Positions 1-64,000 of a stretch of DNA of 64,000 bases are shown here, one piece after another. The first letter of the stretch is position 1. The number at the start of each line of letters is the position of its first letter. The stretch is from positions 4,883 to 68,882 of the forward strand of contig JASEJC010000001.1 of assembly GCA_030016755.1 (NCBI GenBank), written 5' to 3'. Under the pieces are notes generated by a model. That model was given only the letters and a program-made list of their open reading frames with translations. It made no database searches and had not been told where the DNA came from. This DNA is from Candidatus Hodarchaeaceae archaeon. Its GTDB lineage: Archaea > Hadarchaeota > Hadarchaeia > Hadarchaeales > Hadarchaeaceae. Position numbers and translations under genes: made by a program.

Positions 1-611
1 TGGCAGAGGGAAAGGACCCGAAGACCGTTGCCGAAGCGGCGGCGGCCTTGGCCCGGGCCAGCGGCTACGCGCTGGTGACCCGAGCGAGCGAGGCCCACCT
101 GAAAGCAGTCAAGGCAAAGCTTCGGGGCAACTTCAAGCTCGAACACAACCCGCTGGCCAAGACCCTGCTGGTGAAGAAGAAGGGCCACGTTTTTCCGAAG
201 GGCGGGAAAATTGGGGTGCTCGCCGCGGGGACGGCTGACGTTCCAGTGGCGGAGGAGGCTGCGGTGGCGGCCGAGGTGATGGGCTGCGAGGTGCTGAAGG
301 CGTACGACGTGGGGGTCGCGGGAATCCACAGGCTTTTCGGGCCGCTCGAGCGAATGCTTAAGGATGGGGTATCGGCCTTGGTTGTCGTGGCAGGCATGGA
401 GGGAACGCTTCCATCCTTAGTCTCAAGCCTGACAGATGTCCCGGTGGTGGGGGTGCCGACATCGGTGGGGTACGGGGTCGGGGTAAAGGGCATTGGAGCG
501 CTGATAACCATGCTCCAGTCGTGCTCACCAAAAATTGCGGTATGCAACATAGATAACGGGTACGGTGCGGGGGTCTTCGCGGCGCTTGTAGCTAGACAAA
601 AGACGCGCTAA
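1..611 (+). CDS. larB: LarB-like PurE/AIR-carboxylase-family protein (nickel-pincer cofactor biosynthesis); the 5' end lies outside the window
   Basis: Frame 3 is open from base 3 (track ORF 48-611). Motifs GVLAAGTADVPVAEEA, YDVGVAGIHRL and VVVVAGMEGTLPS are typical of LarB/PurE-class proteins. Confidence 0.75.
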   Translation, partial: AEGKDPKTVAEAAAALARASGYALVTRASEAHLKAVKAKLRGNFKLEHNPLAKTLLVKKKGHVFPKGGKIGVLAAGTADVPVAEEAAVAAEVMGCEVLKAYDVGVAGIHRLFGPLERMLKDGVSALVVVAGMEGTLPSLVSSLTDVPVVGVPTSVGYGVGVKGIGALITMLQSCSPKIAVCNIDNGYGAGVFAALVARQKTR

Positions 612-1264
612 GTTCGCAGGGCTTTTCTTATATCCTCGCCTGTAATTGGCCCTTCCCTCAGAATTTTCAGGTGTTTCGTGCTCAGGTCCACGACTGTCGA
701 GGGCGTGCGGAGCTCGCATCTTCCCGCGTCTAGGGCGAGGTCAACTTTATCCCCTAGTTGCTCCAAGGCCTCCTTTACCGTCGTGGGGGGAGGGCCGCCG
801 GAGACGTTGGCGGAGGTAGTCGTGATGGGCCCTCCGGCGAACTCTATGAGCCTGAGCGCGGCGGGATGATCTGGGACCCGGATGCCTACCTTCCCCGTGC
901 CGGAGGTCAAAAGTTTCGAAACGGTTGGCTTGGCCTTGACCACGACGGTGAGGGGGCCAGGCGCAAATTTTTTGAGAAGGGTTTCGGCGACCGGCGTGAG
1001 CTCAGCAACTTGGCGGGCCATCTCGATTGAACTCACGGCAACTGAGATCGGGCTCTCCAGAGGTCTGACCTTCGCCGCGAAAACTTTGGCAACGGCTTCA
1101 TCTGAGCAGGCGTCGGCGCCCAGTCCGTAGACCGTCTCGGTGGGATAGACTACCAAACCGCCCGCCTTTACCACGGCAGCGGCTTTTGTAATCGCTCTGG
1201 AGGCAGGTGCCTTTTTGCCGACTTTCAAAATTTTAACCGCCACAGCATCCCGATTCTTTTCCAC
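608..1264 (-). CDS. tsaC: L-threonylcarbamoyladenylate synthase, YrdC/TsaC/Sua5 family (t6A biosynthesis)
   Basis: 218 aa. Contains GGLVVYPTETVYGLGADA and a later TTSANVSG motif, both characteristic of the YrdC domain. Confidence 0.8.
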   Translation of the reverse strand: MEKNRDAVAVKILKVGKKAPASRAITKAAAVVKAGGLVVYPTETVYGLGADACSDEAVAKVFAAKVRPLESPISVAVSSIEMARQVAELTPVAETLLKKFAPGPLTVVVKAKPTVSKLLTSGTGKVGIRVPDHPAALRLIEFAGGPITTTSANVSGGPPPTTVKEALEQLGDKVDLALDAGRCELRTPSTVVDLSTKHLKILREGPITGEDIRKALRT

Positions 1265-1288
1265 TTCCGCTGTTATTTACCTAATCGA

Positions 1289-1396
1289 TGGTGCGGGGGA
1301 GGGGATTCGAACCCCCGAACCCCTACGGGACCAGACCCTGAATCTGGCGCCTTGAGTCGGCCTTCAGGACCTTTGACCTGGCTAGGCTACCCCCGC
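1289..1396 (-). tRNA. tRNA-Leu(CAG), class II, with an encoded CCA and a ~20-nt non-canonical intron in the D-arm region (about 1350-1369)
   Basis: Hand-folded. Acceptor GCGGGGG/CCCCCGC, D stem GCC/GGC after removing the insert, anticodon stem CCAGA/TCTGG with loop TTCAGGG. 14-nt variable arm, T arm GGGGG-TTCGAAT-CCCCT, then ACCA. Confidence 0.85.
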
Positions 1397-1482
1397 ACCT
1401 GAAAATCATTGGGTGTGTAGCTTTAACTTTTCTTCTGGGGCAACCTATATGAAAACAGGGGACAATCAGGATTTGGGATAAC

Positions 1483-2658
1483 ATGCCAGAAATCGACGTA
1501 GCTGTGTTGCTAACTGCCATCATCATAATGAGCTTCATCTACATGCTACTCTCTCCCTACATGCTAGGGGTCCAGGCGCGCATTGGGGTCGGGCAGCTGC
1601 GCAAGTCCGTTGCCGAGCTCCAGGCGCGTGCGAAGGAGAGCAGGAAAATAGCGCTGGGCGCGATAGCCAAACACGGGAAGCCGAAGCGCGACGTGGAGAA
1701 GGAGTTCGACAACTTTCTAGAGTTCTTCGCCATCGAGCCCGTGAGCGATGACCCCAGCGGAGTCCTGCGAAGGCTCGAACATATCCTTGATGTGCGGAAG
1801 CGACGGTTCGAGGGGGTGGTGGCTCGCTTGGCCCCAAATGCCGACCCAGAGTCAGCTGCAAACCTTGAGATGGTCATAGAGGGGGCTATGGCGAACTACG
1901 CCCTCTACCGCTTCATGCGCCACTTCACGCTGCTCGCCGAGAAGACGAAAAACATGCAGCTCGTCATGCTCATCCAGCTGAACGTCCCGTTCCTCAAGGA
2001 ATACTCCAAGGCCTTCGTGGAGGCAACAAGAGCCTTCGCCGCGGGAAAACCGATCGGCGACGGCGTGGGGGCGCTGACCGCAGCGAAACTCATAGACAAG
2101 GCCAAGTGGCAGGAGCCCGTCGAGGATACCGTCTACGCCGAGACCAAGTTCGACGGGCGAAAGCTCATCGTCGTCAAAGCAAAGGGGCCCGGCGGCAGGG
2201 TCGGCAAGCCGGGCGAGCTGGTCAAGCGGTTAATCCAAAAGCGAAAGGTCTCCCGCATCATCATGATCGACGCGGCCGGGAAGCTCGAGGGTGAAACGAG
2301 CGGGCAGGTGATTGAGGGAGTCGGGGCGGCAATCGGAGGCCCCCCAACCGAGAAGCACAAGATAGAGGAGATCGCGACCAGGCACAAAATACCGGTCGAC
2401 GCCATCGTGATCAAGGAGTCATTCACCGAGGCGATAAAACCCCTCAACAAGCACCTCGCCAAGGGAGTAGACGTTGCGATTGATACGGTTAAAAAAGCCG
2501 TAAGGGAGCGCACGAAGCCCGGCGATGTCGTCATCGTCGCTGGGATCGGGAACACCATAGGCATAGGGCAGGGCCTAAGGGAGACACCAAAGGAATTCCC
2601 AGCGCCACCTGAGAAGGAGAAGGGCGAGATCGAATCGAGCTTTCTGCCCCTGCGGTGA
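1483..2658 (+). CDS. Conserved archaeal protein with an N-terminal TM helix (DUF1512-like, from memory of the family)
   Basis: 391-aa ORF with a hydrophobic N-terminus (VLLTAIIIMSFIYMLL). No overlapping better ORF. The family assignment is from recollection only. Confidence 0.55.
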   Translation: MPEIDVAVLLTAIIIMSFIYMLLSPYMLGVQARIGVGQLRKSVAELQARAKESRKIALGAIAKHGKPKRDVEKEFDNFLEFFAIEPVSDDPSGVLRRLEHILDVRKRRFEGVVARLAPNADPESAANLEMVIEGAMANYALYRFMRHFTLLAEKTKNMQLVMLIQLNVPFLKEYSKAFVEATRAFAAGKPIGDGVGALTAAKLIDKAKWQEPVEDTVYAETKFDGRKLIVVKAKGPGGRVGKPGELVKRLIQKRKVSRIIMIDAAGKLEGETSGQVIEGVGAAIGGPPTEKHKIEEIATRHKIPVDAIVIKESFTEAIKPLNKHLAKGVDVAIDTVKKAVRERTKPGDVVIVAGIGNTIGIGQGLRETPKEFPAPPEKEKGEIESSFLPLR

Positions 2659-2706
2659 CCCTATTTTTAAGCCGCGGGGCGGATATTTTCTTAAGGAGTG
2701 GTATAC

Positions 2707-4896
2707 ATGCGACGCTACAAGCACCTAGCTGATGTCGAGAAAATTATGTGGATCCCAACACAAATTCGCAACATAGGCATCGTCGCGCACGTTGACCATG
2801 GGAAAACCACCTTAACGGATTCGCTGGTAGCCGCCTCGGGCATAATCAGCTACGACCTCGCGGGAGAGCAGCTCTTCACAGACTACCTCGAGATCGAGCA
2901 GCAGCGCGGCATTACCGTGCAGACGGCTGCTGTCAGCCTAGCGCACACCCTTGAGGGCAAGGAATACCTCATCAATCTACTCGACACCCCTGGCCACGTA
3001 GACTTCAGCGGTGACGTCACCCGGGCCCTGCGGGCGATTGACGGGGTGGTTGTTGTGGTTGACGCCGTCGAGGGAGTCATGCCCCAGACTGAGACGGTGC
3101 TACGTCAAGCTCTCCACGAACGAGCGCGCCCCGTGCTATTCATCAACAAGGTCGACCGCTTAATCGACGAACTCAAGCTGACGCCCGAGGGGATGCAGGC
3201 GCGCTTCATCAGGTTGATAACCAAGTTCAACCAGCTAATCAAGAGATACGCCCGCCCGGAAGATGCTGATAAATGGCAGGTGAAAGTTGAGGAAGGCTCG
3301 GTAGCGTTTGGGTCCGCAAAGGAGAAGTGGGCCCTTTCGGTTCCCCAGATGAAGAAGAAAAACATTAGCTTCAAAGACATCATCACCGCTTACCAGAGCG
3401 GCACCCAGGCCGAGCTGGCAAAGAAGAGCCCGCTTTTTGAGGTCGTCCTTGATATGGTCATTAGACACCTCCCCAACCCAAAACAGGCACAAGCAAGCCG
3501 GATGCCTGTGATATGGAAAGGCGACCTAGAGAGTGAACTCGGAAAAAGCATGGTTGCTGCCGACCCCAAAGGTAAGGTATGCATGGTGATCACAGACATC
3601 ATCGTTGACGAACAGGCTGGCGTGATCTCCACTGGGCGGATCTTCTCTGGTGTCCTAGAGAAGGGAAAAACTGTCAGGTTAGTTAGCGCCAATCAGGAGG
3701 CTCGCGTCCAGCAGGTTAGTGTCTACATGGGGCCCGACCGCGTTCCGGTTGAGAAAATCCCTGCTGGAAACATCGCCGCTATCATAGGGATGAAGGAGGC
3801 CTACGTGGGAGAGACCCTCATTGAGGCTGGCGTGGAAGGCAGGGGATTCGAAGAGCTCCGCTACATAAGCGAGCCCGTCGTCACGGTGGCCGTGGAGCCG
3901 AAGAACTTTCAAGAGTTACCCAAGCTCGTGAACGCGCTGAAGCGGATCTCTCGGGAGGACCCGAACATCAAGATCAAAATCAACGAAGAAACCGGGGAGT
4001 ATTTGGTATCCGGAATGGGGGAAGTCCATCTTGAAATCGTCGAATACAAGCTGAAGGAGGCGGGACTCGAGGTAAAAACTTCTGAACCCATCGTCGTCTA
4101 CCGTGAAGCCCTAACTGGAAAGGCCGGGCCGATCGAGGGCAAATCGCCGAACAAACACAACCGCTTCATGGTCGCGGTTGAACCATTGGAACCGGATGTC
4201 ATCAAGGCCATTGAGGAGGGCAAGGTCACTGACAAGCAGGAGCGGAAGGAGCGCGCGAATGTGCTCAGGGAACTCGGGTGGGAGACCCACGCAGCCCGCA
4301 ACATCGTCTCGATAATCGGCCCGAACATCATGACCGACGTGAGCAAGGGAGTGCAGTACATGCGGGAGGTGCAGGACTACGTCATCGAAGCATTCAAGGA
4401 GGTCGTCGAGGAGGGTCCCACCATGCGTGAGCCCATGCGCGGGTTGAAGGTGCTTATAGTTGACGCCACGCTGCACGAGGACTCGGTTCACCGGGGACCA
4501 GCACAGATTATACCTGCTGTCAGGCGCCCGATCCAGGCGGGGATCCTTCTCGCCAACCCAACCGTGCTCGAGCCCCTACTCAAACTTGAGGTGCGCGTGC
4601 CGCAGGAGTTCATGGGCGGCGCGACCAAGGTCATACAAGGCCGCCGGGGACGAATTCTAAGCATGGAGTCAGAGGAAGACATCGCGATAATAAAGGCCTC
4701 GCTCCCCGTGGCGAACTCTTTCGGGTTGGCTGCAGAGCTGCGTTCGGAAACCGAGGGACGGGCGATCTGGGGGACGGAGTTCGAGAAATTCGAGCAGCTG
4801 CCGCGGGAGCTTCAGGAACAGGTCATCCGGAACACGCGGAAGCGCAAGGGGCTGAAGCTGGAGCCGCCCAAGCCTGACGAGTTTATGGAGAAGTGA
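2707..4896 (+). CDS. fusA: Translation elongation factor 2 (aEF-2)
   Basis: GTPase motifs AHVDHGKTT, DTPGH and NKVDR, with the full five-domain length. AAGGAG lies about 10 nt upstream of ATG 2707 (the track ORF starts at GTG 2698). Confidence 0.97.
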   Translation: MRRYKHLADVEKIMWIPTQIRNIGIVAHVDHGKTTLTDSLVAASGIISYDLAGEQLFTDYLEIEQQRGITVQTAAVSLAHTLEGKEYLINLLDTPGHVDFSGDVTRALRAIDGVVVVVDAVEGVMPQTETVLRQALHERARPVLFINKVDRLIDELKLTPEGMQARFIRLITKFNQLIKRYARPEDADKWQVKVEEGSVAFGSAKEKWALSVPQMKKKNISFKDIITAYQSGTQAELAKKSPLFEVVLDMVIRHLPNPKQAQASRMPVIWKGDLESELGKSMVAADPKGKVCMVITDIIVDEQAGVISTGRIFSGVLEKGKTVRLVSANQEARVQQVSVYMGPDRVPVEKIPAGNIAAIIGMKEAYVGETLIEAGVEGRGFEELRYISEPVVTVAVEPKNFQELPKLVNALKRISREDPNIKIKINEETGEYLVSGMGEVHLEIVEYKLKEAGLEVKTSEPIVVYREALTGKAGPIEGKSPNKHNRFMVAVEPLEPDVIKAIEEGKVTDKQERKERANVLRELGWETHAARNIVSIIGPNIMTDVSKGVQYMREVQDYVIEAFKEVVEEGPTMREPMRGLKVLIVDATLHEDSVHRGPAQIIPAVRRPIQAGILLANPTVLEPLLKLEVRVPQEFMGGATKVIQGRRGRILSMESEEDIAIIKASLPVANSFGLAAELRSETEGRAIWGTEFEKFEQLPRELQEQVIRNTRKRKGLKLEPPKPDEFMEK

Positions 4897-5719
4897 GCAG
4901 GTTAGCTATCTCCCCAAATTTCTCCGGCACGAGGTCCATGACGCGGGCTTCAGCAAGCTCTTTAGGGAGCCTTTGATCTATTGTTGCTCGCCTATCCTCC
5001 TTCGATATTTTCACGCCAGGAAACACCTCCCCGAACGAGCGGTAAAGCGCATTTCGCACCCGCTGGCGCCGATGCTGGAAGAGCGCTCGAATAACCCTGA
5101 AAAAAACTTGCTCGTCTTTTACCTTGAATGGTGGCTCTCGCGGCCTGAGCCTGACCATCGCTGAGGTGACTTTTGGTTGGGGGAAAAATGCTGTTGACGG
5201 CACCTCATTGAGCAACTCGACGCTCGCCCGATAGTGCGTGCTCAGTGTCAGGCGGCCATACTCATCGGACCCTGGCTTCGCTGCGAGCCGCTCGGCGAAC
5301 TCCCGCTGGTACATCAATACGGCCAGCTCGAAACCGTGCTCTAGTAACCTGAACGTGATGTCTGAGGAGATGCCGTAGGGGAGGTTCGCGACGACTTTGT
5401 TAAACTTGGGAAGCTCTATGCGCAGCGCGTCCCCGCACAGTAGCTCGACGTTCGAGTGGCTTCTTAACCGTTCCTCTAGAACTTTTACGAGTCTCCTATC
5501 TCGCTCCACCGCGATGACCCTCCCGGCACGCGAGGCAAGCAAAAGCGTTAGATTGCCTATCCCTGCGCCAATCTCGAGCACCACGTCGCCACGCGAGAGC
5601 TCGGCGTAATCGACCATCCGCTCCAAAACAATGGGGTCGATGACTTGGTGCTGCCCTGCCCGCCTGCTGAGCCTTATTCCCTGCTTGCGCAAGAACCGCA
5701 ATGTTTCCTCAAACATCAA
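4883..5719 (-). CDS. rsmA: 16S rRNA (adenine1518/1519-N6)-dimethyltransferase (KsgA/Dim1)
   Basis: GQHQVIDP, SAM-binding motif VLEIGAGIGNLT, and NLPYGISS. Confidence 0.9.
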   Translation of the reverse strand: MMFEETLRFLRKQGIRLSRRAGQHQVIDPIVLERMVDYAELSRGDVVLEIGAGIGNLTLLLASRAGRVIAVERDRRLVKVLEERLRSHSNVELLCGDALRIELPKFNKVVANLPYGISSDITFRLLEHGFELAVLMYQREFAERLAAKPGSDEYGRLTLSTHYRASVELLNEVPSTAFFPQPKVTSAMVRLRPREPPFKVKDEQVFFRVIRALFQHRRQRVRNALYRSFGEVFPGVKISKEDRRATIDQRLPKELAEARVMDLVPEKFGEIANLLTSP

Positions 5720-5748
5720 TTCTAATACTCTTGGATGGACTATTTAGG

Positions 5749-6108
5749 ATGGGGACGGCAATGGTCTCGGAAACTTTCAAACGAGGGAAGGAGGCCCTGT
5801 TCAACCGGCTGCACAAGGGAGTGGTTCTGACGCCTGAGATAGAGCGAGAGATAATGGATGTCTATGGTGGACGGGGCAAGCGGGCTCTCGCGGCGATCAA
5901 AGGGCGCCGCGTGATAAAGCGCGGGCAGCGGTGGTTCGTGCGCGGCATGACGGATGAATATGAAGTTGTCAAAAATTTTTGCACCTGCAGGGACTATGTT
6001 CTCAATATCACCACAGGAAAAGTTGATGTCGACTGCTGTTACCATGCGCTCGCTAAAACCATCTGCGAGGCGCTCAACTCGTACTACGTGCTCCAGCCCG
6101 AGGGCTAA
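5749..6108 (+). CDS. SWIM zinc-finger domain protein
   Basis: CxC-x(n)-CxH signature: FCTCRDYVLNITTGKVDVDCCYHALAK. The start was moved to ATG 5749 to avoid overlapping the divergent rsmA start. Confidence 0.65.
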   Translation: MGTAMVSETFKRGKEALFNRLHKGVVLTPEIEREIMDVYGGRGKRALAAIKGRRVIKRGQRWFVRGMTDEYEVVKNFCTCRDYVLNITTGKVDVDCCYHALAKTICEALNSYYVLQPEG

Positions 6109-6757
6109 ATTTTGTGCGTTTTAGATGGCGAACTCCAATCGGGCATAGGTCGTTAATTGGGCATTCTTGGTGAAGAGGGTTCCGGGCGCGACAGTAGCGC
6201 CGACCAAGCTCGACCAAAAGCATGTGGGCATCGCGCCTTCTGCCCGCGGATGTGACGCTCTCCAGCTTTGCCTTAACCTGCTCATGATTGTCTTTGTGTG
6301 AAGCAAGCCCCAAGCGCTTTGAGATTCGGAATACGTGGGTGTCTACCGCTATCACATCCTTCCCCGCCCCAAACGCCATCACCACATCGGCGGTCTTGAA
6401 GCCAACCCCCGGAAGCGAGAGCAGTTCTCGACGCGCCTCTTCTACCGGTTTCTGTAGGACAGAGTTAAGGTTCCCACCATATTTTTCCAACACTGCACGC
6501 GAGATTTCCCTCAGCCGCTTGGACTTTTCCCTGTGCAAGCCAGCAGGGCGAATAAGCTCTCGGATCTCTCGCACATCAGCGTTGGCGAGCTGTGCGGGCG
6601 TTCGAAACCTAGAGGTGAGGCGGTTGTAGGCTGCACGGGTGTTGCGCCAGTTGGTGTTCTGGGAGAGTACAGTGCCGACGAGCAGCAAGAATGGGTCATC
6701 GGTGTAGCGACGCCAAGGCTCGAACTCAGCACCCAACCGGTTTAAAATCATGTCCAT
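6074..6757 (-). CDS. nth: Endonuclease III / HhH-GPD DNA glycosylase with a 4Fe-4S cluster loop
   Basis: LVGTVLSQNT, HhH element LPGVGFKTADVV, catalytic D in VDTHV, and C-terminal Cys cluster CRARNPLHQECPINDLC. The start was set at MDMILN (6757). Confidence 0.85.
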   Translation of the reverse strand: MDMILNRLGAEFEPWRRYTDDPFLLLVGTVLSQNTNWRNTRAAYNRLTSRFRTPAQLANADVREIRELIRPAGLHREKSKRLREISRAVLEKYGGNLNSVLQKPVEEARRELLSLPGVGFKTADVVMAFGAGKDVIAVDTHVFRISKRLGLASHKDNHEQVKAKLESVTSAGRRRDAHMLLVELGRRYCRARNPLHQECPINDLCPIGVRHLKRTKFSPRAGARSTS

Positions 6758-6809
6758 GCGGCGGGGGCCCGCTTGCCTATCCTTTAAATCTCCCGCCGCC
6801 CCAGCCTGA

Positions 6810-7214
6810 ATGGTGACCGATTTGAGCGCCATCGATGTCCTCTACCTAGTTCTCCTCATCGGCTCTTTGGCTTTTGGGCTCGAGGCGATGCTTCTCGGTT
6901 TGGGGGGCAAGCTCATGGTGCTCTATCGCCGGCGGAAAGCCAAGACGCTTGCGATTGCCCTCGCGGTGGGGCTTTCGATTGTGGGGCCAGCGGTGGTGAC
7001 TTCGGTGGTCTTCGCACTGGAGCCGCTCTATTTCTGTGTGCTGTTGCTCGCGTACATGTTCATCGCGGGCAAACTCATCAGCGTGTTTGGACCCGGGCGC
7101 GTTCGAACGCCCCCACCACCTTTGCCACCACGACCCTCCGAGAAAGAAATCGAGGCGATGGTCAGGAAGCGCGGGCTCGGCAAACTTGTGAGTAAAAAGA
7201 GGAAGCGCTATTGA
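6810..7214 (+). CDS. Small membrane protein with a Pro-rich and basic C-terminal tail; function unknown
   Basis: 134 aa with about three hydrophobic helices, followed by PPPPLPPRP and KKRKRY. Confidence 0.5.
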   Translation: MVTDLSAIDVLYLVLLIGSLAFGLEAMLLGLGGKLMVLYRRRKAKTLAIALAVGLSIVGPAVVTSVVFALEPLYFCVLLLAYMFIAGKLISVFGPGRVRTPPPPLPPRPSEKEIEAMVRKRGLGKLVSKKRKRY

Positions 7215-7515
7215 ACCGGGTAATAAGCATATTTCCAAATGTAGCATATGTTACCACGGAACTGAAGAGGTTAACCAAATATTACATTCAAGTTGCCAAG
7301 TCCATAAATCCCGACGCGAGCCCCGTGAAGAAACAGCTGAAGATAACACTCAACTATGAGATTATTCTACGATGACCCCAACTTTGTTTCGAGATTCAAG
7401 CTGGCCCTTCGTAGCAGCCCACTTTCCGCTTTGAATCCTCAATAATCCACTTGACCTGTTTTACGACTTCACCGGCGATAATTTCGTTTGACTGAAGCGC
7501 TTTAAAATTGACGCG

Positions 7516-8079
7516 TCAGGCTGAATATCGTTTGTCTAACTCTCCAACTAGTTCTCTCACAGGTTTGAACTCTTTCATATACCGAGCCAAATCCTTCTTC
7601 ACCGCACGCCATAGTTCGTCCAACTCGCGTGAACGGTTGCCTCGCTCGCGATATTTGACCGCCTGTACAAGCATCGAGAGATAGTCGGCTGCGTGGACGA
7701 GGTTGGCCTCGGGGGTGCGCTTCTCGCTGTACTCCTGCCAAAGCGCCAGATATTTTTCTCTTTTCGGCAGCTTACCAAAGAGATCCTCAAGTGCTCTTTT
7801 TTCGACGCGCTTCTTCGTGCCTGCGGGCCCCAAGTATTTCAAAGCCGTGTAGGGGAAGTCACCGACCGATGCCTCAGCCCAATCGTGCACGACCGCCATG
7901 CTGAGTGCTCGCCCCTGATCAATTTTCTTGCCCTGGCGCTCGAGTTCATCGGCAAGGAGTAAAGTTATTGCCGTAACATCGAATGTGTGTTGCGCCACAT
8001 CCTCGACCTCGCTGGACGAAACGTTGCAAAGCAGCCAACCCGTGCGGGGGATGCGCTTGAGGTTGTTGAGCCGCTCCAA
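7516..8079 (-). CDS. HD-domain phosphohydrolase (YfbR-like 5'-deoxynucleotidase family)
   Basis: RIPRTGW near the N-terminus, H...HD pattern (AQHTFDV, VVHDWAE), 187 aa. Confidence 0.8.
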   Translation of the reverse strand: MERLNNLKRIPRTGWLLCNVSSSEVEDVAQHTFDVTAITLLLADELERQGKKIDQGRALSMAVVHDWAEASVGDFPYTALKYLGPAGTKKRVEKRALEDLFGKLPKREKYLALWQEYSEKRTPEANLVHAADYLSMLVQAVKYRERGNRSRELDELWRAVKKDLARYMKEFKPVRELVGELDKRYSA

Positions 8080-8093
8080 AAATTCATTTAATT

Positions 8094-8498
8094 TCAGACG
8101 ACCACCAGCTTGGCCTGCTTGACCCCACGGAGGGCGCCCAACCGATCGACGAGCTTGCGGATCTTCTCAGCTGGACCCTTGACGATTAACGTCTCTAAGC
8201 AGTTTTTGGTGTCCACGTGTAAATGCTGGACTGCGCCTATGATACTCAAACTCGCGTGTTGGATATCCATGAGCGCATCAGTCAGTCCTCGAACATCGTG
8301 CTCATACATCACGAGGATGGCGCCAAGTTGTTCTCCCTTTAACTCGCTGCGCCACTTGTAACTCGCCAAGAAATCCCGAAGCGCGTCCCTCACCGCTTCT
8401 GAGCGGCTCGCGTAGCCCTGAGCTTTGAGCATGCGATCGAGCTCATCTAGCAAATCTTGGGGCAACGTCAAGCTCACCCGCGTTATCCTTTGCGACAT
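8094..8498 (-). CDS. nikR: Nickel-responsive regulator NikR (ribbon-helix-helix plus C-terminal metal-binding domain)
   Basis: RVSLTLPQDLLDELD...GYASRSEAVRDALR forms the RHH. The C-terminal domain contains HVHLD-like VQHLHVD. The start was set at MSQRITRVS (8498). Confidence 0.85.
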   Translation of the reverse strand: MSQRITRVSLTLPQDLLDELDRMLKAQGYASRSEAVRDALRDFLASYKWRSELKGEQLGAILVMYEHDVRGLTDALMDIQHASLSIIGAVQHLHVDTKNCLETLIVKGPAEKIRKLVDRLGALRGVKQAKLVVV

Positions 8499-8545
8499 GC
8501 TTCCCCATCCAAACTTACACACATTTCAGTATTTCAAGTTTCGTA

Positions 8546-8573
8546 GTAATATTTATAACTAGAAAAGTATTAC
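8546..8573. promoter_or_regulatory. Dyad GTAATA-N16-TATTAC in the nikR / 8591 divergent promoter (candidate NikR operator)
   Basis: Perfect 6-bp inverted repeat with exactly 16 nt between the half-sites. The spacer contains TTTATAA (TATA-like). The E. coli NikR site has the same geometry (GTATGA-N16-TCATAC). Confidence 0.55.
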
Positions 8574-8590
8574 CACTTACCAAGAAAAAA

Positions 8591-8914
8591 ATGTTAGGAG
8601 GCACAAAAGTGGTTTGCTATACGATACCCTTGGCGGCGGCGATAATTTCGACCATCCTGTGGAGCTCCCAACGAAGAGGTCCTGCAGGGTGGTGGCTCAA
8701 CCTGCTGCTCTACGGAGGTGCAATGTTCGGAGTGGTGGATCACCTTTGGAACGGCGAGCTGTTCCTCATCGGGGAAGCGCCGCTCATGGACTTGCTCCTT
8801 GGATTTACAATTACGGCCGTCATCTTCGGTGGGTGGGGAATTACTTTCGCCGTTGCCAGAGCGTACCCCAATCTTGGCTACCGCATGGGTTTTTTGGAGC
8901 AGAAAAGACGCTGA
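8591..8914 (+). CDS. Small integral membrane protein divergent from nikR; function unknown
   Basis: 107 aa with three hydrophobic segments. It shares the promoter region that carries the dyad. Confidence 0.5.
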   Translation: MLGGTKVVCYTIPLAAAIISTILWSSQRRGPAGWWLNLLLYGGAMFGVVDHLWNGELFLIGEAPLMDLLLGFTITAVIFGGWGITFAVARAYPNLGYRMGFLEQKRR

Positions 8915-8991
8915 GCCTGCGAGTTCAACCCAAGTCGCGAGCAAAAAAAAAGCATTTAATTAGGGGACTCCATCTTAACTCGGTGAGGTGA

Positions 8992-9261
8992 ATGGAGGAA
9001 GTTGCACCTGAAGAGAAGAAGCTCGTGGGAAAGGTGACCCACTACTTCACTAAGATAGGGGTGGGAGTCATCGAGCTTTCCGACGAGCTGAAGGTTGGCG
9101 ACCGGATCTCGATCGAGGGCGCGACGACAAACATCCAGCAAACCGTGGAGTCGATGGAGATTGAGCACAAAGCCGTGCAGAGCGCGAGCGCAGGGCAGTC
9201 GATTGGGCTCAAGGTCGTCCAGCGTGTGCGCGAGGGCGATCTCGTCTACAAGCTGGGCTGA
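8992..9261 (+). CDS. Small translation-elongation-factor-like protein (EF-Tu domain 2-like beta-barrel)
   Basis: 89 aa. GKVTHYFTKIGVGVIELSDELKVGDRISIEG...GQSIGLKV matches the small stand-alone EF-domain-2 family as I recall it. Confidence 0.7.
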   Translation: MEEVAPEEKKLVGKVTHYFTKIGVGVIELSDELKVGDRISIEGATTNIQQTVESMEIEHKAVQSASAGQSIGLKVVQRVREGDLVYKLG

Positions 9262-10091
9262 CGCCTTTTACCCTCTTTGAAAAGCTTTTCGAAGGTCCGA
9301 TCGGCGAGTTCCCTGAATGCCCTTGCCGCCCGAGATTTAGGGGAGTAGCGCACGACTGGGATGCCCGCCGTCAGACTTTCTCTAACTTTATCGTCGTCGG
9401 GTACCGTGGCGATAATCGGCCACCCAAGAGTCTTCCTGATCTCTGACAGGGGAACCTCGTAACGCTTGCCCATGATTTTGTTGACAACGACGCCTGTGAT
9501 CGGGATGCGGTACCGCTGGGCCGCACGGAAGGTCCGAAGGGTGCTAGCGATAGTCGGGATTTCAGGATTCGTCACAACCAGCATCTCGTCGCAAGCCTTT
9601 ATCGCAGCTACCGCCTCTGCACCAAGACCGGGCGCGGAGTCGATTATGATCAGCTTGTACTTTGACCTTGTCGGCTCTATAGCTCCTTTCAGATCAACTA
9701 GTGGGATACCCCCCTCATAAGCTACTGAACCAGGAACGGCGTGTAACTTGCCACCGACAACATTTGTAGCTCTTTCTATAGGTACTGCGCCCGCTAGGAC
9801 ATCGTGAATCGTCACCTTGGGGTCTATGATGCCGAGGTGTAGGCCGAGATTTGGTGCTGAGAGGTTTGCCTCAATTACTATTACCCCATTTCCAAGTCGC
9901 TCAGCCAAAAGCATGCCCAAGTTCGCTGCCGTTGTAGTCTTCCCCACGCCACCTTTACATGAAAATACGCCAACCACGCGCGCGCGCCGTGGTTTTATCT
10001 CGATCCTGCGCCCGCCACGCTTAAATCCGCGAAGCAGTTCTTTCATGCTAGAAAAGCGTTTTTTACGGGCGCTCGACAATCTACCAACCAT
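9246..10091 (-). CDS. MinD/ParA/Mrp-family P-loop ATPase
   Basis: Deviant Walker A motif SCKGGVGKTTTAANLG. 281 aa with a basic N-terminal extension. Confidence 0.85.
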   Translation of the reverse strand: MVGRLSSARKKRFSSMKELLRGFKRGGRRIEIKPRRARVVGVFSCKGGVGKTTTAANLGMLLAERLGNGVIVIEANLSAPNLGLHLGIIDPKVTIHDVLAGAVPIERATNVVGGKLHAVPGSVAYEGGIPLVDLKGAIEPTRSKYKLIIIDSAPGLGAEAVAAIKACDEMLVVTNPEIPTIASTLRTFRAAQRYRIPITGVVVNKIMGKRYEVPLSEIRKTLGWPIIATVPDDDKVRESLTAGIPVVRYSPKSRAARAFRELADRTFEKLFKEGKRRQPSL

Positions 10092-10109
10092 ACCAGTTGT
10101 GGCTGACCA

Positions 10110-10436
10110 TCATAAAAGTGTTGTAAACTCACCTGTCCTCGCTTGCTTAGCAGCTTCCTTACCCTTGTCCGTCAAAGTGTAAGCGGTCAACAACCCGCGC
10201 CTTGTCTCCCCGATCAAGCCTCGTTTCTTGAGAGATCCTAACAACACATCCATCCTGCTTGGGTTCACCGAGACCCCTTGACGAGCGAAAATCTCTTGGA
10301 TGATTTCGTGCTTGCTCATCGACGTGTGCCCATATAGAAAGCCTAAGACCAGAGTTTCTAGATTATCTGCCACAAATTTTGTGCTCTTCGCGACGTCTAT
10401 CTTGCGCACATTTTCAGTCGGGAATGGGGCCTTCAT
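10110..10436 (-). CDS. PadR-like winged-helix DNA-binding protein
   Basis: 108 aa. LVLGFLYGH..MSKHEIIQEI...LLGSLKKRGLI...YTLTDKGKE follows the wHTH pattern. Its ATG overlaps the stop of the upstream gene (ATGA). Confidence 0.6.
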   Translation of the reverse strand: MKAPFPTENVRKIDVAKSTKFVADNLETLVLGFLYGHTSMSKHEIIQEIFARQGVSVNPSRMDVLLGSLKKRGLIGETRRGLLTAYTLTDKGKEAAKQARTGEFTTLL

Positions 10437-11320
10437 TTTTCCCGCCCCATCTTGCGCTTTAGCCGCTTCAACAGCCTTACATCTTCCTTTGCGCCTTTTT
10501 GCACCTTTGGCTTGCTCGGCCGCTCAAGCGTCTCAATCGCGGGTTCTTCCGCGGGCCTGAGTTTTGTCGCATGTTTCAAACGTCTGATGGTTGGGGCCAT
10601 CTCGGGTCCCCTAACCTCCGCGCCTCTGGGTTTTCTCCCCATTACCCTGCGCTTGAGCCAAGCCAGCGAGACAAATGGTTTCATCGGGCGGGTTGAGAAC
10701 CAGTAAAATGCTGAAACCCCACCTGCAACAGCGACGATCGACAGCACCGCATACAGGCCCAGCGGCGCGGGAACCCCAGCCGACTGCCCCGCCACTGCAA
10801 ATACTGAAAACCCGGGACTAGTGGCCTCGTAGTAGAGGTAGAAATCGCTAGTTTGGATCAAAGTTGTTGGTAGCTCCTGCCACGCACCGTTCAACCTCAG
10901 CAGCGTGATAGAATTTTCGTCAATGCGATTTTGCTCGGCCCAGTCTCTTAGCACCCTGAACTGAATTACCGCGTTCTCGATGTCTTCGCTCGCTTCGAGA
11001 GAGAAGTAGGTCTGCACAAGTAAGGAAGGCTCTGCGACTCCTGCTGGTTTCTCAAGCTGCTCAACTACGATATCCACTTTCTTGACGTTTTCCCCAAGCC
11101 AAAGCGTTATCCGGGTGATTGTTGGATGCCCGACCAGCACGATGCTGTGCGTGTTGGCTAGGTTGTCTTCCGCAGCGCCTTGGATTGTCATAAGATTTCC
11201 TAGTGAAGCGAGAGAGATGGGGGCAAAAGCAATCGCCGCCAGAAGGCCCACAATAAGACACCCTAAAACTTGCCCCGCCCAGTAACCTCTACCCCGTGCC
11301 TTTGCCAGGGGTCCGCTCAA
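10433..11320 (-). CDS. Membrane protein with a PGF-pre-PGF-like extracellular domain and a Lys/Arg-rich cytoplasmic tail
   Basis: N-terminal TM, then a domain ending ...YYEATSPGFSVFAVAG, a second TM, and a tail rich in K/R. The domain name is from recollection of TIGR04213-type proteins. Confidence 0.6.
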   Translation of the reverse strand: MSGPLAKARGRGYWAGQVLGCLIVGLLAAIAFAPISLASLGNLMTIQGAAEDNLANTHSIVLVGHPTITRITLWLGENVKKVDIVVEQLEKPAGVAEPSLLVQTYFSLEASEDIENAVIQFRVLRDWAEQNRIDENSITLLRLNGAWQELPTTLIQTSDFYLYYEATSPGFSVFAVAGQSAGVPAPLGLYAVLSIVAVAGGVSAFYWFSTRPMKPFVSLAWLKRRVMGRKPRGAEVRGPEMAPTIRRLKHATKLRPAEEPAIETLERPSKPKVQKGAKEDVRLLKRLKRKMGREK

Positions 11321-11433
11321 GCACTTCCCTCGTTTAACCCTTTTTTGGCCGGGCTTTTATCGGCTTTTAAAAGGTGAAAATCTTTCAAATTTTTTCGAAA
11401 CATTTATTAATCCTCGAATGGGCCCCAATATTG

Positions 11434-12072
11434 ATGAAGAAAGGCGAACGGGTTCTGCGCGAGATCCTATACCGCTTTCACGAGCGCAATGAGCGGTTCA
11501 TGAGCCAAAAGGCGCTGGCGGAGGCTTGCGGACTTTCCCTTGGCACGGTCAACCCAATCGTGCGCAGGCTAGAACAGCTTGGCGCCATCGAGAAGAAACC
11601 CCTAGGATTTAGGGTCAGCGATGTGACGCGCATCCTGCTGTACTGGGCCAGCAAGAGGAACTTGGCTAAGGATATAGTCTATAGCACCAGCACTTCCCTC
11701 TCAGCAGCAAATATTGAGAAGGACCTGCCCCAAGGCTCGGTTATGACTGCCTATTCTGGTTTCAATGCTAGATTTGGTGAAGTGCCGATAGACTATCAAG
11801 AAGTTTATGTGTATGCAGACCCGGCTGAGCTGAAGCGAAGGTTCCCCCGCGCGCGAGGCCGTTTGAATAACCTCATCGTGCTGAAGCCAGATGAACACCT
11901 CATTCGACTCAGCGAGGGAGGTATTGCCCCCCTAGCCCAGATTTACGTTGACCTGTGGCAACTTGGTGATCCGGCAAAAAAACTCGTCGATGAACTCGGC
12001 GCGCGGATGCGGGCAGGGGAGATAGGTGCGCTTCAGGGGATTATTAAAAGGACCCGGGAGCGGCCCGGATAA
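11434..12072 (+). CDS. Winged-helix transcriptional regulator with an uncharacterised C-terminal domain
   Basis: MSQKALAEACGLSLGTVNPIVRRLEQLGAIEKK forms the wHTH. The start was set at ATG 11434 (MKKGERV). Confidence 0.6.
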   Translation: MKKGERVLREILYRFHERNERFMSQKALAEACGLSLGTVNPIVRRLEQLGAIEKKPLGFRVSDVTRILLYWASKRNLAKDIVYSTSTSLSAANIEKDLPQGSVMTAYSGFNARFGEVPIDYQEVYVYADPAELKRRFPRARGRLNNLIVLKPDEHLIRLSEGGIAPLAQIYVDLWQLGDPAKKLVDELGARMRAGEIGALQGIIKRTRERPG

Positions 12073-12940
12073 TCGACTTCTCAAGCTTTAGGAGCAGAGC
12101 CTTTGCGCCCTCCAAGTTTGCCGTTTTACCCCTACACCGCGAACACGCTGCTGCTGCACGCTCGATATCTTTGCGGAAGCTCTCGTATGGTTTTGCCGCC
12201 TCAATTATCCTGTTCACAAGTGCCCGGATTTGCTTTGCCGGCACTTCAAATGTGCCACAGAAGGGGCACCCTGCCAACTCCTCAACGGCGCTGACCCTCA
12301 TTAAGGCCCGGTCTGGTCCCGATGGGTGCCGCTTCTTGACCAGGCGAACCGCATCCTCTGGGCAAACCTCCTCACAGCTGGCGCAACTGATGCACTTATC
12401 GTACATGAATTTCACCGTTCGCTTGTTGCCCTCGTCCGCCAGCTCTATCGCGGATGTTGGGCATGCCTTTTCACATGCGCCGCAGCCCGTACACTTCTCT
12501 GAATCAAGCTCGGGCTGCCCCCTGAAACCCTTGGGGGCCAGCCAGCGTCTGTACTTGACACCCATGGTCCGAGCTACCCCCTCCCCTATCGCCTGGGGAC
12601 TGGGTGGGCAACCAAGGACATACAAATTAACCGGGATGAACTTGTCCGTTGGTTCAAGAGCACTGTACGATTTCTGGAAAATCCCGCTTGATAGAGCACA
12701 CGTACCAACTGCAATCACGGTTTTGGGTTCCCTGAGCTTGTTGTAAACTTCCTTGAGGGGTCCCGCCATTTTTGCGCTGACGACTCCAACAACGAGGAGC
12801 ATATTCGCTTTCTCGGGCTCGTCCACTATTCTCGCTTTGAGATTTCCAATACCGAACCTCTCAGCCAGTGCACACACTACCTCGATGTCGCAGCCATTGC
12901 AGGAGCCAACGTTCAGGCGGTAAACTCCTATCTCGCTCAC
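12044..12940 (-). CDS. [NiFe]-hydrogenase small subunit (NuoB/MbhJ/EchC-like) fused to a 2x[4Fe-4S] ferredoxin domain and a CxxC-x37-CxxC tail
   Basis: GSCNGCDIEV, GTCALSSG and GCPPSP are the NuoB-type cluster ligands. CTGCGACEKACP and CISCASCEEVCP follow, then CPFC...CSRC. GTG start at 12940. Confidence 0.85.
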   Translation of the reverse strand: MSEIGVYRLNVGSCNGCDIEVVCALAERFGIGNLKARIVDEPEKANMLLVVGVVSAKMAGPLKEVYNKLREPKTVIAVGTCALSSGIFQKSYSALEPTDKFIPVNLYVLGCPPSPQAIGEGVARTMGVKYRRWLAPKGFRGQPELDSEKCTGCGACEKACPTSAIELADEGNKRTVKFMYDKCISCASCEEVCPEDAVRLVKKRHPSGPDRALMRVSAVEELAGCPFCGTFEVPAKQIRALVNRIIEAAKPYESFRKDIERAAAACSRCRGKTANLEGAKALLLKLEKSIIRAAPGSF

Positions 12941-12951
12941 CTCAACCCGTC

Positions 12952-14277
12952 CTAAATTCCCGTACTAAACTGTACAGGCAATTTTTCTGGCTCCATCCCC
13001 AGCTTCGCTTGGGCTACAAGCCCATCCACTGGGGACTGCATCTGCCAGCAGTCGGCGGGGACGTGCCTCGCCCCATCCTTAGCTATGTTCCAGCTCGCCA
13101 CCAAGTGACGGCTGGCCTCGAACCCGCAAGCTTTGCACCTGTAGGTGTGCCCATTCGGCCTGTTGTACCGGCCACATATCGGGCAGTCCTTCGACTTGTG
13201 GTAGTTGCTGACCTCCACCGTTGGCAGTCCTTGTCGCGCCACCTTGTACTCGGCATAGAACTGGAACTTTCGGAAAGGCCACTGGTTGAGCCTCCTGCGC
13301 ATGTCCTTCCGCAGGGCCCTGCCGTTCTTCGACTTGCGCTTCGAGCGCATGAAACCACGAATTCCCTTGATACCCCCGAAGGTGACCGCGACTCGCTCTC
13401 GCTCGGCAATCTTGGCGATCTGTTTGCTGACAACGTGTAGGATCTGGTTAGTGCGGTTGCGCTCCCTTCGCCAGTACTTCGCCTTGAGCCTGCGCTTCTG
13501 CACCGGTCGCTGCGGTGGCGTATCCAGCTTTCGCTGAATCGATTTGCGCTTGAGCTGTGACGAGTGCCTTATCGCGGGGAGCTTTGAGACATCGAGACTG
13601 ATGTGTTTTGGCTGTTCGTTTGGCTTCAGGATGGTCAAATCAACGCTCTGCTCGTTGATGTCTATGCCGCAGATGCCCTCCGTTGGCCTCGGTTCCACCT
13701 CGCACTTGAACGGCACAAAAACATTGGCTCGATCTTTGAATAGCGAGATCGTGATTTCCCCGACTTTCTTTTTACCTTCCCGCCAGTCGCGGAGGTATCG
13801 GAGTACGTGGTGCTCGGTCACCACGAGCGGAAGCCAAAGGTACTCCCCGCGACGGATTCTGATTTGAATCACATTTCCGCAGAACCTGCAAACGCCAGTT
13901 TGGTTTCTATCGCCCCAGAGTTCTAGGCGCATTGTCCGCGCTTTGTAGGCGGGTGGCTTCTCCGGGTTCGCCTGTCCTTGGCGACAGAGCTTCCGCCACG
14001 AGCGGAGCGTCTGCGTAGCCATCTGCCCGGCCGAGTGGAACCAGTGCGTCGCTAGATCAAAGCGCGACTTCCACTCCTCGTAGGCGACGTGATGTAGCGA
14101 GGCGCGGGAAGTAACCTTATGTTCGAGGCACTTCTGGATGTAGAAGTTAACCGACTCCGCGAACTTGCCGAGGAGATCGCCCAGCAGCTCGCGCTTTCGC
14201 CCAGTCAGCGGAGGTGTAATGAATCTAGCGGAGCTGACGGACTGCACATCTTCTACCTCCGATGCGTTTTCTACCAT
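12952..14277 (-). CDS. TnpB-like (IS200/IS605 OrfB family) protein with apparently degenerate RuvC motifs II and III
   Basis: GICGIDINE (RuvC-I), zinc ribbon CPICG...CKACG and C-terminal WNIA are present. The expected IVxEDL reads VAVTFGGI, and the expected RDxNAAxNI reads RHLVASWNI. The track ORF extends to GTG 14412. ATG 14277 (MVENAS) lies about 45 nt downstream of a TATA-like box. Confidence 0.85.
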   Translation of the reverse strand: MVENASEVEDVQSVSSARFITPPLTGRKRELLGDLLGKFAESVNFYIQKCLEHKVTSRASLHHVAYEEWKSRFDLATHWFHSAGQMATQTLRSWRKLCRQGQANPEKPPAYKARTMRLELWGDRNQTGVCRFCGNVIQIRIRRGEYLWLPLVVTEHHVLRYLRDWREGKKKVGEITISLFKDRANVFVPFKCEVEPRPTEGICGIDINEQSVDLTILKPNEQPKHISLDVSKLPAIRHSSQLKRKSIQRKLDTPPQRPVQKRRLKAKYWRRERNRTNQILHVVSKQIAKIAERERVAVTFGGIKGIRGFMRSKRKSKNGRALRKDMRRRLNQWPFRKFQFYAEYKVARQGLPTVEVSNYHKSKDCPICGRYNRPNGHTYRCKACGFEASRHLVASWNIAKDGARHVPADCWQMQSPVDGLVAQAKLGMEPEKLPVQFSTGI

Positions 14278-14320
14278 TTTCTGCCCAAGCCACTTTGGGG
14301 GAGGGGGGTCTCCGAAAGTA

Positions 14321-14338
14321 ATATATAAACTATTTAAA
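14321..14338 (-). promoter_or_regulatory. TATA-like box (minus strand CCTTTAAATAGTTTATATAT) upstream of the TnpB-like ORF
   Basis: AT-rich box in an otherwise GC-rich spacer, about 45 nt upstream of ATG 14277. Confidence 0.4.
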
Positions 14339-14449
14339 GGGCTCCCAGGCACGACCTGATTGTCTTCTAGAGCCCATTTTTGGTGCCTTTTTTCGCCATT
14401 TTTCAGGGGCACCGAAAGTATTCCCCGAATGATACGGTCTGGTACGGTT

Positions 14450-15595
14450 TTATGTAGCAGCTACAACACCCCTCAGCTCATCTAAAGTGACCCGCCTGCT
14501 CCTTCCCGTCCGCTCGTCCACGACAGTGACGCGATTCGTACAGGAGATGCAACGGTCCAGGCTCTCCAAAATCACTGGGAAGTCGGCTAGTTTTTGTTCG
14601 CGGAGCATCTCCACGACGGCTCGATCGTTCATGTAAGTAGGTGGCCTGAGCTTAACCCGTTCTGGATAATTTGTTCCGTTCGACCTCACATAATAAATAA
14701 GCTCGCCTCGCGGTGCCTCCACTCTGCTGAAGTCCTCCCCAACCAGCGGCTCCCTAATATCCACGCTAATTTCACCTTTAGGCATGCGCTCGATTAGCTG
14801 TCGGATAATTTTCACGCTTTCCAAAGTCTCCCTCGCCCGAACCAAAGCCCTTGAAAAAACATCGCCCTCCTCTTCCGTGGGGATTTCGAAATCCACTTCC
14901 CCATAGGCGGCATACGGGTCGTCTTTCCGTATATCGCTTTCAACACCTGATGCTCTGAGCACGGGGCCCACTACACCGTATGCCCTTGCTTTACCCCTAG
15001 GTAGGGGACCGAGCCCCGAAAGCGTGGGCGCTGCATTCCTAAGCTCTCTTGAAATGTCATCAGTGAGGGTTTCGAGGTCACCCATCAGAGACTTCACTGC
15101 TGCCAACATCCTCTTGGTCACGTCGCGCCTGACCCCACCTATCGAATTTATCGAAAAGTGCACCCGGTTGCCGCAGATGGACTCGATTAAATCCATCAAG
15201 CTCTCACGAGCGTTGATGATTTTAATGAACTGACCTTCGTTGTGTAGTGTATGAAAAAACAACCCAAACCACATGTAATGACTGTGCAAACGATCCATCT
15301 CAAAAACTAGTGACCTGATATTTCTCGCCCGCGCCGGAACTTCCGCGCCGAAAATCTTTTCCACCGCTTGGCAATATGCCGTGGAGTGGGCTTGGGAGCA
15401 CAACCCGCATACGCGCTCAGCCAGGAAAACATTTTGAACAAATGACTTCGATTCCATCAGGCGCTCAATCCCACGATGCGTATAGCCTTGCCTAATTTCC
15501 ACATCAGTAATTTTGCCATCGCGCACAGTAATCTCGTATAACTCTGGCTCCAGCAACAAGGGGTGATATGGCCCTACCTTTACCACATCGAACAT
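14450..15595 (-). CDS. [NiFe]-hydrogenase large subunit, group-4-like (EchE/MbhL/NuoD fold)
   Basis: N-terminal Ni-binding pair RVCGLCSQAH and C-terminal pair DRCISCTNR are both present. VGPYHPLLLEP and GYTHRGIE are family motifs. Confidence 0.9.
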   Translation of the reverse strand: MFDVVKVGPYHPLLLEPELYEITVRDGKITDVEIRQGYTHRGIERLMESKSFVQNVFLAERVCGLCSQAHSTAYCQAVEKIFGAEVPARARNIRSLVFEMDRLHSHYMWFGLFFHTLHNEGQFIKIINARESLMDLIESICGNRVHFSINSIGGVRRDVTKRMLAAVKSLMGDLETLTDDISRELRNAAPTLSGLGPLPRGKARAYGVVGPVLRASGVESDIRKDDPYAAYGEVDFEIPTEEEGDVFSRALVRARETLESVKIIRQLIERMPKGEISVDIREPLVGEDFSRVEAPRGELIYYVRSNGTNYPERVKLRPPTYMNDRAVVEMLREQKLADFPVILESLDRCISCTNRVTVVDERTGRSRRVTLDELRGVVAAT

Positions 15596-16462
15596 TTACC
15601 CAATCCTCGCAGCCAGTTGGGAGACTGGGCTTCGATGAAACTCTAACGACAGCTCCTTTGCAGGTACACTAAAGGCGAGGGCTAGAAGCTCAGCTAAGTG
15701 TAGACATGGGACCGAAAACTTTTCGCCGTATCTTCTGAGGTCAAGCTGCCCTGATTCAAACTGAACGTTGCATGCGGGACACACCACCGTGACGCCATCG
15801 ACCCCCACGTGTTGATAGCACTTCAGCTTAGGGAGGAGGTTGTGCTTCAGCGAAAACTCTTTATCTACTTGGGATGTCGGAAAACCGCAACACATCTGAT
15901 CTAAATCACAGCGGATGACCTCAGCCCCCGTCGCGCGCACTAGCTCCTCGAACTGCCTTGGCTTCCTCCAGATGTCTCCACCGTCTTCCTCCCTGAAGAG
16001 GTGACAACCGTAGTGTACCGCTAGCTTCAGGTTAAGCGGTTTCTTGACCCGCTCCTTTATCGCTTCGACTCCGACATCCTCATGGAGAACCTCTACAATG
16101 TGCCTGACCTTTATTGTCCCCCCGTACTTCCTCCCCACCTTGGTCAAGAGCTCATTGATCTCGCCGGCAGTTTCCTCCTGTTTCATGGCTTCGTTGGCCT
16201 CCCACAGTGTCTCAAAACAGCCGTTGCACAGCACCACAACATCGAGGCCCTGTTTCTCCGCTATGCTCAAGTTCCTAGCCGATAGGGAGAGCGCGACCTT
16301 CCTATCCATCAGGCGTGCCAAGATTGGGTCCGGGCAACATGTGTAGCCCGACATGTCCGCGATCTCGAGCCCAAGCGAACTGAAAACTTTGCGTGTGGCC
16401 AGTTCAGCGCTGGGGAGCCGCTGGGGTATCAAACAACCCAAGAAAAGAGCATATTTTTTCAC
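15596..16462 (-). CDS. HdrB-like protein with two CCG domains (heterodisulfide-reductase subunit B family)
   Basis: YALFLGC...YTCCPDP and ...QMCCGFP...CPAC are the CCG-type Cys motifs. The probable GTG start at 16462 overlaps the NuoC-like stop (GTGA). Confidence 0.8.
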   Translation of the reverse strand: MKKYALFLGCLIPQRLPSAELATRKVFSSLGLEIADMSGYTCCPDPILARLMDRKVALSLSARNLSIAEKQGLDVVVLCNGCFETLWEANEAMKQEETAGEINELLTKVGRKYGGTIKVRHIVEVLHEDVGVEAIKERVKKPLNLKLAVHYGCHLFREEDGGDIWRKPRQFEELVRATGAEVIRCDLDQMCCGFPTSQVDKEFSLKHNLLPKLKCYQHVGVDGVTVVCPACNVQFESGQLDLRRYGEKFSVPCLHLAELLALAFSVPAKELSLEFHRSPVSQLAARIG

Positions 16463-17130
16463 TTTTTCGTCCCCCTCAATTTCTTCCGCTCCCAATCGTA
16501 GCCGACCCGCTCGCTGAAACTCGTCTGCTTGATTAGCTCGTGAACCTCTTTCAGCTGGGGCTCGCTCGAGTAACTTGCGGGGGGTTGGGGAGGTAGCCCC
16601 GCCTCCACGCGCCTGCGCTCAACCAAGGGAGTTATGGGCGCAGTGGCACCGACGGTTGTAATAGCCTCAGCTACGGGGGTGATTTCATCTGGCACTGGGG
16701 GCTTGAAGGGCTTGCCCAGCGGGAAACTGCCCTCCGGCCACTCGTCTTGTAACACCAAATGCCTCGGCTCGGGATGGTCCCTGAATTTCGCCCCGCAAAG
16801 CTCGGCTGCCTCCTTCTCCGCCCATTCCGCCGCCGGAGTCAGGCCGACTATGCTATCGATTTCAGGGTTCTCCTTCGCCAACCTTGTTTTCAGCACCACG
16901 ACCCTACCCGTTAAATCGAAGTGGTAAAGCAACTCGATATCCAACCCCACATCGATGGCTGCGATGATTATGAACCGTGCCCCCCCACCAAGCAGGCTCT
17001 CGGTGGCCTTTCTTATCGCCCCAGGTGTTATCTCCGCCCAAACCTTGCGTTCTCGAGGCGTGGACGCGTTCAGAAGTTCGTCCCCGAGGTTTTCCTTCAG
17101 GAGTTTAACTATTGCGTTTTCCTCCACCAT
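16459..17130 (-). CDS. NuoC/MbhK/EchD-like 30-kDa hydrogenase subunit
   Basis: LLYHFDL...PAAEWAEKEAAELCGAKFRDHPEPRHL. The start was set at MVEENAIV (17130), after AAAGGAGGTG, overlapping the upstream stop (TAATG). Confidence 0.85.
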   Translation of the reverse strand: MVEENAIVKLLKENLGDELLNASTPRERKVWAEITPGAIRKATESLLGGGARFIIIAAIDVGLDIELLYHFDLTGRVVVLKTRLAKENPEIDSIVGLTPAAEWAEKEAAELCGAKFRDHPEPRHLVLQDEWPEGSFPLGKPFKPPVPDEITPVAEAITTVGATAPITPLVERRRVEAGLPPQPPASYSSEPQLKEVHELIKQTSFSERVGYDWERKKLRGTKK

Positions 17131-17705
17131 TACACCTCCTTTAGATATCGACTTCGCATGAACTCTGACGCTTCGGCGCGGGTGCCAACCCTGATCGCTT
17201 GAGGGGAGCAGTACTTGGCGCACTGAGGGTCGCCGTCGCAGAAGTTACACTTGGTTGCGACGCGGTGCTCCTCGTCGAACCATGCTGCGGCAAGGGGGCA
17301 GGCGTAGATGCAGGAGCGGCAACCGGTGCACTTCATCGGGTTTATTGCCACCCATCCCGTGCGCTCGTCCCTAGTAATTGCGTCCTCCGGGCAGGCGGCA
17401 ACGCACACCGGGTTCTCGCAGTGTAAACAGTTGTTCGCTTCACGCACAAACTTCTGATCGTCGATGAAAACATGAATATGGGATTTCTCCGGGTTGAGGG
17501 TGCCGAAGTTTCTGTGGGCGCACGCGATCTCACAATACCGGCAACCCGTGCACCGTTCCGCATCGTAGATAAGCACGAGCTGCTCCTCCTTAGACTTCTC
17601 CAAGAGGGTCGCCTCTTTTGCCGAAAGGGGGCTGATGCGCTTAAGGCTTTCGTTTCTTGCCACCCAAGCTGCGTTCGAAAATTTCCTCGCCCGGTTTCCA
17701 CCCAA
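17130..17705 (-). CDS. Poly-ferredoxin of the HycB/DmsB type (four Cys clusters)
   Basis: CTGCRYCEIAC, CLHCENPVCVAACP, CTGCRSCIYACP and CNFCDGDPQCAKYC. The start is uncertain because the ORF overlaps the 3' end of the upstream gene by about 65 nt. Confidence 0.8.
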   Translation of the reverse strand: MGGNRARKFSNAAWVARNESLKRISPLSAKEATLLEKSKEEQLVLIYDAERCTGCRYCEIACAHRNFGTLNPEKSHIHVFIDDQKFVREANNCLHCENPVCVAACPEDAITRDERTGWVAINPMKCTGCRSCIYACPLAAAWFDEEHRVATKCNFCDGDPQCAKYCSPQAIRVGTRAEASEFMRSRYLKEV

Positions 17706-18612
17706 AACGCTCCTGAATCACGGTGTAGGCGGCAGATGGGGGGATGATGCCCTGTTCGGTTATTATAAGGTCTATGTACTCGGCGGGGGTGACATCAAAT
17801 GCGGGGTTTCTAATCTTCAGCCCCGGGAACCGCTTTGGGTTCACCACCTCGCTTGGGTCGCGCTCCTCTATCTCCACCAGCTGTCCTACTAGGGTCCCTG
17901 GGTGAAATTTGTATGTCTCCGCCGCCACGAAGAATGGCACCCTAGCCTCGTGCGCGGTCATGGCTATCTGGGCGGTCCCTATCTTGTTCACGACCGCCCC
18001 ATTTGCCGCGATGCTGTCTGCCCCGACCACCACTTTGCTGACATCGCGGATGAAATAGCGCACCGCAGAGTCGATTATGAGCGTGGTGGGTATGCCGGCT
18101 TTGAGGAGTTCTTTAACGCTAATCAGGCCTTGCCAAGCTGGGCGCGACTCGGTGACAAATACCTTGATATCTTTTCCCTGCTTGAAGGCCGTTTCGATGA
18201 CGGACAGGGCACATTGGCTGTTGCAGTGGGTCAGCAAAGTGTCGCCATCTGAAATCCTGTTCGCCCCTATCTCACCGATGCGTCTAACTGCCTCATTTGA
18301 GCTCTTAATGAATTCGTCGGCGCGAGAGATCACAACTTTTCGAAGCATGGCAAGGTCAGTACCGCGTGCCTGCTCAAGGCTCAAGTTAACGTAACGGATT
18401 GCATTTGGTAGGGAAACCGCGGTCGGTCGTGTGCTGAGCAAGAGCCTCGATACGCGGTTTATCTCCCTAGTGAACTCAGCTGCCGTTTTAGCCCTAGTAT
18501 CTTTCGCTGTGATTTTCAAGGCTCGCGCGGCCGCCCTCGCTATATTGCCCGCACCCCTGATACGCATCGACTTGATATCACGAGCTATTCGCTTTACCTC
18601 GGCTACTGCCAT
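17641..18612 (-). CDS. eIF-2B alpha/beta/delta-family protein (ribose-1,5-bisphosphate isomerase-like)
   Basis: IRGAGNIARAAA, GADSIAANGAVVNKIGT and FFVAAETYKF. About 323 aa counting from MAVAEVKR. Confidence 0.8.
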   Translation of the reverse strand: MAVAEVKRIARDIKSMRIRGAGNIARAAARALKITAKDTRAKTAAEFTREINRVSRLLLSTRPTAVSLPNAIRYVNLSLEQARGTDLAMLRKVVISRADEFIKSSNEAVRRIGEIGANRISDGDTLLTHCNSQCALSVIETAFKQGKDIKVFVTESRPAWQGLISVKELLKAGIPTTLIIDSAVRYFIRDVSKVVVGADSIAANGAVVNKIGTAQIAMTAHEARVPFFVAAETYKFHPGTLVGQLVEIEERDPSEVVNPKRFPGLKIRNPAFDVTPAEYIDLIITEQGIIPPSAAYTVIQERFGWKPGEEIFERSLGGKKRKP

Positions 18613-18663
18613 AAATTCCACCAATCTTTATACTCGTCCTCCAGATTAAAACAATTGGAACGT

Positions 18664-18894
18664 TCACTTTCGAATGCGGCGGCGGAGCTCGTTGAGGAAT
18701 ATCTGCGCATCTGTTTTCCTTGTCACATCCGCCCGCCCGGAGATTGTTCGCCTCACATTCTCGATGAATACGTCAACACTTTCACTGTTCTTGAGTTCAC
18801 TCTCGATCAATTCCTTTAGTTCCTGCGGGTAAACGATGTAGGGCGAAACCGACGAAAGCGAGTCCCTTATAAGCCTCGCATCATCTTCGCGCAT
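18664..18894 (-). CDS. Small hypothetical protein
   Basis: 76-aa ORF in operon-like position after the Lrp gene. No recognisable motif. Confidence 0.4.
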   Translation of the reverse strand: MREDDARLIRDSLSSVSPYIVYPQELKELIESELKNSESVDVFIENVRRTISGRADVTRKTDAQIFLNELRRRIRK

Positions 18895-18902
18895 CTCGGC
18901 AC

Positions 18903-19343
18903 CTAGAGATTGACGATGGTTTCTTTGAGCGTTTCCATCGCCAGAGTAGTCCTAACGCTCTTTACCGAGTCAAAGGACTGGATGTGATCATCGACAAACT
19001 TGTTCAGGCTGTCCATGTCCCGAGCACGGATCTTCATCATCAAGCTGTGGCCCCCCGTGGTACGGTGGAGCTCGCAGACCTCATGGCGGCGGGCGAGGGA
19101 GCGAGTCAGCTCCCGCATGGCCTGAGAGTCCACATCCACGCTGACAAATGCCACCACCCCGTACCCATACTTCTTGGGGTCTATGACCGCAGAATAACCC
19201 TTGATCAGGCCAGACCGCTCAAGCTGCTTGATCCGCCGCCTTACCCCGGAGGTGCTCAGACCGACCTCACGTCCCATCCTGCGCAGCGGAACATGTGCAT
19301 CGTCGCTCAGCATCTTCAAAAGTTTCAGGTCAACGCTGTCCAA
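18903..19343 (-). CDS. Lrp/AsnC-family transcriptional regulator
   Basis: DLKLLKMLSDDAHVPLRRMGREVGLSTSGVRRRIKQLERSGLIKGY plus a C-terminal RAM-like domain. Confidence 0.85.
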   Translation of the reverse strand: MDSVDLKLLKMLSDDAHVPLRRMGREVGLSTSGVRRRIKQLERSGLIKGYSAVIDPKKYGYGVVAFVSVDVDSQAMRELTRSLARRHEVCELHRTTGGHSLMMKIRARDMDSLNKFVDDHIQSFDSVKSVRTTLAMETLKETIVNL

Positions 19344-19427
19344 GCTTCATCCCCCGGCCCAACTCGGATTAGTAGTGTGGAGGTTTCACTTATTTATTTT
19401 TTGTGTGGCGAATTTTGTACATTAGAG

Positions 19428-20921
19428 TTAGATTATTTTCAATTTTTTCACAACCGAGGCACACGCGTTTACCAATGAGTTGCCCCACCGCGGCTTATCG
19501 TTAAACAACAAGACCTGCTCATAGCGTTCGCCGTGCTGCTTCAGAAAGCTGGAAAGGGACTCGGCAACTGCCCTAATCTGCTCAGGGTCCAGTTCTCTCG
19601 GCACCTGCAGCTGTCCAAGGGGGTAGACTTCCTCCAGCTCTTCCGGGACAACCCCAAAGGGGGGCACCAGCTTCACTAGGTGGGTCTTCTCAGGCTCCGG
19701 CAGCTCGGGGCGTTCCCCCTCAAACGCAGGCATGATTGCCAAGATAGGCAGTGGCGGTGGTTCATACCGCTCCTCAAGCCTACGCATATGGCGCAGGACC
19801 TCCGGGCGGCCGGCCGACTCCTCACCTGAGTAGAAAAAGGCGGATGTTTTTGTCACCGGATCGAAGCGCTCGATGAAGTCCCTGTAGCTCATGAGCCTCC
19901 TAAAGCCATCCAGCAGCCGAGGATGGGCCCGGCACCTGAGCTGGACATGTTGCCACAACCTCCCCTCAACAATCGCCTGCCGGATACGCCGAAGTTCCCC
20001 AAAGGTCACGTGAAGGTTATGCCTGGCCAAGAGCTTGACCTGCTCGTCCTCTGGTGCATCATACAACTTTTCCGGAGAACCCCCAGCGCAAACCGGACAC
20101 TCGCAGGGCAGGTACGAGAGTTCCTCAAGCTTAAGTGTTCCCTCCGAGGTGAGGTATCTCCCGTCCCGCGCGTATAGCACGTAAGCAGCGGAGTCGAAGA
20201 GATCGCACCCCATCGCCACCGCCAGCGCGAACATCATTGGGTGTCCAGCGCCGAAGAGGTGGGCGGGGCGCTGGGGTGGCAGGTTCTGCTTAGCCGCCAT
20301 CACCAGATCAACCAGCTCGGCGAACCGGTAGCCCTCCAACAACTCGACGGGACTGCCTATGGCATGCAGCTGGTAGTCGAGCTTTCCAACCTCGCGCGCG
20401 GACTCCGCCACCAAATCGCTGAAAAGCCCCCCTTGGACGGGGCCGCACCACATGACCTTTGGGTTGGAGCGGAGTTTGACTGCCTGCCGGGCACGCTCGA
20501 GCGTCACTTGAACGGTCTCCGCTGCCCGCTCCCTAGTGGTTTGGACGCCGGTCGGGATATCAAGTATCGTGGCGATGTCGGGGGCGATGGCGTCTTGATA
20601 TCGCACGATCTCCTCGGGCGAAACCTCCACGCCGCCGTAGCGGAGGATCTGGTACCCGCCAGAATCCGTGAAAATAGGTCCGTTGTAATCCAGTATCCCG
20701 TGAATTTTTCGCTTCTCAGCCTCCTCGCCGAAGCTGCGCAGGGTCAGATAGGCGTTCGTCATCATCAGCTCGGCACCGAACTCCCGCCTCATCTGCCTTG
20801 GTGATAGCAGAATGTCCGATGGGGCTATCACAGGCATGAGCGTCGGCGTGGTCACATCGCCGTGTGCGGTGGTAAGCTTGCCCACTCGACCCAAGCCGTC
20901 TCGGTGTAGAACCTCGAAGAT
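19428..20921 (-). CDS. tgtA: tRNA-guanine(15) transglycosylase (archaeosine TGT); short form without an evident PUA domain
   Basis: FEVLHRDGLGRVGKL...TPTLMPV, FTDSGGYQ and zinc motif CECPVC. The track ORF starts at TTG 20894. The conserved N-terminus extends in frame to ATC 20921 (see findings). Confidence 0.85.
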   Translation of the reverse strand: MFEVLHRDGLGRVGKLTTAHGDVTTPTLMPVIAPSDILLSPRQMRREFGAELMMTNAYLTLRSFGEEAEKRKIHGILDYNGPIFTDSGGYQILRYGGVEVSPEEIVRYQDAIAPDIATILDIPTGVQTTRERAAETVQVTLERARQAVKLRSNPKVMWCGPVQGGLFSDLVAESAREVGKLDYQLHAIGSPVELLEGYRFAELVDLVMAAKQNLPPQRPAHLFGAGHPMMFALAVAMGCDLFDSAAYVLYARDGRYLTSEGTLKLEELSYLPCECPVCAGGSPEKLYDAPEDEQVKLLARHNLHVTFGELRRIRQAIVEGRLWQHVQLRCRAHPRLLDGFRRLMSYRDFIERFDPVTKTSAFFYSGEESAGRPEVLRHMRRLEERYEPPPLPILAIMPAFEGERPELPEPEKTHLVKLVPPFGVVPEELEEVYPLGQLQVPRELDPEQIRAVAESLSSFLKQHGERYEQVLLFNDKPRWGNSLVNACASVVKKLKII

Positions 20922-20982
20922 GGAATCACCATATCAGACTGCATGAGAAACAACAAAAAGTTTTATTGCCAATGGAGGGGGG

Positions 20983-22194
20983 CTAGCAGACCGGGAACTT
21001 GCCTTCCGCAAGCTCCTTACAGAACTCATCGATGTGCTCGAGTTCGGAATCCATTGTTTTTCCTATTTGCCATCGAATGCTCCCTATATCTACTCCTGGT
21101 TTTGTGATGACTCGGGCGGTGGCTATTGCTGGTTCATCGATTGGTTTGCCTATTTGGCTCACGAGCCAGACGTAGACCTCGCTCAGGCCCGGAACTTGGG
21201 TATAAATTTCGTTCGCGATCTTGTGGGCCAGGATATTGTATATCTTGCCGACATGGCTCACTGGGTTCTTTCCAGCCGCAGCCTCCGACCCCGTATGGCG
21301 ATTGAGCGGGATGACCCCGTTTGGCCTGTTGCCCCTGCCGACCTGCCCGGAGTCCGCACCGTCCGCACTCGTCCCGAGCACCGTGAGGTAAACCCCACCA
21401 ACCCCGCGCCCCCTTGCGTCAAGCGTGTTTAATTTTAGGTCGACCTTTTTGAAATCGGAGTTTTTGACCACAAACGCGCGCAGTTGGTCGAGGATCTCCT
21501 CCTTTTTCCTAAAGTAATCGTCCTCGCTCTCTACGTGCCTGTCTACAAAAGCCATCCCCACCGTTAGGGAAAGCTCGTTGTTGACCCTGAACCCCATTAC
21601 CTTCACATCCTCACCCGTCGCGGGGAACTCCTTTTTGAACTTGCTCGAGTTGAGGAACTGCTCGGTCTTCAACACGAGCCGCTCGGTCGGAGTCATTGGG
21701 GCATAGCCGACCGCAGCTGAGGTGTCGTTCGCGCTGAGGACCTTGCCCTTGCGCCTGAAGATGTCCGTCAGAGCCGCTGAGCCTGGCTTGAGTTCGACCT
21801 GATATCGCATATGTTTCTCAGGGTCAACAAACCTCAGGTTTTTCCTGATCCAGTCCTTCGCCGCGCGTATCGCTATCTCCTTAACTGGAATCCTTACCCC
21901 TTCTACCTCCTCAGTGGCCCGGTCGCCGAATATCAGTAGCATTGGTTGCTTGACCTCTCCCCCGCCAAATCGTGTTTCCACCTCTCCTGCCACAAGTAAC
22001 GACTTGTCAGCGTTGTGATGCATGATGGTGCCAAATTTTTTTATGTACTCTTTACTCAACTCAACCGAAACCCGATCTAGAATCGCATCGCATATCGAAT
22101 CGGGATGACCCAAACCCTTCCGCTCTACCACCTCAAGCTTCTGCTCTTCCAATGGGGTCTGCTTGAACTCCTCAACCATGATGTTTCGCACCAA
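20983..22194 (-). CDS. mat: Archaeal-type S-adenosylmethionine synthetase
   Basis: 403 aa. VERKGLGHPDSICDAI and overall similarity to the archaeal MAT family rather than bacterial MetK. Confidence 0.92.
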   Translation of the reverse strand: MVRNIMVEEFKQTPLEEQKLEVVERKGLGHPDSICDAILDRVSVELSKEYIKKFGTIMHHNADKSLLVAGEVETRFGGGEVKQPMLLIFGDRATEEVEGVRIPVKEIAIRAAKDWIRKNLRFVDPEKHMRYQVELKPGSAALTDIFRRKGKVLSANDTSAAVGYAPMTPTERLVLKTEQFLNSSKFKKEFPATGEDVKVMGFRVNNELSLTVGMAFVDRHVESEDDYFRKKEEILDQLRAFVVKNSDFKKVDLKLNTLDARGRGVGGVYLTVLGTSADGADSGQVGRGNRPNGVIPLNRHTGSEAAAGKNPVSHVGKIYNILAHKIANEIYTQVPGLSEVYVWLVSQIGKPIDEPAIATARVITKPGVDIGSIRWQIGKTMDSELEHIDEFCKELAEGKFPVC

Positions 22195-22277
22195 GTTAAC
22201 GCCTCGTGGATTTTGGTCGGCGAATGAGATATTTATAGGTTTGGATGGAAATATAACTCACAGGAATTGGTGGTTTC

Positions 22278-22853
22278 TTGGTGATTTTCAAACCATCTGA
22301 GGTTAAAGTGATGCGAGTGCGGCTGGGGCTCACTCAAGCCAAGCTGGCCGAGCTAGCCGGGGTGACCCAAGCATACATTGCAAAGATTGAAGCGGGCGAA
22401 GCTGATCCACGAGTCTCTACCCTCGAGAAAATCTCCAAGGCGCTCGAGCAGGTTGGCGCCGGAGAACAACACATATCAGTTGGCCAAATAATGTCTTCCC
22501 CAATCATCTCTGTAAGACCAACTGACAGGATAGAGCGGGCCGTTCGGCTGATGAAGTCCCACGATATCTCACAGCTCCCCGTGTTAGACGGTGATGTCCC
22601 AGTGGGATCTGTATCTGAAACAACAGTTGTCCGCAAAATCGCCTCCGGTGAGAACATGAGCAAGCTACTGAAGCGCAGCGTCAGTGAGATAATGGACGGC
22701 CCTCTTCCAACCGTGAGCAAGGATTCCGATGTCGATGTCGCTTACCACCTGCTCGAATACGAACCGGCCGTGGTCGTGCTGGAGCGTGGAAAAGCGGTCG
22801 GCATCGTGGCCAAGGCGGACGTGTTCAAGCTCACCGGCAAGCCCAAGACCTAA
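22278..22853 (+). CDS. XRE-type HTH regulator fused to a CBS-domain pair
   Basis: LGLTQAKLAELAGVTQAYIAKIEAGE, followed by two CBS repeats (ISQLPVLD..., VVVLERGKAVGIV). Confidence 0.75.
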   Translation: MVIFKPSEVKVMRVRLGLTQAKLAELAGVTQAYIAKIEAGEADPRVSTLEKISKALEQVGAGEQHISVGQIMSSPIISVRPTDRIERAVRLMKSHDISQLPVLDGDVPVGSVSETTVVRKIASGENMSKLLKRSVSEIMDGPLPTVSKDSDVDVAYHLLEYEPAVVVLERGKAVGIVAKADVFKLTGKPKT

Positions 22854-22899
22854 CTTCAATGTTTTTTATTACAGGACCCAGAATGATAATGCTGGTGTT

Positions 22900-23613
22900 A
22901 TGGCAGAGGTACGGGAAAGGATCGCCAAGTGGATCGCAGGCGACATTGCCCTGTCCGACGACCCTGGGGCGGCCTTCAGGCGCTGGCGGGAAAGGTTCGG
23001 GCTCAATCAGACCGCCTTGGCCAAGGTTATGCGCGTCTCTCCTTCGGTCATCAGTGACTACGAGTCCGGCAGGAGGAAATCCCCTGGGGCCGCCACAATC
23101 AAGCGCGTGGTGGAGGCGTTTCTCAGCGCGGACGAGAAGGGGGGAGGAGCTGTTTCTAGGACTTTCTCGCAGGTGTTCGGCAGCCAGCTGCCGCCTGACG
23201 TGGTGCTTGAAATCAGAGAATTCGGCGAGCCGGTGGATGGAAAGACCATCTGCAAAGCTGTTGGGGGAACGGTCGTGGCGAACAAGGAGCTGCTCGATCA
23301 GAAACTCTTCGGGTACACCGTCATAGACAGCTACAAGGCTGTTCTCGGGCTTTCGAGCGACGATTTCCGGCGTCTGTATGGGTTGACCACCGAACGGGCG
23401 CTTGTTTTCACCGGCGTCACCACCGGGCGCTCCCCCATGGTGGCTGTGAAGGTCATCGGGATAACCCCTGGTATGGTAGTTTTACATGGGGAGCTCGGGG
23501 AAGCCGACGCGTTGGGCGTGAAAATAGCCGAGCTTCTCAAGGTGCCGCTTGTCGTCTCGAAGCTACCTTCTGTGGCTGGGTTGCTTGAGGGCCTCCGAAA
23601 GTGCGCTCGTTGA
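22900..23613 (+). CDS. XRE-type HTH regulator with a conserved archaeal C-terminal domain (COG1395-like, from memory)
   Basis: FGLNQTALAKVMRVSPSVISDYESGRR. The start was set at ATG 22900 (MAEVRERI); the upstream part of the track ORF overlaps the previous gene. Confidence 0.7.
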   Translation: MAEVRERIAKWIAGDIALSDDPGAAFRRWRERFGLNQTALAKVMRVSPSVISDYESGRRKSPGAATIKRVVEAFLSADEKGGGAVSRTFSQVFGSQLPPDVVLEIREFGEPVDGKTICKAVGGTVVANKELLDQKLFGYTVIDSYKAVLGLSSDDFRRLYGLTTERALVFTGVTTGRSPMVAVKVIGITPGMVVLHGELGEADALGVKIAELLKVPLVVSKLPSVAGLLEGLRKCAR

Positions 23614-23649
23614 CAAAAGATTTCTGACCCTGTTTTTAGTCTTACGTCA

Positions 23650-23673
23650 ATTGTCGATATATTTCCCGACAAT
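23650..23673. promoter_or_regulatory. Perfect palindrome ATTGTCG-N10-CGACAAT overlapping a TATA-like element upstream of the mevalonate operon
   Basis: 7-bp arms with spacer ATATATTTCC, about 75 nt upstream of the HMG-CoA synthase ATG and directly downstream of an HTH regulator gene. Confidence 0.4.
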
Positions 23674-23747
23674 CAAAAGGTTTTTATCGCCCTCTCTCAG
23701 CATAAACATAAAAATTGGTTGGGCTAAGACAAAAGGTGACTAAACCA

Positions 23748-24794
23748 ATGGATGTAGGTATAGTCGGTTACGGTGTTTACATCCCGCGGTACCGCATCCG
23801 AGTCGAAGAGATCGCCAAAGTCTGGGGGGATGACCCAGAACGCATTAAACATGGGCTGCTGGTTGAAGAGAAATCAGTCCCCGGCCCAGATGAAGACACT
23901 GCAACAATAGCTGTCGAAGCCGCGCGGAACGCTGTAAAACGGGCGGGGATCAACCCCCAGGAGATCGGTGCGATTTACGTTGGCTCGGAGTCCCATCCGT
24001 ATGCGGTCAAACCTACCGCCACCATAGTAGCGGAAGCCATCGATGCCACTCCTCATCTTACTGCTGCAGACTACGAGTTCGCTTGCAAGGCGGGGACCGC
24101 TGGAATCCAGACTTGTATGGGGGCGGTCGAGGCTGGGATGATAAAGTATGGGATGGCCATAGGCGCCGATACTGCCCAAGGGGCCCCCGGCGACCCGCTC
24201 GAATACACGGCTGCTGCAGGTGGCGGTGCTTTCATCATTGGCAAAAACGGAGGCAAGACCATAGCAACAATCGAGGGGACCTACTCTTACACGACCGACA
24301 CCCCTGACTTCTGGCGCCGCGATATGAGACCTTACCCTAAGCACGGGGGAAGGTTCACTGGTAAACCTGCCTACTTCAAACATGTGCTGTCCGCCGCCCA
24401 CGGCCTTCTCCGCGAACTCGAGCTCACCCCCCAAGACTTCGCATACGCTGTCTTCCACCAACCAAACGGGAAGTTCCCGCTCCAAGTTGCTGAGGAACTT
24501 GGCTTCTCGAATGAACAAGTGATGCCTGGCCTGCTTACACCTAAAGTGGGAAACACCTACTCTGGGTCATCCATGATTGGTCTCGCCGCCGCCCTTGATC
24601 AAGCCAAGCCGGGAGATCGCATCTTGGTCGTTTCCTATGGTTCGGGCGCGGGAAGCGATGCCTTCAGCATTGTGGCGCGTGATGCTATAGAAGCGAAACG
24701 CGATGCCGCCAAAACTGTAGCCGAATACATAAATAATAAGGCATACATCGACTACTCAACTTACGCCAAGTTCAAGAGGATGTTGGTGAGATAG
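23748..24794 (+). CDS. Hydroxymethylglutaryl-CoA synthase (archaeal type)
   Basis: [17 protein letters not shown] and catalytic Cys context YEFACKAGT. It sits first in the conserved HMGCS-thiolase-DUF35 order. Confidence 0.9.
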
Positions 24795-25958
24795 ATGCGT
24801 GACGTAGCCGTTATTGGGGTCGGGATCACCAAGTTCGGCGAGCTCTGGGATGTCTCCTTCAGGGAGATGATTATAGAGGCCGGAGCCCGAGCGATTGAGG
24901 ACGCAAAAATCGATGGCAAACAGCTTGACGCGATGTATGTTGGAAACATGTCCTCAGGGCAGTTTATCCGTCAAGAGCACACTGGTGCCCTCATAGCCGA
25001 CCATGCTGGGCTTGTGCCCATCCCTTCAACACGTGTCGAGGGTGCGTGCGCATCCGGTGGCCTCGCACTCCGCCAAGCAGTGATTACCGTCGCCTCAGGG
25101 ATCCACGATTTCGTCGTCGCGGCTGGTATAGAGAAAATGACCGATGTGTTGTCTGGGGTAGCAATGGGGGCCCTTGCAACCGCTGCCGATCAAGAATGGG
25201 AGGTGTACGTGGGGGCGACTTTTCCCGGGCTCTACGCGCTGATGGCACGTCGGCATATGTACGAGTTCGGGACGACTGAAGAACAGATGGCGATGGTCGC
25301 TGTAAAAAATCACCAAAATGCCTGTTTCAACCCGTGCGCCCAGTACCACATGAAGGTCACAGTCGACGCCGTGCTCAACTCGCCGCCGGTCACCCTGCCC
25401 CTAAAGCTTCTCGACTGCTCGCCGATCACCGACGGCGCGGCCTGTGTGATTCTCGCCCCTGCGGAAAAAGCGCGGAAATTTAATGATACCCCCATTTTGA
25501 TCACCGGCACCGGACAGGCAAGCGATAGCATTTCCCTGCACAGCCGCCCGTCACTCACCAGCCTGAGGGCAACAACAGAAGCGGCAAAGGCTGCGTACAA
25601 GATGGCTGGCGTGGGGCCGGATGATATAGACTTGGCCGAGGTCCATGACTGCTTCACCATAGCTGAGCTCATGGCGATCGAGGACTTGGGGTTCTGTAAA
25701 AAAGGTGAGGGGGGGAAAGTGACGCAGGAAGGCGAGACTGCAATCGGTGGCAGAATTCCAATCAACACCAGCGGTGGACTGAAAGGGAAAGGACATCCCG
25801 TGGGTGCCACCGGTATCGCTCAAGCGGTGGAGATCGTGCAGCAGCTCCGCGGCGAGGCTGGAAAGAGGCAGGTCGACGGTGCGGAAATTGGGTTGGCGCA
25901 CAACGTTGGTGGCTCAGGGGGCACCGCTGTCGTGCATGTATTCAAGAGAGGTGATTAA
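24795..25958 (+). CDS. Acetyl-CoA acetyltransferase (archaeal thiolase)
   Basis: VEGACASGG (active-site Cys), C-terminal GHPVGATG and NVGGSGG. The start abuts the HMGCS stop. Confidence 0.9.
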
Positions 25959-26357
25959 GTGGCCGTCCCACGTTTCTGGCGCGAAATCCCCAGTAGGTAC
26001 AACCTAATTGGCAGCCGTTGCGGAAACTGCAACAAGGTCATGTTTCCTCCCCGGCATATATGCCCTCACTGCAGGCGAATAGGGAAGCTGGAGCCTTATA
26101 AGCTGAAGCCGCGTGGCAAGGTAGTCTCCTACGCCATCACTCATGTGGCTGCGAATGGGTTTGAGGACCAAGTGCCATACGTGCTCGCCATAGTGGAGCT
26201 CGAGGATGGGCCACGCCTTACGACCCAGATCACAGACTGCGACCCGGCAGAGGTCAAAATAGGTGACGAGGTCGAAATCGTTTTCAGGCGAATGGGTGAG
26301 GAAGGCGAGGACGGAGTTCTATACTATGGCTACAAAGGGAAATTGGTTAAACCTTGA
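25959..26357 (+). CDS. DUF35 Zn-ribbon/OB-fold protein (scaffold of the thiolase/HMGCS complex)
   Basis: CGNCNKVMFPPRHICPHC zinc ribbon followed by an OB fold. GTG start abuts the thiolase stop. Confidence 0.85.
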   Translation: MAVPRFWREIPSRYNLIGSRCGNCNKVMFPPRHICPHCRRIGKLEPYKLKPRGKVVSYAITHVAANGFEDQVPYVLAIVELEDGPRLTTQITDCDPAEVKIGDEVEIVFRRMGEEGEDGVLYYGYKGKLVKP

Positions 26358-26378
26358 TCTCAAAATCAGCTTTAAAAC

Positions 26379-27134
26379 CTACGTCCGCCGTGCAAACGTC
26401 AGATAGCCAGTATGTGCGATCATCCGTGTACTTGGCCGTGTGCAGCTAGCTTTTACCTCAAACTCGCGGACTAGGCACTCAATTGTTTTAAAATTCGTGA
26501 ACTTGAAATTTGGGAATTCGCTGTAAAGGCGCTGGATATGCTCGACACACGGCGTGAAGACCGCGAGGTATCCCCCTGGTTTCAGCGCTCGCTCAGCATG
26601 CGCCAGCGCTCGCTCGGGCTGAGGCAGGTCCAACGTGACTAGGTCGACATCGGACTCGTCTATTCCTTCGTAAATGTCCTTGAGCTTCACCGTCACAATC
26701 TCGGCTAGCCCCGCCAAGCGGATATTTTCCTCTGCTAGGCGCGCGAAGTCCTCCCTGATTTCATATGTCACCACGCGCCCATCGGGTCTGACGAGGTTGC
26801 CCAAAAAAATCGCGAGCGAACCTGACCCAACGCCTGCATCGACCACGAGGCTGCCGGGCCCAACCCCCGTATACGCGACAATCTGCGCCGCATCCTTGGG
26901 GAGCATGATCTGGGGGGCGCGCCTGAGTTTTTGTAGATAGTCGATGATGGACGGGCGGAGTAAGACAAATTCATTCCCCAGATGCGACTTCAGCTTAGCC
27001 CCGGGTTCCTTTCCGACCGCCTCGCCCAGATCGACCACGCCCAGGTTGGTCTGGAGCTGCCTCCTTTCTGCCCTCGTGAGGTACTTCCTGCCTCGCTCGT
27101 CGATGAGTATTATTCTCTCCCCTTCCTCGATCAT
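26379..27134 (-). CDS. trmI: tRNA (adenine57/58-N1)-methyltransferase TrmI (Gcd14 family)
   Basis: VVDAGVGSGSLAIFL is the SAM motif, with DLPQPE later. The start was set at MIEEGERI (27134), because the track start would collide with the secF start. Confidence 0.85.
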   Translation of the reverse strand: MIEEGERIILIDERGRKYLTRAERRQLQTNLGVVDLGEAVGKEPGAKLKSHLGNEFVLLRPSIIDYLQKLRRAPQIMLPKDAAQIVAYTGVGPGSLVVDAGVGSGSLAIFLGNLVRPDGRVVTYEIREDFARLAEENIRLAGLAEIVTVKLKDIYEGIDESDVDLVTLDLPQPERALAHAERALKPGGYLAVFTPCVEHIQRLYSEFPNFKFTNFKTIECLVREFEVKASCTRPSTRMIAHTGYLTFARRT

Positions 27135-27189
27135 GGAGCTCCCGTCAAAGTGTGTTATATACCTAGTATCTAAAAAATAAGGGGAGGCC

Positions 27190-28059
27190 ATGAAGCTCGC
27201 CTTGCAATACTGGCAATTGAGGGGCCGTCAGCGTGTCGCGATCCCGCTTGCTATATCCGTCCTCCTCCTAGTTCCCTTTCTGGTCTTAGGGGTGCCTCTC
27301 AGCAGGGACTTCAAGGGCGGCTCGCTGGTGATGGTCCGAGGACTGGAAAACGTCCCCAGCGCCAGCAGTGTAGAATCCGCGGTGGAGGGCTTGCTCGGCA
27401 CGGACGCTGAGGTTGTGCTACTCGAGAACGGCCTTCACATTGAGACAGACGCGCTGGATGGAGCCAGTGAAAACAACGTCAAGGGGATGCTCTCCAGTCA
27501 ATTTGGGATTCCTACCGACCGGGTCACCATAGGGACGATGGGGCCGACGATCAGGGGCCATCAGAGCAGGCAGGCGCTGTTCTCTATAATCGGCGCGTTC
27601 GTCGGGATTGGGGTGCTCTCCATTCTCATCTTCAGGCGTCGCATCGTCCCTGTAACCATCCTGTTGGTGCTGGGGCTTGACATCCTCGGTGTTTTAGGGT
27701 ACATGGCGCTGCTCCGGGTGTCCTTGGACCTAGCATCGATCATAGGAATCACGATGCTCATCGGCTACGTCGTCAACACCAACATGCTGCTCGCTTGGCG
27801 CATCCTCAAACGAGCTGGCGGTGAACCCAAGGAACAAGTGTCCAGGTCCATGGATACAGGGTTAACGATGAACGTGCTGATGATCGTGCTGCTCCTCAGC
27901 TTGAACATCCTCACGAGCGCCCACGAGCTCAACGTGCTAACCGCTGTGCTCGTCTTTGGCATTGCGATCAACATTATCAACACCTGGTTCTTGGGCGCTG
28001 GGATCCTGCTCAGGCATGTTGAACGACTGAAGGTGAGGGAGTACCATGTCGCTATTTAA
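27190..28059 (+). CDS. secF: Protein-export membrane protein SecF
   Basis: DFKGGS motif after the first TM, six predicted TM helices, GGGGAGG SD before the ATG. Confidence 0.85.
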   Translation: MKLALQYWQLRGRQRVAIPLAISVLLLVPFLVLGVPLSRDFKGGSLVMVRGLENVPSASSVESAVEGLLGTDAEVVLLENGLHIETDALDGASENNVKGMLSSQFGIPTDRVTIGTMGPTIRGHQSRQALFSIIGAFVGIGVLSILIFRRRIVPVTILLVLGLDILGVLGYMALLRVSLDLASIIGITMLIGYVVNTNMLLAWRILKRAGGEPKEQVSRSMDTGLTMNVLMIVLLLSLNILTSAHELNVLTAVLVFGIAINIINTWFLGAGILLRHVERLKVREYHVAI

Positions 28060-29782
28060 AGAACGACGCGTAAAGTTGCTGGCCCTTGTGGTTCTGATAT
28101 CGGTGATGCTGGTCTGGAGGCCATGGGGAGGACTCGAACCGCGGGCGCGAGGACTGAATTTTGGAGTCGACATCGCAGGTGGATACAGGGCTGTTCTCTG
28201 GCTGGATGTTTCTCACGTCACCATACGCACATCCACAGACAACTTGGACTCCGCTTGGAACTCCATACGCTCCGCGCTTGAGGATAGCTTGAACACCACG
28301 GTAAACTTGGTCGCACGATACCCGGCTGAAAACAGGATAGTGGTGGAGGTAGGGAAGTCTGTAACAAGCGCCTTCGTCCAGGAGATAATCGGCGGGTCAG
28401 GCACCGTCGTTGATGTCCAAAATTCCGCAACCCCGAGCACGCTGGATGACGTCATCTCAAAACTTCATGCACGCATTGATCCCTACGGCCTACTCGAGAC
28501 GCGCTTCTGGACGCTCGGGGAGAACTACATACTGTTTGAGACAGCCCAGTTGGATTACTACACCAAGGAACTGGTGACCAAACAGGGGCGGCTCGAGCTC
28601 TTCATCGAAAATGAGCTGGTGCTCACTGATAAAGACATTGAGATTTTTGGAACTCCAGTACCTGCTGGCCGGGTATATTCCAGCATTCCCATCCAGTATA
28701 CGGAGGAGGGTGAACAAAAGCTCAAAACTGCGTCCGAGGGGAAAACTGGTCTTGCCGGTGCAGTTTATCTTGATCGCCCCTCTGACGCCATCTTGATTTT
28801 TGACGAGAGGGTGCTGAACGAACTCTCCAAACTGACCTACGACAACGCTACTCGGATGTTCACTTACACGACCACGGAATACACGGGTGAGGAGCTTCAG
28901 TATACCTTGCGCGTCCCTGCCATTGGAACCTCCGTGGAGAACCTCTCGCCAGAAGCGCTTGAGTATCTTGAGAGTCCTGATGGGGTCAAACTACGTGCTC
29001 TCCTTTTAGGCAGCACGGATGATTTCGCGCGCATCATCGAAAACGTCCCCGCGCGCTATCGGGTCGAAAGCATTCCCCAGCTCAGCGGTGAAAGCAAGGA
29101 TAAATGGATCAAACGAGCCTGCGGCGTCATCTCTGATCTCCCGGTCTATCTGGGGGTGGGATCGGGCCGGATCGTTGTTGAAGCCAGCCTGCAGGAAGTA
29201 AGGAATCTCCGCACGATCCTGTCCAACAAATCGCCGACGGAACTATCGCTCACAAGTGAAGCCGAGATAGGATCCCGTCTAGGTGCCGGGTTTATGAGGG
29301 AGGCTCTAATTGCTGGCGCCGTCGCCGTCGCTGGGGTGTTTTTACTGATTTATTATCGGTATCGGCGCTGGAAAATCTGTCTGGTGTTCATCGGGTTCAC
29401 GCTGTGCGAACTGTTGATAACCTTTGGTGGCGCGTCCGTGTTGGGTCTGACCCTTGGGCTACCTGAGATAGGCGGGTTGTTGGTGGTCATCGGCACTGGC
29501 ATTGACCACCAGTTGACCACGACCGACGAAGTGCTGCGGGGAGTCCACCCCGAGAAGGCGGGTGCGGGCTGGAGGGCCTCGCGGACGCTTCCGATGATCT
29601 ACGCCTCGATTTTTATGACGCTCGCGGCCGTGGTACCGATTGCCGTGCTCGGGTTCGGTGCGCTCCGCGGTTTTGCTACAATCGCGATAACGGGGACGGT
29701 CCTTGCCTTTCTTTTTACCCGACCAACCTATCCCAAAGCAATCGACGCAATCTTGACATCTAGCCGTGCCTCAGCCACGTAA
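28046..29782 (+). CDS. secD: Protein-export membrane protein SecD (long extracytoplasmic domain)
   Basis: N-terminal TM, GVDIAGGY motif, large loop, C-terminal six-TM block. It overlaps the secF stop. Confidence 0.8.
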   Translation: MSLFKERRVKLLALVVLISVMLVWRPWGGLEPRARGLNFGVDIAGGYRAVLWLDVSHVTIRTSTDNLDSAWNSIRSALEDSLNTTVNLVARYPAENRIVVEVGKSVTSAFVQEIIGGSGTVVDVQNSATPSTLDDVISKLHARIDPYGLLETRFWTLGENYILFETAQLDYYTKELVTKQGRLELFIENELVLTDKDIEIFGTPVPAGRVYSSIPIQYTEEGEQKLKTASEGKTGLAGAVYLDRPSDAILIFDERVLNELSKLTYDNATRMFTYTTTEYTGEELQYTLRVPAIGTSVENLSPEALEYLESPDGVKLRALLLGSTDDFARIIENVPARYRVESIPQLSGESKDKWIKRACGVISDLPVYLGVGSGRIVVEASLQEVRNLRTILSNKSPTELSLTSEAEIGSRLGAGFMREALIAGAVAVAGVFLLIYYRYRRWKICLVFIGFTLCELLITFGGASVLGLTLGLPEIGGLLVVIGTGIDHQLTTTDEVLRGVHPEKAGAGWRASRTLPMIYASIFMTLAAVVPIAVLGFGALRGFATIAITGTVLAFLFTRPTYPKAIDAILTSSRASAT

Positions 29783-30055
29783 CACCAAAACTACCGCGGA
29801 TAGGGCGGCCAGCAAACCGATCGTTAGCGTGAAACCCAGGAAGAGCCTGTGAACGCCGAGGGCCCTTAGCGCGTCCTTGGATATCGCGTAGATCGAGGCC
29901 GCGCAGGCGAAGTAAAACCACAGGACAACTGTCGCGATTAGGAGCAGGTCCAGATTCAACAATATCATCACGAATGCCAAGAACCCTGCAGCCACAGTCG
30001 CGATCGTGAACGGGAAGAAGAGGGCTGTGAGGATCATCCACTTCCGGGAATTCAT
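29771..30055 (-). CDS. Small three-TM membrane protein downstream of the giant surface-protein gene
   Basis: 94 aa, almost entirely hydrophobic helices, on the same strand as the 30101-36499 gene. Confidence 0.45.
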   Translation of the reverse strand: MNSRKWMILTALFFPFTIATVAAGFLAFVMILLNLDLLLIATVVLWFYFACAASIYAISKDALRALGVHRLFLGFTLTIGLLAALSAVVLVLRG

Positions 30056-30100
30056 TCAATCACTTCTAAATGGATGAATAAGGGGGGAGAGCATTTCAGG

Positions 30101-33100
30101 TTATTTATTCTTGCCCTTGGCGTTGCCTCGCCCCTGATTACCGCCACCTTGGTCTAGGTTTCCACCACGTTGCCCTGGCCCTGCCCGCCACCCTGATTCT
30201 CCTTGACCTTGGCCCGGAGATTGACCGCCCTGCTCGGGAGGCGTTTGGGGTGGGCCTTGTCCCTGCCCTTGGTTTCCACCCTGCCCCGGCGTCCCGCCCG
30301 ATTGGCCTGGCGGAACTTCTGGCCTGTTCCCGTGACCTTGGCCCTGTCCCTCACTAGGTTTGATAACCCGGATGGTGTCGCTTCCTCTGAACGGTGCGGA
30401 GCCCCACTTGCCGATTACCGTCAGCTCAACATTGTCACCAACGCTCACCAGCCCTTGCACGGCCGAGCGATCGAACTTAACCATCAGGTCTGGCACGCCG
30501 TCGCCGTCGTGGTCACCGATCTCGGTTGGCCAAGGCTCAGCGGATAGGATTCCCTCGAGGAAGATGTCGCCCTCGAGAGCCACGGTGCTCACGTCGATTT
30601 TCGCCACATCAAGGCCGCCCGGCAGCTCGATGTAGCAGGTTATCCAGCGGCCTTGGCTACGGAGGTTTAGAGTTTCAGGGTCGATGTCGATCATAGCGGG
30701 TATCAAGGTGGCACACCTGGCGTCGGCTTCCGGTGGCGGCCCCTCGACGTTTCCCGCCACATCGCAGGCTATAGAGTAGAACTCGTAGAAGCCGTGGCCT
30801 GCTGGTATGTCGAACGACCACTCGTAGGGCTCCTCGTTGTCGGCCCCGAACGATGTCCAATCGCCCCAAGTTGAATTGTCGAGCGAATGGCGGTAGTAAA
30901 GCTCGACGCTCGCGACGCCGCTCAGTCCATCCGATGCTGTGGCGGTAATTGCAAAAGGCGTCAAGGTCTGCCAGTAGGGCTCGATCGGATCGACCGAGGA
31001 GACCGGTGGAGTAGTGTCAACCCCGATCCTCTCATCGGGCTCCTCGGGTGCCTTCTCGACATTTCCGGCAACGTCTGCGGCGATCGAGTAGAGTTCGTAG
31101 TAACCATTGCCTTGGGACGGGTCGAACTGCCAAGCGTACGGGGACTGGTCATCAGCGGCGTAAAGCGTCCAGCCCGACCAGTTGAGGTTATCGGGCGAGT
31201 AACGGTAGTATAATCTGACATCCCTCATTCCGCTTGGTACGGCACCGTTCGGCGGGACTGGATCGTTTGCCGCGGCAGTCACTTCAATTGGAAGCATCGA
31301 AGCGTTGTGCCAGTGGGGTTCGATTGAGTTAAGGCTGGAAATGGGGGGCAGCGTGTCGACGCCCGCCTGTGCATCGGCACTCTCCGGGGCCGCCTCACGG
31401 TTTCCGGCTCGGTCCGCCGCAACCGAGTAGAACTCATAGAAGCCATCGCCAGCGGGGGCATCGAATGTCCAAGAGTAAGGTTCGGAATTGTCTATGTCGT
31501 AAAGCGCCCAGTCGCTCCATGTTGAGTTATCAGCGGAGTATCGGTACCACAGTTCAATGTTTTCGGCTCCACTCAGCGCGTCGGAAACCGTGGCGGTTAC
31601 CTGGAACGGGACCGTCCCCGCGTTCTGCCACAATGGGCTGACTGGGTCAACGGAAGATAATGGTGGCATAGTGTCAACGCCGCACATCGCGCCCGTAACC
31701 ACGGCCTTCACGGTTGGAGTGTACTTCCAGCCGCCATCCGTGTAGATGCTCTCGCCGTTCCACACCGCGTCCCATATGGTTCCAATCCCAGAGGCAACGG
31801 ACATCAATCCTCCTGAGGGTAACTCATACCTCCAGATCTTGCCATCTTGCCACACAAGGTACAGATATCCATCACCGGGTATCATTATCGAAACTATCGC
31901 CACGGGATACGGGTATCCGGGCGCTTGCACGGGTGTGACGCCGGAGATCGTCTTCAATCTGACCCAGCTATCGGAAGAAATCGTATACCTCCACAGTTCC
32001 AATGAATAATATGTCCCCTCAAGGAGCGCATAAATGTGATCCCGTCCATCCCACGTCAAGTCCGCTGCCAGCATGCTAGACGGGAACGATAGGGTATCCC
32101 ACCTGTTGCCCGAGATGGAGTACCGCAAGAAGATCCCACCGTTGTCCAAGGTGTAAATGTAATCGTCGCCAGTCCATACCAGTGCCCCCCTGTGAATCCC
32201 GATGGGAGTTGATGCCATGCTCTCCCAGCGGTTTGCTGAGATGGAATATCGCCAGAAGTCATGCTTGGGGTCGAAGTAGTAGCCTCTAAGGGCGTAGAGA
32301 TGCCCATCTGCCCAAATCAAGCTGTTGAAGCTCGCCCCTTCAGCCGGCATAGCGGTCAGGTGCGTCCACGTATTGTTGGAGATAGAGTAACTCCAGAGTT
32401 CGCTCCATGTGCGCATGTATACCTTGTCGCCCCCATCCCAAGCCAGCCCCCTCCAGCCCTCGGTGGATGCCGGAGCCGAGATGGAAGAGAACGTTCCATC
32501 AACATGAACTACTGAGACAGCCCCCCTCATCCCCTCCGCGTTGCCAGCGCGATCTGTTGCGACGCTTGTGAACTCGTAGTACCCGTCCCCCGCAGGAGAA
32601 TCGAACTTCCAAGTCCAAGGCTCGTTGTCATCGATGCCGAGCGACCGCCACTCGGACCAGCTTGAGTTATCTGGCGAGTAGCGGTAGAAAAGCTCAACGT
32701 TACCGACCCCTGAGAGGATATCCGACGCTTTTGCGGTCACCTCAAGCGGGAGGGTCTCATCATTTTGCCAATAAGGCGTTATTTGGTCGAGGTAAGATTC
32801 TGGAGGCGTGGTGTCCACACCAGCTCTAGCAGTCGCCTTCGGCCATGTTATGTGTGTGTCCACATTCACATCGCCGAATAGGTCAAACCATACTGTGTAA
32901 ATGTAGTCGGATGTATCAGATCCAGCAAACTCGCTTCTGATGTTCCCATCCACAGAGATGACCTCAATGTTACCAATTCGAACAGGTTCGGGTAACCATA
33001 TCCGACCTCTGAAACCTTCTAGCTCCTCCACCCATTCATCAACAGGCTCAGGAATCCAGTGCCGGCCCCATATTTCTTTTATTTCCATCCTTACCCTGAT

Positions 33101-36100
33101 ATCGACGTCCATCATGGTTACATCTATCCACGTGGGCCACCAACCATTCTCCCAATATCCGTAAAAGTTCTCGCCTTCGATCTCGATCCAAATCCCATAA
33201 GTTCCATTCGGGTTCCCGGGATTTCCTCCGTACTCATACTCTGGGGCCTCGACCTCATATGGTCCGCGCTCAAAAGAGGCCCCTGCCTCACCCCTAAGGC
33301 TTCCTATGAGCGTTCTCGATTCGACCACGGGCTGCTCGAGGTTCCCCGCCCTGTCAACGGCGAGGGTGCCGAACTCGTAGTAACCGTCCTCCTCGGGGGC
33401 GTCGAATGAGCACTCCCATGGCCACTCGTTATCAACACCGTAAAGCCTCCAGTCGTTCCAGCCCATGTTGTCATTTGAGTACCTGTAGAACAGCATGACC
33501 TCTTTAACGCCGCTCCGGTCGTCCGTCGCGGTTGCCGTGATAGTGAAAGGCAGCTCACTTTGCCAGTAGGGTGAGATCGTATCTACAGATGAGGTGGGCG
33601 GGACGGTATCGATGTAGACGTATGTGGCCCCCGACCAATCGCTCCAAGCCCCCGCCCCGTTCTGTGCGCGGACCTTGATGTAATAAATGCCATCAGCTAA
33701 AGTTGGATGATAGCTAGTATCCGTTGTGTAAAACGTGTCTTCCGACCAAGAGCGGTATACCTCATATTGATTCACCCCAGTATCAGGATCGCTTGCTACC
33801 CAGTACCAATGCGGTGAATTGTGGTTCGACCATTCTCTGCCGCAGTGATCCTCACCGACTATCGGGGTAGTTGGAGGCGTTGTATCCACGACTAAGGTGT
33901 AAGTGCCGTCACCGCTAATTTTACGAACCTCGATATAGTAATAACCCGACATCTCCGCAGTATAGATTATCTCCTCGCTCATGTGGCCTAGATGTGTGGA
34001 ACTCGCGATTAAGTTCTGTTCAGGATCGTATAGATGAAGGTCGAAATCACATTCGTGGTTTTCTTTTATGCCAATCGTTTTGCCCTTTTCTGCCCCAATT
34101 TGATAAAAGTCCTTTATATCCACCCCTCTTAAGCTGCCTGTGTATCTCCCCGAAAGTATCCTCCTTGGGCAATCAAGATTATCGCCTGCATCGCCTGCGA
34201 ATCCCGCATCAAATTGTTGTTCGATCCTAATCATCTCCGTGTCTAAATAACTTACCCCGGCGTATTTCGCTCTTGCTCTCAGGAGATAAGTGCCGCTTGG
34301 AGCATTTGCCGGCGCAAATATTGACTCCCTATAATACGCAGAACTGCCTGATCCGAGGGTAGTCCTATCAATAAGTCCGCCACTGATGGTCTGGCCATTA
34401 CTGTCCATGAACTCCAAGTATACATCAACTCGCTCTAAAGTGCGTGGTAAGTTATTACGCACATCGAAGAGAACGTAAAACTCATCGCCTGCCATAACTT
34501 CTGAAGGGGCCTCTAATAAATTAACGGTCAGCTCATTAATGACCCTCATCGGCATTTGTGGATCACCTAGCAAAACTGTTGTCAGTATCAGACCCCGATT
34601 ATTTGGATCACCGACCCCTTTCTCTTGTAAGTACTGCCGCTTTGCGGCATCTAAACACACCGCCGGTTGGTACCGATGTTCTGTAAAAAATTTCTGCCAA
34701 AAAAGAACATCAAGTTTTCCGCTTAAATCCTCATTAAGACCAGGTTCAAAAAGAACTCCGTGCACGTATGGTGCCTCTCTAGAGTTACCTACATAAGCGA
34801 TTGCAGTTTTTCCTTCGACAAAGGGACTGTATAGAGAATATTCACCTATCGTTGGTTTATCGTAATCGAAACTCGCAGAATAACATGCTACTACATACAT
34901 CAAAAAACCTTCTGAATTTGTAAGTTGAGCTACCGTGCATTCTCGGTAAAATGGAAAAAAGTCCTTTTTTCCTTTCTTTCCTTTTGCCGATAACTCAATT
35001 TCGTTTCCATGTGAAAACGAGTTAATGATTCCGGGTTCAAGTTGATTTATGGCATTCACTACGTTTATCTCTGTTAAATTCGCATCTTCGTCATAAAGTG
35101 TATGAGTGTCAACCTGCCCCCTTGCGAAATTAGCTATGGGGGCTTTAACTTCTGAACCATAATGGTCCCTAGTCCAACTTTGGTATATCCAGCCGCCGAG
35201 TAAAAGGAAATCCTCAACCGCCGGGCGATTAGCACCATACTCTGTGATCTTTTTAATAGATGGGGTTGGTACCCTGCTGACGTGGACCTCTGGTATCCAA
35301 TCTACTTCATCAAAAATTATCGATCCTAAAAAGGAAGCAAATTCACCGAAATTGCTATTGGTATTGTAATCGTCCCAAGTTCCATCCAAACAAGCATAAT
35401 AAGAATCTGCTGGCGCAAACGCTCGCCAAACCTCTCCGCGTTTCTTTGCTTGTTCTTCGAATATCCCATACAAGCGTACGTATCTTGTAGGAAGTTCCCA
35501 GTAATTGTCAAGCGCTGGTGGCTGCGGTGTCGCATCATAGGACGTTGGCCTATCGGCTGGATCCACGTCACCATTCAACAACACCCACTTGACATTTTTA
35601 TTAAGATAATACCATTTAATGCAATTTCTTATTTTTTCCGGTATATCTCTACCTTGGTAAGTATTTGTGATGCCGAGTGTGACATGGTCAAAAATCACGT
35701 TCCCGTCTTCGCTTTGATCTACCGTGACAACGTATGTTTCTAACCCCCAATCCTCTTTTTGCCGTACAAAGGCGTTCAAGTCCGCATCAACTAACTTTGG
35801 TCGCGTCACGATGAGGTAACCATCATCATTTGAGTTCTCTTGGGAGGCTAAATCATCATGTTTGATTTCAGACTCTAGACTATTATATGGAGGGTCTACT
35901 TCTACATACACCTTAATTTGTTCATAAAATACCATCTCCCCTACTGAAGGACGATATTGAATCGGGTAAACCCAGATGCCAATTACTAGCGACCCTCCTT
36001 CCCCACCCACCACCATAGCTTCCCCCAAACGTCCGGGATAGAATAAACCTGAATTATAAACGTTCCCATCCAGAAATAAAACCGTTGATTGTGATGTTTG

Positions 36101-36499
36101 TGCTGGTATAATGTAACTACCTTCAGTAAGTTGAAGTGTAATAGGGTCACTTGTTTCAAAACTAACGCTTACTATCTGTGGCAGCTCTTCTAACAAACAA
36201 CCGTCAGCCCAAGGAACTTTCAACAAATGCCCTTTGTAAGGCAACATCGGCTTGCCTTGAGCATTTAAGTAGGTACAATTTTCAATTCTCACAATGCTAT
36301 AATTTTCGTTTTCTTCGATTCGAGGAAAATCAAACGTAAATGTGTATTCAACTATTACGTTTTGGTTGTCTGATATAGTCTCGGCTGCCATGCTCACTTG
36401 AGAAGTGCCATTTTCTACGAGCGTGAAACCAGAAGTTAAAGGAATAAAACAAAGCAATAAAAAACCAAATATTGGTAGAATCCTAATAATCCATTTGAT
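30101..36499 (-). CDS. Giant secreted/surface protein: C25-type cysteine peptidase + CARDB-like + PPC domain + repeated Ig-like modules + Kelch-like propeller + Gly/Gln/Pro tail
   Basis: Uninterrupted 2118-aa track ORF (TTG 36457). The in-frame upstream codons encode a signal-peptide-like KWIIRILPIFGFLL beginning at ATC 36499. The domain evidence is listed under the separate features. Confidence 0.9.
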   Translation of the reverse strand: MKWIIRILPIFGFLLLCFIPLTSGFTLVENGTSQVSMAAETISDNQNVIVEYTFTFDFPRIEENENYSIVRIENCTYLNAQGKPMLPYKGHLLKVPWADGCLLEELPQIVSVSFETSDPITLQLTEGSYIIPAQTSQSTVLFLDGNVYNSGLFYPGRLGEAMVVGGEGGSLVIGIWVYPIQYRPSVGEMVFYEQIKVYVEVDPPYNSLESEIKHDDLASQENSNDDGYLIVTRPKLVDADLNAFVRQKEDWGLETYVVTVDQSEDGNVIFDHVTLGITNTYQGRDIPEKIRNCIKWYYLNKNVKWVLLNGDVDPADRPTSYDATPQPPALDNYWELPTRYVRLYGIFEEQAKKRGEVWRAFAPADSYYACLDGTWDDYNTNSNFGEFASFLGSIIFDEVDWIPEVHVSRVPTPSIKKITEYGANRPAVEDFLLLGGWIYQSWTRDHYGSEVKAPIANFARGQVDTHTLYDEDANLTEINVVNAINQLEPGIINSFSHGNEIELSAKGKKGKKDFFPFYRECTVAQLTNSEGFLMYVVACYSASFDYDKPTIGEYSLYSPFVEGKTAIAYVGNSREAPYVHGVLFEPGLNEDLSGKLDVLFWQKFFTEHRYQPAVCLDAAKRQYLQEKGVGDPNNRGLILTTVLLGDPQMPMRVINELTVNLLEAPSEVMAGDEFYVLFDVRNNLPRTLERVDVYLEFMDSNGQTISGGLIDRTTLGSGSSAYYRESIFAPANAPSGTYLLRARAKYAGVSYLDTEMIRIEQQFDAGFAGDAGDNLDCPRRILSGRYTGSLRGVDIKDFYQIGAEKGKTIGIKENHECDFDLHLYDPEQNLIASSTHLGHMSEEIIYTAEMSGYYYIEVRKISGDGTYTLVVDTTPPTTPIVGEDHCGREWSNHNSPHWYWVASDPDTGVNQYEVYRSWSEDTFYTTDTSYHPTLADGIYYIKVRAQNGAGAWSDWSGATYVYIDTVPPTSSVDTISPYWQSELPFTITATATDDRSGVKEVMLFYRYSNDNMGWNDWRLYGVDNEWPWECSFDAPEEDGYYEFGTLAVDRAGNLEQPVVESRTLIGSLRGEAGASFERGPYEVEAPEYEYGGNPGNPNGTYGIWIEIEGENFYGYWENGWWPTWIDVTMMDVDIRVRMEIKEIWGRHWIPEPVDEWVEELEGFRGRIWLPEPVRIGNIEVISVDGNIRSEFAGSDTSDYIYTVWFDLFGDVNVDTHITWPKATARAGVDTTPPESYLDQITPYWQNDETLPLEVTAKASDILSGVGNVELFYRYSPDNSSWSEWRSLGIDDNEPWTWKFDSPAGDGYYEFTSVATDRAGNAEGMRGAVSVVHVDGTFSSISAPASTEGWRGLAWDGGDKVYMRTWSELWSYSISNNTWTHLTAMPAEGASFNSLIWADGHLYALRGYYFDPKHDFWRYSISANRWESMASTPIGIHRGALVWTGDDYIYTLDNGGIFLRYSISGNRWDTLSFPSSMLAADLTWDGRDHIYALLEGTYYSLELWRYTISSDSWVRLKTISGVTPVQAPGYPYPVAIVSIMIPGDGYLYLVWQDGKIWRYELPSGGLMSVASGIGTIWDAVWNGESIYTDGGWKYTPTVKAVVTGAMCGVDTMPPLSSVDPVSPLWQNAGTVPFQVTATVSDALSGAENIELWYRYSADNSTWSDWALYDIDNSEPYSWTFDAPAGDGFYEFYSVAADRAGNREAAPESADAQAGVDTLPPISSLNSIEPHWHNASMLPIEVTAAANDPVPPNGAVPSGMRDVRLYYRYSPDNLNWSGWTLYAADDQSPYAWQFDPSQGNGYYELYSIAADVAGNVEKAPEEPDERIGVDTTPPVSSVDPIEPYWQTLTPFAITATASDGLSGVASVELYYRHSLDNSTWGDWTSFGADNEEPYEWSFDIPAGHGFYEFYSIACDVAGNVEGPPPEADARCATLIPAMIDIDPETLNLRSQGRWITCYIELPGGLDVAKIDVSTVALEGDIFLEGILSAEPWPTEIGDHDGDGVPDLMVKFDRSAVQGLVSVGDNVELTVIGKWGSAPFRGSDTIRVIKPSEGQGQGHGNRPEVPPGQSGGTPGQGGNQGQGQGPPQTPPEQGGQSPGQGQGESGWRAGPGQRGGNLDQGGGNQGRGNAKGKNK
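30104..30358 (-). repeat. C-terminal low-complexity Gly/Gln/Pro-rich tail ending GNAKGKNK
   Basis: aa ~2034-2118: GQGQGHGN...GQGGNQGQGQGPPQTPPEQGGQSPGQGQG. No C-terminal TM or PGF-type sorting signal. Confidence 0.8.
30713..31678 (-). repeat. Three tandem ~106-113-aa repeat modules (VDTxPPxSSV...SGV...YRYSxDNxxWxxW...PYxWxFDxPxGxGxYEFYSxAxDxAGNxE)
   Basis: aa 1594-1915 of the track ORF. Two further diverged copies lie at nt 33302-33613 and 32498-32821. Confidence 0.85.
31688..32461 (-). repeat. Kelch-like beta-propeller (about six blades) inserted between repeat modules of the giant protein
   Basis: Recurrent blade pattern: ...LWSYSISNNTW..., FWRYSISANRW, FLRYSISGNRW, LWRYTISSDSW, IWRYELPSGG. 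Each is preceded by a G-x-hydrophobic-Y strand. Confidence 0.7.
33887..34204 (-). other. Pre-peptidase C-terminal (PPC)-like domain of the giant protein
   Basis: GDAGDN...DIKDFYQIGAEKGKTIGI...DFDLHLYDPEQNLIASS...GYYYIEVRKISGDGTYTLVV follows the PPC pattern. Confidence 0.65.
34538..35830 (-). other. Peptidase C25 (gingipain/caspase-fold) catalytic region of the giant protein
   Basis: Domain opening YLIVTRPKLVDADLNAFVRQKEDWGLETYVV. Candidate catalytic His in NSFSHGNE (aa 483) and Cys in YVVACYSASF (aa 525). Confidence 0.7.
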
Positions 36500-36544
36500 A
36501 AAACCAACCCCTCGTTACTTTGAGTTATCTATCAACTGTAGTAT

Positions 36545-37276
36545 TTAGAACCTCCTCCTGCGCTGCCAAATTAGTAGCTGAACCCCGATGCTCATGAGCA
36601 CCACAAGTAAAATACACCAAAACCATGGAAAATAAGAAACCTCTCTAATTGGAGTGTCTGGCACCCTCCCGCGATTGTAAATCCATAGAGGTGTACCAGT
36701 TTCGCGGTTTAGGAGAATCAGTTCTTCGTTACGATCTTTTATTCCTCTGGCTACCACATAATCTCCGCCTGCTGAAATCGCAACTGGGGGTTCAAAGACA
36801 AGAAATATAGACCAGAGCGGAGTGTTATTTTCTTTAGAAAATGTGAGCACGTTAAAAAAGGTACTGGCAACGATGTATGTACCGTCCGAGGAGATACCCA
36901 CGTATGCTATATACTCGCTATAGGACCATAGGGGTTGATTGTCTTGGTTCGAAAAGAGGTAAAGGGCGTTGGAAGCGCCAGCTGCTATGTAATCCCCATT
37001 ATCTGAAATTGACATACAGCCCATAAGAGTTTCGTAACTCCACAGTGGTTGGTTATCCTCACGAGAGAACAAACAAAAGCCCTGAGAAACAGTAAAAGAT
37101 GCCACAATAAATCTGGCGTCTGATGATATCTCGAGGTGAGAATCATAGTGAACCCACGCGCTAGCATGTCCGCTCACCAATAACATAATAACAGCGGCAA
37201 TTGCTGTGATCAAAATTAAGGTGCTACGTAAAGGTGGCAGAGAAGTGTACTTTTCTTTATACATCTGAATCTCCAT
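36545..37276 (-). CDS. Membrane-anchored beta-propeller-repeat protein (PQQ/WD-like repeats) directly upstream of the giant gene
   Basis: N-terminal TM. Four repeats end in (E/Q)(D/E)NQPLWSY / NNTPLWSI / TGTPLWIY. C-terminal TM followed by RRRRF. Confidence 0.65.
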   Translation of the reverse strand: MEIQMYKEKYTSLPPLRSTLILITAIAAVIMLLVSGHASAWVHYDSHLEISSDARFIVASFTVSQGFCLFSREDNQPLWSYETLMGCMSISDNGDYIAAGASNALYLFSNQDNQPLWSYSEYIAYVGISSDGTYIVASTFFNVLTFSKENNTPLWSIFLVFEPPVAISAGGDYVVARGIKDRNEELILLNRETGTPLWIYNRGRVPDTPIREVSYFPWFWCILLVVLMSIGVQLLIWQRRRRF

Positions 37277-37528
37277 TTCTAACTTACCCTGGTGGCTTAA
37301 ACGCTTTAGATATCAATCTTGATTTTTTGGACTAACCCAGCGCTCATGCTGATTCTGGTCTCCGCCCAGTAGCGGGCCTGACGGGATTCCGACCCAGCGT
37401 GGGGAATTGGGTCTGCTTAATCTCGATACTCACCATAAGTGATAATCTAGCCTTGTATTTGTACTTCCTATGGGCGAAGGAGGTGCTGACGGTCATCTTC
37501 AGGTGCCCCTCTCATCTCCCGACGACTA

Positions 37529-37912
37529 TCACATAAACAAGTATTGGGTCGTCGTGGGCAGCTCCCTCCGCAGAGCCGCAACCTCGGGCCGATAAATCAG
37601 CAGCTCCCCAGCAGCTCGTTTGTTCAAGATTTTGCCCGCCACCCTCGCCTCCGGCTCCCCGCTGATCCTCGCCGCCCCTCTGCCGAGTTTTGGATCAAGC
37701 GCGATCAGGATCGGCAACTGGAGTTTATCCCAATCCGTTTCGGGCAGGAGCTTAGAAAGGGACTCGAGCTCTTCGCGCTTGAAGAAGTGGGTGCTACCAT
37801 CGCGCGTCCGAACTGAGGGTTTTGGGGACGAGAGTGCCTCCCGCAAAGATATGCGCCTCTCGGGCAGGTGGACGTTGAGCCGCCCAAGCTCGAGTTTGAT
37901 GATGCGCTCCAC
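37529..37912 (-). CDS. UPF0216/DUF61-family archaeal protein
   Basis: LELGRLNVHLPERRISLREAL...VRTRDGSTHFFKREELESL...LQLPILI matches my recollection of the DUF61 pattern. Confidence 0.65.
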   Translation of the reverse strand: MERIIKLELGRLNVHLPERRISLREALSSPKPSVRTRDGSTHFFKREELESLSKLLPETDWDKLQLPILIALDPKLGRGAARISGEPEARVAGKILNKRAAGELLIYRPEVAALRRELPTTTQYLFM

Positions 37913-37914
37913 GC

Positions 37915-38553
37915 TTACCCGCGCTCCTCGAGTATCGCCTTTATCCGCTTCAGGCGGGTGAAGTTCTCGCGCTCCATCTCGTCGAGCCTCATCATGATGA
38001 ACTTGAGGGCCCCCCTCAGCCTAGGGATCAGGATGTACTCTAGCGCGTTCACCCTTCGCTTCGTCTTCTCGAGCTCCTTAGCGATCGCGAACGCCGATGC
38101 CTCGAGTTCGGCAAGTTCGACCAAGAGCTTAAGCGCTCGCTCGAATTCCCGCGATGCCTCGTCCAGCTCCGATGAAGTCATGTGTAGGCTATATCCCCTT
38201 GCCACAGCATTGCGCTCCACTTCTCCAACCTCCACCGCGGGCACCGTGATGCCCATGATGAAGCGTGTCGAAATTTCCAGCTGAAGTTCTCGCTTGGTCT
38301 CCCTCGCCGCCTGCATGGTCTCGAGCGTCCCCATGACGGCAAAACAATTAGACAGCGCGCGGTGAGCCTTCGAAAGCTGCTCTAGCGCCTTCGCCCTTGA
38401 GTCCTGAATCCTCCTCAATACCTCGAAGAACTCCATTACTAGCGCGTCCATCTTCTCCTTCAGCAGGTCGTGGCCCCTCTGCGCTAGCCCCACGCGCTTC
38501 CTGAGCTTCATGAGCTCCATCCGGGTCGGGGAAACTGCTAACGCCGCCGCCAT
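37915..38553 (-). CDS. atpD: A-type ATP synthase subunit D
   Basis: SPTRMELMKLRKRVGLAQRGHDLLKEKMDAL and ...RVNALEYILIPRL. Confidence 0.92.
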   Translation of the reverse strand: MAAALAVSPTRMELMKLRKRVGLAQRGHDLLKEKMDALVMEFFEVLRRIQDSRAKALEQLSKAHRALSNCFAVMGTLETMQAARETKRELQLEISTRFIMGITVPAVEVGEVERNAVARGYSLHMTSSELDEASREFERALKLLVELAELEASAFAIAKELEKTKRRVNALEYILIPRLRGALKFIMMRLDEMERENFTRLKRIKAILEERG

Positions 38554-38892
38554 CTACTCGCCCTCCTTTTTCACCATTATTTCGGCCCCGACCGTTCGCC
38601 TGATCACCTCGCGCAGCTCATCGACCTTCGGTGTGTACCCAGTTTTGTCGGGAATTCGGAGCACGAGGGGGAGCAGCCGCTTCGCCCGCATCGCCTGGCG
38701 GAACTCGAACCCGAGCTCCTCCGCGACGCGATGGGTCAATAGGATGAGCCCGATCTCATCGCTTGCTAAAAATTCTTTCAGCTTGGCGAGCGTCTCGTCC
38801 TTCGTCGCGTGAACGTGTGCGTAGGTGGCGCCAGCCAAGGCCATGCCCGTGGTGGTGTCCAGATCCCCGATGACGGCAACTCTATAACTCAA
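38554..38892 (-). CDS. atpF: A-type ATP synthase subunit F
   Basis: 112 aa. VAVIGDLDTTTGMALAG pattern, position between C and D. Confidence 0.85.
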   Translation of the reverse strand: MSYRVAVIGDLDTTTGMALAGATYAHVHATKDETLAKLKEFLASDEIGLILLTHRVAEELGFEFRQAMRAKRLLPLVLRIPDKTGYTPKVDELREVIRRTVGAEIMVKKEGE

Positions 38893-40015
38893 TCTTTGCC
38901 ACCCTCGTGATTTTTTCCTTTATTTTCTGCGGCTCCGCGCCGTCCGCCTTGAGCCTGATTATCGCGCGCAGGTTTCGCATCTCGTTCTCCTTCAGGTTGA
39001 TGTACGAAACCACGGGCGCTATGCTGAAGAACTGGGTGAACTCAAGCCACCTACATAATTTAAGGTGCACTTCATCGAGAGCCCGCTCGGCCGCGGAGAT
39101 CCCTTGCTCCTCTATCTGCGGCATGGCTTCTGCCAAAATTTTGCCTGGGGTGGTGATGTGGATCATGTGTATTGCCGAGCGGACGTCCTCGGCCGTGACC
39201 ATCGCCTTCAACATCACATCCGTCAGCTCGTGCGAAGGCTTCACAAGATACTTGTCGATTTCATCTGGTGGGGTGCCCTCATGTTTGAGCCGCAAAATCA
39301 GCTTGATGTTCACCGAGTCGATCTCGTAGCCGATAATCGCCTTTAGTATTGACCGCTGTGCCCTCTTTGCCAGCACGTCCTCCCACAGGGCCTTGTAATA
39401 GTGCTTGTCGAGAGCCAAAAGCAATGCAATCAAGCCGCGCTTCTCGTAATCCTCCAGTGCCGCCGATATCACGTCGAAGTACTCACTTCCCTTCAGGAAT
39501 TCCAGCAATCCTTTCAAATCCTCTGCTGACGTGAGCATCTCGAGCCTCTCGCGGGGCATCGTCGGTGAAGACAACAGCACTTGTAATCTTTGCTCCTTTG
39601 GAATCTTGTTGTGAATCATTGTGATGAGGGCCTTGAGGTTCCAGAGGTCCACCCGCTGGAGTATCCTCAAAACGGTTCCCTTGCGTTGCTCCGGCACCAT
39701 GGCGATGAGCTCGCGGTAGCGTGCGTTCAAATTCTCCCTCAGCGCTCGCTCCACCGCCACCATGTCGACTTCCTCGCCTTTCGCGACCTCGGCGAGCTGC
39801 GGTCGGTATTCAGTGTCTTCCAGAGCGGAGAATATGTTCACGATCCTCGGGGCGTCCGCAAGCTCCATCAGACGGGCCTCCGATAGCAGCCTCGCCTCCC
39901 ACGCGCTTATGGTCGCGTTGCAGAAGACGTACGGCATCGAGCGGCGGGCGCTGATGATCACTAGGGCAAACATGGCACCTATCAGGGCTAGGACAAAAAT
40001 TAGGACCTCTATCAT
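38882..40015 (-). CDS. atpC: A-type ATP synthase subunit C (d-like); possible 26-aa hydrophobic N-terminal extension
   Basis: YVFCNATISAWEARLLS is the usual subunit-C N-terminus and begins at aa 28. ATG 40015 overlaps the atpE stop (ATGA). The alternative start is ATG 39937. Confidence 0.85.
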   Translation of the reverse strand: MIEVLIFVLALIGAMFALVIISARRSMPYVFCNATISAWEARLLSEARLMELADAPRIVNIFSALEDTEYRPQLAEVAKGEEVDMVAVERALRENLNARYRELIAMVPEQRKGTVLRILQRVDLWNLKALITMIHNKIPKEQRLQVLLSSPTMPRERLEMLTSAEDLKGLLEFLKGSEYFDVISAALEDYEKRGLIALLLALDKHYYKALWEDVLAKRAQRSILKAIIGYEIDSVNIKLILRLKHEGTPPDEIDKYLVKPSHELTDVMLKAMVTAEDVRSAIHMIHITTPGKILAEAMPQIEEQGISAAERALDEVHLKLCRWLEFTQFFSIAPVVSYINLKENEMRNLRAIIRLKADGAEPQKIKEKITRVAKIEL

Positions 40016-40641
40016 TTGAACCCTTCGAAGAGGACCTTTGCTATTTTTACTCGCAGGGTTTCAAATTCCCTCCGCATCCTGCCCTCGAACGTCTCGTCGA
40101 TTTCAACCTTCCCATCAGGCGTTCCGACCCTTACCCCGCCGATCACCTGAATGGGCTCCCCGAAAGAAATCGTCACGCTTTTCTTATCCCCGCCCAGCTC
40201 GCGCTCTATCTGGTCCTTGGTCCCTGCTAGCAGCTTCAGATCACGGCGATTGGCCCGGATGACGACGCTGTCCGAACCGAGCTTCTTGCCCGCAGCCACA
40301 GCGATGCCGACCAAGTCCTTCTCATATTTTTTTGACGATGCGTGGGCCCGTAGTTTATCCTCCACCTCCTTGAGGACCTCGTTTATCAACGCCTCCCGCT
40401 TCTGGAGCATCTCCCTTTTGGCCTTCATTCGGCCTTCGGCGAGCACTTGTCCGTAAATCTGCTTTCCTTGGATGCGCGCCTCTTTGACAACTCGTTCTTC
40501 CTCCTCCTTGGCACCAAAGCTGGCTGCATCGAGCAGCGTCTTTGCCTCCCGCTTCGCCGCCCTGATTATCTCCGTGGATTTCTCCTTAGCCTCCTTGAGG
40601 ATATCCTCCGCTATCAGCTGGGCGCCTTTCTCTGCTGGCAA
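40012..40641 (-). CDS. atpE: A-type ATP synthase subunit E
   Basis: 209 aa. N-terminal charged coiled coil (IAEDILKEAKEKSTEIIRAAKREAK) and a globular C-terminus. Confidence 0.85.
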   Translation of the reverse strand: MPAEKGAQLIAEDILKEAKEKSTEIIRAAKREAKTLLDAASFGAKEEEERVVKEARIQGKQIYGQVLAEGRMKAKREMLQKREALINEVLKEVEDKLRAHASSKKYEKDLVGIAVAAGKKLGSDSVVIRANRRDLKLLAGTKDQIERELGGDKKSVTISFGEPIQVIGGVRVGTPDGKVEIDETFEGRMRREFETLRVKIAKVLFEGFK

Positions 40642-40654
40642 GACATGCCCCCCC

Positions 40655-41140
40655 TTAACCCATCGCGCCGATACTTGATAAAATCAAAATTGTTGCCAAA
40701 AGCCCCAAGATAGCGTAAAGCTCGACCATCACCGTGTAAAGCATGCTTTGCCCAAACACCTCTGGCCTCTTTGCGACAGCGCTGACGCCCGCTGTGGCGA
40801 CCTTTCCCTGAGAATATGCTGTAGCCCCTTGGAGAATAGCTGGAACGGCCGCTACTAGCACAACCATGCCCATCCAGGGGGCAATAGCAATCTTAGCAAC
40901 AACCGCTGGGTAAGCCACAAATATTATCAAGAAACCCGCCACGAAACCATAAATCCCCTGTGTGCCCGGAAGCACCTCTAGCACAAAAAGTTTTGAGAAC
41001 TTCTTTGGATCCTCCGCTGATACCGCCGCCGCTGCAACTCCGGTCATCCCGACGCCAACAGCTGAGAAAATCCCCGGAATGACCACTGCCAGCCCCGCCG
41101 CCAACGCTACCCAGACCTCTTCACCTGCCAGGCCACTCAC
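40655..41140 (-). CDS. atpK: A-type ATP synthase proteolipid subunit K; duplicated four-TM form
   Basis: 161 aa with two hairpins. Each has a Glu in the second helix (VLEVLPGTQGIYGF and VMVELYAILGL). Confidence 0.85.
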   Translation of the reverse strand: MSGLAGEEVWVALAAGLAVVIPGIFSAVGVGMTGVAAAAVSAEDPKKFSKLFVLEVLPGTQGIYGFVAGFLIIFVAYPAVVAKIAIAPWMGMVVLVAAVPAILQGATAYSQGKVATAGVSAVAKRPEVFGQSMLYTVMVELYAILGLLATILILSSIGAMG

Positions 41141-43166
41141 CCCCTTCTACTTTGGTAAACCTCCTTTTAGCTTTGAATGGTGCGAACTTTTCCCCACCCG
41201 ACTCGTAGAATTTTCCGAAGAACTCGGCGAAGTGAAGACGCATTGTGTGGATGAAACCCCCTAGGCTATTAATGAATATGTTGAAGGTGTGAGCAGCTAC
41301 GAAAACAAACGCGATTCCAATCATCGCCAAAATGGCTATTATTATGGCTGGCGAAAGCGAAAGATTAGGCGCCACCATCCCGCCCCAAGCGATCCCGAGG
41401 ATGAAATTTATCGAAAATGCGATCACCCCAGTCGCGATCCCGAGGGCTAAAAGCCTTGAATAAGAGGTCACGTCAGCGATCAACCCAGTTATACCATAAA
41501 CGACGTTAATCGGTCCTCCAACTTTTTCCCTAGCGCTTTTACCGATCATGACTGCGCCGACTATGCCTATCGCCAAACCGAGGTAGAAGAGGATCCTGAA
41601 TGCCACGATGGTGGCTGCTGCTGGGACAAGGGGGTTGAACGCAGCAAAAAGATCTATTTTAGGAAATGCAAAATTCAGCCCAAATTCGTACATGCCGATA
41701 CCTAAAATGCAGAAGCATAGCCCGAAGAATCCGATTAAAATCAGCACGCGTGATATGCGGCTGAATAAAATACTTTTCCAGTCCCTCCTGAAGATATCCT
41801 TCAACACCCCCGCCAGCCCGAACGCCACGATGAGGTGGATGATGCCTATGAATATAACCACCTTAAGCAGTGGGATTGGTCGCTGAATCGGATTTACCCA
41901 GAAGCCCTGCCCAAATCCGAAGCACCCCCCTATCAGGAGACCAACGATAACTGTGAATATCGCACACACGACCATCATCCGCCTGAGCTTTCGCGGGAAT
42001 ATTTTCGCCAACCAAACGCCGGAGGCCATGAAAATCCCGAGCGCGATGCCGTAGCCCACATCGGACAGAGCTATGGCGAAAAACAGCGCGAAGGTAAGGC
42101 TCACGAAGGGCGTTGGGTCCACTTCATCGTACTTCGGTAGCCCATACATTCCTGTCACATACTCGAAGTCCTCCACCACTTGCGGGTTCTTCAGCTCGAC
42201 GGGGACAGCCTCTACTTCAGCCCGCTGAGGGTCGTAAGTGCGCAGGACGTGGCGTCCATTCGTTGCGGTGCTCAACACCTCTTCAAGTTCAGCCACCTGC
42301 TTCGCCCGCACCCATCCCTCAATCACAGTTGTGGCGTCGGTGTAGCCGAAAAGGCCGGCACACTCCAGCTGCTCCCTTTGAATCTCCAAGAGCTCCCTCA
42401 CCTGGGAAACTCCCTTAGCCCTCGTGCGAGCCAATCTTCGCACCGCTCGCTCGAGACCCCGCTGTTGCCCCTCGGTCTTTGCTAGCCGCTTCTTCAACTC
42501 CTTGATTGCTGCCGCGGGAGAACCTGAAAAAGGGGGGAGCTCCAAGAGTTCTACCTCGTACCTGTAAAACACCGGCGATAGTTTTTGCTGGTCCTGTGCG
42601 CGACATGCCACGACCACCATCCTCCGCTTCCCCGCCCCAATCGTCGACGTGAACACCCGCCGCGCTAGGGCCTCTTTAACCGCCGCGAAGAATTCCTTGA
42701 CCCGCTCCTCGGCGATGTACCCGACCGCGACTCTGATCTCATCGGTTGAGCGAAGGTACCGCAGCGGGAACCTGATCTCCCTGAATTTCTCCAGCACCCC
42801 AATCTGAGCAAGCAGGTCTTGGCGCTCCTTTTCTAGTCCATCGCTTTTCTCCTTCAGCTGCGTCACCTTGGGCCCCAGTTTGCCAATGCTTTTTTTCGCC
42901 AGCTTCAGGGTTTGCTCAAACGTCAGCTGCTTGACGGTGGTTGGTTTTCCAGATGCTGGTCCAAGGAACTCCTCCATCTCCTTGAACTTTGTGAGGAGAG
43001 ATGAAAGCTCATAAACTTCTTCCCCGACCGCCTTCCGCGTCACCTCGAGCTCTGTGATCTCCTTTAGCTGTATCACACCTGCTTCGTGCAGCCTCGCGAC
43101 GACATCGTCATGTGCCCTGCGGTGGAAAATCACGCGAAACTTTTTCATCCTCACTGTTTTGAACAT
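41121..43166 (-). CDS. atpI: A-type ATP synthase subunit I (a-like stator/proton channel)
   Basis: MFKTVRMKKFRVIF...LHEAGVIQL N-terminal domain and a C-terminal polytopic membrane domain with RLHFAEFF-type helix. The start was set at ATG 43166. Confidence 0.9.
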   Translation of the reverse strand: MFKTVRMKKFRVIFHRRAHDDVVARLHEAGVIQLKEITELEVTRKAVGEEVYELSSLLTKFKEMEEFLGPASGKPTTVKQLTFEQTLKLAKKSIGKLGPKVTQLKEKSDGLEKERQDLLAQIGVLEKFREIRFPLRYLRSTDEIRVAVGYIAEERVKEFFAAVKEALARRVFTSTIGAGKRRMVVVACRAQDQQKLSPVFYRYEVELLELPPFSGSPAAAIKELKKRLAKTEGQQRGLERAVRRLARTRAKGVSQVRELLEIQREQLECAGLFGYTDATTVIEGWVRAKQVAELEEVLSTATNGRHVLRTYDPQRAEVEAVPVELKNPQVVEDFEYVTGMYGLPKYDEVDPTPFVSLTFALFFAIALSDVGYGIALGIFMASGVWLAKIFPRKLRRMMVVCAIFTVIVGLLIGGCFGFGQGFWVNPIQRPIPLLKVVIFIGIIHLIVAFGLAGVLKDIFRRDWKSILFSRISRVLILIGFFGLCFCILGIGMYEFGLNFAFPKIDLFAAFNPLVPAAATIVAFRILFYLGLAIGIVGAVMIGKSAREKVGGPINVVYGITGLIADVTSYSRLLALGIATGVIAFSINFILGIAWGGMVAPNLSLSPAIIIAILAMIGIAFVFVAAHTFNIFINSLGGFIHTMRLHFAEFFGKFYESGGEKFAPFKAKRRFTKVEGGEWPGR

Positions 43167-43170
43167 CGGG

Positions 43171-43494
43171 TCACCCGGCAACGGCATCCAGAACGAGTTT
43201 GACGGCCCCCGCCTGTCGCTCCCTGGCCCTCCGCTCCATCGCTTGAATATGTCTCCGCGTCTTTTTCACAAGCTCCTGAACGTCGGCCTCTGCCTTTTTC
43301 TTCGCGTCATCAAGCACCTTCTGGGCCTTCGCCTTTGCCTCGAGCTTGGCGCTTTCCTTTAGCTTTTCCACTTCTTTCCGGGCTGACTCCAAGATGGCCG
43401 ATGCTTCGCGCTGGGCCGCCTCCACCTGCTCTTTCGCCCTTTTCTCGGCCTCGAAAATCACGCGAAGGCTTTCCTCGACCACCTGTTTCACCAC
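43171..43494 (-). CDS. atpH: A-type ATP synthase subunit H
   Basis: 107-aa Lys/Glu/Ala-rich coiled coil at the first position of the operon. Confidence 0.7.
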
Positions 43495-43520
43495 CAGCGC
43501 CTATGGTAATTTGTTGTGGT

Positions 43521-43559
43521 ATTCATAAAAGTTCTGATTGCAGAGATATTCATAAAAGT
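43521..43559. promoter_or_regulatory. Two exact 12-nt direct repeats ATTCATAAAAGT (43521-43532 and 43548-43559) in the atpH/atpA divergent promoter
   Basis: Read directly from the sequence, period 27 nt. Each copy contains a TATA-like core (CATAAAAG / CTTTTATG). Confidence 0.45.
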
Positions 43560-43595
43560 GGAGGCGTTAATCATAGCTGGAGCTGGGGTGTTGAA

Positions 43596-45383
43596 TTGGG
43601 GAAGATAGTTCGAATCACCGGGCCCGTAGTCATCGCTGACAAGATGAAGGGCTCGGAGATGTACGAGCTCGTCAGGGTGGGGGAGGAGGGCCTGATGGGG
43701 GAGATAATCGGCCTTACCGAGGACCGCGCGACCATCCAGGTTTACGAGGAAACCTCTGGCGTAAAACCGGGCGAGAAGGTCGAGGGTACCGGAAAACCTC
43801 TTTCGGTCGAGCTCGGCCCTGGGCTGATAGGCGCAATTTACGACGGTACACAGCGGCCGCTCACGGTCATCCGGGCGAAAATTGGTGACATGATAAAGCG
43901 TGGGGTCTCCGCTCACGCCCTACCGCGCGATAAGAAATGGGAGTTCGTCCCCAAGGTCAAGAAAGGCGCGGATGTGGTCGAGGGCGATATTTTAGGGACG
44001 GTCAAGGAAAGCAAGCTCGTCGAACATCGAATTTTGGTACCTCCGGGCATCAACGGGAAAGTTCTAGAAGTTGCGGATGGGGCACACAAAGTCGAAGATG
44101 CCATCGCCACGATCGAAACGGCTGATGGCAAGCGGGATATCCCGATGATGCAAATTTGGCCCGTGCGACGAGCGCGACCGTTTAAGGAAAAGTTTGATCC
44201 AAATGAGCCGCTTTTGACTGGACAGCGGGTTGCCGACACTTTCTTTCCGATCGCGAAGGGGGGAACTGTTGCAATTCCTGGAGGGTTCGGATCTGGAAAG
44301 ACGGTTTTCCTCCAGCAGGTCGCGAAGTGGGCTGACGCCGACATCGTCACCTATGTCGGTGCTGGCGAACGCGGCAATGAGATGTGTGATGTGCTCGTGC
44401 ACTTCCCGCAGCTGAAGGATCCGCGAACAGGCGAGTCGCTGATGGAACGGACCACGCTCATCGCCAACACCTCCAACATGCCCGTCGCTGCCCGAGAAGC
44501 GGGAGTCTACACTGGAATCACCATCGCCGAGTACTTCCGCGACATGGGCTACGATGTGGCGCTCATGGCCGACTCGACCTCGCGGTGGGCCGAGGCTATG
44601 CGCGAGATATCCGGGCGGCTGGAGGAGATGCCAGGAGAAGAGGGCTTCCCAGCATACCTCGCCTCGCGGCTGGCCGAGTTCTACGAGCGGGCTGGTCGGG
44701 TGCGAACCCTGGGCAGCGATGAGCGCTTCGGCTCCGTGACCGTGCTAGGTGCTGTCTCGCCTCCTGGCGGCGACCTCTCAGAGCCTGTCTGCCAAAATAC
44801 GCTCCGCATAGTCAAGGTCTTCTGGGCGCTTGACACGGGTTTGGCAGACCGCCGCCACTTCCCGGCCATCCACTGGCTGACCAGCTACTCGCTGTACGTC
44901 GACAACGTGCGGGAGTGGTGGAAACAAAAACTTGGGGAGGATTGGAAATCTCTACGTGACGAGGCTATCGCCATGCTCCAGAAAGAGGCGGAACTCGAGG
45001 AAATCGTGAAGCTTGTGGGCCCTGATGCCCTCCCCGAACCCGAGCGAGCCGTGCTAGAGGCAGCCCGGATGCTGCGCGAGGACTTCCTCCAGCAGTTCGC
45101 CTTCCACGAGGTCGATACCTATTGCCCTGTGGAAAAACAACTCGGGATGCTCAGGCTCGTGCTGGATTTCTACCGCAATTCTGTTGAAGCCGCAAAGCGG
45201 GGCATCCCTGTGGCGGAAATCAAAAAACTGCCCATCAAGGATACCATCGCCAGCATGAAGCGGCTACCATCTGAAAAATTCGCAAAGGAGCAAGGAAAGA
45301 TGGAAAAGCAACTCATGGAGCAATTTGAGGCGTTGTTGAAGACGAGAAAAGCGCCGGTGGAGGAGGGTAAGCGTGAAGGGTGA
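43596..45383 (+). CDS. atpA: A-type ATP synthase catalytic subunit A
   Basis: [11 protein letters not shown], Walker A GGFGSGKT, and SRWAEALREISGR-like [25 protein letters not shown] 43596 was chosen; the upstream part of the track ORF is antisense to atpH and Pro-rich. Confidence 0.95.
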
Positions 45384-46764
45384 AGCTGTGAAGAGCCGCG
45401 AGTACCTGACCGTCGCAGAGGTTTCGGGGCCGCTCATGATCGTCGAGGGCGTCAGCGGCGTGGCCTACGGGGAGGTGGTGGAGGTCATCACGCCGGACGG
45501 GGAGGTCAAGCACGGGCAGGTGCTGGATGCCTACGAGGACCGCGCAGTGGTACAGGTCTACGAGGGCACGAGGGGAATTGACACCTTCAAGACTCGGGTC
45601 AGGTTCACTGGGGAGACGATCAAGTTCGGCGTCGGGCTTGAGCTGCTCGGGAGGATATTCAGCGGGCGGGGGGCGCCTATAGATGGCGGCCCAAAGCCGA
45701 TTTTCGAGGACGAGTGGGATGTACATGGGGCCCCGATAAACCCGGCCGCGCGCGAGTACCCGAGCGAGTTCATCCAGACAGGCATTTCGGTCATCGACGG
45801 CATGAACACCCTCGTGCGGGGCCAAAAGTTACCCATCTTCTCGGGCGCGGGGCTGCCGCACAACGAGCTCGCCGCCCAAATCGCCAGACAAGCCAAGGTT
45901 TTAGGCGAGGAGGAAAAGTTCGCCGTAGTGTTTTGCGGGATGGGGATAACGCATGAAGAGGCGGCGTTTTTCATTAAGGATTTCGAGCAAACCGGTGCAC
46001 TCGAGCGCGCGGCGGTTTTTCTAAACTTGGCTAACGACCCTGCCATCGAGCGCATCCTGACCCCGAGGCTAGCCCTGACCGCTGCCGAGTACTTCGCGTT
46101 CACTCAGGGGATGCATGTGCTGGTGATCCTCACGGACTTGACCAACTACTGCGAGGCCCTCCGGGAGATTTCGGCGGCGCGCAGCGAGGTCCCTGGCAGG
46201 CGTGGGTACCCCGGCTATCTTTACACAGATCTTGCGACTATGTATGAACGCGCTGGTAGGATAAAGGGCAAAAAGGGCTCGGTTACTCAGATGCCAATCC
46301 TGACCATGCCCGGCGACGATATCACTCACCCGATTCCTGATCTAACAGGCTATATCACGGAAGGACAGCTTTGTATGGACCGTGAGCTCCACCGGAAGGG
46401 GGTCTACCCTCCGATCAACCCTCTGCCATCGCTCTCTAGGCTGATGAAGGATGGGATAGGCCCAGGCCGCACGCGGGAGGATCACATGGACAACTCGAAC
46501 CAGCTCTACGCGGCCTACGCTGAGGGGAAGGACCTCCGGGCGCTCGTGGCAGTCGTTGGGGGAGAGGCGCTCACCGAGAGGGACCGGCGCTACCTCGACT
46601 TCGCTGACCGCTTCGAGCAGGAGTTCATAAACCAGGGGCGGGACGAGGACCGGTCAATCGAGACCACCCTTGACCTAGGGTGGGAACTCCTGCGCACGCT
46701 TCCGGAGGCCGAGCTCAAGCGCATCGATCCAAAATTCATAGAGAAGTACCTGCGCCCGAAGTAG
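45373..46764 (+). CDS. atpB: A-type ATP synthase subunit B
   Basis: [19 protein letters not shown], degenerate P-loop SGAGLPHNE and [18 protein letters not shown] start overlaps the atpA stop. Confidence 0.95.
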
Positions 46765-46793
46765 CTGGAGTTGGAGGTGGTGGTCTGGAGGAG

Positions 46794-46979
46794 GTGCTGA
46801 TAAGCGAGCGCAAAAAGGTGGTGGTGCAGAAGAGCAGGTTCAGAGGCGTTGACACGCTGGATATCAGGACGTGGATAGAGACGCCGGAGTACAAGGGATT
46901 CACGAGGAAAGGCGTCAACATCCCGATCGAGAAGGGGGAGGAGCTGGCCAAGAAAATCCTGAAAGTGGTCAAAGAATGA
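46794..46979 (+). CDS. PC4/p15-like single-stranded-DNA-binding protein
   Basis: ISERKKVVVQKSRFRGVDTLDIRTWIETPEYKGFTRKGVNIPIEKGEEL parallels the PC4 core (..VSVRDFKGKVLIDIREYW....GRKGISL). The start codon is uncertain (GTG 46794 assumed). Confidence 0.6.
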   Translation: MLISERKKVVVQKSRFRGVDTLDIRTWIETPEYKGFTRKGVNIPIEKGEELAKKILKVVKE

Positions 46980-47166
46980 GATCGGTTGCGCTCGGAACTC
47001 AAAATCTTCATCACAAATCAGATTAGCCAGGCTCCTCATCGCGCGTGATAAATTTTCAACTAGGAGGCTTAAAGTTGCGGGTCGATGAAAGGATTACCCC
47101 GCGTTAATGTTAATACGCCCCGCGCATCAGTTCAATGCTGAAACGAGCGAGGATTGGGATGATAGG

Positions 47167-48282
47167 ATGCCAAGGTTTGTCGTCACTCCTTGGGAGGTTA
47201 AGGGAAAAGTCGACTATGACAAACTCGTCAAGCAGTTTGGAACCAAGCTGATAGACCACGCGCTCCTCAAAAGACTGGAGAAGCATGCTGGAAAACTTCA
47301 CATGTTTTTAGAGCGCGGGATTTTCTTCTCCCACCGCGATTTCGACTGGATTTTAAACAAGTATGAGGAAGGGGAAAAATTCTTTCTCTACACCGGGCGG
47401 GGACCTTCGGGCCACACCCACGTTGGACACCTCATCCCGTGGATATTTACTAAGTACCTGCAAGACGCGTTCGACGCCGAGCTCTACTTCCAAATGACCG
47501 ATGACGAGAAATTCCTTTTCAGGCGGGATCTCGACTTGGACGACGCGATTGGGTTTACCTACGAAAACGCTTTAGATGTGATTGCATGTGGCTTCGATCC
47601 CAAGAAAACGTTCATTTTTTCTGATGTGGAATACGCAAAAACACTGTACAAGACCGCGATTCAAGTTGCCAAACACACCACTTTCTCGACCGTGAAAGCG
47701 GTTTTCGGATTCAAAGGAAGTAGCAACATCGGCATCATATTCTTCCCGGCCATGCAGGCGGCGCCATGCTTCTTCCCGTCTGTGTTGAAGGGCAAAAACA
47801 TCCCCTGTTTGATTCCAGCGGCCATAGACCAGGACCCCTACTGGCGACCGAGCAGAGACGTCGCGCCAAAACTTGGGTTCTACAAGCCGGCGCAACTGCA
47901 CTGTAAATTCATCCCTGGTTTGGGCAAAGGCGGGAAGATGAGCGCGAGCCAGCCAGAAACATGCATATTCACAACCGACGCACCAGAGGCGGCTGCGAAG
48001 AAAATTATGAACGCGTTCACAGGGGGGAGGGGGACGGTCAAGGAGCAGCGGGAGAAGGGCGGCAATCCAGATATTTGCTCCGTCTACCAATACTTCTACT
48101 TCCTTTTCGAAGAGAGCGACAAAAAATTGGGGGAAATCTACCGCACGTGCAAAAATGGTGAACTGATCTGCGGCGACTGCAAGAAAATGCTGGCCGAAAA
48201 GGTCAAGAAATTTTTAGTCGATCATCAGCGCAAGAGAGAAAAGGCGAAGAACGTCATCCAGGAATTCATGCTCAAAGATTAA
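47167..48282 (+). CDS. trpS: Tryptophan--tRNA ligase (archaeal/eukaryotic type)
   Basis: VTPWEVKGKVDYDKLVKQFG, HIGH-type GHTHVGHLIPW, KMSAS. The start was set at MPRFVV (47167). Confidence 0.9.
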   Translation: MPRFVVTPWEVKGKVDYDKLVKQFGTKLIDHALLKRLEKHAGKLHMFLERGIFFSHRDFDWILNKYEEGEKFFLYTGRGPSGHTHVGHLIPWIFTKYLQDAFDAELYFQMTDDEKFLFRRDLDLDDAIGFTYENALDVIACGFDPKKTFIFSDVEYAKTLYKTAIQVAKHTTFSTVKAVFGFKGSSNIGIIFFPAMQAAPCFFPSVLKGKNIPCLIPAAIDQDPYWRPSRDVAPKLGFYKPAQLHCKFIPGLGKGGKMSASQPETCIFTTDAPEAAAKKIMNAFTGGRGTVKEQREKGGNPDICSVYQYFYFLFEESDKKLGEIYRTCKNGELICGDCKKMLAEKVKKFLVDHQRKREKAKNVIQEFMLKD

Positions 48283-48283
48283 T

Positions 48284-48826
48284 TTATGGTCTCTCGCGAG
48301 TCAGCGCGTAGTAGGTAACGTCTCCCTCGTCATCCACGATTGCCCACAAAATTTTCTTCCTCACGCTGTGGGCGAGCCGCACAGCCCGCGCGAGTTCGGT
48401 GGGCGTGAGCTTCACCCCCTCTGGCACCGCCTGAACCAAAAACTTGGAATGCGCTTCCCCTGGTTTGTCCCCGCGCTCGTACACCCGGAAGTGAGCCCCG
48501 AACTTCAGACCCGTCTTGATTATGTACCCTCGCGAGCGGAGGTCGGCGTAAACCGCGTACTTGAGCATGGCCTCGGGGTCTGCCTCGGTGAACTTCTCCA
48601 AGAGGTCTTTGAACTTCAGCTTCTTTCCTTCCTCGTCGACCACGCGGAGCTTCCCGCCCTCAAGCAGGTAGAAGGCCTCGGCGGGCGCAAGCTGGAGCTT
48701 CCCCCCCGCCAGCGGCTTTCCGTAAGAGCCCCGCTGGTAGAGCTGGTTCGCCTGCGCCTCGTCCCAGACTATTATTTTGCCTTTGTACAACTGGGCCTCT
48801 ACAACTGGGATTTCGGCTTCTTCCAT
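48284..48826 (-). CDS. endA: tRNA-splicing endonuclease EndA (short, ~180-aa subunit)
   Basis: YADLRSRGYIIKTGLKFGAHFRVYERG...HSKFLV contains the catalytic Tyr/His/Lys context. Confidence 0.85.
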   Translation of the reverse strand: MEEAEIPVVEAQLYKGKIIVWDEAQANQLYQRGSYGKPLAGGKLQLAPAEAFYLLEGGKLRVVDEEGKKLKFKDLLEKFTEADPEAMLKYAVYADLRSRGYIIKTGLKFGAHFRVYERGDKPGEAHSKFLVQAVPEGVKLTPTELARAVRLAHSVRKKILWAIVDDEGDVTYYALTRERP

Positions 48827-48982
48827 GCCGTCCCCCTTACACCTATTCAAGCGCGGTTAAGAAGGTTGCTTTTCCGTGGTTGGATAAACGGGGGTGTTGG
48901 TTGAAGAACTGTATATCTCTATAAATAAGGGTGTTTACAAGCCCAAGTGACCTTCGGAGCGTATCTAACCATCGATCTTAAA

Positions 48983-50506
48983 TTATGCTGCCGCCTTCAG
49001 TTCGACGGGGACTCGGGGTTGCTCGCCCCTGACTTTCATCTTGAGCTCCCGCCAGTACCGCACGTTGTGGATGCATCCAGGGTCGGGAGCCTGCACGTCC
49101 CCGTAGTAGGCGTACGCGCGGGCCCTGCACCCGCCGCAGATGTAGCGGTGCTCGCACGCGCCGCAACCCTCTAATGCGTCCCGGTCCCTGAGCTTCCAGA
49201 GGACCTCGGAGGAATGCCAGACATCGCGCAAGCGGTCCCTCCTGATGTTGCCGAGCTTGATAGGCATGAACACGCAGGGGGTGATGTCGCCGTTGGGCTC
49301 AAGACCGCAGTAGAGCCTCCCCGCCCCACACCCTCCCAAGAAATCCGCAAGGCTTTTCGTTCGGCCCTGTAAGGCCCGCATCGCCCCCTCAGAGGTGAAG
49401 TGGGTCGAGACTATCCCACTGGCGCTGTAAGTCCCGTACGCGAACTCCCAGGAGACCATCGAGTACTGGGGCGCGGTGGAGTAGCAGATCAGCTTGCAAT
49501 TGCTGTCTATCATTCGTGTGTAGAGGTACTTGAGCAGCTCGTGTCGCTCCTGCGGGCTCGGGTCTTGGTCAATAATGTCCTTGCCCCGCCCCACGGGAAC
49601 GTAATTAAACATTATGACGCGTTTGACCCCAAGCTCCTGTTCTGCGAAGTCGACAAGCTTGGGGATTTCGTGGAGGTTGTAACGGGTTGCAGTTAGTGCC
49701 ACGCAAGTATCGATGCCCTCGGCGACGCTATTTTTGATGCCCTCGCAGGTGCGCTTCCACGCCCCCGGGACGCCCCTGAATTTATCGTGCGCCTCCTCGA
49801 ACCCATCGAGGGAGATCTCCGCGTAGCCGAAAACATCTTTCATCTTCCTCGCGACCTCCCGCGTGATCACGGTACCGTTCGTGGCAACGGAGGTGAAAAA
49901 TCCCTTGTTTCTAGCATAACCAGCAACTTCGAAGATGTCCTTCCTCAGCAGCGGTTCACCGCCTGAAAATGCTATCGCCACGACACCGGCATCCTCGAAC
50001 TCATCAATGACCCGCTTCGCCTCCTCCGTCGTCAGCTCGTCCTTCATCGCCTCAGGCCCCGCACCCTCGTAGCAGTGCTCGCACCGTAGGTTGCAAAGCT
50101 TGGTGTAGTTCCACACGACCAAAAAAGGGGCCACCGAGGTGAAGGGCCTGCGGGCGCCGTAGCGGGCGATGCCCTCGAGCACGTTAACCATGCCGCGCCG
50201 GATGACGGGGTCCTTCAGGTGCTCCTTCAGATTTTCGCCCGAGTAGCCGAAGACGTTGCTCCCGTGACCCATAACGAGCTTAACCACGAAGGACGCCAGC
50301 CTATCCTGGAAGTCAACGGGGATGTCTTCGCCGATATATCTACGAATGGCAATGTCCAGTCGGTTGCCACCGCGTTTGCTCCGCCCGCAGACAAATCTGA
50401 GCAAGATTTTGGAGATGGGGTTTCCGAGCCACCGCTGCACAGACTTAACTACTACCTCCTCCTTTCCGGGGGCGGCTTTTTCTTTGGATATTGATGCCAC
50501 GGGCAT
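48983..50506 (-). CDS. Radical SAM enzyme with a C-terminal SPASM-like Cys-rich domain and a ~130-aa N-terminal extension
   Basis: CNLRCEHCY is the CxxxCxxC motif, with GGEPLL. The C-terminal part has GGCGAG...C...CGACEHRYICGGCRARA. Confidence 0.85.
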   Translation of the reverse strand: MPVASISKEKAAPGKEEVVVKSVQRWLGNPISKILLRFVCGRSKRGGNRLDIAIRRYIGEDIPVDFQDRLASFVVKLVMGHGSNVFGYSGENLKEHLKDPVIRRGMVNVLEGIARYGARRPFTSVAPFLVVWNYTKLCNLRCEHCYEGAGPEAMKDELTTEEAKRVIDEFEDAGVVAIAFSGGEPLLRKDIFEVAGYARNKGFFTSVATNGTVITREVARKMKDVFGYAEISLDGFEEAHDKFRGVPGAWKRTCEGIKNSVAEGIDTCVALTATRYNLHEIPKLVDFAEQELGVKRVIMFNYVPVGRGKDIIDQDPSPQERHELLKYLYTRMIDSNCKLICYSTAPQYSMVSWEFAYGTYSASGIVSTHFTSEGAMRALQGRTKSLADFLGGCGAGRLYCGLEPNGDITPCVFMPIKLGNIRRDRLRDVWHSSEVLWKLRDRDALEGCGACEHRYICGGCRARAYAYYGDVQAPDPGCIHNVRYWRELKMKVRGEQPRVPVELKAAA

Positions 50507-50809
50507 CGCCCACGAAAATTCTCTTTCTACCGTATGGCCTGCCTTTCTTATAAAGGCACCCGCGTGGTCAAAAACCGCCTAAAACGCTACCTATAAATAA
50601 GCACGCCGATATATTAACTGTCGAAGCCGGTATCGGCAATCGCGCTAATACCGGGCGGCGCAGCTGAGACGATGACGAGAGTTTGATGCTGAGGGGATGT
50701 GGCTTTTTCCCGATACCGCTTGGAGCTGTGGCGGGTAGAATGGTCACCTCCACCTTAGTCGGTGCGGCTGGCCGCCTGGTATTAAGGATTTATTGATTTT
50801 TGAATTTGG

Positions 50810-50902
50810 TGGTGGGGTCGCCGAGATTCGAACTCGGGTCACTGGCTTTTTCGCCCGAGGGCCCCGAAGCCAATAGGATAGACCAGGCTACCCCACGACC
50901 CC
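50810..50902 (-). tRNA. tRNA-Pro(CGG) with a 15-nt canonical (37/38) intron and an encoded CCA
   Basis: Hand-folded. Acceptor GGGGTCG/CGACCCC, anticodon stem TTGGC/GCCAG, loop TTCGGG-[GCCCTCGGGCGAAAA]-A. T arm CCGAG-TTCGAAT-CTCGG, then ACCA. Confidence 0.85.
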
Positions 50903-50953
50903 GACAAGATTATGCCAACTTGAGTAAAAAAAAGCTTTGAACGGTTGCAGCTT

Positions 50954-52144
50954 TTATTTACCTCTCTCAAGGAGTTTCTCAACTTCTCGTTCAATCCACT
51001 CCGCTGGGGCCTCCTGGATGCTGACCTTGAGGCTATGCCCACGGTGCCCGGGCCCCGATGGCTGGAGGTCCACCAAGCCGAGTCCATCCAACCGTTTTAG
51101 GTGATCCCAGAACTGAGTGTGCGCGAAGGGCTCCTCCCCGTACTCCTCGCAGACCACGCGGTAGCTCTTCTCGATATCCCCAGTCATCGCGTACGCGCGC
51201 TTGGAAACCCTCAGCCTGCGCGCCGCGGCAAGGAGCACAAGCTTCTCATGGAGCTGCAAGTCACGCAGGACTTCCCGCTTGACCTCCGGGTAGACCTCCG
51301 CCTTGGCCTGACGTGCGTGCTCAGGCATCACCACATCCTTTCCCTCACCATCCGCAATCGTCCCCGCCCTCCAGAGCAGCTCTAGGGCGAGACGTGCATC
51401 CCCCCACCGCGAGGCGATATCCGCGATCAACTCGACCGTCTCCTCCTCGACCGCCCCTGTCTTGAAGGCCTCCCCAACCCGTTGCCTCAGGATGTCCGCG
51501 AGCTGCGGCGCGGTGTAGCAATCGAGGGGTAACACATTGTGCATGAAAGTGCTCTGGGTCGCAGCGTCCAGGGCCCGCAGAAAACTTTTGTCCCGCGCGA
51601 TCGCGACAATACTTATCCGGTTCGGGCCGCCTGTTTCCTCGGCCGCACGCGTTAGCGAGTACACTAGGTCGGGGCCGTTCAGCTGGACAAAGTAATCGAG
51701 TTCGTCCAAGGTGAGCACGAGATACGCATCGTGGGCCCCAAGGTAGGTGACGGCTGTATCGAGGAGCTTCTCGGGGCCAAGCCCGTGGTAGGGCCAGCGC
51801 GGGTTGAGGTACTGATAGATTTTCGCTAGGACGGAGTACGGCGTCTTGTCCTTGCGACAGTTAACATGGAGGTACCTTATGTCGAGTTTCCTCCCCTTTG
51901 CCGTCGCCTCAAGCACCGCCCCGAACCTCCTGGCCAAAACAGTTTTCCCAACCCCCGTGCTGCCGGTGATCAGCACGCGCTGGCTCGCTTGGCTTTCGAT
52001 AACAGGTTTGAAGATTTGGGTCAACTTGCGGAACTCCTCATCGCGGTGTACCAGCACCTCGGGGACATAATCAGGAGAAAGCTTGCTAGCGTCGCGAAAA
52101 ACCGATTCGCGCTCGAGCTCTTCCTCAAAAATCCTCTCCGACAT
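50954..52144 (-). CDS. cdc6: Orc1/Cdc6 replication initiator
   Basis: LSPDYVPEVLVHRDEEF, Walker A GSTGVGKT, Walker B LVLTLDELD, and a C-terminal winged helix. The start was set at MSERIF (52144). Confidence 0.92.
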   Translation of the reverse strand: MSERIFEEELERESVFRDASKLSPDYVPEVLVHRDEEFRKLTQIFKPVIESQASQRVLITGSTGVGKTVLARRFGAVLEATAKGRKLDIRYLHVNCRKDKTPYSVLAKIYQYLNPRWPYHGLGPEKLLDTAVTYLGAHDAYLVLTLDELDYFVQLNGPDLVYSLTRAAEETGGPNRISIVAIARDKSFLRALDAATQSTFMHNVLPLDCYTAPQLADILRQRVGEAFKTGAVEEETVELIADIASRWGDARLALELLWRAGTIADGEGKDVVMPEHARQAKAEVYPEVKREVLRDLQLHEKLVLLAAARRLRVSKRAYAMTGDIEKSYRVVCEEYGEEPFAHTQFWDHLKRLDGLGLVDLQPSGPGHRGHSLKVSIQEAPAEWIEREVEKLLERGK

Positions 52145-52185
52145 GGGTGTCCCTGCTGAAGTTATCTCGCTCAAACATAATAATT

Positions 52186-53655
52186 CTACGCCAGCACCAA
52201 AAGATATATCACGACCAACATCGCCGCGGTTACGATTGAAAATACCCAAACCGCCTGAGACCAACTCCACCCTTTTCGGTAGTGTAAAAAGGAGCCCGCC
52301 GCAATCGAAAGTACTACCACCCCGGTGCCTAGGGTTGCAAATGCTGCCAACAGGAGCGGGTACTCGTAAGCTAGGCGCAGCGCTTCCAGATCCTGCCCAG
52401 CCAGCCAGCGGACGAGCTGGACCCCGAAGGATGCTGTCTGCTCCAGCCTCACATTATCTACCGCGTCAAGGTTGTCGCCCAACGTGTGGATTGGCCAGAT
52501 GACCTTGCCGCTCTTCGGATTCGCCCAGAAGATCCAAGTTGCTGGCACCCCAGCTCTCGTGAAACTCACGTGATCGCTGTAGCCCCCTATTGCGCTCAAA
52601 TGCTCGGATTTCACGTAGAAGCCGAGGTTTCGCGCCAAATCTTGAATGAAAAAGTCGAGCCATTCGGTCGTCGCGTAGCTACCAGAGTCCAATAGTCCAA
52701 CCCGCAGCCCATTTTCCGGCCCCGCCGCAATCGAGCCGAATATTATTGCGGCGACTATTTTGTTCTCGGCATGCTCGCGCATGAACGCCGCGCTCCCCAG
52801 CAGGCCGAGTTCCTCGCTGCCAAAAGTCGCAAACAGTATCGTGCGAGGGAGATTCTCCGTCGACAGCGCCCGCGCAATCTCGAGCACGACTGCCACCCCG
52901 GACGCACCATCGACCGCACCCGGGGTCATGACAGAGTCGTGATGAGCACCCACTACTATTATTTCGTCGCTTCGGCCGCGCAAAAGCGCCAAAACATTCT
53001 GAGATATCAAATTTTCAGCTCTTGCCTTGAACTGTAGTTCGACCTCAACGTTTTCTTGCTTTAAAAGTTCTATTAGGCGCTCGGCATCCCAGCTGGATAT
53101 CCAGAGCAGGGGTACCTTCAGTTGGATTGTCCAAGGTGGCTCAAAGTATGCCGGCCATTTGTCGTAATATGTCAGGATAGCTAGAGGTAGTTCCTCCCCC
53201 ATCCCTCCGACGAACGGCTCCAGCTTCCCCCTATCGATCAGGACGAAGTGTTTCTGCAACTGTTCGTAATTCTCTGGCAACTCGACTGCGCGCGCGAGCT
53301 TCCCGGCCACATTCTCCGCGGAAGGGGAGTAAAGGATCGGCACGAATTTTAATTCAAACTGCTCAGGAGATATAACACGGAGTCGATTTTCTTCGATTAA
53401 ATAAGAGTTCTGGACAGCGAAATTTTCACTCCACGCTTCTAGCCCATACCTCCGGAACTCGTTCTCGATGTAGCTCGCGGCTATGGCCTCGGCCTCGGTG
53501 CCGGCGAAGCGTGGGGCGATGCTCACCAGATACTCCACGTGTGTGTACGCTCTGTTCTCGGTGTTCCCAAGCTGCTGTCCTCCAACCAATCCCGCTGAAA
53601 ACAATGACGCTGCAAATGCCAATCCAGCTACTAGGGATAGTAGTCTTGTCCGCAA
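52186..53655 (-). CDS. M28-family zinc aminopeptidase with a signal peptide, a PA-like insert and C-terminal TM helices
   Basis: VVGAHHDS, DGASGVAVVLEIA and FGSEELGLLGS are the metal-ligand motifs. Confidence 0.8.
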   Translation of the reverse strand: MRTRLLSLVAGLAFAASLFSAGLVGGQQLGNTENRAYTHVEYLVSIAPRFAGTEAEAIAASYIENEFRRYGLEAWSENFAVQNSYLIEENRLRVISPEQFELKFVPILYSPSAENVAGKLARAVELPENYEQLQKHFVLIDRGKLEPFVGGMGEELPLAILTYYDKWPAYFEPPWTIQLKVPLLWISSWDAERLIELLKQENVEVELQFKARAENLISQNVLALLRGRSDEIIVVGAHHDSVMTPGAVDGASGVAVVLEIARALSTENLPRTILFATFGSEELGLLGSAAFMREHAENKIVAAIIFGSIAAGPENGLRVGLLDSGSYATTEWLDFFIQDLARNLGFYVKSEHLSAIGGYSDHVSFTRAGVPATWIFWANPKSGKVIWPIHTLGDNLDAVDNVRLEQTASFGVQLVRWLAGQDLEALRLAYEYPLLLAAFATLGTGVVVLSIAAGSFLHYRKGWSWSQAVWVFSIVTAAMLVVIYLLVLA

Positions 53656-53666
53656 GATATTCCCCG

Positions 53667-54893
53667 TTACTTCTTTTCGGGTGGCGCCCCTTTGAAAGCG
53701 AGCTTGACGAGCGCAGGGGTGATTAGCGATGTCACGAGCACGACCATGACCGCCATCGACAACAGCTCTGCCCCAATGACTCCTGTACTGGCACCCATCG
53801 CCGCTATGACAAGCGCTATCTCGGCGCGGGGCATCATCCCAACTCCCACGCGAAGTGAATCCTTAACACCGAACCCGCTCGCCAACGCCCCTATCCCGCA
53901 GCCCGCCACCTTGTCGAACATTGCAATGATGGCTAGAGCAACGGCTAAGGAACATGCGCCCGTGAGGGCCCCGAGGTCTGTGCGTGCGCCCATCACAACG
54001 AAGAAAATCGGGATGAAGAGCCCATACCCTACCGTCGAGACCTTTGCCCTCAGGGATTCGGCCACGGGGGACCTGCTCATAACCAACCCGGCCACGAAAG
54101 CCCCCGTCAGCGCGGCAATCCTTATCCTCTCAGCGAGCGCCCCGATCAGGAAGACCACCGCCAGCGCTATTGACAAGGTTACCTCCTCCACCCGCAACCT
54201 GCCCACGAATGTCAGTAGGCGAGGCATAGTCTTGAAGCCTATGAAGAGCACCACTATGAAGAAGAGGGCAATCAGTGCAATGTTTTCTGCGAGCCCGAGG
54301 GAGGTGAGCCCCCCAAACGCCAGCCCCCCCAGCACGCCGAGGATAACGATAGCTATCACGTCATCGATGACCGCCGCTCCGAGAATCGTCATCCCAACGC
54401 GCGTATGGAGGCTGTGCACATCCATAAGCGTTCGGACGGTGATTCCCACGCTGGTCGCGGCCAAGATCGCCCCCACAAAGGCTGCCTCTAGCGGGGCCCA
54501 GTTTAACAGGGAAGCGACGCCGAACCCTAGCAGGAATGCGGTTATAACTCCTGTCACGGCAACTATTGCTGCGGGTTTTCCAGACTTCTTGAACTCTTCC
54601 ACATCTATCGAAAGCCCAGCCAGAAATAATAGGAGGATTATCCCGATCTGCGCGAGCACGTCCATAAATACCCCGGCTTCCGAGGAGAGGTTGATGAAGA
54701 GCGCGGTTCCGAACAGCCTCTGCGACAACCATCCCGCTACAGACGGGCCGATCATGATTCCGGCAACTAGCTCCCCGAGCACCCCCGGCTGTCTGATCTT
54801 CGCCGCAAGCACCCCACCCAATTTTGCGGCTATGAGGATGATGCCCAGGTATAGAAGTACCGATGGGAGCACTTGCGAAATCTCGACTGCCAT
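53667..54893 (-). CDS. Cation:proton antiporter (CPA2, Kef/NapA-like)
   Basis: 408 aa, about 12-13 TM helices, GELVAGIMIGPS near the N-terminus. Confidence 0.85.
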   Translation of the reverse strand: MAVEISQVLPSVLLYLGIILIAAKLGGVLAAKIRQPGVLGELVAGIMIGPSVAGWLSQRLFGTALFINLSSEAGVFMDVLAQIGIILLLFLAGLSIDVEEFKKSGKPAAIVAVTGVITAFLLGFGVASLLNWAPLEAAFVGAILAATSVGITVRTLMDVHSLHTRVGMTILGAAVIDDVIAIVILGVLGGLAFGGLTSLGLAENIALIALFFIVVLFIGFKTMPRLLTFVGRLRVEEVTLSIALAVVFLIGALAERIRIAALTGAFVAGLVMSRSPVAESLRAKVSTVGYGLFIPIFFVVMGARTDLGALTGACSLAVALAIIAMFDKVAGCGIGALASGFGVKDSLRVGVGMMPRAEIALVIAAMGASTGVIGAELLSMAVMVVLVTSLITPALVKLAFKGAPPEKK

Positions 54894-54902
54894 GTCCCGC
54901 GC

Positions 54903-55391
54903 CTACCTCAGAACCCGATAAAGTTCGATGATGTCCCTTAGGGAGACGAGCCCGACAAGCTTCTCGCCCTCGACGACAGGGAGGCGGCGGAGCTTGTGCG
55001 CGACCATCAGGTTCAGGGCCTCGGCGACCGTCATCTCGGGCGTCACCGCGACTGGGCGCTTCGTCATAATCTCGCCGACGGTGCTCGCAGCGCTTTTCAT
55101 GGCCTGCCTAAACACAGAGCCGACCGTCGCTTGCGGGATCGGGGGGTGAAGCACCTGAAGCACATCGCTCTCGGTGACTATGCCGAGAAGCTTCTGATCC
55201 TTGTTGACCACCGGGAAGCAGGCCTCAATCTGCCCCATCATGCGCTCCAGCAGGCCGTCGATCGAAGTTTCTGGGCGGACGGTCCTAGGCCTGCGGTTCA
55301 TTATTTCCTTCACCCTCTTCTCGCTCAACCTGCGGGTAGGGATGGGCCCTGATGGCGTAGGTTCCTTTTTCTCTCCGTTCACGCTCGACAC
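54903..55391 (-). CDS. CBS-domain pair protein
   Basis: Two CBS repeats (FPVVNKDQKLLGIVTESD and LPVVEGEKLVGLVSLRD). Confidence 0.8.
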   Translation of the reverse strand: MSSVNGEKKEPTPSGPIPTRRLSEKRVKEIMNRRPRTVRPETSIDGLLERMMGQIEACFPVVNKDQKLLGIVTESDVLQVLHPPIPQATVGSVFRQAMKSAASTVGEIMTKRPVAVTPEMTVAEALNLMVAHKLRRLPVVEGEKLVGLVSLRDIIELYRVLR

Positions 55392-55461
55392 CGTATCAAG
55401 CTGGTGTGCGGACTTAAAACGTTTAGCAGTCCCCTAACACCTCTGATAACACGATTGATAC

Positions 55462-57336
55462 TTATCGTAATTCTATCCTGTTTATCTGTCCCAAATTGGC
55501 CAAATCGTTCATCTTTACCAATTCGCCCGAGATAGTATATAGCACATCGTCTATGTAGAGGGATCTTTTGACGGAATAATCGCGGGAGGGACAGTTGCTC
55601 CATGAAGAGACAGGGTAAGTGCTCTGTGTTCTATCGTCGTAGTGGATTATCCTCGCTCTGAACACCAAACCGTCCTCCAAAGAAACCCTGAACACATAGG
55701 CTCCTTGCCAGCCGGGTTGTCCCCACCCCCATGAGCTTTCTCCGTCTTCGACTACGGAAACTGGTACTACGAGGAGGTTCTTTGACCTGCTGAACAAAAA
55801 CGCCCTGTGGTCGTATAGAGCGTAAGAATCAGTCCCCCGCTCGCCAATCACATACTTGGATACCTCCCTCGGATTCTCTGGATCGCTCACATCGAAGAGG
55901 GCTATTTTCACGCCTTGGAACCACGCGAAGCTCCCAGCATCCTCCGTGTCCTTGCCCACGCCTATGAGGTGGGTTTCATCGTAGGGGTGTAGGTAGTCAG
56001 AGTATCCCGGGATCTTCAATTCCCCAAGAACCTTTGGGTTTCGAGGATCGCTCAGGTCTATCACAAACAGTGGGTCAACCTTTTTGAACGTCACGAGGTA
56101 TGCTTTAGTGCCCATAAATCTTGCAGAATAGATTCTTTCCCCTTTAGCAAGACCCTCCAGCCTTCCAATAATGTTAAGATCTTCACCGAGCACATAAACA
56201 TGATTCTTGGCTGTGCCGCTTCCAGTCCTCCAAACCTCCCCTGTTGTGGTCGCGATTCTGAAATACCCTTGGTATTCATCCATGGAGAATTGATTCAGAA
56301 CGCGCCCTGGAACCTCCCCCTGAGTTTTGTACTCGATTTCTCTGCCAGCCATGGCGATTTTATGAACGATCGTCTTTTCCGCTTCGGTGTGGTAAGTTAT
56401 GTAAATGTTGTTTGAGGAGACAAAGATGTTCTGGGCCGCGCCTATAAGGTACGTTTCACTTGTTATTTCCTCATCGTCATTTTGTGTGTTTATTACCATT
56501 ATGGTCGTGAAATTGTAAGAATCATCTCTGACATCAAAATAGTATATCTCGCTTGCCTGAATTGTTCTAGTTTCATCATCAATTGTGATTTCAGGTAAAG
56601 TGATCTCGAGATTTGCCCTGCGAACTTCATAGCCTATGCCTGGCCAAAGAATTAGGGGCCCCTCCCAAGTGTATGTACAGTCAATTTGACCTGAGTTTAC
56701 AATCAAGTACACAAAGTCCCCGATCATCCTCGATTTGAAATATCGTCCATTGAACGAAAGGCTCCTAGCTAAAACTGGGTTTTCCCTATTTGAAACGTTA
56801 TAAATCCTGACAAATGACCGTCCCAAAACGATAAGTTTATCATCATTTATGAACAGCTCGGTCGGATAACTGTTCTCTTCTATCCTAGAGAGGATTTTAG
56901 CATATTGGGCGGGATACGCATCGATGATAAACACCTTGTTTCCTGAGACGACGTAGATGTATTCCCCATCGCTCTTCACGATGTCCGCCTCATCAACTCC
57001 CTCAACCTGAATATTTGTTGTTGAGAAATCTGTCGAGGTGGTTGTTGCGTCGTCTACTGTATTATAACTAAACTCGCCGTCAATTGTATACTCGAAACCC
57101 GCTCCCCCATCTCCCCTATAGCTTGGAGCAGACGCGCTAGGTACATACAGGCCCCCGACCCGACTGTAGTAACGGTTGCTCAAGCCAATATTCGTTCTCA
57201 GAAAACTTTCCAGTTCTTGGTAAGATGAAAATCTCTTTAATTGTCCCCGTGAGACCTGGGTGCCAATAATTGCTCCCACCACCAGACTGGCAAACAAAAT
57301 AGTTGCGAGAATTGATAAAATAACCCAGGGCCTCAT
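55462..57336 (-). CDS. Secreted beta-propeller-domain protein (COG4880/Beta_propel-like)
   Basis: N-terminal TM/signal, TTNIQVEGVDEADIVKSDGEYIYVV hallmark, 624 aa. Confidence 0.75.
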   Translation of the reverse strand: MRPWVILSILATILFASLVVGAIIGTQVSRGQLKRFSSYQELESFLRTNIGLSNRYYSRVGGLYVPSASAPSYRGDGGAGFEYTIDGEFSYNTVDDATTTSTDFSTTNIQVEGVDEADIVKSDGEYIYVVSGNKVFIIDAYPAQYAKILSRIEENSYPTELFINDDKLIVLGRSFVRIYNVSNRENPVLARSLSFNGRYFKSRMIGDFVYLIVNSGQIDCTYTWEGPLILWPGIGYEVRRANLEITLPEITIDDETRTIQASEIYYFDVRDDSYNFTTIMVINTQNDDEEITSETYLIGAAQNIFVSSNNIYITYHTEAEKTIVHKIAMAGREIEYKTQGEVPGRVLNQFSMDEYQGYFRIATTTGEVWRTGSGTAKNHVYVLGEDLNIIGRLEGLAKGERIYSARFMGTKAYLVTFKKVDPLFVIDLSDPRNPKVLGELKIPGYSDYLHPYDETHLIGVGKDTEDAGSFAWFQGVKIALFDVSDPENPREVSKYVIGERGTDSYALYDHRAFLFSRSKNLLVVPVSVVEDGESSWGWGQPGWQGAYVFRVSLEDGLVFRARIIHYDDRTQSTYPVSSWSNCPSRDYSVKRSLYIDDVLYTISGELVKMNDLANLGQINRIELR

Positions 57337-57638
57337 TCCAGGTTCACCTCCGCGCGTGCGTTGTGGTTACTTTTCATGGTTCTCATCACGTCGCCAATCA
57401 GCCTTTTGAACCCGTACATGACCACGGCAATGCCGATGCTTAAAATAAGGAATCCTGAGGCGATAACCGACGTCGGAACCGATACCGAATAATAGCTTCG
57501 AAAGCTCATTTGAAATATAGATGCCAGATAATCCGCCCCGATGATGCACACGAGGAGCCCAGACACCAAGATGAAGGCCGCGAATACTGCGTCGAGGTAA
57601 TAGAGGGGAGTTGGTTGCCGGCTTGACGCATCTTCCAT
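57333..57638 (-). CDS. Small two-TM membrane protein
   Basis: The start was set at MEDASSRQ (57638) after GGAGG. The upstream part of the track ORF overlaps the Zn-ribbon ORF. Confidence 0.45.
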   Translation of the reverse strand: MEDASSRQPTPLYYLDAVFAAFILVSGLLVCIIGADYLASIFQMSFRSYYSVSVPTSVIASGFLILSIGIAVVMYGFKRLIGDVMRTMKSNHNARAEVNLE

Positions 57639-57670
57639 CTTTCTGCCTCCCTGTTGCCCACTTAGGCCCC

Positions 57671-57814
57671 CTAAGCCGCTACCCACCACGGCGGCACCCT
57701 CATGAGCGACGGGCCGCACTTTCCGCACTGCACCTCGATTATGTCGTCGATCCCGTCCGCGTACAGGGTCCGGATGAGCCGGGCTTCACGGCCACAGTTC
57801 GGGCATTCTACCAT
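57671..57814 (-). CDS. 47-aa zinc-ribbon protein (below the size cut-off of the ORF track)
   Basis: Hand translation: MVECPNCGREARLIRTLYADGIDDIIEVQCGKCGPSLMRVPPWWVAA. It has two CxxC knuckles. The ATG lies directly at the edge of the AT-rich promoter region. Confidence 0.5.
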   Translation of the reverse strand: MVECPNCGREARLIRTLYADGIDDIIEVQCGKCGPSLMRVPPWWVAA

Positions 57815-58123
57815 TTTTCTTCTCCTCTTTTTTGTCTTTTCGGTCTTTATTATGCTCCTTTTTTTATTTAAAGCTATTTAATCGTTCTTTTTTACCTAAA
57901 CGTTCATTATTTTTCTTTAAAATCCATAAAGGTTCCTGAAAGTTCTAAATAGTTCACAAAAGGCTGATTTAACTTTATTTTCCGAAAAACTGAAATTTCC
58001 CGCACTAAATCAACCAAAGAAAAAAATAATAACAAAAACAAGTGTATCCGGCCTGTTTCGCCCTAGATATAGTTAAACCAGTGAAATTTGGGATTAGTGA
58101 GCTTTTATGAGTATCTAGGTTTG

Positions 58124-59095
58124 ATGGAGGCCCTGCGTAAGGCTTATCTAATTCCGCACGGAAGAGGGCTTAGGGGTGATGCCCTGCGAAAGCTCTGTCT
58201 GCTAGCGACCTCCATTGGAATCCTTATTGCGCTCTGTCTACTCGCTCCCTCCTCCGCCCAGGTCCTGGGACGGAAAACCGAAATCGAGGTCCGTGCGGAT
58301 GGTTCGGCTATCTGGGTAATTGAAAATAAATTTCCCCTTACCACCCTCGATAATGAAATCCAACTCACAATCTCTTGGTTCGAGAATTCCTTGAAAAACA
58401 GGGTCGACAGCGCGGAAGTTATAGCAGGCAGGAGTATGCAAATTAAAGACTTTACAGCGAGTGGACCCGTCCAGTATCCAGATCACAAGAAGGTGAGATA
58501 TCGATTTGAGTGGACCAACTTTGCGGAGGTTGAGGAGACCCGGCTTAGGATAGGGGATGTCTTCGAGCCTGGATTCTTGGACCTCCCGACTACCGCCGAT
58601 TCCTTAACCATCCGATACCCTGCGGGCTACAGGATTTCGGAGGTGATACCAACCCCGAGCGAAACTACCGAGCGTGAGCTCACCTGGAATGGCCCGCGAA
58701 GTTTCGGCTTCGGCAAACCAAGCATAACACTGAAGCCTATCCCGTCCCCCTGGCCAATCCTAGCCCTTGCCGCCATAATCATCTGTGGTCTAGTCGCCGG
58801 ATGGTTCCTCTGGTTCAAAAAGCTGTTTAGGCCTATGGCCAAGGCGGCGAAGAAGCCGGAAGTTCCCCCGGCTGAGAAAATCCTAAAAAGCGATGTCGAG
58901 AGGGCGGTCGAGATACTGAAAGAGGCCGGCGGGAAGATGTACCAGACCGAGCTCGTCCGGCGCTTGGACTTCTCGAAATCGAAGGGGAGCGCGCTGCTGA
59001 GCTCCATGGAGCGGGCCGGGACCATTCAAAGAACCAGGATGGGGAGGAAGAACCTCATCACGCTGAAGCCAAAGGAAGCTCCACCTGAAGAGTGA
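58124..59095 (+). CDS. Single-pass membrane protein with an extracytoplasmic domain and a cytoplasmic winged-helix DNA-binding domain
   Basis: Signal/TM (LCLLATSIGILIALCLLAPSSA), a second TM (WPILALAAIIICGLVAGWFLWF), then MYQTELVRRLDFSKSKGSALLSSMERAGTIQR. The track start is TTG 58088. Confidence 0.6.
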   Translation: MEALRKAYLIPHGRGLRGDALRKLCLLATSIGILIALCLLAPSSAQVLGRKTEIEVRADGSAIWVIENKFPLTTLDNEIQLTISWFENSLKNRVDSAEVIAGRSMQIKDFTASGPVQYPDHKKVRYRFEWTNFAEVEETRLRIGDVFEPGFLDLPTTADSLTIRYPAGYRISEVIPTPSETTERELTWNGPRSFGFGKPSITLKPIPSPWPILALAAIIICGLVAGWFLWFKKLFRPMAKAAKKPEVPPAEKILKSDVERAVEILKEAGGKMYQTELVRRLDFSKSKGSALLSSMERAGTIQRTRMGRKNLITLKPKEAPPEE

Positions 59096-59676
59096 ACCCT
59101 TGGTGTTGTAATTTGATCATCGAAATCGTCACCCTGGGCAAGATCCCGCGCGAGGTATTGGTTGAGCTGTCACGCAGGCTTGAAAAAACCTATGCACCCC
59201 ACATCAAAAGCTGTGCGATCGGCGCCTCGCTCGAGATTCCGCCCGCGGCCTACAACCCATCACGGAAGCAGTACGATGCAGACCTCATCCTCGAGCGGGT
59301 GCTCCACCGGATAACCGGCGAACACAGGGTACTGGTACTGCTCGACGTTGACCTCTACACGTCCTCTCGCGACCTCAACTTCATCTTCGGCCAGGCCCAA
59401 AGTCCGGGCAGGGTCGCGCTCGTCTCGCTCCACCGACTCAACCCACCCTTCTATGGGAAACCACCGGACCCAGAGCTTTTCCTCGCGCGTGCGACAAAGG
59501 AAGCCGTCCACGAACTCGGGCACACGTTTGGGCTCAAGCACTGTACTGACCCAAGCTGCGTCATGTGTTTTTCAAACTCCATCCTAGACGTGGACAAGAA
59601 GAAGTCAACCTTTTGTAAAACATGCCGACGAAAACTACACCGTCAGACAACTTTCACCATTCGCGTCTGGCGGTAG
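59092..59676 (+). CDS. amzA: Archaemetzincin (zinc metalloprotease)
   Basis: HELGHTFGLKHCTDPSCVMCFSNS followed by CKTC, which is the HExxHxxGxxxCxxxxCxM...CxxC signature. Confidence 0.88.
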   Translation: MNPWCCNLIIEIVTLGKIPREVLVELSRRLEKTYAPHIKSCAIGASLEIPPAAYNPSRKQYDADLILERVLHRITGEHRVLVLLDVDLYTSSRDLNFIFGQAQSPGRVALVSLHRLNPPFYGKPPDPELFLARATKEAVHELGHTFGLKHCTDPSCVMCFSNSILDVDKKKSTFCKTCRRKLHRQTTFTIRVWR

Positions 59677-60749
59677 CCCGTGATCACGCGGATATAACCA
59701 CGAAACTCACGGTCGAGCTCTGAGTCGCCAGTGTCGACCTTCAGCGTGGGGGTGAGCGAGAGCTTGTGGGGGGTCGCCAGCACCCACACATTTTCTTTCC
59801 CGACGCACCTCACCACCTCTGGGCTGAGCTGTTGGTTCCCCCGTCCGAGGATGAAGCCCTGCTTGCCTATGGGGCTCACCACTATCGTCGTCGGTTTGCC
59901 CCTGATGGCCTTGAGGATCTGCCGCTCGTTCACGTCACGCGCGAGCAACTTGTAGTCTTTGACCAAGTCGACCCCGAGCAGCGTCGAATCGTAAATACCC
60001 AGCTCCTCTGCCACTGCCCTAGTCGTAGTGCCTGGGCCAAGTACGTAAATACGTCTTTTTTCCATAAGCTCAACCACCCCGCGAGCAATCGCCTTCTGAT
60101 CAGCGAGCTCGAAGCCGGAGCTGCCCTCCTTCGTCGCCTGCATCATGACTGGCTCGTAAGGCACGTTAGCGTAACCCAAGAGTTTCGCGACGAGGCGGTT
60201 CTCGCGGTAGGCTTCCTCATCTATATCCATCACCTCTGCCTGCTGAAGCGGTAGCCCCTCACGTAGGAAACGGGCCGCGATTTCGCCCGCCGCTTGGGGG
60301 GTATTCGCAAACACCGCCGAGTGCATTTTGACGCCCGTGGGAATTCCCAGAATTGGTACGAGCGCATCTACGGCTTTTATCGTGTCGGCTGCCGTACCGT
60401 CTCCTCCGGCGAAAAGGATAAGATCAACCTTTTCCAGAAGCATCTCCTTCGCCGCGCGCTTCGTGTCCTCGGCGGTCGTCTTCCCAGAGGTTATCTTGCC
60501 AATCACCCTGACCTCCAGCCCCGCCGCCTCAGCCTCGTCCGCTCCCATCTCCGCGGGATATGTCAGAAGCTCGAACTTCGCCATGTGGTGCTTGAGCACG
60601 CGCAATGCCTCGACTGCCCGCGCGGGTGCTACTGGTTCGGCTCCAAGCTCCCGTGCCTTTGCTAAGATTTCTGGGCTATCTGTGCCCTTCAGGCCAACCC
60701 TGCCGCCCATGCCTGCAATCGGGTTGACAATGAGACCTAGCTTTTTCAT
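59643..60749 (-). CDS. ATP-NAD kinase-family protein (COG3199-like)
   Basis: [21 protein letters not shown] and FAGGDGTA. The ATG overlaps the gcvPB stop (ATGA). Confidence 0.75.
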
Positions 60750-62251
60750 TTCTTCGCCAATTTACGATACATCCGCCAGCTCAAAATAGGTTCGCGGGAG
60801 GCCTTGACCTCGTCCAGCCTAGCGATCGCAGTAGCAGTGGGGGCCGCCTGCAGCTTCTCCGGGTCCGAGCGCGCCTCTTCAGCTATCTGCTTCAACGCTT
60901 CTATAAACTGATCAAGTTCCTCCTTGGTTTCCGTCTCGGTCGGCTCGATCATCAGCGCCTCGGGGACTATCGGCGGGAAATAGTAGGTGGGCGCATGCAT
61001 CCCGAAATCAAGCAGCCTTTTAGCCACGAAGTGTGCCCTGACCCCATATTTTTTCTTCAACGGCTCAGCGCTGAAGACGACCTCGTGCTTGCAGGGGCCG
61101 CTTGTGTCGAACTTCAACTCATAGCCCTCGACTTTCAGCAATTTTCGCATGATGTAGTTTGCGTTGAGCACCGCGGCCTCGCTCACCTCCTCCAGCCCCT
61201 CGGCGCCCATCAGCAAGATGTAAGCGTAAGCCTTCACTAGCACCCCGAAGTTACCATAAAAGGATTTGATCTTTCCAATTGAGTTTGGCCTGTTGTAGTC
61301 CAGGTAGTAGCGCTTTCGCCTGCGGTCGTACTCGATCACCGGGACTGGTAGGAACTTCTCAAGCTTTCGAACGACCCCTATGGGACCTGCCCCCGGGCCC
61401 CCGCCGCCGTGAGGTGTGGAAAATGTCTTGTGGAGGTTGAAGTGGACGATGTCGAAGCCCATGTCCCCCGGGCGAGCCTTTCCCAAAATTCCGTTCAGGT
61501 TCGCACCATCGTAGTAAAGCAGGCCCCCGACCTTGTGGATCGCCTCCGCAATCTCCAGTATCTCGTCCTCGAACAGCCCCAGCGTGTTTGGGTTCGTCAG
61601 CATGAGGGCCGCTGTCCTATTTGAGACAGCCTCACGCAATGCCCCTAAATCAACTCGGCCACGGTTGTTTGAGGGCACGACTACGACATTGAATCCTGCC
61701 ATCGCTGCGCTGGCGAAGTTCGTGCCGTGGGCAGAGTCCGGAACGATCACCTCCGTGCGCTTCGACCCCGTCGACTTGTGGTATGCACGCACGAGCAGCA
61801 TGCCCAAGAGTTCGCCGTGGGCCCCTGCCGATGGGTGCAGACATACCCGCGAAACTCCCGCTATCTCTGCAAGGTGGCGCTCGAGCCTATACATCAGCTC
61901 CAAAGCACCTTGGACCGTTTCTTCAGCTTGGTATGGATGGATATGCGCCGCCCCGTCCAAGTTAACCAGCTCGTCGCATACCTTCGGGTTGTATTTCATA
62001 GTGCAGGAGCCCAGTGGGTAAAACCCAGAGTCGACGCCATAGTTCATCTGCGAGAGCCGCGTATAGTGCCTAACCACCTGCGGTTCCGACAGCTCTGGTA
62101 GTTCAAGTGAGGTGCGAGTGAGCTTCTCAGGAATTTTCACGCGGGCGGGTGCCCTTGGCAGCGAGGCCCCCATCCGGCCAGCCTTGCTGAGCTCAAATAC
62201 CAGCGGTTCCAAGCACCCTTCTCTGGCCCAGCGCGCCTGACGGTACGTCAT
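60746..62251 (-). CDS. gcvPB: Glycine dehydrogenase (aminomethyl-transferring) subunit 2
   Basis: [31 protein letters not shown] and the PLP-lysine context [16 protein letters not shown]. Confidence 0.93.
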
Positions 62252-62402
62252 CTAAAACACCCCCCTGCTTTAGCTGTGAGAAGCCTGAGTCTCTGTTTCC
62301 CGAGAGGGGCGGCCCAGTCAACGGCCGCGTCTTGTCCGGTGATTGGAGTCGGCGACACTTGTATCACCATGAGGGACAAGCCCTGCCCTTCAGAGCGGGG
62401 TA

Positions 62403-62457
62403 GTTGACCTGTGAAAGTCTTGTATAGTGCCCTGACAACCTGTGGTTCCGACAGCTC
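62403..62457 (-). pseudogene. Degenerate 55-nt duplicate of the gcvPB 5' coding region (copy of 62042-62095) inside the gcvPA-gcvPB spacer
   Basis: Hand alignment gives about 44 of 55 positions identical with one 1-nt indel. The copy encodes ELSEPQVVR then, after the indel, HYTRLSQVNY, versus [19 protein letters not shown] in gcvPB. Confidence 0.6.
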
Positions 62458-62475
62458 AATGAGGCGTACATAAGT

Positions 62476-63864
62476 TCACCCCTTGCCCCCAACTGCCCGG
62501 GCTGCGGCCTCCGCGAGCCTGTCGATATCCCCCTTCGTGTGCAGCTCGGTGGTGCAGAGAAGAGCCGTTTCACCCAGCTTCGGGAACTCGCCGCGAACCG
62601 GTTTGCCGCCTTGGATCCCTTGCTCGAGGAGCTTGGCATTGAACTTCTCGATCGTCAGTTTTGGTTTCGTGCACCTAAGCGTGAACTCGTTGAAGTGGGG
62701 CGCCTTGAAAATCGGCGCTTTCAGTCCTCCGATGGTGTTCAGCCGCTTCATCGCGTAGCTGGCGTTCGCCGCGCAGGTCTCCGCCAGCTCACGGAGCCCC
62801 TTCGGCCCGAGCGAGGTCAAGTAGATCGCCGCCGTGACCGCGCACAGCGCCTCGTTCGAGCATATGTTCGACGTCGCCCGCTCCCGCCTGATGTGCTGCT
62901 CGCGCGTCTGCAGGACCATCGCGAACCCGCGCGTCTTCCCGTCAAGCGTGGTCGTCATCCCCACGAGGCGGCCTGGGAGCTGCCTGATCAGCTTCTGGTC
63001 GTCGCGGCAGGCGAAAATGCCGAGCGTCGGGCCACCAAAACTCACGGGATTGCCCAGCGGCTGCCCCTCCCCTACCACGATGTCAGCACCATAATCGCCT
63101 GGGGCCTTGAGCAAGCCGAGCGAGATCGGGTTGACGCCGACCACGAAGAGCGCCCCCTTCTTGCGAGCGGCTTCAGATATCTCATCCACTCGCGTCTCCA
63201 AGAACCCCAAATAACTGGGATTTTCGACGTACACCCCCGCAACATCCTCGCCGAGTTCCTTGCGGAGCTCCCCCATATCCAACTGTCCCGTGGAACGGTC
63301 ATACCCCACCTTGACCACTTCTAGACCCGGACCCGCCGCGTAGTTTTGAAGGACCGAAAGACGCTCCAGGGAGATCAGCTCTGGCACGATGAACTTTCGC
63401 CTCCCTGTCACGCGGGCACACATCAGCGCGGCCTCCCCCAGCGCGGTCGACCAGTCGTACATCGAGGCGTTCGCGACCTCGAGACCCGTGAGCTCACAGA
63501 TAAGGCTCTGGTACTCGAACAACGCCTGGAGCATCCCCTGGCTGACTTCTGCCTGGTAGGGGGTGTATGATGTTAAGAATTCGGCACGTTGAGCCAGCGA
63601 GCGGACGTGAGCTGGGACATTATGGGGCCAGACCCCGCCGCCGATGAAAGATGGCATTTGGGTGAATGGCCTGTTTTTGGAGAGCATTGCCTGAACATGG
63701 CGCTTGACCTCGAGTTCCGACATCGCGGGGGGGAGCTTCAGCTTACGCTTGGGGCGAACCTTGGATGGGATGTCTGCGAAAAGTTCGTCGATGCTCACGA
63801 CTCCAATCTCACGCAGCATCTCCTCCCGAATCTCCCGCGTGTTCGGGATGTATGGGTGACCCAT
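62476..63864 (-). CDS. gcvPA: Glycine dehydrogenase (aminomethyl-transferring) subunit 1
   Basis: HPYIPNT...FLTSYTPYQAEVSQGMLQALFEYQ, 462 aa. Confidence 0.93.
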   Translation of the reverse strand: MGHPYIPNTREIREEMLREIGVVSIDELFADIPSKVRPKRKLKLPPAMSELEVKRHVQAMLSKNRPFTQMPSFIGGGVWPHNVPAHVRSLAQRAEFLTSYTPYQAEVSQGMLQALFEYQSLICELTGLEVANASMYDWSTALGEAALMCARVTGRRKFIVPELISLERLSVLQNYAAGPGLEVVKVGYDRSTGQLDMGELRKELGEDVAGVYVENPSYLGFLETRVDEISEAARKKGALFVVGVNPISLGLLKAPGDYGADIVVGEGQPLGNPVSFGGPTLGIFACRDDQKLIRQLPGRLVGMTTTLDGKTRGFAMVLQTREQHIRRERATSNICSNEALCAVTAAIYLTSLGPKGLRELAETCAANASYAMKRLNTIGGLKAPIFKAPHFNEFTLRCTKPKLTIEKFNAKLLEQGIQGGKPVRGEFPKLGETALLCTTELHTKGDIDRLAEAAARAVGGKG

Positions 63865-63873
63865 GCGTACCAG

Positions 63874-64000
63874 CTACTCAAGTTTCTTCACATATTCTGC
63901 GTAGGCCTTGGCGTCCATCAGTTGCTTGAGTTCGGCCTCGGGGGCGCTGGGCTCGAGCACGCAGATCCAGCCCTCCGCGTAGGGGCTCGTGTTTATCAGC
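63874..64000 (-). CDS. gcvH: Glycine cleavage system H protein; C-terminal part only (continues beyond the window)
   Basis: Hand translation of the minus strand: LINTSPYAEGWICVLEPSAPEAELKQLMDAKAYAEYVKKLE-stop. Confidence 0.85.
   Translation of the reverse strand, partial: LINTSPYAEGWICVLEPSAPEAELKQLMDAKAYAEYVKKLE

Follow-up and report, generated by a model that had tools for sequence, protein, structure and literature searches.

What occupies the 224 nt that separate gcvPA from gcvPB in this gcv operon, and how did it come to be there? The window analyzed here is the whole 64-kb stretch of DNA, and within it the gap reported in a preliminary description is real (spacer 62252-62475). GcvPB, on one side, is 100% identical to NCBI GcvPB P0001 and 91% identical to P0002, and its N-terminus aligns with those of its relatives from residue 1. 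On the other side, GcvPA shares 89% identity with the GcvPA part of locus L081, and the gene calls of relatives carry PF02347. The nearest GcvPB relatives are mostly from Hadarchaeota MAGs, and P0001 is labelled Hodarchaeaceae.

In the four closest relatives (L081, L082, L001 and L003, with GcvPB amino acid identities of 91%, 89%, 82% and 77%), gcvPA and gcvPB overlap by 4 nt (ATGA) or sit 4 nt apart. The preliminary description had proposed comparing the junction among related genomes, and that comparison is informative: base by base, the spacer is missing from all four, and in the nucleotide alignment it is a clean extra 224 nt at the junction. Because the genes overlap or lie 4 nt apart in relatives this close (GcvPB identity 77-91%), we interpret the spacer as a lineage-specific insertion. 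Most of 78 loci have an estimated gcvPA-gcvPB distance of about -4 to +13 nt; besides the spacer, gaps >100 nt occur only at L029 (119 nt), L038 (174 nt) and L052 (1742 nt). The long spacers of L038, L029, L060 and L072 have no sequence kinship to the 224-nt spacer.

Two origins had been offered for the spacer, the scar of a rearrangement or a cis-acting element that tunes gcvPB translation. From sequence comparisons, we place at roughly 80% the probability that it is a transposition scar rather than a dedicated regulatory RNA. The first suggestion was right in outline, as the spacer resolves into a decayed IS200/IS605-type element with a gcvPB fragment at its right end.

The gcvPB fragment is the part that is visible from within the window. 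A degenerate copy of gcvPB had been described in the spacer, and blastn against the 64-kb window recovers it (E=1.2e-8) as a 57-nt alignment with 80.7% identity and one indel. Spacer nt 19-75, counted in the mRNA sense, correspond to window positions 62095-62040, and this is the sole significant second match in the window. The peptides ELSEPQVVR and HYTRLSQVNY that were read from the copy are both present, in two frames. The bounds first drawn for it (62403-62457) are only partly correct: positions 62409-62457 are true gcvPB homology, ending at the CAG of Gln68, whereas the last 6 nt (62403-62408, GTTGAC) are the terminus of a transposon. Spacer nt 77-224 have no similarity to gcvPA, gcvPB or anything else in the window. 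We considered decayed gcvPB or gcvPA sequence as a source for this part and rejected it, because local alignments to the genes of the window, L081 and L082 score no higher than shuffles.

The identity of the remaining spacer emerged from other genomes. A metagenome scan with the spacer 20-mer CCGGACAAGACGCGGCCGTT returned eight loci, of which five align to the spacer with 75-81% identity over ~130 nt (blastn); a scan of viral contigs with a spacer 20-mer gave no match. At four of the five aligned loci a tnpB gene, or its 3' part, adjoins the match and is read towards the element. The TnpB-type protein of L085 is 420 aa long and has a PF07282 domain (Cas12f1-like_TNB, E=2.6e-19), and its last 41 residues match window positions 62278-62400 on the + strand (58.5% identity, tblastn E=6.6e-7). 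The conserved block thus combines the tnpB 3' end with an IS200/IS605-type right end and lies antisense to gcv. A search with the L085 TnpB reveals a tight protein family (77-83% identity) whose members include proteins annotated by NCBI as TnpB or transposase in Hadarchaeaceae and Hadesarchaea MAGs. The closest named TnpBs, like the nearest GcvPB relatives, are from Hadarchaeota MAGs.

Nine further family loci were added to the comparison. A profile of the right end detects the window sequence with E=1.8e-35 (nhmmer), and the window right end is 65-77% identical to those of nine elements over 135 nt. The terminus ...GGGGTAGTTGAC is common to all ten sequences and ends in the window at 62408. 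Its last five bases are near-invariant (TTGAC in nine sequences, CTGAC in one), and the flanks differ right after (T/C)TGAC in 10/10 right ends.

The other edge of the spacer directly abuts the gcvPB start codon and can be aligned with left ends from L091-L094, L096 and L098. Family left ends start with CTAAAACACCCCAAGGAGACCCCGTGCTTTAGCTGGGGGAGG. The window sequence CTAAAACAC...CCCCCTGCTTTAGCTG matches L096 and L094, and none of 500 shuffles reaches the alignment score obtained with six of seven left ends; with L093, two of 500 do. In relatives the left end contains a hairpin, CCCCCTGC-TTTA-GCTGGGGG, the 3' arm of which is mutated to GCTGTGAG in the window, where only 32 nt of left end remain. 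The flanks, GTCAT| and |CTGTG, are not duplicated: there is no target-site duplication, and there are no terminal inverted repeats. The five bases outside the left ends of 11 independent insertions are GTCAT in four cases, TTCAT in five, and ATCAT and TTCAC in one each, so that 10 of 11 conform to NTCAT. The features are listed in Table 1.

Table 1. Features of the gcvPA-gcvPB junction, with positions in the 64-kb window (LE, left end).
Feature	Position	Strand	Details
gcvPB, intact, full length	60746..62251	-	501-aa ORF
Counterpart of the copied segment in resident gcvPB	62043..62095	+	TTCAT at 62043-62047 (complement of Met69 ATGAA), then sequence homologous to the copy
Transposon-adjacent motif GTCAT	62247..62251	+	Reverse complement of ATGAC, the gcvPB start codon + 2 nt
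Internally deleted IS200/IS605-family (TnpB-type) element	62252..62408	+	157 nt; antisense to the gcv operon
LE terminus, CTAAAACACC(10-12 nt deleted)CCCCTGCTTTAGCTGTGAGAAG	62252..62283	+	32 nt; degenerate 3' hairpin arm
Shine-Dalgarno-like GGGGGGTG	62258..62265	-	Supplied by the LE terminus; precedes the gcvPB ATG by 6 nt
Remnant of the last 41 tnpB codons (...PESLFPERGGPVNGRVLSGDWSRRHLYHHEGQALPFRAG, then stop)	62278..62400	+	Overlaps the omega-RNA-like scaffold
Conserved hairpin GCGGCC-N8-GGCCGC	62309..62328	+	Second hairpin of the preliminary description; 100% of alignment cells paired in 10 members, one compensatory pair
Conserved long hairpin CTTGTCC...GGACAAG, inner GGTGAT/ATCACC stem	62331..62380	+	First hairpin of the preliminary description
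Subterminal right-end hairpin (CCCTGCCC/GAGCGGGG), then terminus TAGTTGAC	62381..62408	+	Hairpin part 62381-62400
gcvPB-derived fragment, about codons 53-68 (16 residues)	62409..62457	-	49 nt; 1-nt insertion
18 nt right after the gcvPA stop	62458..62475	-	No significant match anywhere
gcvPA, glycine dehydrogenase subunit 1	62476..63864	-	462-aa ORF; stop TGA at 62476-62478

The window element joins its short left end to the last ~130 nt of a family member, which comprise the 3' codons of tnpB, an omega-RNA-like scaffold and the right end. It is a deletion derivative and not a functional IS. As coding sequence for TnpB or TnpA, only the last 41 tnpB codons are left, and there is no cognate tnpB or tnpA within the 64-kb window. 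The sole tnpB-like gene in the window (12952-14412) is 26% identical, has a different right end and lies 48 kb off. No tnpA was seen in any family locus examined, and no further copies of the element occur in the window or in 82 gcv loci. A second solo copy, at L089, is 233 nt long and has other deletion end points, a difference that points to decay in place rather than to a propagated mini family.

What, then, of the hairpins that first suggested regulation? Two of the three drawn in the preliminary description, CUUGUCC...GGACAAG and GCGGCC...GGCCGC, are present in the minimum-free-energy fold, but the entire spacer folds like dinucleotide shuffles of itself (z=-0.03; 94 of 200 shuffles equal it). 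Both recur in transposon copies whose neighboring genes are unrelated. The outer CTTGTCC/GGACAAG stem is paired in 98.6% of alignment cells and has U-G at one position in 4/10 sequences, and the subterminal right-end hairpin shows compensatory changes at four of its eight pairs. Taken together, the three helices are paired in 97.1% of cells across the 10 family members, with five compensatory pairs, a signal drawn from only 10 related sequences. None of 500 shuffles reaches the observed covariation score, and in slid controls the paired fraction drops to 38-52%. Strand preference is consistent: the consensus folds with -37.1 kcal/mol on the tnpB strand and with -25.5 in the gcv sense, the tnpB strand gives the better fold for each of the 10 sequences, and several of its positions are U-G. 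Given the covariation, the U-G pairs and the energy, the first two hairpins therefore mirror a right-end/omega-RNA-like structure.

These predicted hairpins, both conserved, belong to the transposon right end and to the tnpB strand. Right-end RNAs known from the literature are ~150 nt long and derive their last ~16 nt from the flank (PMC8612924). The window remnant occupies the same place relative to tnpB as its counterparts in L085, L086, L088 and L091-L094. It lies over the tnpB 3' end and stops at the right-end boundary, with flanking DNA in guide position, as would be expected of an omega RNA, and its conserved helices covary on the tnpB strand among the 10 related sequences.

We consider it highly improbable that the spacer is instead a structured cis-acting element on the gcv mRNA, one that tunes gcvPB translation or uncouples it from that of gcvPA. 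Folding of the mRNA strand also yields the hairpins (the 135-nt part reaches -48.3 kcal/mol), and an SD-like motif precedes the gcvPB ATG. In addition, two small ORFs tile the spacer through stop/start overlaps (gcvPA TGA, 4 nt, ATG; ATGGTGA; ATGA), an arrangement reached by 0.9% of dinucleotide shuffles. Yet the spacer is missing from all other gcv loci examined, its helices are found in transposon copies beside unrelated genes, and the U-G pairs and consensus energy place the two hairpins on the opposite strand. The overall fold is unexceptional, as noted, and the small-ORF relay was spotted post hoc, with a plain open frame present in 9% of shuffles. The Rfam search that had been suggested is similarly unsupportive of a regulatory RNA: against Rfam 15, with E up to 10, two models alone match the spacer, H19_2 (E=0.11) and HEARO (E=6.5). 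The matches fall far under their gathering scores, and no known cis-regulatory RNA family, such as the glycine riboswitch or a leader, is represented. We treat the HEARO match, which is on the gcv-sense and thus the wrong strand, as noise. The two-ORF relay, and a 74-codon open frame entered by reading through the gcvPA TGA, were set aside as post hoc and unneeded given a transposon.

If the spacer is a transposition scar, as we prefer to read it, the gcvPB fragment must be explained along with the element. On the + strand, the fragment is the DNA that directly flanks the right end, in TnpB-guide position. The boundary of the copy is ...GTTGAC|CTGTGAAAGTCTTG, homology starting at 62409, the first base past the terminus. 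The boundary in resident gcvPB is ...TTCAT|CTGCGAGAGCCGCG, homology starting at 62048, the first base past TTCAT; the two sites are offset by 361 nt. This coincidence is unlikely to arise by chance because ATGA/TCAT sites fill only about 0.4% of positions. The donor joint in IS200/IS605 elements consists of the motif and the right flank (PMC8612924; PMC10055086), and the copy is therefore the right-end flank expected of an insertion at Met69.

Partial duplications also arise without mobile elements, and the copy could have come from an ordinary local duplication or slippage, the transposon having merely inserted alongside. In keeping with such an origin, the 18 nt that open the spacer may be left over from the gcvPB start: GTGAACTTATGTACGCC compares with ATGACGTATCGCC (GTGAACTTAT... 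with ATGACGTAT...), and the segment may be the mutated start of an old gcvPB fragment. Local duplication is nevertheless very unlikely in our view, as it would leave to chance a homology boundary that is base-exact both with the right-end terminus and with the rare resident TTCAT.

The substitutions in the copy add a complication. The copy is 88% identical to L081 gcvPB and 81% identical to the resident gene. When the nine changes are polarized with L081 and L082, about six fall on the resident gene, all of them synonymous, and about three on the copy (the indel plus two changes at third positions). A 6:3 split between resident and copy is improbable for a neutrally drifting fragment (binomial p=0.005-0.025), although the numbers are small. 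The skew suggests that the history may also need a second allele as the source of the fragment, or later recombination of the resident segment. Wholesale replacement of gcvPB by a foreign gene was considered and rejected: gcvPA and gcvPB are equally diverged from L081 in amino acid sequence (89% and 91% identity), and their synonymous codon differences to L081 are 36% and 35%, respectively.

That the copy is closer to another lineage's allele than to the resident gene, in a sequence whose source is a MAG, might also suggest an assembly artefact, such as a chimera assembled across a repeat and strain variants. We find this scarcely credible. Both junctions are biologically precise (motif|left end and right end|flank) and are without long shared k-mers, the element is a unique deletion derivative, and the copy has an indel and substitutions of its own.

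Could the remnant still be at work as an RNA? An orphan omega RNA transcribed from the + strand, with the gcvPB-derived guide CUGUGAAAGUCUUGUAUAGU, could bring a TnpB, or a nuclease-dead relative, encoded at another locus to the gcvPB site flanked by TTCAT, and the outcome would be repression or cleavage of gcvPB. About 130 nt of omega-RNA-like scaffold are kept upstream of the terminus with helices intact, the guide position is filled by gcvPB sequence, and the resident site retains its TTCAT. There is precedent for the components: domesticated TnpB repressors have reportedly been described. PATE-like elements, for their part, encode omega RNAs that act in trans (PMC10055086). We nonetheless judge a working orphan omega RNA most unlikely. 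Its guide would have five mismatches to resident gcvPB in the first 13 positions, and the homology continues for 49 nt, far past a ~16-nt guide, as plain flanking DNA would give. The element has lost the interior left-end module, which contains TATA-like boxes and may be the tnpB promoter, and the window has no cognate tnpB. The clustering of synonymous changes in the resident target is not significant.

This last result comes from asking if the resident gene had escaped guide targeting, an idea prompted by the four codons beside TTCAT, all of which differ from the copy; we rejected it, as 5-14% of gcvPB windows hold as many lineage-specific changes. We also considered GcvPB proteins that start at Met69 (P0113 and P0096) as possible examples of Met69 insertions. 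Of these, P0113 is a gene-calling artefact: at L100 the N-terminus is intact and in frame, showing that the P0113 start was miscalled.

A history that accommodates the transposition scar can be proposed. A TnpB-only IS200/IS605-family element sits opposite the gcv strand, immediately 5' of the gcvPB start, where its flanking motif NTCAT is furnished by ATGAC, read in reverse complement, at the ancestral junction of gcvPA stop and gcvPB start. A second insertion would have taken place at the TTCAT of Met69 in gcvPB, 204 nt from the start-codon site. Recombination between the element copies at these two sites, on different chromosome copies, could then have generated the order gcvPA - gcvPB'(...68) - element - intact gcvPB. 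An alternative route to the same product may be excision of an element carrying its right flank and re-insertion at the start-codon motif. Later deletions would have removed tnpB and most of codons 1-52 of gcvPB', and a frameshift would have been gained. We infer this two-site recombination history from the arrangement of junctions in the window; among the relatives, we found none with a simple insertion at the start-codon site or at Met69.

How would gcvPB be translated with a transposon end against its start codon? The Shine-Dalgarno-like GGGGGGUG previously noted before the gcvPB ATG is indeed present, and its source is the transposon left end, which reads outward as GGGGGGTGTTTTAG|ATG. Elsewhere in the family, left ends have G-rich motifs that face outward (GGGGTG, GAGGTG, GGGTGA, GGTGAT), of which three are weaker (e.g., GGGGGC), and in about 8/11 insertions such a motif stands clearly 5-7 nt before the abutting ATG. 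In the window, SD-like 4-mers are found upstream of 35% of ORFs, compared with a background of 18%. It may be that gcvPB, now without stop-start coupling to gcvPA, is translated from the putative SD GGGGGGTG of the left end. Such a motif would explain why the insertion was tolerated.

The placement of left ends across the family is similarly suggestive. Of 11 independent insertions, 10 have their left end directly against the ATG of a gene on the opposite strand, and in L092, L093, L095, L096 and L098 the database gene calls begin at exactly the abutting base. Among the genes abutted are rpS17 and an aminoacyl-tRNA synthetase gene. By chance, about 1.3% of ATGA sites would qualify, this being the fraction in the window at which a long ORF has its first start; with the chance rate raised to an assumed 25%, the start-codon association still has P=8e-6. 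These elements may survive at, or may target, sites before ATGA starts, with the left end keeping the gene translatable. More specifically, and at a little under even odds, we propose that the family is specialized for ATGA starts through NTCAT, their reverse complement, and through an outward SD-like GRGGTG placed 6 nt from its end. Should this hold, the host gene would stay translatable and the element could persist inside operons, even before essential genes. The gcv spacer would then be one decayed example, and the gcvPB copy would record a second strike at an internal ATGA (Met69). We found nothing specific in the literature on start-codon targeting by TnpB elements or on a TCAT motif; TTCAT is a known motif of ISGst5 (PMC10055086).

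A transposition scar accounts for the anomalous gap in this gcv operon without a new regulatory RNA, and it predicts that translation of gcvPB depends on a ribosome-binding site supplied by the transposon instead of on stop-start coupling. The junctions (motif|left end and right end|second-site flank) may be read as a forensic record of how elements of the TnpB type have rearranged a conserved operon in Hadarchaeota-like archaea. There is also a lesson for annotation: "structured" spacers near partial gene copies can be decayed IS200/IS605 ends whose structure lies on the other strand. The by-product, a family-wide link of left ends, ATGA starts and an outward SD-like motif, may be of more interest than the spacer itself.

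So, which known elements does this one resemble? Palindrome-associated transposable elements, the PATE-like mini elements of ISGst in Geobacillus stearothermophilus (PMC10055086), offer one parallel. Like them, the window element has no protein gene and keeps both ends, with the omega-RNA region, of a family that carries tnpB; the family's adjacent motif lies 5' of it, and terminal inverted repeats and target duplication are lacking. Unlike them, it looks like an in-situ deletion derivative and not a propagated mini family, and its left-end hairpin is degenerate. ISGst5 shares the TTCAT motif with the window family, but its nuclease is IscB and it has a HEARO-type RNA upstream of the gene (PMC10055086).

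The likeness to elements of the ISDra2/IS608 type (PMC8612924) lies in the RNA-like structured region that overlaps the tnpB 3' end and the right end, in the flank that occupies the guide position, and in a donor joint made of the motif 5' of the left end and the right-end flank. In contrast to these, the window family has NTCAT rather than TTGAT or TTAC as its motif and Hadarchaeota-type archaea as its hosts; tnpB is deleted from the window element, and the two flanks come from motif sites 204 nt apart. TldR-type regulators differ in that no nuclease-dead TnpB homologue adjoins the window element, the neighbors of which are gcvPA and gcvPB. IStrons, which combine an IS605-type element with a group I intron (PMC10690162), may be similar to the family described here in possessing a feature that limits the cost of residing within or beside a host gene. 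The window element contains no intron, and the mitigation proposed for its family is of another kind: an outward, SD-like left end combined with insertion before ATGA starts.

The decayed element in the spacer between gcvPA and gcvPB belongs to a TnpB element family in which 10 of 11 independent insertions have the ATG of an opposite-strand gene directly at the element's left end. The boundaries compared were those of the database and metagenome loci L085 (which holds the 420-aa TnpB reference), L088/L095, L089, L091-L094, L096/L097 and L098/L099, together with window positions 62249-62252. Among the genes whose ATG adjoins a left end are rpS17 and those for an aminoacyl-tRNA synthetase, a fumarase subunit and a prephenate-dehydrogenase-like protein, and an SD-like motif (e.g. 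GGGGTG, GAGGTG or GGTGAT) is clear in the outward-facing left end of ~8 of the 11. The family also includes a solo mini element into which an ilvE-like gene runs: after ...DYVE, the gene's final five codons (STTPP) and its stop codon come from the element's right end. Directly at the left end of this mini element, the next gene starts with ATGACC. One hydrocarbon metagenome sample, ERZ922794, is the source of both L082, the gcv relative with 89% identity, and L093, which holds a full-length family element in front of rpS17.

Across the gcv spacer, the gcvPA frame meets no further stop after the gcvPA TGA until the TGA contained in the ATGA where gcvPB starts, and two small ORFs of 37 and 40 codons tile the minus strand with stop/start overlaps. 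When the spacer was shuffled, an open frame occurred in 9% and an ATG relay in 0.9% of shuffles.

Coordinates of family-related and junction features
Feature	Location	Strand	Description
Solo mini element	L089 5636-5868		233 nt, lacks tnpB
tnpB-like gene	window 12952-14412	-	26% identical to L085 TnpB
Interior left-end module	window 14285-14427
Open gcvPA frame	window 62252-62478	-
gcvPA-gcvPB spacer, Thermoplasmatales MAG	L038 2549-2722		174 nt

A second tnpB-like gene in the window is flanked on either side by hydrogenase/complex-I-like genes. It has in common with the gcv-spacer family an interior left-end module (nhmmer E=2.8e-35) that contains duplicated TACTTTCGGTG and TATA-like boxes, and it lacks the left-end terminus and the right end of that family.

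NCBI labels the source MAG (that of P0001, the 100%-identical GcvPB) and L002 as 'Candidatus Hodarchaeaceae'. Hodarchaeaceae are an Asgard lineage. Because for both GcvPB and TnpB the closest relatives carry the label Hadarchaeota or Hadesarchaea, these names and Hodarchaeaceae may have been mixed up.

Two database GcvPB proteins, P0113 and P0096, start at Met69 (MNF/MNYG...). The P0113 start is a gene-calling artefact, as the corresponding DNA (L100 4298-4500) encodes a full in-frame N-terminus overlapping the gcvPA stop. Most of the Thermoplasmatales gcvPA-gcvPB spacer consists of ~4 copies of a 21-nt tandem repeat, CTTCCCTAACCCCTAACTTCT, and bears no relation to the window's spacer. In L052, gcvPA and gcvPB are ~1.7 kb apart. 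The GcvPB tblastn matches in L046, L049 and L073 cover 300-800 nt more DNA than expected, suggesting insertions inside or beside gcvPB.
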